Assembly (NCBI GenBank): GCA_976226885.1
Contig: OZ320317.1
Coordinates: forward strand, 75,206,001-75,270,000
Length of the DNA: 64,000 bases
Direction: 5' to 3'
From: Iphione sp. A-MEVVRFRX5
Taxonomy: Eukaryota
Each line of letters opens with the position of its first letter. The first letter of the stretch is position 1. A program made the position numbers and the translations under genes. Positions 1-64,000 of the stretch are shown here, piece by piece. Under the pieces are notes generated by a model. That model saw only the letters and a list, made by a program, of their open reading frames with translations, searched no databases and was not told where the DNA came from.

Positions 1-13099: not shown

Positions 13100-13760
13100 A
13101 TAAGAGACCCAATTTCCTTACTTGCACTTGGTGTTCGTGTGCATTTGTGTACATTTTTATTGGACAGGTTGATTTAATTGATGTGTGGTGCAATGCTTGC
13201 ATATATATGTACCTGTGTTTACCTGCATCTACCTGTGATCGCCGCACATTTCTGCACATTTCCACACAAAGTTAAATGTTTTCGCTGCTTTTCCTATCAA
13301 ATTCGCCGTTTTTCTTACTTGCTCCCTCAAATTAACTTGGTTTTGCTTCTTTTCCCATCAAATGCACTGATTTTCCTAGCATTACTTCTCACACACACAC
13401 ACACACACTTACGCACGCATACACACGTACACTCTTTCTTTTGCAAATGCAACCATACAAAAGACACCCCTCTGTGTGAATTTGCAAGAGTTAGCGGGGC
13501 AAAAAAGAAACACATGGTTATGGTTCGTGCAAGGAAACGTATGTGTTCAGTGTCCTTCTGTAATTGTGTGTTTTTGTATGCATTTGTGTGCAGTCTTATT
13601 GGCCCGGTTGACTTCACTAAGGGGTGTCTAATAGTTGCGCACGCGGTTACCTCTCTGTGTTTACCTGCATTTATTCGTTCTTGAACATTTCTCAATACTT
13701 AAATGCACAACCGTTCATGCAGGGGAACACATGCAAACACAGGTAAGGAAACCAGGCCTA
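13100..13760. repeat. Dispersed repeat with inverted ends and internal duplication (MITE-like), copy 1
   Basis: TTTCCTTACTTGCAC near 13115 is roughly inverted to ..CACAGGTAAGGAAA near 13750. Internal duplication of the TGCATTTGTGT..TGTGTTTACCTGCAT block. Shares the exact 20-mer AAAGACACCCCTCTGTGTGA (13460-13479) and ATCAAATT-type subrepeats with 34700-35290. Confidence 0.55.
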
Positions 13761-16700
13761 ACGCTGAATTTTGTGAGGAAATATGTTCTTTTTGCATGTA
13801 ACGTAGCTAACAAGGCCATTTCAACCTCACTTTTCTTATAATACTCTGGAAAACATGACCATCTTTCCATAAAAATTGAGAAATTTCCCAATCCAAAACC
13901 ATGCTATACCAACCATGAAAAAATGCCACAGGCTCCATGTGTGTGAGGAATACCTTCTAGTATAAGGCATATTGCCCCCAAATAGATGGCAACATGCCAT
14001 CTAAGAACACTCAGCCAAACAGTCTTATCATACTTTCGTTCATACCACGTTACGCTTTGTGTAATTTGAATATTTCTCTCTACGTATATCCTCAAAGCTT
14101 GCCCGCTCCAGAAAACATAAACGGCACAATTGTTTTCTAATCGATTAATTAACTACACGTAGTAAAATAATTGACAAATCATTGGATTCTATCGGTCTCT
14201 CACTAAAAAACGAAGAGTTATTCACGCTACCACCAAGCAAGTGGTGTTGGATATCGTAACTGATGTATGTTTAGCAGGTGAAGCGACGAGGAAGTTGCAC
14301 TGGTCATTAAAGATTACCTTTCAGTTAGATTTGCGAATTTGCACATGGAACCAACTGCACTTTGAATTTTGGTGCTCTGTGTTATTTGTAAGAACACAAA
14401 ATAAGATTGTAGTAGAAACATTTAACTCTTTTCATCCGAGCTTTTCTCAAACACTTTATTTAATCGACTTCTTTTGTGGCAAATTACATTTAAAATCTTT
14501 ATTTAGTCTCCATTGTCAGCGTCTCTCCTTTCTCTGCTCATCTGAGCAACATTGTTTGCAACTGGAAGTGCTGTAAAACGGTTGGCTGTCATCAGCTATG
14601 CCATAATTGTTTTTGTAGTCAGTTACATGTTGATTTTTCTCAAATATTATATGACATTGGTGGCACGATAGTGTGCTGACAGAGGGATTCTCCCTTCCGC
14701 CGAGTAGTGCTCAAGCATGAATTGATCAAGTGATAGTGATACGGTGATCTAAGTTTGTTTCCTGGATCAAGTTTTGCACAATGTCTTAAAATTTCTGAAA
14801 TATATAATGCTTGTATTGTGAAAGCTACTAGGGCATGATTTGCATGTAAGAGAGGAGCGTATTGATTAGACAGACACTTGTACTTTGTAAACATTCAGTA
14901 AACCAGATCTGGTTGTGTAAACTTTTATTTCGTCATATGAAGTAATAAATCCAAATGAGGCCATGCTACACTATTTTCGTCGAATTTACAATGTAAACAG
15001 TGTTAGCCTCGTTTTGCCTTTCTTTGGTTGTCTTCTGCAGAAACACTCACAACACCTTCCACAGGCACCACAAAGTTATTCCGATGATACTGATTAAATA
15101 TCTATCACCTGAGGTTTACATGACACAGTCAAACCTTCTACACTAACACATCGGTAAGATTCATCCTCACAAGCACTTGGCTTTTATTCCAACTAAGACA
15201 GGGCTTGCAGGCTCCGGGAAACCACGTCTATAAAAGACAGTTATACAAAGCTGCTACTTGATCTCCAAGCAACAAGGAAGTAGGCTGCAGATTGTCAGAT
15301 CATTTTAAGAAAAGAAGTAATGGACTATACAAATATCAATATGTCTCAATGAATGTCGGTAAGGACATTTGAGTACAAATTATTTAACCACTCGCCCACC
15401 CACTCTCGGTCCACCATGAAGGGGGGTCACATCTTATTGAAAACAGTAGATAGGAAAATGTTGATTTGTCGGAGAGTGAGAAAAATGTGTTATCACAGCT
15501 GCCTCGGCGATAAAGGATCCGACAAATAGCATATACATATACAAACATGACTATAAAAAGAGTGTATGTATCAATATACATTTGATGGAATAATAATATT
15601 AACACACATAAAAAAGACATCAGGGACAACATACGGCACGCACCATAGATATTTATATTCTTTTAAGGGAATCATACCCGCACAGCTGCTCCATTATATG
15701 TATCACGTCCCATTCGTCACCCCGACAAAGGACACGCTTTCGTAAAAGATAAGTATTGTTGTGTCTAGTCCGTCGTTTTACGAAGACCTGTGAAGACCAC
15801 AAGTTACTACTGGAGGGATGCACTCGTGGGGGTGTGAGGCGATTTCTAAATGCACACACACGAGAACGAGAGAACTGTTGCGTGGTTGAAGTAAGTGATG
15901 CTCATCGGCATATTTCTATCTACGTATGTGTTGCCTTGGTGTTTTTTTTCATAGGGACAGAGAAAATACTATATGTATTTATGTGTGCCTGTGTGCATTT
16001 CTATGACAAATGCTTCCAATACTGTTGAACTTTAATGTGGACTTTCTCTGATAAGAGCGTAGACTGTTCTAATCGTGTGAGCAAAAGTTGAGTGACCAAC
16101 TCCAATGGCTACTTTCAAACGCACACACATTCTCTGCATCACTACGCTACTTACATCCTACTTGAGAGTACATCCGTAAGTGGAAAATGTATATCCTCCA
16201 TGAAATTGCAGTTGCAGTGGATTCTGGTATGTAAAATACCGAGTATACACAGACTATACAGAAAAATACATGCGGCCATATTTTTTTATACTTATTTCTT
16301 CAAATAAGAATAGATGCAAACACGCTCACAGACACACACGTGAAATCCTCTTGGAGGATTTTCTTGTATGTAAGATTTAATGCTCTCCCAAACCGTAGGT
16401 ATTTGTATTTTACGAGGGTCGTGGATCTGAGATTTGAGAAAGGGCTTGTCTTGCTGCATTGACTTATAAATTCCTTATGACAGGGCTGTTATATGCCTCT
16501 AATAAAGGCAATACACACTACGTTGGTGGCACAAGTGTAAGTACAAAATTCACATGTAAAAATACAAAATGAAGCCATGTGCAAGATAGAAGTAGGAGAT
16601 GCCAGGAAAAGATAAGCGCGTAGATCAGACGGGAAAAGACGGACTGAAGCTGTAAGCTACACTATGGCGGTCTGGTTTTTTCGTTGTTATTTGTTTTTTT

Positions 16701-17280
16701 TCTGAATAATGATGAAAATAGACGTTGTACTTGTAATAAAGTTGTATGAATGGCGAATATTAGAACATGATAATATGTTTCTAGGGGCTAGGCTAATTAA
16801 AATCCAGTAATTTCTGAAGTAATTTGACACATTCATAAAAAATCTGTAATTGCACAAAATTAGTCATACATTGAGAATGCTGCTACTATGATTGTATCAG
16901 CAGTAAAATATATATGGGCAAGCTCAGATTATTAGGATTAGTGAACTGCTTCCTGATATACAATATTATCATAAGGAGAATTAGTTGTTTTAAGGCAAAT
17001 GGGGACTACCGAAAGTAGTTATAAGTGCCATATCCAAACAGTTCATTAAATTCCCTTAAATTAGTTTAAATCTGATGTGAAGTGATTCATTCTGTTGAAT
17101 ACCCCCTGCACAAAGAAATAACTGATTTTTACCGTGAATAACTTTGTTGCTTGCCAAACAATACTGTCCCACACATGCAGTAGCACCTGCTACACACCCT
17201 TTCTAGCTTCTAGTTCTATGGCAGCAGTTACTAATATATACAGGTGTTATAATTGTCTGTGTACAATAGTATCATAAGTA

Positions 17281-17947
17281 CAGTCGGATGTTCCGATTCC
17301 AGACACCCTCGGTTCTACCTCAAATTGCCTGCATTTCAGACGTGGCTGGGTTGTAGTTCAGTTAGTAGAATATAGACCGGGGGTCAAATCTGGAAATGTT
17401 AAGTCCTAAAGGTACTGAACTTTACCAGTAAATGCCCCAAAAGTACTGAATTTGACCAGTTAAAGTCCACATAGTACTGAATTTGACCAGTAAAAGTCCT
17501 GAAAGTACTGAATTTGACCAGTAAAAGTCCAAAAAGTACTGACTTCTGGGGCCCCCCTGGAGCCTACCTGGAGCCCCAAATTCATGCAACATGGGTGTGT
17601 GCTATCCTAATTTGACTTCAGGGGCCTTAAATCCTACCTAAATTCGCACCACAACCTTTAAAAATGACTTCTGAAGACTCTCTGCAGCCCCAAATTCATG
17701 CAACAACACATTGTCTATAGTCTGAACCTGCCTATTAGTGGTCTAAACTCATGAATTCGAGGTCTAAACCCGCCGATTATACAGTCTAGACCTGTCCGGA
17801 GGCAGACACTTCCAAAAATACTCGCTCCGCAATCCAGATGTCTCATTATAATGCTTATGTATGGGACTAGAGTCAGTTCTGCCTCAAATTGTCCACATTG
17901 TAGGTGCGTCCGGATCCCAGACGTGTCTGCGACGGGACATCGCACTG
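17281..17947. mobile_element. Composite degenerate Tigger-like MITE region
   Basis: TA|CAGTCGGATGTTCCG at 17281, TA|CAGTCTAGACC at 17782 and ..CGGGACATCGCACTG|TA at 17947. GTTCT(A/G)CCTCAAATTG is shared near 17315 and 17880. Confidence 0.5.
17400..17545. repeat. Minisatellite, about 31-bp unit (AAAGTCC....AGTACTGAATTTGACCAGTA), about 4.6 copies
   Basis: Units read directly; head-to-tail with no unique spacers. Confidence 0.9.
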
Positions 17948-18278
17948 TAGGTGGCATATTGTGATAAAGCCATACAAATTACACCTTTTATATTAAATGT
18001 ATGACCAATTCAGCTCCTCTACAGAATTTTCCTGTAAAATAAACAAATTTAGAGAGGTTGGATTTAGTTAATTAAATATTTTCCTTGGGTTAAAGAATAG
18101 GCGCATGAACTACGGACAAAAATCTAATTGTTGCAGTTCATATAAGCATGAAATAAGCTTTGAAATCTCGCATTCATGGCAGTACGAATGTCAGTCGCAA
18201 TGGCTGGCCGTTTTAATGGCTGACGACCTGTATGGCCGTCCATGGTCATTTATGGCTGGTATTTTTCTGTAAATATGG

Positions 18279-18320
18279 CTAACCCTAACCCTAATCCTAA
18301 CCCTAACCCTAACCCTAACC
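18279..18320. repeat. Interstitial telomere-type repeat (CCCTAA)7 with one TCCTAA variant
   Basis: CTAACCCTAACCCTAATCCTAACCCTAACCCTAACCCTAACC. Confidence 0.95.
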
Positions 18321-19067
18321 ACTACAAGACATATTGACTGATCACCCTGGCCATTTAAACACAGCCATTTCTTACATCAGCCATAATGACTGGCATCATG
18401 AAAAGGGATATTCGCTATCTTGATATGTGTTAAAGGAAACCTGTTATTTTCACATAGAAACCTGTTTTCTTCATATCAGACCTGTATATCATTGAGGATA
18501 CGCTTGTTCAACTATAAGGTCAGCTGCGGTCAGTTATGCTTGGATGAAGGTATACTACTTCCAATGTAGGACTTGATGTAATCTACAAATCCGACGTCAA
18601 TGGGCAATCAGTACTGACCAACATGGGTTTTGCAAAACCATAAGCCAGACCCCAACTTACAAGAAACTGAAAATTTGAGGTCTATGGTCCCCTTCCCCTG
18701 CTGTAAAGCACCCAATCTATACCACTCTGTGGGTGGCTAAATTAATGCTTCACTACATCGTCCTACTTCCATGACAATACTCATTTACATATTTAATCAT
18801 CACATGACCATACATACATGACCATCTATGTGTGTTCTTTTTTCCTCCTATTTTTTTCGTTAAAGTTTTGTTCAATGACACCAAATTCACACCGAGGCAA
18901 TCATTTACGGAGGAACTTATCATTTTAAAACATCACAGCATTTCTATCCAATAGATATACGAGATCCTCACAGATAGCAACATGGTCAGGCAATTGTATT
19001 TCTAGAGTGTCCCATTTCCAGGAGGTGCAGGACCGGAAGGGATGGCTACATGGACTGAACGGAAAAG

Positions 19068-19285
19068 GAAGTAGACATGTGCACGAAAATGGTAAGAAGA
19101 CAGCAAAGTGGAGATGAAGCAGTGTGAAAGACGGAGGGGTTATGGAGGGAGAGGAGAGACAAGTTGGACCAGACAACAATATGAACTGATGGAAAAAGGA
19201 AGCAGACATAGGCAAGAATATGGTAAGTGGTGAAGAAGCAGTGTGAAGGACGCAGGAGTTTTGCAGGGAGAGGAGAGACAGGACG
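19068..19285. repeat. Imperfect tandem duplication of a purine-rich unit, about 130-bp period
   Basis: GGAAG(T/C)AGACAT..ATGGTAAG..AAGCAGTGTGAA..GGGAGAGGAGAGACA occurs at about 19068 and about 19198. Confidence 0.75.
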
Positions 19286-19846
19286 GACAAGTGCATGTAC
19301 TTTTTGATAGTCACGAGCAGTTACTTTCAACCTTCACCAGGTTGTAGCTATAACCATAATATCACCCAATGCAGTTAACTGCGTTAAATATGGCACGTTA
19401 CTTGAACAATGAAAATGTTGTTCACCCAGGTCGTGATGATGCTATTGAGTAGAATCGACATTAGCAGATAAAACAGTAACGTGTCACTTGTTACGGCAGA
19501 TTCTGAGATTTTCAATCTACCTACGTTTATGTTAACGTGATACATGCAAAAACTTCCTTACATGTTAGACACATTCGTATTTGTATACGGAAGAGCATGC
19601 AGATAGTCGGATCCATCCATATTTATCACGACAAGCTCTGCGTCAATAGACTACGCCGACTAAACACATCATACATGTATATACTTGACAATAAATAGAG
19701 ATAAATCGTTTCATGTACGTTCAAGAGAGAAATCATCCCAGTAATTTCCGAGCATAGCCGCTAAATCTCTATTCTCATTCAAACGACTGGGGTTCTGACA
19801 CTTGTGCAGGTCATGATAAAAAGCCTATAAAAACATAAATGCAGCA

Positions 19847-20905
19847 TCATCGAAGCGACTTATTTTCTTCACATATATCCCAGAGTTTATGCATAGCGTC
19901 TGGTGAGGCCAGGTGAAGCGCATAGAATTGACCGTAGTAGGGACAGTAGCCTCCGTGTAACCATCGTAGGTTACGGCCAGTGAGCAAACTATCGAAACCT
20001 GCCACCTCGACCGGACGCATATTGATGGATTTCATCACCATGCCGAACCAGGCGTCCTCTATGGCAAAGAAGGGAATGTTGGGAGCAGCCTCGACCACCT
20101 CCCGTACCGAGTCGATCGAGTAGAGGAACGCCGTACCCACAGCGTACGGGGGGAAGTATTTCTTAGGGTACTCCACGTTGGACACGTACCATTTCTTGTC
20201 TGTGTAGCGGTGAACTTTCATTTTCCAAAAGACATGTCCCACCTGAGCCCTTGGGGTGTCTTGGCCCTCTGCTCTGACCCACTCCACAGTCCTTGGTACA
20301 TTCACGTAGTTGTCGTCGGCCGTGCGAAGGACGAAGTTGGCTCGAGGGCAGTGTTTCAACGCCCACTTGTAACCCATGATCACCTTATAGGACAGGTTGT
20401 AGTAAGCGTCTTTATAGTCGTTCTGCAGTATATCGCCGTACAATGCGCTCTCGCGTTTCAGCAGGCGCTGTTCAGCATCGTTCCAACCGCCGCCGAAGAG
20501 GAAGAGGTGGCGCACGTTGGCCGTGTTGTTTTCGGAGTAGCTCGCCCAGGTAGAGCGGATCGCCTCCCTTGCCTTGACCGCCTTCGGCGTGACCGTGATG
20601 AGAATGAGCAGCTCTATGGGAACCTCTCCAGCGCAGACGTTTCGCGGCTCGATGATACTGGTGAAGTTAAAGCTGTTACAATTCTTGCAGACATGGGGTC
20701 TTGGATGCTTTGGGAAGATCCGCGTGGCCAATATACGCTGGTGGGTGGCGTAGTCCTGCAGATCGGGGTCATAGGGTTCCCAGTTGAGGATGACCAGGAT
20801 AATGATGAGTATCACTAGGGGGAGGGACCACAGGGCCCTCGTGCGTGCAACACGGCCGTTGTTGGAGCCCATGTATATCAGCAGTCTTTGTCGAAAGACA
20901 TCCAT
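19847..20905 (-). CDS. GT31-family beta-1,3-glycosyltransferase (B3GALT/B3GNT/brainiac-like), paralog A, about 352 aa type II membrane protein
   Basis: N-terminal TM (LWSLPLVILIIILVILNW), REAIRSTW, YGDILQNDYKDAYYNLSYK, ADD metal-site motif, FPPYAVG, EDAWFG and C-terminal His. The ORF-track start 20968 lies in a polypyrimidine tract before acceptor CCAG|G (exon starts 20927); first ATG is 20905. Confidence 0.95.
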   Translation of the reverse strand: MDVFRQRLLIYMGSNNGRVARTRALWSLPLVILIIILVILNWEPYDPDLQDYATHQRILATRIFPKHPRPHVCKNCNSFNFTSIIEPRNVCAGEVPIELLILITVTPKAVKAREAIRSTWASYSENNTANVRHLFLFGGGWNDAEQRLLKRESALYGDILQNDYKDAYYNLSYKVIMGYKWALKHCPRANFVLRTADDNYVNVPRTVEWVRAEGQDTPRAQVGHVFWKMKVHRYTDKKWYVSNVEYPKKYFPPYAVGTAFLYSIDSVREVVEAAPNIPFFAIEDAWFGMVMKSINMRPVEVAGFDSLLTGRNLRWLHGGYCPYYGQFYALHLASPDAMHKLWDICEENKSLR

Positions 20906-21164
20906 GTCGAACCGCTTCAGACGCAGCCTGGATGGATAAAAAAATGTTAAAAAAATGATGACACACATTGAAAAAAGGAAGACAGAAACAGCAGTAAATG
21001 TGGGCTAATAGGGGAGATATAGAGGCAGATTAGGAGGGATCCGACAGATACACAAATAGGACAGGCAGCTACAGAACCTCGAATCAAGAAAACCAGACAA
21101 ACTTATAGATATTGAAAAGGTTTAATGTAGTAAGAGATGTTGGTAGTTAATGTTCCCGCTCTCA

Positions 21165-21200
21165 ATAGATTCAAAGATTCAAAAGGCTTTTATTTTCTTC
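21165..21200 (-). mobile_element. Possible LINE/SINE 3' tail
   Basis: (GATTCAAA)2 next to TTTTATT (AATAAAA on -), a typical non-LTR tail layout; no body recognised. Confidence 0.3.
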
Positions 21201-21864
21201 CTCGCTGCATCATACATACATTGGGTGCAAAGTTAAATAATATATATCAAAGTTAAATAATATATATCGCACCCATACTGCTCACTCTTCTCTAAGCCAG
21301 CAAAAATACTGACTCCGCGCATACTACAAGCATTAAAATGGAAAGAGCGTAATGGTGGGATTTTGTTTGTTCCTTTTTCAGGTCGCACATGATTTTTGAA
21401 AGATTCTCTCAGTGTTGAGTTCACAAGTCGAGTGGTAAGAGACAAGGTGAATCGTCTAACGTATATCTAATGTGCATGTGTAGAGGGGCTTGTAGACAAT
21501 AATTCCTAAAGGACAAAGTGGCATGATAAATAACGACAGCCGCACATTGATATAATGTGCCTATAGACATACATGTAATAACCAGGTGTCCTTATGTCTA
21601 TTTCTATGCTTTCTCTCTACAAATCAGATTCGAAAATATTGAGACAGTGTCCAATTTTTTGGTATGTTATGAATACATAGCTGACATATGCACTCATAAA
21701 CAAGGCCAGTTTCCATACCTGTGAAAGCCTGTGTTTCTACATGTGTGCACTGCATTGCGTTTTAATGATGCATGCAAAAACATGATTAGGGCACGAAAGA
21801 GTGGTTAGGGTCAGGCCAAGGAGCGACCTAGGCATTAAAGAAGTACAGGATTAATTAAACCGAA

Positions 21865-22065
21865 TTTACATGTCATTAACATAAAGACTGAACAGCAATG
21901 TATAACCCAGGAAAAACAGTGTAACAGCATAAACAACTCATAGAAATAGACACAACAGTCAAATAACTCAAGAAAAACTACACAGCAGCATAAATAACTC
22001 GTGAAAAATGCAAAATAAGGCACATAACCTAGGAAAAAACACAATAACTTAAATAACTCATTAAT
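21865..22065. repeat. Degenerate A-rich tandem repeat with recurring (A)ATAACTC/ACAACTC core
   Basis: Core recurs at roughly 30-bp multiples. Confidence 0.55.
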
Positions 22066-22198
22066 CGTGAGGGAATGCGTGGAAATATACTTAGATAAGC
22101 AGAGAAGGGGGAGACTGCCTGAAAAAGCAGGGGAATGCAATACACTGCAACTGCATGTAGTGGGACCCTCGTTCCAATCATGCAATTCACGCAACATA

Positions 22199-22290
22199 CA
22201 GTAGAATCCTCAGAACTAGGGACATCCTTGATTGCCAGTAAAAGTGTTCCCCTTTAGAGGCTGTCCCCACTTCTGAGAGGTAAATAACCT
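22199..22290 (+). mobile_element. Tigger-like MITE left-end fragment
   Basis: TA|CAGTAGAATCCTCAGAACTAGGGACA..TGTCCCCACTTCTGAGAGG with internal inverted motifs. Confidence 0.4.
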
Positions 22291-23168
22291 ATAGATAATA
22301 ACATTGGTTCGAATGAAATCTGCCCCAAGTAAAGAAGTAGGCCTTGTTTTGGGTTGGTGCACATAGATGTGGAGACCGGCCTAAAGTGGAAATTCATGGA
22401 TTCACTGCCAACTGATAGGATGCCTCCCGCGCATCATCCAGTCATTATCCACAGAATCATATAAACACTAACCGGACATGGCAATTTTAGATTTACCACT
22501 TACCTTATCATTTGTTGTTGTTTGCTACCGCGACCACGATCACAGCTATTATGTAAGATATATGAAATTATCCTGTAAATTCACACAGCTGTCTGCTAAA
22601 GCTAAAGATAAAGCTATGCTTATCCGACGAGGGTATACACAGGAATATGCTGTGCCTTTTGGTGTTATCCAATGGTACTAGTGGTTTCTCACGTAGGTCA
22701 ACCCATGACTGACAAAGGGAAGGTACGTGTATATACATGCCCAATGGGACCTCCTTAATCCCAATAAGCTCGGTGGCTGTGAACTAGGAGCAAATAATGC
22801 AATGTCCAGGGAAAGATGATGAAAGTAGAAAACACAGTTTGTAAGACTATCAGTCCCTCCATCGGCGAGAGGGACTGTATGCGAGGCCGGTTACTTGGAA
22901 ATGACCACGTGTTTGTTTGTACGTATGCTTGCACACCGATAGTTTCGGCCCTTGCTGTCAAACGACGGGCGGCCAGAAGGCCATCGATCTGGGGCAGGTG
23001 TGGAACTTCGCGTTATACAACATCAGCAATGCTGGTGAACGAAAGACTCACCACTGACATGGCACTGATTGAGGCAACTGTGCTTATAGGTCTTGGAAGA
23101 TAGATGGGTGGTACATTAGATCGCTACAATATGGATACCTATTCAGGTGACAGTATCGTCTAACTTAC

Positions 23169-23460
23169 CCGCAGTACAGTCTCTCCGAGCGAAGTCCGAC
23201 CTCGAATCGAACTTCAGGTGTGGGGGTGGGGGTGGGGGCATGACCTTTTTCTTGTGTGACACGCCAGCCGGTGGTCAAGCACGCAGTGGAGATTACGTAA
23301 GCTTTCGGTCGTGGCATTCACGCCCAGTAGTAGCTAGACACGGCTGACTCGGCGCAGCACGTGGAAGGCCCAGTCCCGACCGAGTGTTCGTTTTGTGTTC
23401 TAGCAGAGTAGATTCATTGTTTACCACGGCCAACCTTAATACATACTTAACCGTTCTACC
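23169..23460 (-). promoter_or_regulatory. CpG-rich candidate promoter / non-coding first exon of GT31 paralog A
   Basis: CpG-rich patch ending on - in a consensus donor CGG|GTAAGT (GT at 23168-23167); would pair with the acceptor at 20928. Inference only. Confidence 0.4.
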
Positions 23461-23543
23461 GTCTCTGTGGTTTGCACTGTCTAAAACTTGGGTCATCTCG
23501 TTTGGGACCCAGTGCTCTTACAGACTGTGCCACTGAGTCACTA

Positions 23544-23741
23544 CAGGCCCGTAGCGAAAGGGGTATCGGGGGTATCGTCCGATACCCCCACAAGGGCTAT
23601 GAGGACCACCCAGAGAAAAAAGCTGGTGACAACACATGCCAGGAGTTGCACCTCTTCAACTAAGAGTTCCATGCCTCTAACCAGGAGGTCCACCTCTCTA
23701 ATTTCAGATACCCCCCACAAAAATTCCTGGCTACAGGCCTG
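23544..23741. mobile_element. 198-bp MITE with CAGGCC(C/T)GTAGC terminal inverted repeats
   Basis: Left CAGGCCCGTAGC, right GCTACAGGCCTG; internal GGGGTATC/GATACCCC motifs; flanked by direct repeat CACTA on both sides. Confidence 0.8.
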
Positions 23742-23899
23742 CACTATACCTATGGTTCTGTCTTTTGCATTTTGAATTTATATAATGTTGTTGTGATTAC
23801 AAAAAACCAATAAGGCATGTTTTGACGCACTTCATGTTCCTTTATTTCCCCATATACACTACATAGTTAAGCATTACTTGTTTTTGATAGTTACTAGAC

Positions 23900-24960
23900 T
23901 TTTAAATTCACCAGGAATTGTTCTCATTATGGATATTGTTCGTCCTCTATTGTGTTACTTTCTCTCAGAATGTTTCTGGTTGTCCCCCTCTGTTCATCGT
24001 CAAACATCTTCAGCCTGAGGTTGAAGGTGGCTTCAACAGGCGTAGACATCACTGGTGGATTTTCTGCCATTCTACCTCTAGGTTTAGATGTTGCCTGGTG
24101 AGTTGGCGTTAAAATTGTCTTTTTCATACTTCGGGCTGTAGCCATACAGATCTTAAATTTGTTTTGATTTTGGGTGGTGTTGCCTTGTAGTTATCTCACC
24201 TGTCTTTTGTGTTGGCTCTGGCGGTTGTAGGGAATCAAAGATTTTATGTTTCTTTTGCCAAGAAGCAAATTATTAATTTCTTATAGCACTAGACTCGTGG
24301 CTGCTATATCTATATCATCTAAACTGGCATTATACAAGCATGTTCAGTAAGGTAGCCTTGCCACTGTGTCCTATTATATTTCTCCCTTCAATATGCATGC
24401 CTGATTCGATGTGCATAATGGGCAAATACTTTTCCAAGGTGTGCTGTCATACTAGTTGCATACTGAAGGACTTTTTCCCAAACAAATTTGGCATGAAGTA
24501 CCTGTAAAATCTTCCCAACTCTCAGAAATATTTAGATATTAATTCTAGAAAGCAACAGTACATCTGGGATGTCCTGGCTTTGTATAATGTCTAACATATC
24601 TTGGTTGTGATGTATATCCCAATGCTCCTATTATGTTTTTTTGCAAGCCTCCCATGGTATGTGATAAACTCCCCATGGGAATCGTCTTCCCCAAACGTGA
24701 ACTGATTTGCCTTTAACATCAAGTTCTCATCCTCAGCACACAGACTGAAAAGTGTACAATTATAAAAAATACACCCATAGAATAGTCCTTTCATTGTACT
24801 ATTACATATGATTCCACTATGCAGAAATTGTGCCTCGTCTCCTGGTGTTATGACATCTGCCCTTTGAATATGCACATCAAGTTCTTCCATGATCAACCCT
24901 TCTCGCCTGGTGTTCAGCACACCTCAGAACATCTCGAAGTATGGGTCATTCTTTTTAGCA
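23900..24960 (-). mobile_element. Heavily decayed Penelope-like retroelement (RT C-terminal part, Cys linker, GIY-YIG remnant)
   Basis: Hand translation across stops and frameshifts, in PLE order: IPMG (24671-24682), CPLCTSNQACILKGE (24380-24424), QGNTTQ (about 24170-24186), RNILRESNTI (about 23950-23980). A hammerhead-like pLTR motif lies at 25437. Confidence 0.5.
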
Positions 24961-25436
24961 AACAGAAGTCAGTATTCCCAAATACATCTTGGATATTTAA
25001 CTGTAGATCAGCCACAATATTTGTCAAGGAGCCTGAAAAATATTAAAATATCTATTTATTTTTGTACAATATGGCAATATCGTTGGTTTTTATATTTCTA
25101 CACTTTTACTTTACCAGGTGGTAATCTATCATTCCAGGACAACTGTGATTAATTGATTGTGATTTTCATCTGTGATACTCCAAGAATGTTCTTTACAGTT
25201 TACGAGTTGATGGCTTAGTAATTTAATCAATTATATACCATGATTCCAGAGATGGACGTTTTTTCAAATAGAACGTTTATTATCACTTTAATTTACATGT
25301 CTGAGCATGACTGTACATTGTAATAACCAAGGTCTTCAGCCACAAGCAATGAATCAATATTAGACTGATTATGGTAACTTAAGCCACTAACCGGCCAAAA
25401 ATGGTACTTCAGGTTTATCATATCTCACTGTATTTA

Positions 25437-25472
25437 CCCATGATGAAGGCAGTTTTTTGCCGAAATGTTGGG
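25437..25472 (+). ncRNA. Degenerate minimal type I hammerhead ribozyme motif (Penelope pLTR type)
   Basis: CCC-ATGATGA-A-GGCA-GTTTTT-TGCC-GAAA-TGTT-GGG then AATAAA (25479-25484): stem I CCC/GGG, stem II GGCA/TGCC; core differs from CUGANGA at C3. Confidence 0.6.
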
Positions 25473-26578
25473 AATTGTAATAAAACAGTCTGAAACCTGA
25501 CCTCCTGTGTTGTGTTGGTGTGTTCTTCACACATATAGCAATCTATCTTATCGTCAGCTCCATAATTGGATACGTCAGCCAGTAATCAAGCAAATAAAGA
25601 TCTGTGTGGTCCAGAAATGGTGCTGGTGAGTTGATGTCCCCCTTACTGTCTTTGTGCCTATTTTGCCACTTTCACCATTCATGGTAGAGTGGATGATGAG
25701 TGTTGGTGGGAATTCGACTTTGTATGCATATTTGTAGCTGCACTGCTAACTGGATGGTTTTGAAATGCTTCTTTTCTTGGTCATCTGGTGAGGAATTGTC
25801 CCCTGTCACTGCCATTGTTTGATTCTAGTTCTTGGCAATTTATTCAAAGAGAAGCTTTCGTTGTTCCACATTGCTCTCCCTTTAACAGGCAGTCACCAAA
25901 AAAATGAACAATAAAGATAATGTAGAGGTGATAGTGTCCCATCCTTTGCAGTTGTAGACTGCACTCTGTGACATGACAGTATGAGGGGCCCAATCAATAT
26001 TGTAAAGGGCCTGACCAGTAAGAAAGAGGGCCCAGCCATTTAGGAAGGGGGCCCTGCCGCTTGGGAAGGAAGCCCAACCACTTTGTAAAGGGGGCCCAAG
26101 TGATGTGCCTTGTGCCCTGGGCAGCTACTACTTTGTAACTACATACTTCAGAGAATAATTGGAGGAAGGCACAGACAAGAGTAATACTCTGATCTGTCAC
26201 ATGACACTTGTGTCTGCTATAAATATGGATTCTGTTTAGCAAATAAATCAGTCTGCACTTGGAACTACCACATGAAACTTGTCTCTTTGGGGATGCTTAA
26301 GAACACATACCCAATTGGAACTACATTAAGGGCTGGCAGTTGGAGTAACCATAAGGAGTGAACAAGTGGAATTACTAAGTCAGGATTATAGTTACCATAG
26401 GTAGATTCCATCAAGTGGGATTATTAACACACATTAATTACAATAATAATGCCTATTCATCTATGTCGAGTATTAAAAAGACCACATTTCTGTTATTATG
26501 GCTGCCACCAAGGCATTATCATCTTCATTTCCTGAAATTGCTTGGGGTTGTAAGCTGTTTTGCCTGTCCTCTCCCACT

Positions 26579-26600
26579 GTATATATATATATATATATAT
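26579..26600. repeat. (TA)11 microsatellite
   Basis: Directly visible. Confidence 0.93.
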
Positions 26601-29600
26601 GAAATACATGTAGAGTGGAACCACTATTTCAGATCATACCGATTTCCAACCAAATCTGATATTGTGACCATTTAAAGTGGGAACAGAGATACTGTCTATA
26701 CTTAATCAAAATGCAAAGTGAACAATTTCCAACCAAATCGATATCCAACTGGTCGCACCTCCAGACACACATGCTAGGATCATATCTATTGTATTTTAAT
26801 ACCTATTTGCAACCAGAGGTACAAGGGAAACCACTCCTTCCCTACAGAAGAGAATGTCTGAAGAGATACTCATTGTATAAGTTTTATCAGTGGTGTTAGT
26901 ACAACAAGTCCTCCCTTTTTGGTATTAGCATGACCTCTCGGAGCCCTCTACACCTCCCTAACATCCCCCTAACACCTCCAAGCATACATACTTTAAAGGG
27001 TGCTTACTCATCAAATTTAGCACTTTTTTGACTTTGACTTGTCAAATTAAGCACTTTTCGGTCATTTTTTTAGCATTTAATTTGACTGGAAAACAGGTAT
27101 CCAGTTCTTGGTGCATTACTCTATTTACTTGGTAGAGACAGAGGGAGAAAGGGAGTTGATATGCAGGGTTGATCCTTCCCAAAATCGATTTCTGACCATT
27201 TTCTCTATTCCGACCAATTTAGCTTGGACTGGGGAAGTGGTTTGAAATAGCGTTTTAACTATACATCTAAAATATGTTGCTTTAGGGTCGATGCTATGCA
27301 GATTTATTATTTGCTAAAGGTTTGGTAACAGCTAGGTGATATACATGTACTTTGCTCAGATGACCTTCCAGCAGTTATCAGATGACTATCAAAAGGTGCA
27401 ATAACTGAAGTAATTGACTCATCCCCATACTGTCATGCAGCCATACCCACCCAGCACATGACATGATAGTCCTACTTTTTCTATGGTGCCACACAATGTT
27501 CAAAATAAAACAAAAATTTTCTAGTTTCCATGTGAGTGTACTGCATTTTCTTATATACTTCGAAAATAAATATAGATGCATCACCATGTTCTCAATTGAT
27601 ATTGTAAAGGCCACGTTAGCCTTTTATGATAGTCTGGCCAGAACAGAATTCAAGAGGAGGCTTTAAATATAGGGGTCACTGGGTGCTTAACATCCTTGCA
27701 TGCACACAACACCTCCAGGTTAAGATTTCTACTGCACCCAGCACCTTGGTGTGCACAGTTGCATCCTTATGGTAGAGCCAACATTGCACACACTTTCATG
27801 ACATCATGAAGTGATATGATTGAATAAGAGCAGATCACTCCACCCCCCTTATTTGGAGGAGGGAACCCTATTGGTCAGATAATATTCTAAAGGCTGTTAC
27901 TTTGTATCTTTGGTAGAATGCACACTGTTACTGGCTGAGATAGTTCTGGCTGAATGATACAGAGTTATAAACTGTTGAATTGGCTAACTGGAGAGTCAAG
28001 GCCTCTGATTGGTGGGATTCTGCTGGAAGATTATACAGGAGACTGGCTTGAAAGGAAATAGATTATTTGCGACTGGCTGCAACTTGTTCATATCTTTATT
28101 GCACAATGCAATTTACAATATACATCCATACATTGACATACCTTTGACATGTGACAATCATGATTCTAATACTGTCACACATGAGGGACGGTGCTGCTTG
28201 AATGTTGTCTGCATAGATTGGTTATGTGAGTCACATAACAAAATGACATAGCATCATTGACCATGGAAGGCTTTTGATTGACAGTTATTGTGATCATAAA
28301 ACATGTCCTGTCATGCGGCAATGTGTCAATTGTTCTTCAGGTTCAATTTAGAAAATTTTCTAATCATACTGCTATGAGATGCATTTGTATAATTGTTTAC
28401 ACTTATGATGATATTGTGTGAAACAACTTTGAATAAATTGGCAGGAGCATGGCTTCAAACTTCTGAGGATGGCACCTTGAGTCATTGTCTTTGTTTCTGG
28501 GTAGAGTTAGATGACAAATTGTAGTTTGCTTTTAGGAAACCAAAAAGAGTAAATCCTATGAGATACCATAAGCCGGAGTTATACTGGATGTGTATCTGTA
28601 AGGAATAATTGCAAACAGGAGATTTGCACGGTTCAGTTTTTTCAGCCTCAAATTTAACCAGCAAGAGAAAAAGGAAGAAAACGAGTACTGTATGTCCTCA
28701 TTCGGTCATTGGTCATTACCTATAAATGCCTATGGAAGAGAAAGGCCACATAGCAAAGCGATGGAAAGCATGACATAAAAACATAGAATTATATTGATGA
28801 GGCGGAATGAATATAACAGACAGCGGCGGCTGGTAGGGAATTAGAATAGGCTCTATTTACCTTTACCAGACATCCGCAGCTAATGACCATGTGATCTGAA
28901 GTTGAACGTGACAAATATGGTGACAATACAAAGAGATTTTTACTTTTAATAGCAACTGAAATATTCCAATGACAAATGGTACAAATGACATGTGTTCGGT
29001 CATATGACAAGGAAAATACCTGTCATCCTTTTGGGGCTAGAGCAGAGATATAAATCGTACGGCCTGCCCACATTGTGGCATATTGACGGTCTTCTCTCAA
29101 TGCTGAGGTTTCTATATATTACAGCTACACGACAAATAAACGGCAATGTCGGTACATGTACAAGGTAACATTCAATATAATTATACTCTACGAACATGGA
29201 TAACGATGTTTTGCAAATTGAGATCAGAAAAAAAAGAGAATTGCTTCGGTGGCTCAATAGTCGGACATTACACACATAGAAGATATTTGGTAAACAGAAT
29301 ACAAACCGTGATGCATATTTACTACAAGGTCAACCAAATCAGTCAAGTTTGATATAAAATCGAGATCTACTAATATATTCTATCGCCAATTAATCTTACC
29401 TTGGTCTCAAATAATTTTATCAACGTCATTTAAGAAGGTCCTGATTTGTAAATTTCTAAGCACGGACAAATGTTATTATGTATGTAATTACAAAACTTCG
29501 AACATTCAAGTACATTTATCACCATATGGACGCTCATGCGTTGACTCAGTTATGCATTCATTTATTCCTTTACATACATGCCCCTACCGAAACCTCAAAA

Positions 29601-29938
29601 TGATAAAGTCTTGGCTCATTAATGACACATTTGTATTCACTCATTTAATATCTAATCCAGACTTGTTAACATGCATAAGTACATTTGTGTAGCATCATGG
29701 AAGAAAAACCTTTAATACTAGCATAAAAGACATATATACATAAATACTAATTTCACTGCTCAAATTAAATGTTCACATTTAAGTGATTATAGATACGTAG
29801 CACTATAAACAGTCAGTATTGCATAGGTTTAAGATATTGGACATTTAATGCAGAAATTCCAACAATAACATTCAATGTGAGTTGAAAAACATTACGGCAG
29901 GGGAGATCAGATTTATGATAGACATAATGCTTTCTATA

Positions 29939-31087
29939 TTATCTGAATAGGTTTAACTGACACAGCTTCCACAATTTTTCCATGGCTCTGGCATTTACCC
30001 AGTGGATGCTGAAAAATTTGCCTCCAAGGGGACACCTGTGCTCTAGAAGCTCATCCAGTAAGGCACCTTTAAGCAACTCGTCGAAGCCTTCTTCGTTCTT
30101 AACTTCCATCTTGATTTTTATCATGACCATGCCGAACCACGCATCTTCCATGGCAAAGAATGGGACATCCGCACTAGCAGCAACCACTTCGCGAGCCGCA
30201 GGCATTGAATAGAGAAAGGCACTACCAACTGCATAAGGTGGATACAACTCATAGGGGTACTCGTTAAATGAGACATAGAATTTTACATTACGCTGTCGAA
30301 TGACACGCATTTTATCCACTACATGACCCACCTGGACCCTCTGAAGAAAGTTCTTTTCCTTATTTATGTACGTAATGATCGCTGGAAGGTTCAAATAGTT
30401 ATCGTCAGCTGAACGCAATATGAATTTGGCATGTGAACAATACTGGAATGCCCACTTATAAGCTGTGACAACCTTATAGGAGAGGTTATAATATGCATCT
30501 TTGTAATCATGTTGCAAAACATCTCCATATGTCGCGTGTTCTGCATCAATGATGCTTTGCTCTTCCTCGGACCAGCCACTTCCATATAAGAACACATAAC
30601 GTATATTGGCAGTGTTTTCCTTTGAGAAGGTGGCCCATGTTTTTCGAACCATCATCCTGGAAGTAATGCTCCCCGGTATAGTGGTAAGAACAATGAGTAA
30701 GTCTACTATTCGTGTCCCACGATGACATAGGTTTTGGGGATTGATGAGCACATTGAAGTCCATCACATTACATGCATTGCAGGTTAAAGGCCTGAAGAAG
30801 GCAGGGAACTGCCGTGTGGTGAGTACCTTGAGTTGCGCAGCCGCACGCAGAAACTCCTGTGTCTTGTACTCCTTGGCGAGTATATCCATGGCTTGGTACA
30901 GCCTGTGGATAAGACGACTCTCCTTCTCTCCATCTGTGAGGCCAGTCTCATCCAACCCCGTAGGATCATTATGATGCGGAGTCCTAAAGCAGCAGATCGT
31001 GTAGTTTAGAATGACGATCACCAGGAGGAAGCACAGCAGAAGCAATGTCTTCCTCCACCTGCACATCTGGGCGGTGAATGATGCCAT
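29939..31087 (-). CDS. GT31-family beta-1,3-glycosyltransferase, paralog B, 382 aa type II membrane protein
   Basis: TM (LLLLCFLLVIVILNYTICC), RMMVRKTW, YGDVLQHDYKDAYYNLSYK, ADD motif, YPPYAVG, EDAWFG, IHW. Putative acceptor TTTTGAAAAG|G 28 nt upstream of the ATG (exon starts 31115). Possible AATAAA at 29561-29566. Confidence 0.95.
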   Translation of the reverse strand: MASFTAQMCRWRKTLLLLCFLLVIVILNYTICCFRTPHHNDPTGLDETGLTDGEKESRLIHRLYQAMDILAKEYKTQEFLRAAAQLKVLTTRQFPAFFRPLTCNACNVMDFNVLINPQNLCHRGTRIVDLLIVLTTIPGSITSRMMVRKTWATFSKENTANIRYVFLYGSGWSEEEQSIIDAEHATYGDVLQHDYKDAYYNLSYKVVTAYKWAFQYCSHAKFILRSADDNYLNLPAIITYINKEKNFLQRVQVGHVVDKMRVIRQRNVKFYVSFNEYPYELYPPYAVGSAFLYSMPAAREVVAASADVPFFAMEDAWFGMVMIKIKMEVKNEEGFDELLKGALLDELLEHRCPLGGKFFSIHWVNARAMEKLWKLCQLNLFR

Positions 31088-33371
31088 AGCAAGTCATATG
31101 GCTTTCGCTGGTGACCTTTTCAAAACCAAAGACAGATTGATGTCTGAGTAAACTTATTTGTGATCATTACAAGGTAATGAAAGTATATACAAGTCATGTC
31201 CTTTAACAACAGGGAAACCAAAGACACATCACAATCTATCTACAGATTGTCTTTAGATTTAACTGAAAAGAGCAAAGCCACTAAATATCCCTGTCAGCGC
31301 AATCCTGACAGATATGCGTGCAGTTTGAAAGATGATCTGTCTACAGTAGCTATGATAGGGCTTGCTGAATTATCTAGAACTTTAACATGACGTGCACAAA
31401 ATGTTACATGTAGCGTTTTCACTGCAGTGCTTAGGTGCGGCTTTCATGTCAGTGGTGCTGCAGTCAGAATCTAAGAGAGTGAAAATTTCATATGGTGGTT
31501 TGGTGATGTGGTGGTGTGGTTGGCAGACATAAAATGTAACATGATGCAGCTACAATTTTACGATGCAGCGCTGAAGTGCTGAATGATATTTATTATATAT
31601 TACTTGTAATTTTCTAAGTTGAGATTATCATTAAAACCGGACTCAGGTCTCATGTGTGTGTGTTTGATTATGTGAGTGTGCCCCTACCACAGATTGTGAT
31701 GTAAAGCAGATGAGCGTCATACTTTGTTTCATAAAACAATGCAAAATATTTCAAGTGGAGAGAAACATATCGTGGTTCATATTATTTCTTTCATAAATAC
31801 CTTTAAACGATATATGTTGCATGAAAATTGGGATTATTTCCAGTGTATTAATGCAGTGATAAAAGATGGAGAGGGCAAAGTCAGTCAGTCTGCCTGTTGG
31901 TCTGTCTCTGTCTGTCTACCTGTCTACCTGTTTACCTGTCCCTCTCTCTACTGTTGGAGATGATATTGTGTCAATGCACTGATTTTATAACTTTAGATAT
32001 TTAATGCACAACTATGACACTTACATTTCTGAATTTCTCAGTCTCTCAGCTACCGTCAGGATTTTGTTGCATTCAAATCTTGCCATTATTGCCTAACTTC
32101 TGACTTGGAGTTTTGAGCTTTGTGATAAGGAGGCGCAACCATGAAAGAGGAATGGGACTTGGTTTCCTCCTTACAAGATTAGCTCCACTAGTCATGATAA
32201 CAAAATCTTAAAAAAAGGAAACGCTTCTTGAATCAAGGAAATCATTTTTTAGTTAATCCAATGAATTCAAGGGTGTATCTTTCCCCTTTGAAGAAGATCA
32301 CTGATATTATCTTGTGCGTAATCTATGAAGGACCCTTTGAATTTGTTTATCTCTCTATAATTTTGCTTCTATCCTTTTTTCTGTTTTACTTTATTTCCTT
32401 CCTACTCCACATCTTCCTCCTAATTTTTTCATCCTCTTCCCCTGAACTCCCCTTATGTCATTTTCCCCTGTTGTCCTTCCTCAGCTCATCATGCAGGTTG
32501 TGTTGAATCCTGAACATACACATATGCACATACATACAGATACATGCATGCATACATATAAGAAAATATTCACTCACATATTCAAATAATTTATAGATGA
32601 GTGGTTTTGTTATGAAGATGCTATTGACATTCAGTTAAGTTTTACTTGTAGAGGCAAAATTCACTAGAAATATTTTTTCTGAGATAGGAAACATAAGAAA
32701 AACTATTCTGTAATCTTTAATTTAGAAATCAAGGAGTCCTTATCTAGACTTTTTCTTGTTTTAAGTGAAATTAATTTGAAATATCTTAACCCTATGAGGA
32801 CAGATAATGCTTTCGGGCATAATGCCTACAGGCATCTCCAGGCTAGGATGAATTGTGCCATAAGGCATTATGTAAAGTAATATTTTAACCATTGTTCTTA
32901 CCAGAAAAATGTTGAGTATGACATTCACAATTGTCTATTCTATTGAAGTCCAAGCTTATTTTGTAGAAACATAAAGTGAAATATGTTTTTGTCCCCCCAA
33001 CTATCTTCTGTAGATATTCTTCTGCTACAGCCCTGCTTTTGGAACAAATTATTCCCAAACCTGCCGACCTTACTGGGTTAATCAGCCCATCACTTACCGA
33101 AACCTCAAATAACTAAAACAAGGTACTATTTTTTGTGATAAAAATTCTTAAAACAGAAAAGTTTCTTCAAAAAAGAAGTGATTCTTAGCTGTGTATCTAT
33201 CCATTTGCCGGGGACATGTACTATATAATACGAATTTCCTGTTGTTTCAGAGCTACTACAAATGAGAAACAGACTTCCATGCTTAGGATTAGTGTATAGG
33301 ACTAAATACGAGAGTAGGAGTGGGGTGATATAGTTGAAAAGGAAAAATGGCAGCATTTAAATTTGGCTATT

Positions 33372-33412
33372 CTCCCTCTCTCTCTCTTTCTTTCTCTCTC
33401 TATCCCTCTCCT
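33372..33412. repeat. CT-rich microsatellite
   Basis: Imperfect (CT)n, directly visible. Confidence 0.8.
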
Positions 33413-34699
33413 TCGTTAATATACATGTAGTATACTCTTTGGTACATACATTACCTAACAGGCTCAGCAAAGGTTTCCTGAGATCGCTATTACCTGTGGT
33501 CACTTGGCTCCAATACCTGTTTGTATCCGAAGTTGTCACACCTATAAGTCATGAGGCTTATTCCAAATCTTGGATGGAAGCATATTATATAAGTATTTGG
33601 AACAAAGTCATTAGAAAAAGCAAATTGAAATTAGCACGAGATTTAAAATAGCAAAAATAAGATGGAGGATATGGGATACACGCCGTAGAACACTGACAGA
33701 TAGCAGAGATCTACACAATATTTTTGAAACAATATGTTCGCTACATTAGCCTTAAAACTCCTACACAGTTTTTTACAGGGAGATAATGCCAATAGCTGTA
33801 GCCTACCGTCAAGGGAGCATGCTACCAGGTGGTGGCCGCCACGTCAGTAGATTTAATGTCCTAGTATTGACTGTACAGTCTCAGGCCCACTCTCACCTGG
33901 TTCCATGCCCGTCCGTGTCAACTTTGTTAAAAAGTGGACATTGTCGGTCACCTTCCCGCCCCGACGCTGCCATATTGCGCCTCTGCGTCTAACAGATACC
34001 TGTTCGATCATGTTCCTGGAGGGAGCACAACTGCTCAACACCGAGTAGTGCCTGTGTCAATACCCCATGTGTACACAAGCATATATCGATGTAATTGCCG
34101 TCAAGACAACAAGGGAAAACAGTACTTAGAGAGAGAGAGAGCGTTGAATGTTACGTCCCTGGTAAAAGTTATGAAAAAAGGCAGAATTGATACCTGGATT
34201 TTCTGTATAGTCTTCTGGAAACACACGGCCGATAGTACATGGTATATGTTTCCACATAATGTAATCGTCAAGAAAAAAACTCCACCAACTGTCCCATCAA
34301 GGCCTTTGGCACGTCTCCGAGTATAATTGTTTTTAATCTTATTACGATTGTTCGGGCAAGGCATGAAATTGGTATCAGAATTCATGACAAAGTCGGTGTG
34401 GAACAGATTGTACAGTTTTGCAGATGCACAGCGCCTTCCAAATCATGAAATCATTGTGAAACCCAGAAGAAAAGGTAATTAAAAATAAGACAATAAGTCA
34501 ATGTTTATGCTCATGGCATTATAAGCTGTATTTCAAAAGATTTAAAATAGTATATTTTCATCAGACACTTCATGGTTGTCAGGTGTGCAGGTACAGACCA
34601 AAAATATATTGCGATACGTCTGCATGCATCACTCATGCTCCTGCCTCAAGTTTATTTACTATCAGAGACACAGAAATCAATACCAAACCTGTCCAATGT

Positions 34700-35290
34700 G
34701 AGTTAGGTAACACACATCAGGCCTCGTTTCTATATGTGCGTTAGTATCCATATGTGTTAGTGTGCATTGGTGTGTGCTTTTACAGATCATGTTGACTAGT
34801 GTGGGGTGTCACATGCTTCCATGTATGTCAGGCTGCGAGGGGCTGCATTTGTCCAATAATCTAACACACAATTGCATGAACGCAAGGCAATGCTTGGACA
34901 TTTGTTCACATATCGTCACTTCTACACAGATTTACAAACATTTACATACATGTCCACACATATCCATACATTTTTAACTTTTTCCCCATCAATTTCACTG
35001 GTTCTCATACTTCTTTGCCTCAAATATGTCACTTTTCCTACTTTATTCCATCAAATTCTTCATTTTTCCTTGTCATTACTGCTGGTTTTCATACTTTTTG
35101 GTCACTTTTCCTACCCTTTTCCTCATCAAATTAATCTTTATTCATACTTGTCCTCTTTATTTTCACAAGTTTATGGTGCAGCCTCACGAAAGGCCCAAAG
35201 ACACCCCTCTGTGTGAGGCTGACTGAAGCTGTGTGAGGTTGCAAGAAAAGGAGAAACCACCCAAATGTCTCACACAGCCTCATGGACACT
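34700..35290. repeat. Dispersed repeat, copy 2 (related to 13100-13760)
   Basis: Exact 20-mer at 35197-35216 and ATCAAATT-type subrepeats at 34985-35140. Confidence 0.5.
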
Positions 35291-35556
35291 TAGGCCTGTA
35301 ACCTAGCATATTATACAAATGTTTCTGATGATGTTTAGGTGGTGGCAACATCAGCGGTTTCAGCAGGAGGAGCTGGATCTTTAATGCTCATACAACTTTG
35401 GAAATATTGAGTATATTGAAATTTGTTGTGAGATATGCAATATGCAATTTGTGCAATATGTCACCAATCTTAGAGATACAATACAGACGAATGGAGTAGG
35501 AGCGGCTGAGAAAGAATACCGTTTTCATATTCCTGTTTTTAAGTTCAATGTAGGTA

Positions 35557-35733
35557 CAGTGGAGTCTCTATTTCCGACCATCACATGGGACCAAGCTCAA
35601 ATGGTCAGAATAGCAAGAATGGTCAGAAATTGAGTATCAAATGTATAGAAATTAGCCCTTTGGTACCCATCTCAGGTGGTCTCAAATTGAGAATGGTCGG
35701 AAATAGATGTGGTCGGAAATAGAGACTCCACTG
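35557..35733. mobile_element. 177-bp Tigger/pogo MITE
   Basis: Perfect 24-bp TIR CAGTGGAGTCTCTATTTCCGACCA / TGGTCGGAAATAGAGACTCCACTG; TA on both sides. Confidence 0.95.
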
Positions 35734-36057
35734 TATATTAAATAGAGTAGCAAACAAAAAGCATTGCTCTTTAAATTGATATGACAAGGTTATTGCAAAA
35801 TCAGCTATTGTAATATGAGCCTGGCCTGTTGACCAACGGACTATGGTCCAACTAGGAAATAAAGAACTTGTGATACACAAAATATCTGATGAGTGTTTCT
35901 CTCAAAGTGTAGGGGAGTGTGTTTTTTCACCAAATATCAGCCTTATATAGAGTGATGGCTGCATAACAATGTCTATACATAATAACAGGTTGTATAACAA
36001 TTTATATCTTTTAAAGTCACCGTTCCTATTCCAAAACATACTGGAAGAAGTTAATGG

Positions 36058-36089
36058 ACTGGAGCACTGGAGTGCTGGAGTGCTGGAGT
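36058..36089. repeat. 8-bp tandem repeat (CTGGAGTG), about 4 copies
   Basis: Directly visible. Confidence 0.8.
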
Positions 36090-37818
36090 TAATTCAAAAT
36101 CACTGCTTTGTTTACACATCATTTAATTTCATTTCAGTGGTCATCAGGGTTATGGTCTGGTATATTTTTCCCCATCTTTGAGAGGCAACCAGATTTTGAT
36201 AACAGCACTTTGGAAGTTTGAGAGTATTTTGATTGTATTTTTTGGTAATATTGCATTGTAATGAATTATGAAAATGTAAATGTTGAAGATTCTTTCTTTC
36301 AAATTAATACACTTCTTTTCTTATTTCTCTAGGCCATGTGAAATCCTTAAATATTTCAAGTAGCTTTTACAATTTTGTGCTGCTTGAAAGATTACAAATA
36401 GAAGCAGACATTCAGAATAGAATCTGGATAATTCAGTCTCCATAAGGGAGTTAATTGTTCTTTTATAGTGAAAAGCAGAGTGCCGCCGAAAAGGAGAAAA
36501 CAGAAAATACAACTCAAGAAAATAAAGGACAATATATTATAGATCACTTTCCCATAACTATGGTACTCTGTAAATAAAAATGAAAACATGAAATAATGTC
36601 TGTTTTTTAACCGAGAAACAACACATAAAACTTGAACAAACAAATGATGCGGTCTGTGGATAAGTCCTTGCAAGAAAACGTAAAGTCCATAATTATCCCC
36701 TCATTCTGTGTTCAAATCCTCAAGATTCGGTCGAGTCATCAGCTGTACTCGGGGTGTTGAACAGGATCTGACTTGATTGAAGCGGATGCCCTCCTATTTC
36801 TGTTATGTTTCTTCAACCATTTTTAATAGGGTGTTTAACCAGTTCTACATTGTGTAGGTTTCCCCAATCTTGCTGTGGAGACAGATAACAAACTCCATTT
36901 ATGGTGCAACTGCTCCATCTGCAATGGCATGTGTCCAATGTCAAAACTGTGTTATAAGTTCATTGCAAGACTACGGGGCTGACTCATAGATTTGCAACTG
37001 TGATCCTCTGACACAACACTGAATATCAAATACAGAACAAAAGTGCTTGGACAGGTGAAGATATCTTTGGGACGAGTATGTGTCTTGATGAGTTCATCAT
37101 CAAAAGAGAGTAACTTCTATATTCCAGACTCACAGGTCCTCCCCCACCCACCATCAAAAACGACATTTATCCCAAATAAGTTTAGTTGTGTAGTGACTGT
37201 TTATTTCATTAGAATATACTTTATTTGTGCATCACAGAATGAAACTGTATGAGTTAGTATTTTGCCATATTATGTGTTTATGTGTTGTTGTAATCCATTC
37301 TATATTACATAAATTGTGTACTTGAGATTATTTAATATGGTTCAATTATGTATGAAAATCAACTTTCTTTGGACTAGAATTAATTACATCTTGTATGAGG
37401 TATTGACTAACCTATGAGAAAGGAAACATTTTGTATGACACTTCACCTATTGTGTATGAGACATTTTTATTTCATCCAATTTACAATTCTGCATCATTGG
37501 CAACATAACAAGTATGGCTATGGCCAAACATCCGGTGTATACTTCCTGTATGTTAATCACACATGTGACATGTCTATGTATGGGCAGATACACAGTAGTA
37601 TGGCTGCGATTATACTTGCACATGTTAGCACTCAATGCTAAACAACAAAGTTGAACAAGCACAGCTGGGACACCAGGCCAGGAAAAAAACATGGATACAT
37701 GTCCATTTTGACACATGTACATGGAAACCCAGCCTTACGGATGATATATTATGTTATGCAGTTTACCATGTGTTATGTCATAGCACAGGCTGTGCTACAG
37801 ATTATCCCTTGCATATTA

Positions 37819-38059
37819 GGCCTAAAAAAAGTTCTTGTGTTTCCAGTAACAAGGTGAAAAACTACAGGGTCGGTCAGTAGGTGACATCTTTTTATTTTTC
37901 TTTTTTTTTTTTTTTTTTTAAACTAATACTGATTTGATTTGTCTCTATCATTATTCATGGCAAAGTTATTCAAAAAACAAGAAAAAATAAAAAGTTAAAA
38001 TAAAGTCTAATATAGGGTTGGTCGAGTTACTGGAAACACAGGTATTTTTTGTTTAGGCC
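37819..38059. mobile_element. 241-bp PIF/Harbinger-like (Tourist-type) MITE
   Basis: TTA|GGCCTAAAAAAAGTTCTTGTGTTTCCAGTAAC ... GTTACTGGAAACACAGGTATTTTTTGTTTAGGCC|TTA; 3-bp TTA TSD. Confidence 0.85.
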
Positions 38060-41000
38060 TTACCTACTACTGTTCAGCGACTTCACTTGATCATTAAATT
38101 CCATCTTATTCCATATTGTTATACCTCTCTTCGTTTGTTTCATCACATAATTTCATAGATGGAGAGTCGGGATGTTGCAAAGCTCCAGGCGATTACATAT
38201 ACATACATGTACTTGCTCTGGACTTTCGTCCGAAATCGATATAATGAAATAGGCTCGTAGCTTTATATTCTTATGGTACTCATGTTGTTTCGGTAAACCT
38301 TGGTTATTTGTTCTTCAAAAGTCTGTTCTTGGATCACAGTTGAATTCAAATTTGAATTTTTATTGAGCAAAATAATGATATCATCTCACGACTGAATGTT
38401 TTTCAATGGATACTCCTTGTTTTTCTAACGAGATACATCTTGTTTGTAAGACAGTCAACCTATAGTTATCTTTTAAATTTTTGGTCTGAACTGTGGTTTC
38501 TTTGAATACCTTGTAGTGGAGCACAGCAAGTTCCACCTGGAAGCACCTGTGAAATAATAACAACGAAGATACATATTACATGTAAGCCTCATCAGGTGCA
38601 AATCTTGGTGTTCTGCCTTCCATCGTGTTACTCCGTCGGTTGCAGCTACGCGAGACAAGAGAGGACATGTCATACATATACATAATGATCTGTAATAGGC
38701 TATACACCCATCCAACAATAGTGTCCTTTTTGAACCATGCATGCACATATGCCATGGACATCCATCCATTGAATAAGCATTTTTTGTGCCGATGTAAGGG
38801 AACATCTCCATAATTTCCCTAGATCGCGTTCTCCCTGGCTCACCCTCAAAAGATCAAACCAAAATCGATATGCAGGAGTAAACAACCATTAAACAGTAAG
38901 AAACGTATCGTCTGATCCAGGAGAGGCTTCACTCTGTTTAAGAGAAATACTATTGAGTCAACCTTTCTGATTTCCTTTTCAACTGACTGGTTCAGTGATA
39001 GCTTCTCGTCTAATAAAAACCCTAGGAACTTGAATTCCGATAATAAAAACCCTAGAAACTTTGAATTCAGGTAATATCTTCCAAATAACCTATAATTTGA
39101 TTGCTAAGGTTAATCAGCAGTCTAGCTGGCCTATGACTCTAAATGGCGAAAGATTCCACAGAGAAGGACGTCAGGGACCATGGCATACCTGATGCGAATA
39201 CTAATCATTATGTCAGCGTTATAAAGGCCCTTGTAGCCCCATCCGATACACTGTCCAAAATTGAAACAAATTAGCTACGTTTGATTTATATCGTAACTAT
39301 TTACTTCCATGTGTGCCATATGGTTTATGGTGGGAAAATACATCATCACTGACAAAAGGATGTTTATTGGAATAAAAAATAATTACTGAACATTACCGAA
39401 CAGACTGATTGACTGTTAAACATTTCTCTTGTCTACATTCTGAGGATTTGCAACATTTATGTTCTACAAAGAGGATAAGTAGGTGAATAGATAAATCCAG
39501 GATTGGACTCATGACCAGGACAATGAAAACAACCTTGATCCTAGTTTTTCTTTCTTTGCGTTGTTCCAAACTGCGTTTTCCATATCTTCCATATATTATT
39601 TGCCCTCATTTTGGTTTATGACTTCTTCCTTATTCTAAATATGGTATTCTAATTTTAAAGGGAAATTTCCAACCATATTATCTAAAGTTACTTTATTTAC
39701 ACATCTTTTATTAGAACATATTATACAGAGGAAGCCCTTTTTATCCAAAACTCAATGTTTCCTGTGCAATTGACCTATTGCCTTTTTACGTCATTACGAT
39801 GCAAAATGAACTAAAACAATCCTTGTAACTGGTAGAGGGACTACGACAGTCACAGATCAGACTACGACAGCTAGAACATGCTGCTGCAAAAAAATCAAGA
39901 TAGGGGGTGTCTTTCCAACCCCAATCACACAGTATTAGTTGTCTGATTTTTAATAAAATTTATATCCAATTAAAGCTGAAGACAATGAGCCATAGCATGA
40001 CTCTCTAGGACCATTATGGCCGATTCTACAGCGAATGGTCAATTGTTTGGATAATGTGTTTATTTTGACAATAGGACGTGAAATAATTTGATAGTGTAAA
40101 ATGCATGTGGACATCAGTCAAATTCATGTACTGAGTATGTAGCAAATACGTGTCAATTGTACCGAAACATTTCATTCAAGTCAGCTTTTTAGTTGGCAAA
40201 AATTGGAAGCTTAAGCTCGGATTCTTAATGAAAGGTATCATTATAGCCATTTCAGTGAACTGATAATAGTCTACTACAACTGAGAGCACCAGTGGTTAAG
40301 AAAATGTGTACTGTGGATTAAGTTGGACTAATTGTGACGTTATAATGAAAATGGGCCAATTAGATTGTTTATTTATTGGACAATGTCACAGTTAAGTAAA
40401 AGATACGTCCATGGTAAAAGTTTTTTTAACTGCTGGTGATTGGCTAATTAGAATTGATATCAGGAGAGTAACACCATATTTGATGCCACAATACAGCACT
40501 ATATAAAAATATGAAATTTATCTGCATACAATAGGCAAGTTAAGAGTTAAACATTTTTCTAAAGTCTTTTTGATTGCTTCTCTAAAACCTGAAGGTAGGG
40601 GTGTACAGCATTATGATCTAGACCTCCCTGAGTATCTTAAGAGATTAACTGTATTGGCAGCTCTATAAATATATTTTTCTTAGATATGTACTCAATTATG
40701 TATTGGAATGTTAAAATACTTCAACGTTACTTTTAATATTTTGATAAACCTAAAGTATCTTTGTAAATGTTCGATTATTTCTTGATGGTATAAATGAACT
40801 GGTTAAGAATCACTATTAATAAACATACTTGAAGATATAATAGGCAAATAAAATACGATCACAAGTTCATATGATTTATCTCATAGTTAGATGACACAAA
40901 AATGACTGGTCATAATGCTGTAAATGGCATTTACTGTAATTGATTATCATTTGGTATAATGAGCAAATCGCCAGACACCATTACTATGATGATTATTTAC

Positions 41001-41599
41001 CATTTGTGTTGTCCCAATAGAAACCCCACGAATCAGCTTGCTATATTTCAAGAAACTGGCTGAAAAAATGGTAAACATGATTTTAGTAACAGTGTGGCCT
41101 GATACTTTCTCCATTCCTTTTTCATCCAGGATATGCCGGGGGTGCATACACTTGCTCTATATGATGATGGCATTTGATTGTATATTCACTGCCTACCTAT
41201 GTTCTTGGCCTTCAGTTTCTTAAGGTGTCTGCCAGGTGTCCTGTTCGGATACAAGTGGTTGTGAAAATAATGATGTAGACATATCTCTAATCAGTCAAAT
41301 ACATGTCTAAATTTTTGGGTCAAGTTTTTGTCACTATATAGCTCGTACATTATAGGAAGTTATGTTATGTACTTGTACTTTATATAGCATATTTTTAGCG
41401 TTATTCTATAATAAATTGACATTTTATATCAGTATAATTCATTCTGAAGTCAAATATTTTTAGATACTTATTATTTGATAATTGATTTTGACTGTTTAAA
41501 CCTGAATTTCCTTAGGCGTGTGTTCTCATGGTCATGTTTTTGCAGGCATGCCGTCATGTTTTCATGATGAGAGTATCATGTGGACCATGTTTCAACAGG

Positions 41600-41715
41600 G
41601 TAAAACTGCCAAAGTCGGCAAAAAAATGCAATACTGATGCCGGCTTGGCCAAAAAACAATAACACTGATGCAAATTTGGCCCAAATGGCTAAATTGCTGA
41701 ACAATTGGCAGATCT
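41600..41715. repeat. Short degenerate tandem repeat (GGCAAAAAAA..CAATA..ACTGATGC), about 30-bp unit
   Basis: Two to three visible units. Confidence 0.55.
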
Positions 41716-44700
41716 GTGTGGATTTGTGCTGAAGTATGTTGTGTATTGTATGAAACATAGTTAAATATGATTGTTTCAATCTCACTTTTCCTGTACTCCT
41801 TTACAAAAAACGGCCATGTTTCGGTGAACATTGAATTTTCCCGATACAAAAACACACTATCACAGCGTATTTCCATGGCCTAAGAAAACAGTCTTAGTCT
41901 AAGCCAAAGATATCCCGCAAAAACATTGCAGCATGGCTGTGAAAAAACGCAGCCTCAGCACCATTGACTGCTTTTTGTTTTGTCTGTTGAACATTTTTCT
42001 CCTCTGTCTCCCTCTCTAAATTTTGTCCTAACTCAAATCTGATTCTCTTCCCGTTTGTCTCTCTCAATGTACACGTTTCCCTTTCCCTTCCTCATTGGTC
42101 TCTATTTCTCCTTGAATACCTACTCATGTGCAGTTACCCCCTTCCCAACACTGATTTGAATAATAGTTAAATAATATCGCGCACGTGTCCCGTTTGTTCA
42201 CATTTCCCACGGCAACGTAAACACTAGTATGACATTCGTTATGAGATCAGATGAAACCGGCAGCTTAGGCGTTTTTGCCCCACAATATTTTCCTTGGCCA
42301 CAGGCATACGTGTTTGTAGCATCCGGTGTTCCTTTTCAATTCATATACAATACACAGGATGCATTAGAAAAGTCAAACCCTGTCTGCTTGTAGAAAGAAA
42401 GATAACAGATAACCTCGTTAAGAGATGCTACATCGTTCTGCTCTAAAGGCTAAGGTCAATGACAGGGAAAACTACTCGGTTGTATTGAAATCAAATAGGT
42501 GGGACTGAAGGGGATGACAAGTGTCGGTTTGTCATCATCTTTTACTTTTTTTATGAATCCCCATGGCGGTAGCATGCTGGGGATGAATAGGATTGCACTC
42601 CTTACGAATTGAGTGCATAAATAGTAGTTAGAGGTGCAGACAGCGACAGAGAAGAGGATAGTGTGAGGAGGACATGACGAAGAGAAAGGGCGAAAGATGG
42701 GGGGAAAATTTGAGAGATTGATTGAAGGGATGTTAAGAAAACGGTATTTTAGCATGAAAAGTGAGTTGCGCTCTTGCATACGTAAAAGAAGCACAATGCA
42801 AAACGAAATCTATATGAGTTTTATTCATAAATATTTATGGCCGATTTACATCATGCGGGGTACATACGCTGTTACTTGTACACAGAACAGGCACAGAAAG
42901 GTATATCAATATACATAGACATAGTAGTCTGTTGATTAATCTTCCTTCTGCCTCGATTACGCAAGTGAGATCATAAATCAATAGAACAGAGCAAAATTTG
43001 CCTCCTAGGCGTTTGGAACTGACAATTTGTACTCTTCCGAATTCAACTGCACAGATATCCCTAACGACTCGGAAACCCGAGTATCCTAGGCCCGCCCGAA
43101 GGTGTTTTAACAAGTAGATATTTGTCTGTTCTACCTCCTACTCAACACCGATTAATAAAGTGTAGCATTGGACTGAGGGATGAACCCTGCGGCAGACCGT
43201 CTTACCAGCGGGAGCTTCTGCGTTCTACCGTTTTTTCAAAGTACCAATTCACTCAAGATTAATTTTATGTCGGACACACCAATCTGACGAAGTCTTCCCC
43301 CTTCCCTATTATTACAACGTGAAACCTTAGATGGTGGGACACTCCAAATCCCGATCAAACATTAACGGGTGAGTGATTTATTTATCGAAGGTCTTTACAG
43401 GTCTGCATCCATTGTTTGAAGTAAAATTGTTTCGCAAAGACCTCTTAAGGGTAGCCTGTTTAAAATGTAAAGTCAGTATGAAAATGTGCTACTTTGTTGT
43501 TAGCTAGGGTCAATTTGACATTCAATGGCCAATACAGAACGGAGCCAGAATATCAGTTATATTTAAGGCATACAAACGTAAAGTACTGATCTATAATGTT
43601 ATATTTGAATTTTAAAATTCGAATTAATAATTAAAACTTCAAATTCTTCCACTTGATTAGTCGTGAACTATTTGGCTCGTCGTTGCGACGAAAAATATAT
43701 CATAGTAGCTGAATGAGAGGATCTCACAACCTTAACTTTATCTAAATATGAAAACGTAGATTTGACAGTGACCTTAATAGGGAACGCCACAAACGTACCC
43801 AAACAACTTCATGTCATTAACATTTGCTATCTACTTTTAAACAAATGATACCGCTAAGGGGATGGGCGGGATGGAAACGGTTAGGGATGATGATAATTTC
43901 ATGCAATGCGGGAAAAATAGGTGTAATATCTCCTTTGAATTATGCACGGTATTCCATTCATGTGTACGAGTTCTTTGTAGTTCATACTAGTTTATGTATT
44001 TGTTTGTTTAGTTTGGTTTCATCGTGAAACCAGGTAGAAAAAGGTTTAGTTCACAAGTGGTCTTCTAACATCTCCCGTACCTGGATGAACTCTTCACTGG
44101 GCAATATAGTACAATGAATTGCAGGTTGAAGGCGAAAATTCGTCGATGGAGCGATGGGAGTTAATTAAGCGTTCGGGTTTTTTTTTAAATATCTCTAAAT
44201 TTCGAGGAAGTGTGTATACATGTGAACCTGGTCATAGTTAGTTTTACAAGGTTTATCTAGAGTGAAACTTCACTATTCCGTCTCCTGTGTGTTCCACTAC
44301 CTTTGCTATTCCAGGCACAATTCTCTGAAAAGGAGTTGTATCCTTTATAAAGTTTATAACTACTTAGGCTGTTATATAGATGAGCGAATGTTGCCTCAAG
44401 CTCACTGCTAATGGTTAAAAAGCAGTGCGCACAATATTTACCGGTCCATGAGACTGAGAAAATATCTAACTGTGGTGAATGTTATGCAAATATGTAGAAC
44501 AATATATGATCTAGATGAAGACGAACTTCAGCTACGAAACGTTACGATTGTTACAGCCCAATCAGAAACCCACTTGTGCTTGCCGTGTTTGTGTGTTCTC
44601 CTATCACTACATACCCTAGAATTAGCTATAATCGTCAGATCATTATGGGCAGAAAAAATGAAGGGTGGGAAGACTTAAAGGGACAAACGGCCAGGCTTTA

Positions 44701-47700
44701 TAGGATACGTAGAAAGAATAATAAAGAAGAGGGTGAGAGTATAATTATGTATGCACAGTAAGTATAGCTGGGTAATGAGGAGGGACAAAGGAGAGTGCAA
44801 ACTGCCAGGGGAAGGGTTAAAGCGCTAAAAGCAGTTATTCGACAAAACGGGACAGATTTAAAGCAAGCAATATTTATAGGGAGTATGAAAGCGGAATGAA
44901 TTATTTTCATGCTTAAAGAGAACCGAGAGACTGGACGGATAGCAAGGTACTGGTCAGTTCATGAAAAATTGAAGCCTCTTCCAAACACTCCTCACGTTGG
45001 TCTTTGACCGTGGGATTTTAGTCAACTCTAAATCCGCACGACTTTCATGACGTTTCTCACGGTTTCAGTCTCACAATGGATAATAATTTGATTTATCTCT
45101 TGTGACTCTACCTAGTCGTGGTTGCGGCTTTAAGGCTTTCTACAACCGTCCTATCGAGCAAAGGGGAGGCCTACGTGGTCAGAATAGGAATTATGTGAAC
45201 ATATATGTATAAATATGTATATCTTATTAAAGATATGAGAACACACCACCGACGTCCTCTAAGGTGCGGCTTCACGCATTGTTATTATTATTTATGCGCC
45301 AACATTTACGCCTTTTTTCCTTGTTTCAGCTCGACTACCAGACGAGGCCGGTACACAAGACCACAAGCATGCTGTCAACTAACACAACCTACCGGGAAAC
45401 ATAATGTGTTTTTATGCTACCCATGATCTTGAGATGTACACCAATAAACAGAACCAACCAAACTCTCCAGTATGACTGATCACTCCCCCACCTTTATGTC
45501 TGTAACATCCAACTAATCTCTCCCAGGACTTTCTGAAAGGGAACCTACATGACAAGCCCTCCTTCTTTTTGACTTCGTTGATGACAAATCTGTTTACCAG
45601 CCCAAGTCATGTTCTTATGTACAGTTCAGTCACTCGTAGTATCTGGCCATACGATTTCATCAATTACTCTAACAGTATTGTCTGCAGCGGCGGAAAGGCA
45701 CAGAAAAACATCGCTGCGGGGGACACGTTCCCTTACTTCCTGGTGCTGGTGTCCTCATGCAGGGAGTGTCCTCAGTTCTGGGTGACAGACATACTGCAAA
45801 TAAAAGGCTTGGTTCCAGCAGAATCCGTCCCACTTAACGAGGTATCCCTTGTTCTGGGGGTTCCTCAATATACATGTTCTATTGTACTGCCAGCTCAATT
45901 TGTTTCCAGTTTATTGATATTCCATCGCCTTCGTTCGTCAGAATCGTCAGCAGCGCTCGGTTGTTTGTTACCCAAACGCATGAAAACGGACGAGGATAGT
46001 CAATTGTTGCTATTGTGTCATCTGCTGGTCTTACTTAAACGAGTTTAATTGACCTTTCCTAACGACTCTAATCTATGCCTACAGAAAGCAGATGCTCAAA
46101 ATGAGTCTTTGCTATACTATCCCATGGAACCCCAGGTTTTCGCTTTTTTTATGCAAGTGAGGAACTCTTTATCTTCTGTGAAATAACCGAGGCGAAATCC
46201 TGAATCTCGTGTATTGAATCCCGAATCCTGGCCAAGATTTATAAAAAAACTTTGGATTTTTAGACAACGGGATGATTGAAATGATATCATACCTAGTGAA
46301 TACCTATGATACGCCTTTTGTTTCCAATCCTGAAACTTATTGAAGGAAACAAATAAGAAAAGCATGTTCAGTTCTATTTCGACCACAAACTGATGCTACA
46401 CATGAATTGCCATTGCCAAGCTGCCATGTATACATTCTCAGTGTATTAAATACTATTTAAAGCTTACTCCAAATAAGATCTATGGAACAGTGAAGGACAC
46501 GCGCGAGTGGGAACTGTTCCAACTCTGATTGTACATCCATCTATACACCCATTTAACCTATAGGTAACAGGTTGTCCAGGTGTTTCGCGTCACTTACATA
46601 TGTTCCAATATAGTATACAACTCTCTGCCAACCAGGAAGTGCATTCTGAGAGGCTTTTAAAAATTAATCTTAGTAGAGGGAAGCCAGTCACTTCATATCA
46701 ACTATACAATTTTGACCACTCCCCCATCATTCATCTAATCCATTGTGGGACTTTTTTAAACCTCAAAATATACACCCGGTGATTGGTAATATCCGCCTCC
46801 TCGAGAGTCCTGTCAAGACGTTGGATGTTTTGCAAGCTTCACGTAAAGCTACAATAGTTGAAGTATTGAGCTCTTTTCATGGTTTCAGCGACGAGGAAGA
46901 TAGCGTAACAATCGTCATTCATTTAAAGGCAAGGGTAGTATAGACGGAGTGAGAGTGACAAATAGAGAGATGGGAGACGAAGGAAAGAAAGAGTTCGATT
47001 CGGAAATCAATTTGAAGCAGTCCGGGGAAACTTTGCACTTGATTTCCACTACAGCATGAAATATGAAGTAAGAGCGGGGCCCACATGTCTCTGGTTAAAC
47101 AAAGGACCAGCTTTCCCAAATCTGTATTTTCTTAATACTTTCAACATTAGTACTGACACAGTGGCATCATAATTATATGTCGCTGTATTTGAGTACTCTG
47201 TATCCACGGATGGTCATTAAAACATTTTTAAGGTCTGGTAAAAAATATATATATGTTTTTGGTAACCCAATAGACTCTACATTAAGGCCAATAGTAATTT
47301 TAGACTTATTTTTAGTGTTTCGTGTATATCTCTAGCATAAATAATGCTTTGTACTCTGCCCCATTGGTTTTCATATGATATAATATTAAAATCTGAACAT
47401 TGAATATGTTATTGCCATACACAAGAAAATGAAAAACAACTACCGACTGACCCCATATTTTTTCATCATTTCACCGGAAACACAAATATTTGTTGGCCTA
47501 CCTCGCCATTTTCTGCTCACTAAAACAATCTTCATCCAATCTGTTATACTTTTTGTTCGGAAGATTGTGCATCAAATTATGAGGAAGAACAGGTGTTATT
47601 TCTTTTATATCACCCTAATTAACTATATACATGATATATGCCCTTCTTTAGGATAACGCACATAGCCCATAGATGTATTATATTGTAAATAGTTCTTTTT

Positions 47701-48230
47701 AGGGTAAGATGCCACCCGCACGACAGGGAACCTGTCCTCTCAACTGTACTTCAATATTTGCTACCGCTGACTCTCCTTTTATCATCAGTTGTTCAAACAC
47801 TAGCAGTGAAAGAAGTTCTTGCAAAATAGTCTAGCTTTTTAGTTGCCATTCATTCAGGAGGACTATCAATGGAGATGGCCCCGTTTTCTGCATAGCGCGA
47901 CCACGTCGTTACGTCTAACTACAACTACAAATGGCCGATAGAATATATACACCATCTTATATTTGGAAGCACAATGAATAGTGAGGTCCTTTCCTAATGA
48001 GGTTTTACCATTTATTGCTAACTTTGAGGACCTGTCTATAAACACCTAGCAACTACCTTGCTAATATATTTGGTTTGGATAATTTTTTAGATAAATACTG
48101 TCTTACAGGAGTACATCAGCCACGGCAAGATCTTGTTTGGCTATATTGGTGTAGATAACCTAGCACAGTAACCCGCCTAGAGCATATTATATATTAGCAT
48201 GGGTATATAGTATCTGAAAGGTGGCATTTA

Positions 48231-48559
48231 GGCCAGCAAAACAAATATCTCTGTTTTCAGTAACACGTTCAAATAAGCATAGAGTCACTCGGTTGGTGAG
48301 TTCTTTCCATATCCTAGTTACAAATGTCACAGTGCAAATGCTTGTCAGCAGTTGTCAAGCCTGGTTCTGTCACTTTTACTACTTGGATTTTAATATTTGC
48401 GAATGACCTAAGGAACAAAATGATATATTGTATATGTATGAGTCTGAAACCTTATCCATTTTGAGGATAATTACAAAACAACCCAAAAAATAAAAAGTGC
48501 CATTGTCATCAACATTAGGGTCAGTCAGGTTACTGGAAACACAAGTTCTTTAGTAGGCC
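48231..48559. mobile_element. PIF/Harbinger-like MITE, same family as 37819
   Basis: TTA|GGCCAGC..TGTTTTCAGTAAC ... GTTACTGGAAACACAAG..AGGCC|TTC. Confidence 0.7.
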
Positions 48560-48562
48560 TTC

Positions 48563-49084
48563 GGTCTAAAAATAGTCTGTGTTTCTAGAAATGGCCTGAA
48601 AATATACTGCTGCTAGATAAAGCAGGGGGGGTCAACTATTCTGGTGAACCATTATTGCTGATTTTAATTCAGCGTGAAACGTTATTTACCCTTCTAGATC
48701 CACGCGAAGCGTTATAAGGCATATCCTGGTGAAGCGCTATCAAAGAATTAATTCTTGGTGAAGCGTTATCTGGCCTTTCTATAAGCGTTACAAGTCACCT
48801 GAGTTCTTGGTGAAACGTTATTGGTTACCCCCTGACCCCCCCTGTGATAAATGTAGGTAGTTTTAACATCAGTTAAACAGCTGCAGAGTACCTTCCAAAC
48901 CCTAAACCACTAAGTCTGCTGCCCAGATTTCAATGACACTAATATCATATGAAAGGTAAGGCTTCACGAAAGAAATGATGAATTGTATGTGTCTCTAGCT
49001 TTATTCATTCTAAAGATATTCACGAAACTATAAAATAAATAAACGGTCGGGTTACTGGAAACACATTTTTTTCAAATTTAGGCC
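48563..49084. mobile_element. Second Harbinger-like MITE directly abutting the previous one, interrupted by a hAT-like MITE
   Basis: Degenerate left end GGTCTAAAAATAGTCTGTGTTTCTAG; right end GTTACTGGAAACACA..TTTAGGCC|TTA. Confidence 0.6.
48623..48844. mobile_element. 222-bp hAT-like MITE nested in the Harbinger-like MITE
   Basis: 12-bp TIR CAGGGGGGGTCA / TGACCCCCCCTG; flanks AGATAAAG and TGATAAAT (6/8 match, eroded 8-bp TSD); about 6 internal GTGAAGCGTTAT-like motifs. Confidence 0.75.
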
Positions 49085-50089
49085 TTATTGTAATATCTGG
49101 GTAGCATTTTCTTGTCAATATGTTGATAGGCCCAACATGCTTGCATTAATTAACGTTTTATTTTAGCTTAACCGTCAGGATTAATTTTGTCAAAATTTTA
49201 CTATACCATTGGCTGTATTAATCAATATAGCACCACTTTTGTCTTTGATATCCCGGCCTATTAACTGTGGGGTATCTGACTGTTTGTCTGCCTCCCAGTT
49301 AGCTTGTGGGTTAGATAGCATGTCTAATTTTGACATAATTATGACAATCATACGATATGTAGAGTATACGTGTATATGATTACACAATGCCCGGTTAGTC
49401 TTTGAGATTATTTTTTCAGAATTATCTGATGATAAAGTATTGACAATGACACCACATTCTGCCTTTGGTTTGTTAACAAGGTGTACGCATTGACTTCGTA
49501 TGTTTTTGCAATACACATAGACAAATTTGACATATTTACTTTCAGTGACCATATGTATTAAAATGTATCACCTTGCAAAGTCGTTCAGGTGGTCTGTTTT
49601 TAGTGGTACTTATTTTTATACAGCGATCATATTACTAGCCTGCAACTACTGGCTTTATTCATTATAGAGTGTTTCAGATGATCCCATAATACAGCGGGGT
49701 AACAGGGAAAAAGCATTCTTCCTGTTTGGTTTACCGAAGTAAACACCTCACATAGTTAACAAATGTTTCATACAGATAAAAAAGGTTTGGCACGCACATT
49801 TCTATGTGAGGTGTTTTATTCATTAGAGAGACTGCTTAGAGAGACTGATTAGAAATTCTCTTATTTTTATTTCCTTTGGAGTATACAGAGAAGACTTATC
49901 AATTATCATTTGCTTATAATATTAAGCTTATAGGACAAATATTTCATTATTTTTGAATACTTCTAAGATAGAGTTCTTCTGATATCACCCACCATGGCTT
50001 GTCAAGCCAAAAACCAAAATAAACCTGACTGAGAGTGAGACTAGCCCCCTTCTAAGCTACATTTTGTGTGATAATTAAATATCTACTCA

Positions 50090-50437
50090 GGCCCCAAAAA
50101 ATAGGTGTGTTTCTGGTAACGACCAGCCAAAAACCTAGGTAGAGAGGGGGTATCTTCTTTTTTTTAGATTTTTTTCTCAGTTTCTTCCTCTGGTTTTCTG
50201 TAATAATAAAGACAATATCAAGAATTTTAACCAATCTGTATAAGTTTTACATTTTTTTGGTGAATTTCTACAGATTTTGTTGTTTTTCTACTGAATTTAC
50301 CAAAAACATGTGTCATGCTAACATATATCTAAGGAAATTCAGCCTTGGAAACTCTTTGGGGCCAAAATCTTTTAGGTAGGGTGAGGTTTTACTGGGTAGG
50401 GGTGGGTTACCAAAGACACACCTATTATTTTTTTGGT
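50090..50437. mobile_element. Harbinger-like MITE, variant TIR subfamily
   Basis: GGCCCCAAAAAATAGGTGTGTTTCTGGTAAC ... GTTACCAAAGACACACCTATTATTTTTTTGG. Confidence 0.7.
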
Positions 50438-50445
50438 ACAGTGTA

Positions 50446-51140
50446 CAGTGGAGACTCTAACAACAGAGGCCCGGCAACAGCGGACGACCCCTACAACGGA
50501 CGCCCTGAGGCCAGTCCCAAACAAAAACAGTAAATAATATGGTTACAACTGCCTGGACACAGCGGACACTCAGAGACAGCGGACACTCACCTCTGGACAC
50601 TTGTTTTTCAGTCCCAAACCCTCATTTCACCTAATCTACAGTGGACACCCACCCTGGAGGAGGTGTTGTTGTGCGAATTAAGAGCCACAGAGAGGCCTCA
50701 GAAGTTATTTTCAAAGGTAGACATGAATAACCACTATGAACGAGGTGTTGTCACGTGGAGACTTCTCTTAGTAGCAGGAGGATGGCCAGGGATGAGGGGG
50801 AGCACCTGGAGAGGTGCAAAGACTTCTCTGAGCCTCTCATCCACTCCTTTGATGAGTCCTCACACTTGGGAGAGGTGTGAGCTTGCCCCGACACCCTGGA
50901 GGATGCCCCTTGTCCACTCTCATGATAGAGAGAGAGGGAGAAGGGTCTTTTTTCAATTATTATTGATCTATAATTATTGCTTATTGAACTCTATTGGAAA
51001 ATGTACATGATAGAGAGAAAGAGAGAGACAGAGAAAGAGAGAGAGAGGGAGGGAGAAAGGGGAAGCTCGGACACAGCGGACACCCCCAACAACGGACGCT
51101 TTGACCACAGTCCCATCGATGTCCGCTGTAAGAAATGAAT
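50446..51140 (+). mobile_element. About 700-bp Tigger-like non-autonomous element (family of 180-885) with a GA-rich tract
   Basis: TA|CAGTGGAGACTCT left end, multiple CAGCGGACAC subterminal repeats, right end GATGTCCGCTGTAAG. Confidence 0.7.
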
Positions 51141-52168
51141 TTTAGAAGAGGGATTCTGATTACTTTGATGGCTTCATTAAACATACTGTATGGCAATGTT
51201 CGCTTTGGATGTACGCTTTTTTCGGCCGAGTTCTGGGTATTATGGGATCATCTGAAATGGCCTATATGTGTGGGTGAGACAGTGTCCTGATGGATCTAAC
51301 TGCCCGCTACGATACTTAAGCCATGGTTGAAAGAGGGCTTAGGCCGGTTTTACATGTACACATTGACTTTCACATCAAAATTTGTGTTCTAAGTAATTTT
51401 TGGACAGGTTGGCATGAGATAATAAGAAGTTATGTAGGTTGAGGAATATATTATAGAAAGTCACTGGTTGTGCATCCGTTTCCAGTATAACCCGTCCCAG
51501 ATGGGTTGGTCAAACACAACTGGATGTGAAGGCATTACATACAGACATAAATGAAAAGGCTTGTTGAGTTCAGTGACCACCAAGTAACACAGTCACATCA
51601 ATGGATGTGAGAGCCTGAACAATGGGTACCTGTAAACCCCACCATACGTTTGCATGGGAAACTATAAGTCTTTGCTACCACATATAATTCATAACCCAGA
51701 AGTCAATTATTACCCATACAAAGGCTGGAAAGTATGATTGCTTTAGCAGGACCGTCTATGATTGACCCTATAACAGAATCAACATTGACAAATGACTCCG
51801 GAAGCTATTCACGTTTGATCTCTTATAACTCTAAGATACCCACAGTACATTCCATTCATGGTTTTTACTTCAGAAGCAGCCATAGCGGTTAAAATGTTCT
51901 GAAACCATAAAGAAATACAAATTATTAGTACGAGAGAAACAGACGTTTGACTGTACAGTGGTCTAAGTTGATTGAAGGGTGTGGTCAACCTTCCAGTCGG
52001 AAATCACCCTTAACCCATTCTTTTCAGCCTGTGCTGCTACTTACATCTGCATTTAAGTCACGATATCTGAACAAATCATCACCCAAAACATGCACTGGAT
52101 CACTGATAAACATGGCAAAATGACATACGCGTACATGCACAGATTGCAGCATGCACACCAAACATATA

Positions 52169-52346
52169 CAGTGGAGTCTCTATTTACGACCACCACATGG
52201 GACCAAGCTCAAATGGTCTTATTAGCAAATTTGGTTGGAAATAGACTATAATTTTGTATAGGAATCATCATTTTGGTACCCATTTCAGGTGGTCTGAAAT
52301 AGAGAATAGTTGCAAAATGATATGGTCGTAAATAGAGACTCCACTG
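52169..52346. mobile_element. 178-bp Tigger/pogo MITE (second copy of the 35557 family)
   Basis: Perfect 24-bp TIR CAGTGGAGTCTCTATTTACGACCA / TGGTCGTAAATAGAGACTCCACTG; TA TSD; interior collinear with 35557-35733. Confidence 0.95.
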
Positions 52347-52365
52347 TATACCCCGTATATAAATA

Positions 52366-52534
52366 CAGTCGCAACCTGCTCAACAGGCAACTCGACTAGG
52401 CGACCATCTCATAATTTTTGCTTAGTCCCAATGAGGTACATATAGTGTAAAAATCATTCGGAAATATGACCACCTCGCAGATCTGACTACTTTTGTCTGG
52501 TCCCTAAGGTGGTCACATTGGCGAGTTGCTACTG
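52366..52534. mobile_element. 169-bp older Tigger-like MITE
   Basis: TA|CAGTCGCAACCTG ... CGAGTTGCTACTG|TA, with internal GACC/GGTC and GTCCC motifs. Confidence 0.7.
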
Positions 52535-52800
52535 TACACACCAACAAAGTCCGCACATGATTCAGAGAAACGGGACACATTCAGAAACCCTACCAGAGAC
52601 AATAATTCAGTTTATATATTTACAGCTGCTAGGAGTACTTCCAATTTCATATTCTACAGCTCCTCAAACGAAGCAAAATGGACTTGGAAAGCCTTCGATA
52701 TAATCGACCAACTTTCTTCACATAATAATAATTTTTATCTTTACAGAAAATCTTTACAGTCTTTCTAATCTAATATTGATATTCTCCTTGTCATGCCACG

Positions 52801-53400
52801 AGTAAGTGTAAGAAAACTTTATTCACTCTAACGGCAAAGACCCAAGGCTCTACAGCGAATATCGAAGTAAGTTTTAATAAGGTGAATTACTGAAAAACCT
52901 AGAACAAGTAGATTTTCTGTAAGTGTCGTTCGAACCTGTTCATGGATGACGATTTTAGTGTTGCAGGCAAGGAATTCCAGTCTTTCACTCCTTTATAAAG
53001 AAAACTATTTTTGATTAACATATGACATGGTTGCAATAGTGGTATTCCTTTTGACTTCTCCTTAGGTGTTCTTCCTGCAGTTATAGGTTTTAACTTTTGT
53101 AGTTGCGAAAACATATTGATCAAACAGTCTTTACTCTACAGGTAGATTCCAATGGGGGATATCTTTAATCAGATATGATGTTTTCCGCCATTTATCAATT
53201 TGGTCTTTTCACTGGATATCTCCCTCCATTGACTTGGTCGCAATAGCCTGCCATCCAAAATTTTGAACATATTCATATAATTACCTATCGATTGCTAAAA
53301 CAAATTTGAGACAATGGCAGTTTGGAACACATACATTTATTTTGACCCCAATAAATGGATATTTGATACATTCAAGCGAAAATACTTGCGGAGAAAAAGC
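52801..53400 (-). mobile_element. 3' remnant of a CR1/L2-group LINE
   Basis: NFGWQ (cf. LGW..L..RR) and KNSFLYKGVKDWNSLP (typical post-RT WNxLP motif); AATAAA (52818-52823 on -) and a short TTAC-type tail. Confidence 0.7.
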
Positions 53401-54099
53401 CAACAGGCGTGTATATAAATGTGTATAGAATTAAAAGATTAAATGAAAATGAGGATTAGTTGGGTGGGCAAGCCCAGTCGACGAGAGAATGAGAACGAAC
53501 AGAGGGCAAAGCAGTAATTTATGGATCCCTTAATGGGTGGGGTGGGGGTATGAGAAGCAGAAGCGCCCTCTCTCGCCATGTGCCTTTACACTGTCATTCT
53601 GCCCTCTCATTTCCAGTGACACTGCGACCATTCCACATTTTCTCTGGGGAGGCCATTAGTTTTGTTCGCACTTTGTAGGATGTGTGGCTGACTGAAGTTG
53701 TTTAGTGACTGTATAACAAACTCACCCTGACTGTAATCAGTATGCTATTTCAACAATTTTATGGCTGCCATCTGGCTCTGGTGTGAAGTCCCTGCTCTAA
53801 AAGTTCACACCTAACTGTATTGTTGATGTGATATGTCACTTTGGTTCACAATATCCAGTGACCGGAGGGTGAGGTAACCATATTTTTTGTTTGGCTTTAT
53901 AGGATTACATGGGGAAGTGGTCCGTTCTAAGCAAATTTGACTGTATTTGCCCTCTCATCGCCTACATAAGCTGACAGCATCATGAGGTTTCATCATACAG
54001 GAGAAACTTGCTTTGCGACCACCACTTGGGTCGGCCCAAAATGGTCGTAATTCTGAATATGGTCGCAAAGTGATTGTAGAGGGGGTCTGGGCTTGTAAG

Positions 54100-54218
54100 C
54101 ATATCCTTTTCTCTCTCTCTCTCTACAAATCAATTAGTCTAGTGTATACATGTAATAGTCCATATTAATGCTTCAATGAAGTCATATCCCTTTCTCTCTC
54201 TCTCTCTACAAATCAATT
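54100..54218. repeat. 36-bp direct repeat (CATATCC..(CT)n..ACAAATCAATT), two copies inside the transposon 3' region
   Basis: Copies at 54100-54135 and 54183-54218. Confidence 0.85.
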
Positions 54219-54335
54219 GGTAGAAATAAGAAACAAAACAAAATAATTCAAACTGAAGTGCCCATTTATTCTAGCATATAGATAAGAGTAAAAATAAGAT
54301 AAACAAATCAATAAATAGTATGTTATGAATGAAAA

Positions 54336-55886
54336 TCACTGGGGTTTAAAAAAAGAGTCAATAGTGCACTGTTTCTTCTTGGATTGTTGTACATGCTTGT
54401 CAAAGGAGTTCATGGTGGCCAGTAGGGTCTCCAGGGGGGTGTTGGCACCATGATGGAGAAAGTGATGTCTCAGCTGCTCCATCATGTCCATGGCCTTTGC
54501 ATGGGTGATTGGAGATGGTGATGTGTCTTCTTCTTCTTCATCCTCCTCTTCCTCATGATCCTTCTTTGGCAACAGGTCTGAGTCCACATCCTGATTGTGG
54601 GCTGGGAGACCTGCATCCATGCCACAGTAGTCATCTGGTAGGCATGGATCTACCATAGGGAGGACTCTCTGTGCTTTCCTCACTAATTCTGCCAGTGGGA
54701 TGTTATCTTCTTCATCTTCTTCCTCCTCCTCCTCCTCCTCCTCCACTGGACTGGGCTCATCCAGAATCTTCACTCCAGCTTTGAGGAAGCATTTCCTCAC
54801 TGTCTCAGGTTTCACCAGCTGGAGTGAGTCCCTCACCCAGTAGACCACCCGGTGAAGATCCACAGACTTCATCAGGGACTGAAGGTCTATGGGCCCCTCA
54901 GTGGAGTCAGCCTTCTGGATGAAGTAACTGAGGAGCTTGCTCTTGTAGTGGGACTTCAAATTCTGGATGATGCCCTGATCCAGTGGCTGGAGCTTGGAGG
55001 TAGCATGTGGAGGGAGGAACACCATCTCCACATTGCTTAGGCTCATATCATGTGGATGTGAGGGGGCATTGTCCAACAGTAGGATGACATTTCTCCCTTG
55101 CCTCTTCATCTTGTGGTTGAATTTGTGCACCCACTCCTGGAATATGGAGGATGTCATCCAGGCCCTGGAGTTTGCCTTCCAGGTGACAGGGAGTGTAGAC
55201 ATGTCCACATGCCTGAAGCACCGGGGCTTCTGGGCCTTCCCTATCACCAGGGTCTTTTCAAACTCTCCCTCCATGTTACAACATAGAGAGAGAGTGATCC
55301 TTTCCTTGGATTTCTTGACTCCACTGGCTGAAGATCCTTTCTGGGCAAGGGTCTTGTCTGGCATTATCCTATGGAAGAGCCCGGTCTCATCCATGTTGTA
55401 GATGTCCCGGGGGGCATATCCCCTGAGCTTCTCAGGGAGTTGCTGGAGCCAATCCTCCACTGCCACCTCTGAGACACCACCACTCTCCCCACAGACCTTC
55501 AAGGCCCCAATGGAGTGCCTGGTCTTGAAGCGTTGGAGCCACCCCACTGAGGCCTTGAAGTCTGGCAGGTTGAGCTCCTTGCTCAGGGTCAGGGCCTTCT
55601 TCTGGATGGCAGGCCCTGAGATGGGGATGTTCAGTGACCTCATCCTGCAGAACCACTTGTAGCAGGCTTCATCCAGGTCAGAGAGGTCAGTGGAGTAGTG
55701 GTGCCTCTTGACTGAGGGGTCTGGTGTTTTCTCATACTGCTCCATGATCTCCCTCTTTCTCTTGAGGATACACTGGACTTGAGTCTTGCCCACTTTGAAT
55801 TCTTCAGCAAGACTTCTCTGGCTTCTTCCAGTGGAGACCTTGATGAGCTTCACCTTGTCACCAAGGGAGAGTTCATTTCTTGGCAT
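54336..55886 (-). CDS. pogo/Tigger transposase (CENP-B-like HTH + DDE_1), 516 aa
   Basis: ATG 55886 (MPRNELSLGDKVKLI); HTH-psq-like and CENPB HTH (FKASVGWLQRFKTRH); YNMDETG, LLLDNAPSH, LQPLDQG (DD30D by hand count); C-terminal PIP-box-like QCTIDSFF; AATAAA 66 nt after the stop. Confidence 0.96.
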   Translation of the reverse strand: MPRNELSLGDKVKLIKVSTGRSQRSLAEEFKVGKTQVQCILKRKREIMEQYEKTPDPSVKRHHYSTDLSDLDEACYKWFCRMRSLNIPISGPAIQKKALTLSKELNLPDFKASVGWLQRFKTRHSIGALKVCGESGGVSEVAVEDWLQQLPEKLRGYAPRDIYNMDETGLFHRIMPDKTLAQKGSSASGVKKSKERITLSLCCNMEGEFEKTLVIGKAQKPRCFRHVDMSTLPVTWKANSRAWMTSSIFQEWVHKFNHKMKRQGRNVILLLDNAPSHPHDMSLSNVEMVFLPPHATSKLQPLDQGIIQNLKSHYKSKLLSYFIQKADSTEGPIDLQSLMKSVDLHRVVYWVRDSLQLVKPETVRKCFLKAGVKILDEPSPVEEEEEEEEEDEEDNIPLAELVRKAQRVLPMVDPCLPDDYCGMDAGLPAHNQDVDSDLLPKKDHEEEEDEEEEDTSPSPITHAKAMDMMEQLRHHFLHHGANTPLETLLATMNSFDKHVQQSKKKQCTIDSFFKPQ

Positions 55887-55891
55887 CTTGG

Positions 55892-55937
55892 CTGGAGAGG
55901 TCTGGAGAGGTCTGGAGAGGTCTGGAGAGGTCTGGAG
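55892..55937. repeat. 10-bp tandem repeat (TCTGGAGAGG), about 4.6 copies, immediately 5' of the transposase ATG
   Basis: Directly visible. Confidence 0.95.
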
Positions 55938-56037
55938 GTGTGTCTTCACTGGAATCCAGGAGAAGAGTGATTTCTGGAGCTGTCTGGACCTCCTTATGTA
56001 TGCAAGGTGCTTCAGGTTTGGCGGGAAACGCCCGCGA

Positions 56038-56526
56038 CCACTCTTGGCCTCACCCCTCCAGGGTGAGAGACCATCAAAGTCGTCGAAGTTGACGCCTCGA
56101 CATCCCGCGACCACTCTCGGGCTACCCATCCACGGTGTGAGGAACATCAAAGTCGTCGAAGTTGACGCCTCGACATCCCGCGACCACTCTCGGCCTCACC
56201 CCTCCAGGGTGAGAGACCATCAAAGACGTCCCCGTTGTCGCCCTCGACATCCCGCGACCACTCTCGGGCTACCCCTCCACGGTGTGAGGAACATCAGAGA
56301 CGTCGAAGTTGACGCCTCGACATCCCGCGACCACTCTCGGCCTCACCCCTCCAGGGTGCGAGGACCATCAAAGTCGTCGAAGTTGACGCCTCGACATCCC
56401 GCGACCACTTTCGGCCTCACCCCTCCAGGGTGAGAGACCATCAAAGTCGTCAAAGTTGATGCCTCGACATCCCGCGACCACTCTCGGCCAACCCCTCCAC
56501 GGTGTGAGGAATATCAGAGACGTCGA
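56038..56526. repeat. CpG-rich 73-74-bp minisatellite, about 6.7 units, inside the transposon 5' region
   Basis: Unit starts at 56038, 56111, 56184, 56258, 56331, 56405 and 56478. Confidence 0.97.
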
Positions 56527-57029
56527 TGGTCGCAAAGTGATATTAAAATGTACTAAAAACGACCCTAGGAGGTGTGGTCGGAGGCTGAATATGGTCGCAA
56601 AGCAATATGGTCGCAAAGTGAGTGCCTTTAACATAGGAAATGCACTGAGAATAATTCCGTTCCGACCCAAAATGGTCGCAATAGTCGATTTGGTCGCAAA
56701 GTGAGAGGGTCGCAAAGCGAGTTTCTCCTGTATATTTTAATTCATTAGTTCGGTTAGTTCTTTATGCCCTCTCCTTTCGTCTATACCAGTTACGGACCTT
56801 CTCTTTCTTTCAACCGCTCGACCATTTCCGTCCATTCAATCTCTCCTTTATAAGCGTAGTTCTGTCCATCTTGTTTCTCCCCGTGTATCCCTCCACTCTT
56901 TCATCTCCTCCGTTCCTCCCTCCCTCCCTTCATCTCTGTCTGTTTGTTTGCTTGTCTATCTCCCTCGACGCCTCTGTTTGCTCTCTGTCCTCAGAATTCT
57001 ATGACTCCCTCATCCACTTCTTCCCCGTT

Positions 57030-57430
57030 ACTCGGACGAGTCGCCTGCGATGATGATACCTCTTAGGCCGTCACTCCCTCCTGCCTGGGGCGGCCCCCAG
57101 CTGCTGTACGGCCCCCTGGCGGCCAGGGGGGCGGCGCTCCTCAGTCCTCGGGGAAGCCACAGGTAGCGGCCGGCGGGCCGCGCGCGTGTCACGGCGCGTG
57201 TCGTGGGCGGGGGGGGGGGAGAGAAGGGGGCTTTATGGGAAGGGGCCGGTGGGGGTGGGGGCCCAGAGTGGGAGGAGAGGAGATGGCAGCGAAAAGTAAA
57301 CCTAAAAGTAAAAAGTAAGAGTCCGCGGCTGCGACAGTGACAACGGCGGTTGAAGAATAGAAGGGAAGTATCTGCCATGTTTACGGAGACAGATTGTGGG
57401 GAGTGAGGGGAGTACGTGCGGAGGGTCAGA
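57030..57430. promoter_or_regulatory. GC/CpG island with G-run cluster, 3.6 kb upstream of the second bHLH gene
   Basis: Very high GC and CpG; G-tracts at about 57205-57272. Function inferred. Confidence 0.5.
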
Positions 57431-60279
57431 AAGTAGGCTGACTAGTGAAGAAAAGTCGATTTGTGAGACCAGAAATTGGTGTAGAAAGGAGCGATCGATG
57501 GACGACGGATCGATGAAAGCAAAATGGGTGGTTTAGGAAGTAGAAGACATGGGACGTAGACAAACAGACAATGAAATTGAGAAAGGTAATGAAAAGACAG
57601 AGACGAAAAAAAGATGAGAGCGAAATAGGTAGATTGAACGTGATAGAGAACGAAAACAAGAGGTAGGGAGAGGGAGAGGGTAAAAAATATTGAAATGAGG
57701 AAGGGGGGGGAGAGGGAAGGAGGGGAGATAAGGAAATGAGAAAATTGATGCAGAGAATGTTGATGAGGACACCTTTGTGTACGAAACGTTAGGGTATTTA
57801 AAATCCATGTTCAACCGTTACCCTGCTTGGTATGTGTGTTGCTACGACATAAATGTAGGCCTATATGATGTTTCAAAGTGTTTTAAAGAGAAACAAAAAC
57901 GAAAAAGCGCAGGCAGAGGGAGAGATAGAGAGAGAAAGTGAGAGAAAGATGAGAGACTGAGAGAGAACGAGAGAAGAAATAGAGTGAGGAGAGAGAGGCT
58001 ATAGATTTATCATATATCTTGACAGCGTTTCGTATTGAATCAATGCAAGATTGGACCCAACTCTCGAGCTCAACATCAAAGGAAAATAGATTTGGGGAGA
58101 CCAAATCGATACTGGCTCAAGTGTAAAACAGCATTCTTGGAAATTATATACATGTACATATATGTGCCCGTTTATAAAGCGATGTTTTCTTTTGGGGGCT
58201 ACTAACTTAATCAATATCGTTCTAGTTTCGAGATGTTATGACAGTTCCTCTATCGTGCCAATCTCTCTCTTTTTTTCTCTTTCTCTCCCTCTTTGCATAA
58301 ATTCTCTTTTTCTCCAGTGACCGAACACTTCATCGCTTGAATATAAACGAGTAGACCAAGATGTAATTGAGGTGCATAAGACAAGGTAACATATATACAT
58401 TATTTTAGTACTTTATGTCAAACGTGTGAATGTTTTGATACTAAATAAAAATGGGAAATCATTGACACTTTCAGTACATTGGTGTCAGTTGTAGTAGTTG
58501 TATAAACCTATACTCTTAGATATGGAAAACCATCTTTTACTATATAGAACAGAGTTTTTAAAAAGTGTTAGAAGCCTACACTAATATAAATCCTGTTATC
58601 TCTATTAACACATAGGTGTTGAATTTATTAAATATCAAGATGTATATATAAAAAGGAATTAGACAAGTGTTAAAACTTAACCACTGTTTTCACACAGTAT
58701 ATTTCTACTGTGCTGGTTTTGTAATAACGTCCGAAGAGGAAAACCTTCCTCCTTTCATAGAGAAAACATAATAACACCTAAATGAACATGGGATAAAACC
58801 TATGTTTGGCAGAAAGGAGGTCTGCTAAGCAGAACAAGTAAAAACCTCTCATAGGGAGAGACCAAGGGATGCAGGGCGACAGGCTGGACATAGAAAACAG
58901 AGATAGACAAACACGCAAATCAAGGAGGAAGTAGGAGACAAAGAGAAAAGGACACTTCTAATCCAATAAGGAGACACATGATTGATCCAATAATTAAAGA
59001 GGGTTTTTTACAGACACTACTTCTAAAACAAATACATGTTCATTGACATGTCTCTCGTCAAAAACGAAAAAGTTAAAGGGCGATGATAGAGATTAAGGCC
59101 ACAGAAAAGACAGAATAGGCAGCTTAATAATAGTAATAATGATGGGTGGGCCGGCGTGACTTCACGCAAAACCATGTAAGTGTTGCCACCTCGGGTCTCC
59201 TTCCCCCTTAGACCGGCGGGAAACGGTGTACTTGATCGCTTCTTTAACCTCCTCCATCCCCTCAGGTATACCTACCACCTGATCTCCACCACTCGTCGCA
59301 CCCCTGCGATCCACCGTGTGAAATCCTTGGTGAATAGACCAATGGAAAAAGAGCCGACGCTCCCTATGGGGATGATTCTTTAGAAAAGACAACATTGTTG
59401 TCACCCCCAAGATTTATAAGCAAAAGTGAACCCCCTTCCAGCTTGCGCTTCTCTTACCGTCGGCTTTTCCGGCCATTTCTCAGTGAATATATCATCTGTA
59501 TTCTGTCACTGCAGTGGTAACAACATCTTCACAGGAAGCTCAAACTGCGATATTGATCATTCTTTTTACCGTGTGCCTCTTTTCACAGGTCTGTTTCTTT
59601 TCTCGTGAATTCATGTGTTATTCCTGTTTGTCGGAGCGTATTTGTATATGTAGTGGCCGTTTGTGTGCCTCCATGATCGTATGCCTTAGTCAACCTATCC
59701 CAATTTTAATATCTTTTTGTACATGAATATTTACGAATTTGCGTATCATCGCACTCTCATGCATATAATTTTCTGCGTTATATTTTTGCTAAAGAAGTAA
59801 GATGTGCTCGTCTCATGCCGTGGTAGAGTGTATGAGTACGAATGCATGTGTCCTTTTGAGTATATGCACTAATGGTTATTTACTTGTCTCTCGTCAATTT
59901 TTTCTAGGTCTCTCTATACGTATGAGATTATCAAAGTGCACGTCTTTGTTGACTCATGCATGTATGTGCATGAGTTAATCATACATGTGCAGGCGTGATT
60001 CTGTGTACGCTACAGGACGCTTGTTGGTAAGTGCAAGAGGGTTCGTTAGGGAAGTGCAGATGGGCTTTCATTGAGTCCTGCAAAATTGTAACTAATGTAT
60101 CCCTTTCTATGAATATATCTCAGTGTACATACGTTCGTGGCATTGGCAGTGTCAGTACGTGAGTAATACTTCCAGTCTGTCTGTATGTTTGACAGTGAGC
60201 TGTAGGTTAATATCATTAAGCCCAGCGAAGATGGCACCAGCGATGCATCATAATGTCGCCGCCCTCGGCTGCGAAAACG

Positions 60280-60430
60280 AGGCCCCGAGGTCACGTGGTC
60301 CTGTCATGGCTGATTGCCCCTCCCGCCGCTAGGGGAGCATGTGGTATCTAATTACAGCGTCACGCATGCGTGCTGGCAGCTTCCAATATGGCGGCGACCG
60401 CAGACGCCGTCATGATGGCTATATAAGGAA
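60280..60430 (+). promoter_or_regulatory. Candidate core promoter of the second bHLH gene
   Basis: CpG-rich; GTCACGTG E-box (about 60290), CCAAT (60383-60387) overlapping YY1-like AATATGGCGGC, TATATAAG (60420-60427). Confidence 0.5.
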
Positions 60431-60706
60431 GTAATGTTGGGGAGGGTGCTGAGAAACTGTGAGATTTTGAGCCGGAGCCCACACACCGAATTGGTGCGTC
60501 GAATAGTATCTGCCAACGCGCAAAACAGCACCGCAGTATACTACATGTACTCGCACCGATACTGGGCGTAGTACCTGACTTCCTATCGATAACAACTGTG
60601 GCCTTCAGTATCATCCCTGTTGGCATCACAACTCCGACAGTCACACCTGAAGTCACGCATAGCCTTGGGGGCCATCACATCGAACCCCACACGTCTAACT
60701 AATGTC

Positions 60707-60795
60707 TGCTACACCGGATCACCATCTGAACTACTGTTTGCTACACCCAATCAACATCTGAACTGCTATCTGCTGCACCCGATCAACCACCATCA
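60707..60795. repeat. 32-bp tandem repeat (TGCTACACC..ATCA.CATCTGAACT), about 2.7 copies
   Basis: Unit starts at 60707, 60739 and 60771. Confidence 0.85.
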
Positions 60796-61072
60796 ACCAG
60801 CACGTACCACCTTCGAGATCACTTGTATCGTCCACCCATCATCATCGGTAGCCTTAGCGATCACTCGCCACCATAGATCGATATCTTCTTTTAAAGTTCA
60901 ACAACCACAGTCATAACTAAAAGCCTCTGACCCTTTCCCAACTGCCCACATCGATAGAGGACAGTCATGCCACTGCGGTTACTCGAATTCTTGTCGTGAG
61001 AACGTCTGTTTTTGGCCTGGTGACTGAATTGAGGGAAGGAGGTCTACCTCGTCACCCCCGCCGGGATCCAAG

Positions 61073-61924
61073 ATGACCGATCTGGACGCTTACACGACCT
61101 CCGTCATGAAGGGAGTCAACCTGGCCTGTCAGCATTTCCAACAGGCCGGCGACATGGGTGACGACGTCACCGACTCCTACCACCTGACGTCCCTTGACGC
61201 GTCGTGCCACTTCAGCGTCCTGGAGGACGGATCCATGACGTCATCGCCAGGTTATGAATCCATGGGATACCCTTCTGCACCTATGGCTCCGAGTAGCGAC
61301 GCGCTGAACACGGCTATGACGTCGTGTGGATTGGCTATGACGTCCTGTTCAACTCTGACATCATCGAATCAGGGATATCAGGAGGTCCATGCTATCCCCA
61401 GACCAGAAACGCCCGACCAGACCAATATGACAACGCCATTGTCTTCGCTGCGCACATCTTCCTCCCATTCTGGTGATCTAAACGGTTCTCCGAGTTCGCG
61501 CAAGTCCGACTCGGTCCCGGCCGAGGCAAGCCGCGGGGTGAGTTATGACAGTGTCATGGTGTGGCTGAACCAGCAGTCGTGCGGCGGCACCGTCAAACGG
61601 AAGCGGAAGATCAACAGACGCCAACGTCTGGCGGCGAACATGCGCGAACGGCGCCGGATGGTGTCGATGAACAGCGCGTTCGAAGACCTGAGGAAGACCA
61701 TCCCGACGCTGCCGTACGAAAAGAAACTCTCCCGGATACAAACGCTTCGTCTGGCCATGGACTATATCAATGTCATGACCGAAATCCTCCATAGTCCACA
61801 AGACTCTGTTTCTGCTGCGACCAACTCTGGCCCACCTGGAACATCCTCTCACGGCGGAGCAGTCCCAGCATCACGACTCTCGACGGTGACCCAATCGGGA
61901 CCTGATCACCTCCAGTACTGGTGA
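61073..61924 (+). CDS. Class II bHLH transcription factor, PTF/48-related family (Ptf1a/Fer1-like loop, Fer3-like basic region); 283 aa, single coding exon
   Basis: [65 protein letters not shown]; IPTLPYEK is the Ptf1a/Fer1 loop. ATG in context CAAGATGA; GC-rich island. Confidence 0.95.
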
Positions 61925-63468
61925 CGTCGGCCGGTCCTTATAAAATTTGTATTTAAAAAGTAAACAATCAGTATGCCATGACAAATGGCTGTGACCTTAT
62001 ATAAGATATGCGTAAAGTGCATCAGGACACACACAAAATACTAGGGTCGATTTTCAAGCTATTATCCAAGAGACTACTGATAACCAAGGACAGATACACG
62101 TGTGCGTACCTCTCACTTTTGTACATTTATTTTCTCACCCTTGCGGAATGTTTATTTTAAGCGGATAAATGTCTACTCTCAAATGCTTCAGTCATATGTA
62201 GCTCTCAACAAACATCCATTTCCAGTTTTTTTAGACGAACCAATTAGTTGCTGGATTAGGAGAACAAAATGTGATGGATAATGCAACGACCGTCTAGCAA
62301 GGAGTTACACAGACACTTCGCGAGCTGAACGAGGGAGCAAGACGGACAACTGGTGGTTGCCGACCACGTCTCCGAGGCCCTATATTCTACGGATGATAAT
62401 TCTTCCTCCCTCGCAGCCCCGCATTCCACTTTGGTCATTTCATGCTTCCCTCATAGATTCCTATTCAAATCAGATGATTTGTTCCGATTCTATCATTTAT
62501 ATTATATTCTTCCTATACAAGCTCCGTTTTCCACTTCTACCAAGACTTGACGCTTTTGTCTTCCTGCTACGTATTCTTTGAGCTTTGTAATTTCTGGATA
62601 CAAAACTTGGTCATACATAAATGAGCGGTGAGATGGGTGTTCCATTTATGAGCTACCTAATGCAGGTTTATTATATAATTCTACTTGGACAAGTTGCGTA
62701 CCCTGATGACGGGTAAAACCTGCATACACGTACTTCACGAATAACTGATCCATCTCGACTCGGGCTACAGAAAAAAAAACTATGGATTTGTAATCTTTAC
62801 TCAACTGAATTTTCTGAATATCGGGAGATGTCACCGGCAAGACCGAGCAGAGTGGCTTCCTTGTATCTAAAACCCAAGAACGAATTAAGGTTTGTTATAC
62901 GTTGAGTTGACCGTATATTGCAAACTAATTACATAAATTGAATGATTAACATCAGCCTTGATTGGCGGGAAAAATTGGCAAATTTATCAGCCATCCACAT
63001 AGATTGTACTCATGGATATATTAATAGATATGTGAGAGTTCAACAAGAGCCAAGAGCTAACATCGATTTTTCTTCAGTTTTTTTGCTCTAGCTTCAAAGA
63101 ACCCAGTAGTCTGATGTTTAAGAATTTTATACGATTGTAAGGGTGTGCTACCAAATTTTTGTAAAAGTGCACCTGCGTCTTATCGCCTTCACATTCAATT
63201 TACCTACACGTATTCAGAATACTCGAGCAATATCTAAATCCACAAATTTTCAAATTATGTGATACTGCTTCACACTTTATCTATGTGATGTACGTATGAA
63301 CATAACCCTCAATTGTAATGAGGGATATAGCTAATACACGTATTTCAAATATCTGAAGGAGCGCTCATCATGAAACATCAAGTGATATTTTCCGCATTGT
63401 GCTGTCAGTTTCAGGGGTTATTAAGTAAGATCAGAAAGAAAGAGTCAGACATCAATTTAGATAACATT

Positions 63469-63960
63469 TCAAATCAAATCAAATGAAAAATGTTTATTCA
63501 CAAGCTCTTAAACCTAAGCCAGAGGCCTTACAGTGAAGATAGTACGATATGGACGAAAAGAAACGATAATCAAAAATAATGAATCAGTGCAGAAATTTAA
63601 GTTTATGAATTCTCTTTGAGAAATGTCGAATGTTTTCAATTGACTTGATCCTTTGAGGTAGTTTATTCCATTGGATTATCCCAGTATAAAGGTAACTATT
63701 TCACATAATTGCTCTGTGTGGTTTACAAATTTTGATTAATCCAGCTCTTCCATCAGGTGTTCTGCTCGATTTCACCACGGGCAGTTCTTGAATCATTTGA
63801 AGCCTGTGATTTAAAGAAATACATCTTTCATTCATTATTTCTTCCAAACTTGGTATGCCTAGTCGCTGTTTTAATGACAATGATGACAATAGATTTCTGC
63901 TACTTCCCAGGAGAACCCTCTTCAGTGAACTATTAAATTCAATTTGGAGTTCCACTTTGG
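63469..63960 (-). mobile_element. 3' end of a CR1/L2-like LINE
   Basis: ORF 63701-63955 (KQRLGIPSLEE..RC) shifts frame into NSYLYTGIIQWNKLPQRIK; AATAAA then an (ATTTG)3 tail at 63469-63484. Confidence 0.7.
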
Positions 63961-64000
63961 CTTTTTTCGGGGCCCCCTGAAGAAACCGGAGTCCGAATAG

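What the first reader, a model, noticed from the sequence alone, without database searches (positions are those of the whole stretch)
54336..55886. Transposase ORF is almost CpG-free despite being GC-rich
Seen: I count only 5 CpG in 1551 bp (near 54850, 55222, 55382, 55408, 55531), four of them in Arg codons. Roughly a hundred are expected at an estimated 50-55% GC. The host bHLH and GT31-A ORFs, and the element's own 5' repeat, are CpG-rich. The frame is intact, so this is not simple post-insertion decay. Inference: the lineage evolved under heavy methylation with purifying selection, either evading silencing or mutation, or it arrived by horizontal transfer from a globally methylated, vertebrate-like genome.
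Basis: partly seen in the sequence, partly recalled or inferred. Interest (0 to 1): 0.7.

Follow-up and report, generated by a model that had tools for sequence, protein, structure and literature searches.

The report
CpG-purged Tigger transposase genes
An intact jumping gene of the Tigger/pogo type has had almost every CpG removed from its transcribed part while keeping a CpG-dense front end. Four unrelated Tigger lineages in this animal genome show the same pattern, which points to a host CpG-directed defence that the elements are selected to avoid.

Summary
Window 54336-55886 (minus strand) is an intact 516-aa Tigger/pogo transposase ORF with 5 CpG against 104 expected (o/e 0.048, GC 51.8%).

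It sits in a complete 2.7-kb element with 23-bp TIRs and a TA duplication. The 711-bp 5' part has CpG o/e 1.09.

The trait is not peculiar to this copy:
- All 30 fetched family copies have ORFs with 0-9 CpG, and so do three other Tigger lineages of the same genome (76%, 47% and 34% protein identity).
- Five relatives from other genomes have o/e 0.36-1.13.

The codon pattern is extreme. NNC|G:NNT|G is 3:216 against 590:177 in other contexts, and NCG:NCA is 1:161.

Synonymous changes that create a CpG occur in single copies (8) but almost never in changes shared between copies (1), against 2:30 for controls (p=4e-6). CpG hypermutability among inserted copies is only about 2-5-fold.

Best reading: selection in the transposing lineage purges CpG from the transcription unit, on top of methylation-driven decay. 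Horizontal arrival from a vertebrate-like genome is not supported.

Other first-stage notes on this genome flagged the same pattern (s1-349352, s1-325191). No methylome or RNA data could be obtained.

The parts
53996..53997 (.). TA target-site duplication at the 3' end of the element
   Evidence: TA follows the 3' TIR in 28 of 29 family copies.
53998..54020 (-). 3' terminal inverted repeat (23 bp, CAGGAGAAACTTGCTTTGCGACC)
   Evidence: pair I3: 96% complementary to 56708-56730. It holds one of the four CpGs of the 3' part.
54021..54335 (-). 3' untranslated and subterminal region. An AATAAA signal lies at 54265-54270 (minus strand). Three CpGs (54032, 54046, 54064) lie in the subterminal stretch next to the TIR, one of them in a GGTCGCAAAG-type motif.
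   Evidence: (families D4/D7). No CpG lies between 54065 and 54849.
54336..55886 (-). Intact 516-aa Tigger/pogo transposase ORF, almost CpG-free
   Evidence: DDE_1 E=3.8e-44, HTH_Tnp_Tc5 4e-19, CENP-B_N 3.5e-5. (5 CpG against 104 expected).
55887..56020 (-). CpG-free leader upstream of the ATG. It contains a 10-bp repeat (CTGGAGAGGT x4.6, 55892-55937) and a TATA-like ACATAAGG at about 55992-55999. The transcription start is inferred to lie here.
   Evidence: 0 CpG against 7.8 expected. The other three lineages have a similar CpG-free leader of 109-166 bp.
56021..56707 (-). CpG-dense 5' non-coding part, including the 73/147-bp tandem array at 56031-56526 whose units carry the TIR core GCGACCAC. 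It resembles a CpG island and is presumed to be a promoter and/or an array of transposase-binding sites.
   Evidence: 62 CpG in 56021-56731, o/e 1.09. All 29 copies with a 5' TIR have o/e 0.57-0.93 here.
56708..56730 (-). 5' terminal inverted repeat
   Evidence: pair I3.
56731..56732 (.). TA target-site duplication at the 5' end of the element

Best explanation
The ORF belongs to a young, complete Tigger/pogo cut-and-paste transposon.

Its near absence of CpG is a property of the whole transcription unit, from about 135 bp upstream of the ATG to beyond the poly(A) signal. At least four deeply diverged Tigger lineages in this genome share it, each paired with a CpG-dense 5' non-coding array.

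**Shown:**
- The trait is host-specific and arose more than once.
- It depends on dinucleotide context, not on codon usage.
- Mutations that create CpG arise freely in individual copies but are almost never passed on by transposition.

**Inferred:**
- Methylation-driven CpG-to-TpG/CpA mutation supplies the direction of change.
- The near-zero level is held by purifying selection in the transposition-competent lineage.
- The most likely reason is that CpGs in the transcribed body are the substrate through which the host's CpG-methylation system (DNMT1, MBD proteins) recognises or represses transcribed elements.
- The CpG-dense front end would stay unmethylated, like a CpG island, and drive expression.
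For: - **Family trait:** ORF CpG o/e is 0.03-0.09 in all 30 family copies, about half of which are still open for at least 509 aa.
- **Genome trait:** o/e is 0.00-0.045 in 30 further Tigger ORFs of lineages B, C and D, at 76%, 47% and 34% protein identity.
- **Not a general Tigger trait:** relatives in other genomes have 0.36, 0.66, 0.97, 1.13 and 1.13. The 0.36 comes from the nearest available related genome, where the figure matches that locus's own flanks at 0.40.
- **More than one origin:** in the tree, A/B and C share a 99%-supported clade with three relatives from other genomes, of which the two that could be read (P0001, P0002) have o/e 0.66 and 0.36; D is far away.
- **Size of the context shift:** NNC|G:NNT|G is 3:216 against 590:177, which is 240-fold. 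NCG:NCA is 1:161 against 187:50. Host genes shift 2-fold and the related genome's Tigger 13-fold.
- **Private against shared substitutions:** synonymous CpG-creating transitions are 8 private to 1 shared, against 2:30 for other AT-to-GC synonymous transitions (p=4e-6). Unpolarised, 1 of 90 CpG-toggling sites is shared against 52 of 298 others (p=7e-6).
- **The comparison is valid:** shared changes are mostly synonymous (N:S 23:67, against 106:77 for private; p=4e-7), so shared changes do record evolution of functional elements.
- **Weak hypermutability:** CpG sites in inserted copies mutate only about 2-fold faster in private changes and about 5-fold in shared ones.
- **Zone limits:** the CpG-free zone has the same limits relative to the ORF in all four lineages.
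- **Host machinery:** DNMT1 (RFD plus catalytic exons) and MBD are present.
- **Not a base-calling artefact:** 12 of 14 conserved Arg positions are still Arg, encoded mostly by AGR.
Against: - No methylation, RNA or small-RNA data exist for this genome in the tools. The selective agent and the transcript limits are therefore inferred.
- The private/shared test cannot by itself exclude a very high CpG mutation rate confined to active, transcribed copies. In invertebrates young transposons are reported to be the most methylated (PMC8857917).
- Selection on single synonymous CpGs would have to be effective, and this has not been measured.
- Only Tigger lineages could be sampled properly.
Confidence: 0.55

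Rival explanations
1. Pure mutational decay. Active, germline-transcribed copies are densely methylated over their transcribed body only. Deamination removes every CpG that the protein does not need, and there is no selection against CpG as such.
For: - TpG and CpA are in excess (1.57 and 1.30), and T-ending codons are enriched before G (48 of 156).
- Old interspersed repeats in the window have o/e 0.16-0.2.
- DNMT1 and MBD are present.
- The related genome's Tigger shows a 13-fold context shift.
- Young transposons are preferentially methylated in invertebrates (PMC8857917).
- The terminal branches here are too short to exclude a high rate confined to active copies.
Against: - It needs a context effect of 240-600-fold, far above the 2-5-fold hypermutability measured in copies of these same families. 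It is also above the roughly 10-20-fold known for methylated CpG in mammals (my knowledge).
- The five residual CpGs are not lost faster than other C/G sites in single copies (1 of 10 positions).
- The DNMT1 gene itself, which I would expect to be methylated across its body (my expectation, not tested here), has o/e 0.5-0.6.
Confidence: 0.25
2. Selection at the RNA level. A cytoplasmic or nuclear sensor of CpG-rich, and perhaps UpA-rich, RNA degrades transposase messages, analogous to vertebrate ZAP. The elements therefore mimic a CpG-poor transcript.
For: - The CpG-free zone coincides with the presumed transcript in four lineages.
- TpA at codon boundaries is 0.4-0.58 of expectation.
Against: - Host ORFs in the window have CpG o/e 0.6-1.09, so a CpG-RNA sensor would also hit host messages.
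- TpA-creating changes are not significantly excluded from shared substitutions (p=0.09-0.14).
- ZAP is known only from vertebrates (my knowledge). No such sensor was sought here.
Confidence: 0.08
3. Recent horizontal transfer from a globally methylated, vertebrate-like genome or from a CpG-poor virus. On this reading the composition is inherited from the donor.
For: - The ORF is a compositional outlier: GC 52% in a genome of 40-41%, with G/C-ending codons.
- pogo/Tigger elements are known to transfer horizontally (my knowledge).
Against: - Four lineages as distant as 34% identity share the trait.
- Family copies differ by up to 9% in the ORF and 30% in non-coding parts.
- No relative above 47% identity was found among 5.8 billion proteins. 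The vertebrate hits (Latimeria) are no closer than the invertebrate ones.
- Host genes have the same GC3, 0.52-0.68.
- Dead copies drift towards AT while shared changes do not, so the composition is maintained in place.
Confidence: 0.03
4. Assembly or base-calling artefact at methylated CpG.
For: Systematic errors at modified bases are known for some long-read base-callers (my knowledge).
Against: - Conserved Arg positions remain Arg and use AGR, which a CG-to-TG or CG-to-CA miscall cannot produce.
- The reading frames are intact.
- The adjacent 711 bp holds 62 CpGs, called normally.
- The pattern is identical in 60 copies on 11 chromosomes.
Confidence: 0.01

Closest known systems
Tigger/pogo DNA transposons (pogo clade of Tc1/mariner; human Tigger1, Drosophila pogo)
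   Same: - CENP-B_N + HTH_Tnp_Tc5 + DDE_1 transposase.
- Short TIRs and a TA duplication.
- Many copies, with derived MITEs nearby.
   Different: - The five relatives read from other genomes have CpG o/e 0.36-1.13.
- Here the whole transcription unit is CpG-free, and the 5' end carries a CpG-dense tandem array.
Mammalian LINE-1 (CpG-island 5'UTR promoter with CpG-poor ORFs) and other methylated vertebrate transposons
   Same: - The architecture is the same: a CpG-dense promoter and a CpG-depleted coding body in a genome that methylates CpG.
- There is an excess of TpG/CpA.
   Different: - The depletion here is much deeper (o/e 0.00-0.09) than the old repeats of this same window (0.16-0.2) and than the vertebrate bulk level of about 0.2 (my knowledge).
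- The host background is only mildly depleted (0.54-0.61).
- The element is a DNA transposon in an invertebrate.
- There is direct evidence that CpG-creating synonymous changes are excluded from the propagating lineage.
CpG suppression in vertebrate RNA viruses and lentiviruses under ZAP (e.g. PMC6615859, PMC12012506)
   Same: - Strong CpG avoidance at synonymous sites, maintained by selection.
- UpA is also low.
   Different: - The host's own genes are CpG-rich.
- No ZAP-like sensor is known or shown here.
- The element lives in the nucleus as DNA.
Engineered CpG-free transgenes that resist silencing in vertebrate cells (my knowledge, not tested here)
   Same: A coding body without CpG cannot be CpG-methylated.
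   Different: This is a natural, convergently evolved case, and it keeps a CpG-dense promoter.

Membership tests
Tigger/pogo DNA transposon | DDE_1 (pogo-type) catalytic domain | tested here: met
   PF03184, E=3.8e-44, full-length match 1-177.
Tigger/pogo DNA transposon | N-terminal CENP-B-type and Tc5-type helix-turn-helix DNA-binding domains | tested here: met
   PF04218 at 3.5e-5 (above cut-off) and PF03221 at 4.1e-19.
Tigger/pogo DNA transposon | Terminal inverted repeats flanked by a TA target-site duplication | tested here: met
   23-bp TIRs with one mismatch and TA on both sides. TA follows the 3' end in 28 of 29 copies.
Tigger/pogo DNA transposon | Catalytic D-D-D residues intact | not tested
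   Only the full-length domain match and the intact frame were checked.
Methylation-driven CpG decay of transposons | Host encodes a maintenance CpG methyltransferase and methyl-CpG readers | tested here: met
   DNMT1 RFD plus catalytic exons at C15:82.90-82.92 Mb, and MBD hits.
Methylation-driven CpG decay of transposons | Excess of TpG/CpA matching the missing CpG | tested here: met
   TpG o/e 1.57 and CpA 1.30. T|G codon boundaries are 48 observed against 22 expected.
Methylation-driven CpG decay of transposons | CpG sites in inserted copies mutate much faster than other C/G sites | tested here: inconclusive
   About 2-fold in private changes and about 5-fold in shared ones, at 91 CpG positions of lineage D. 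The alignments of the repeat-rich region are gappy.
Methylation-driven CpG decay of transposons | Depth of depletion compatible with mutation alone | tested here: not met
   The context shift is 240-600-fold, against 13-fold in the related genome's Tigger and 2-fold in host genes. The private/shared test gives p=4e-6.
Methylation-driven CpG decay of transposons | The element body is methylated in the germline | not testable with these tools
   No sequencing run was listed.
ZAP-type RNA-level CpG avoidance | Host messages are themselves CpG-poor, so that CpG marks non-self | tested here: not met
   Four host ORFs in the window have o/e 0.61-1.09.
ZAP-type RNA-level CpG avoidance | A CpG-binding RNA sensor in the host | not tested
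   No search was made.

The most novel reading that the evidence does not exclude
An invertebrate host, probably a lophotrochozoan, runs a CpG-dependent silencing system aimed at transcribed transposons. The system is strong enough to select against single synonymous CpGs. At least two, and probably four, Tigger lineages have answered convergently. Each has deleted the substrate from its whole transcription unit while keeping a CpG-island-like promoter made of tandem repeats. This would be an evasion strategy for which I found no report.
Probability: 0.4. Interest if true: 0.7.

Novelty: new variant of a known kind. Interest (0 to 1): 0.55.

Why it matters
CpG loss in transposons is usually read as passive decay after methylation.

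Here the depth of the loss and its convergence in unrelated lineages point to active avoidance. So do its confinement to the transcription unit and the exclusion of CpG-creating synonymous changes from the propagating lineage.

If that is right, DNA methylation acts as a real selective force on active DNA transposons in an invertebrate. The role of methylation in transposon control is still disputed for that group (PMC8857917 against PMC10414810).

It would also give a sequence-only signature for finding such conflicts in other genomes: the odds ratio of NNC|G to NNT|G.

Tried and rejected
- **Codon usage as the cause:** rejected by the synonymous-shuffle test.
- **A general Tigger trait:** rejected by five relatives from other genomes.
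- **A context-specific editing process (APOBEC- or RIP-like):** rejected. Private C-to-T changes show no neighbour preference.
- **TpA co-avoidance as evidence for RNA-level selection:** only weak.
- **Other transposon classes:**
I did not try to obtain it through another tool.
  - DDE_3 gave no match.
  - Only two reverse-transcriptase fragments in the flanks could be read (o/e 0.33 and 0.59).
- **Ancestral-state reconstruction:** I used private/shared site patterns instead.
- **Sequencing runs:** none was listed, so there is no expression or methylation evidence.
- **Host identity:** the GT31 search gave only unnamed hits. The best named bHLH hits are Lingula and Paralvinella. The atlas search was uninformative.
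- **Literature:** four searches found no report of CpG-free DNA-transposon ORFs. That does not prove there is none.

Full report
**Observation.**
GC is 51.8%, 104 CpGs are expected, and o/e is 0.048.

On the minus strand it is an intact 516-codon ORF with CENP-B_N, HTH_Tnp_Tc5 and DDE_1 domains, so it is a Tigger/pogo transposase. Four CpGs are in Arg CGN codons and one spans a codon boundary. There is no NCG codon, and Arg is 21 AGR to 4 CGN.

Of 156 codons followed by a G-starting codon, one ends in C. Shuffling synonymous codons expects 41 +/- 4. Neither chance nor codon usage explains the pattern.

**Anatomy.**
- The ORF lies in a complete element, 53998-56730, with 23-bp TIRs (one mismatch) and TA on both sides.
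- CpGs are distributed in three blocks:
  - four in the 3' TIR and the subterminal stretch next to it (54016-54064);
  - five in 1,946 bp from 54075 to 56020, where 117 are expected;
  - 62 in the 711 bp from 56021 to 56731 (o/e 1.09).
- The last block includes a 73/147-bp tandem array.
- The switch at 56021 lies just upstream of a TATA-like motif. An AATAAA lies about 70 nt after the stop. The CpG-free zone therefore looks like the transcription unit. This is inferred, because no RNA data could be obtained.

**Not one copy, not one family.**
- The genome (1.18 Gb) holds at least 40 copies of this family.
- In all 30 fetched copies the ORF is 91-99% identical to the window's and has 3-9 CpGs. 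About half are still open for at least 509 aa.
- All 29 copies with a recognisable 5' TIR have a CpG-rich 5' part, o/e 0.57-0.93.
- A DDE_1 search found thousands of candidates. The 30 best loci belong to three other lineages, with 76% (B), 47% (C) and 33-35% (D) protein identity to the window's.
- Every one of those ORFs has 0-4 CpGs (o/e 0.00-0.045), GC about 51%, GC3 about 0.63 and low TpA. Where the full ORF was read, the upstream 600 bp is moderately to strongly CpG-rich.
- In all four lineages the nearest CpG lies 109-166 bp upstream of the ATG and at least 246 bp beyond the stop.

**Host-specific.**
- The closest proteins among 5.8 billion are only 46-47% identical.
- Five relatives whose DNA could be fetched have ORF CpG o/e of 0.36, 0.66, 0.97, 1.13 and 1.13.
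- The 0.36 comes from assembly ERZ25767047. That assembly also holds the best homologues of the window's GT31 and bHLH genes on one contig, so it is the nearest available relative of the host. That Tigger's flanks have o/e 0.40, and two loci read from the assembly range 0.39-0.64, so the ORF is close to the local background.
- In a protein tree, A/B and C share a 99%-supported clade with three such outside relatives, and D is remote.
- The purge therefore happened in this host lineage, at least twice.

**Background in this genome.**

| Sequence class | CpG o/e |
|---|---|
| Whole window | 0.61 |
| 104 kb of flanks around the fetched copies | 0.54 |
| Two GT31 and two bHLH single-exon genes | 0.61-1.09 |
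| DNMT1 gene region | 0.54-0.57 |
| Old interspersed repeats, window 24-28.5 kb | 0.16-0.2 |
| Two reverse-transcriptase fragments in flanks | 0.33 and 0.59 |

None of 77 non-Tigger open frames of at least 110 aa is below 0.19, whereas all 60 Tigger ORFs are at or below 0.09.

I could not sample other transposon classes properly.

**Mutation or selection.**
The products expected from deamination are present. TpG and CpA are in excess, and T-ending codons are enriched before G. The host has DNMT1 (RFD plus catalytic exons) and MBD proteins. Three results nevertheless argue that mutation alone is not enough.

1. **Size of the context effect.** In the four lineages NNC|G:NNT|G is 3:216 against 590:177 in other contexts, a 240-fold shift. 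NCG:NCA is 1:161 against 187:50. Host genes and average outside relatives shift 2-fold, and the related genome's Tigger 13-fold.
2. **Weak hypermutability.** CpG sites in inserted copies are only about 2-fold (private changes) to 5-fold (shared changes) more mutable than other C/G sites. The five residual ORF CpGs are not lost faster in single copies.
3. **Private against shared substitutions in family A.**
   - Shared changes must have been passed on by transposition, and they are mostly synonymous (N:S 23:67, against 106:77 for private; p=4e-7). They therefore record evolution of functional elements.
   - Among synonymous AT-to-GC transitions, those that create a CpG are 8 private to 1 shared. 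Those that do not are 2 private to 30 shared (p=4e-6).
   - Without polarity, 1 of 90 CpG-toggling synonymous sites is shared, against 52 of 298 others (p=7e-6).
   - TpA-toggling sites show only a weak trend.

Dead copies also drift towards AT while shared changes do not, so the GC-rich codon usage is maintained in the active lineage.

**Caveats.**
- The 30 copies are the best hits to the window copy.
- Alignments of the repeat-rich 5' parts are gappy.
- A very high CpG mutation rate confined to active, transcribed copies cannot be excluded from sequence alone. Young transposons are reported to be the most methylated in several invertebrates (PMC8857917). Deep-sea annelids showed no sign that methylation silences transposons (PMC10414810).

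**Most likely mechanism (inferred).**
The host's CpG methylation system acts on transcribed transposon bodies. Each CpG there lowers the element's chance of staying active. Lineages that lose CpGs through the easy deamination route, and by moving Arg to AGR, therefore out-propagate the others. The untranscribed, CpG-dense 5' array stays unmethylated, like a CpG island, and also carries repeats of the TIR core.

An RNA-level CpG sensor is less likely, because host ORFs are CpG-rich. Horizontal transfer from a vertebrate-like genome is not supported. A base-calling artefact is excluded by conserved Arg positions that remain Arg and use AGR.

**Comparison and novelty.**
The element is a bona fide Tigger/pogo transposon. 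The architecture resembles mammalian L1, with a CpG-island promoter and a CpG-poor body.

It differs in three ways: the depth of the purge, its convergence in unrelated DNA-transposon lineages of an invertebrate, and the evidence for selection at synonymous sites. I found none of these in four literature searches.

Other first-stage notes on this genome saw the same pattern in other windows. I verified it independently on 60 copies.

Noticed in passing
window 52165-52350: A 186-bp MITE with perfect 28-bp terminal inverted repeats (TATACAGTGGAGTCTCTATTTACGACCA). The TIR shares the TA-CAG start and the ACGACC core with the Tigger element, so it is probably a non-autonomous relative.
   Followed up: no
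window 56031-56526: The 73/147-bp tandem array in the element's 5' part repeats the TIR core GCGACCAC in every unit. It may be an array of transposase-binding sites as well as a promoter. This agrees with first-stage note s1-313953.
   Followed up: partly
window 24000-28500: A mosaic of old interspersed repeats, 69-85% identical to thousands of other places in the genome, with CpG o/e 0.16-0.2. This is evidence that at least some repeats in this genome lose CpG over time.
   Followed up: partly
G000:C4:99553921-99554034: An MBD (methyl-CpG-binding domain) match lies inside a 2,053-aa open frame. It may be a transposon that has captured an MBD, as reported for an arthropod retrotransposon family. 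The DNA could not be fetched.
   Followed up: no
G000: C1:21657624, C4:5005974, C4:86635767, C19:36444316, C26:21084469: Five equally scoring ADD_DNMT3-like zinc-finger matches lie in 108-aa open frames on different chromosomes, so this is a multi-copy element carrying an ADD/PHD-like finger. No clear single-copy DNMT3 was seen.
   Followed up: no
L001-L030 ORFs (family copies): Private mutations in copies are strongly AT-biased: C/G-to-T/A at 0.57% per site-copy against 0.22% for A/T-to-G/C, with no neighbour preference. Changes shared between copies are balanced. The GC-rich codon usage is therefore maintained in the active lineage.
   Followed up: partly
window 2715-3365, 19850-20968, 29942-31087, 61073-61921; L068: Two bHLH and two GT31 single-exon genes lie in the window. 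Their best homologues (61% and 50% identity) lie together on one 3.67-Mb contig of assembly ERZ25767047, so synteny is conserved with the nearest available relative.
   Followed up: partly
window 55892-55937: A perfect 10-bp repeat (CTGGAGAGGT x4.6) sits in the CpG-free leader just upstream of the transposase ATG. The reading frame stays open upstream as far as 56150.
   Followed up: no
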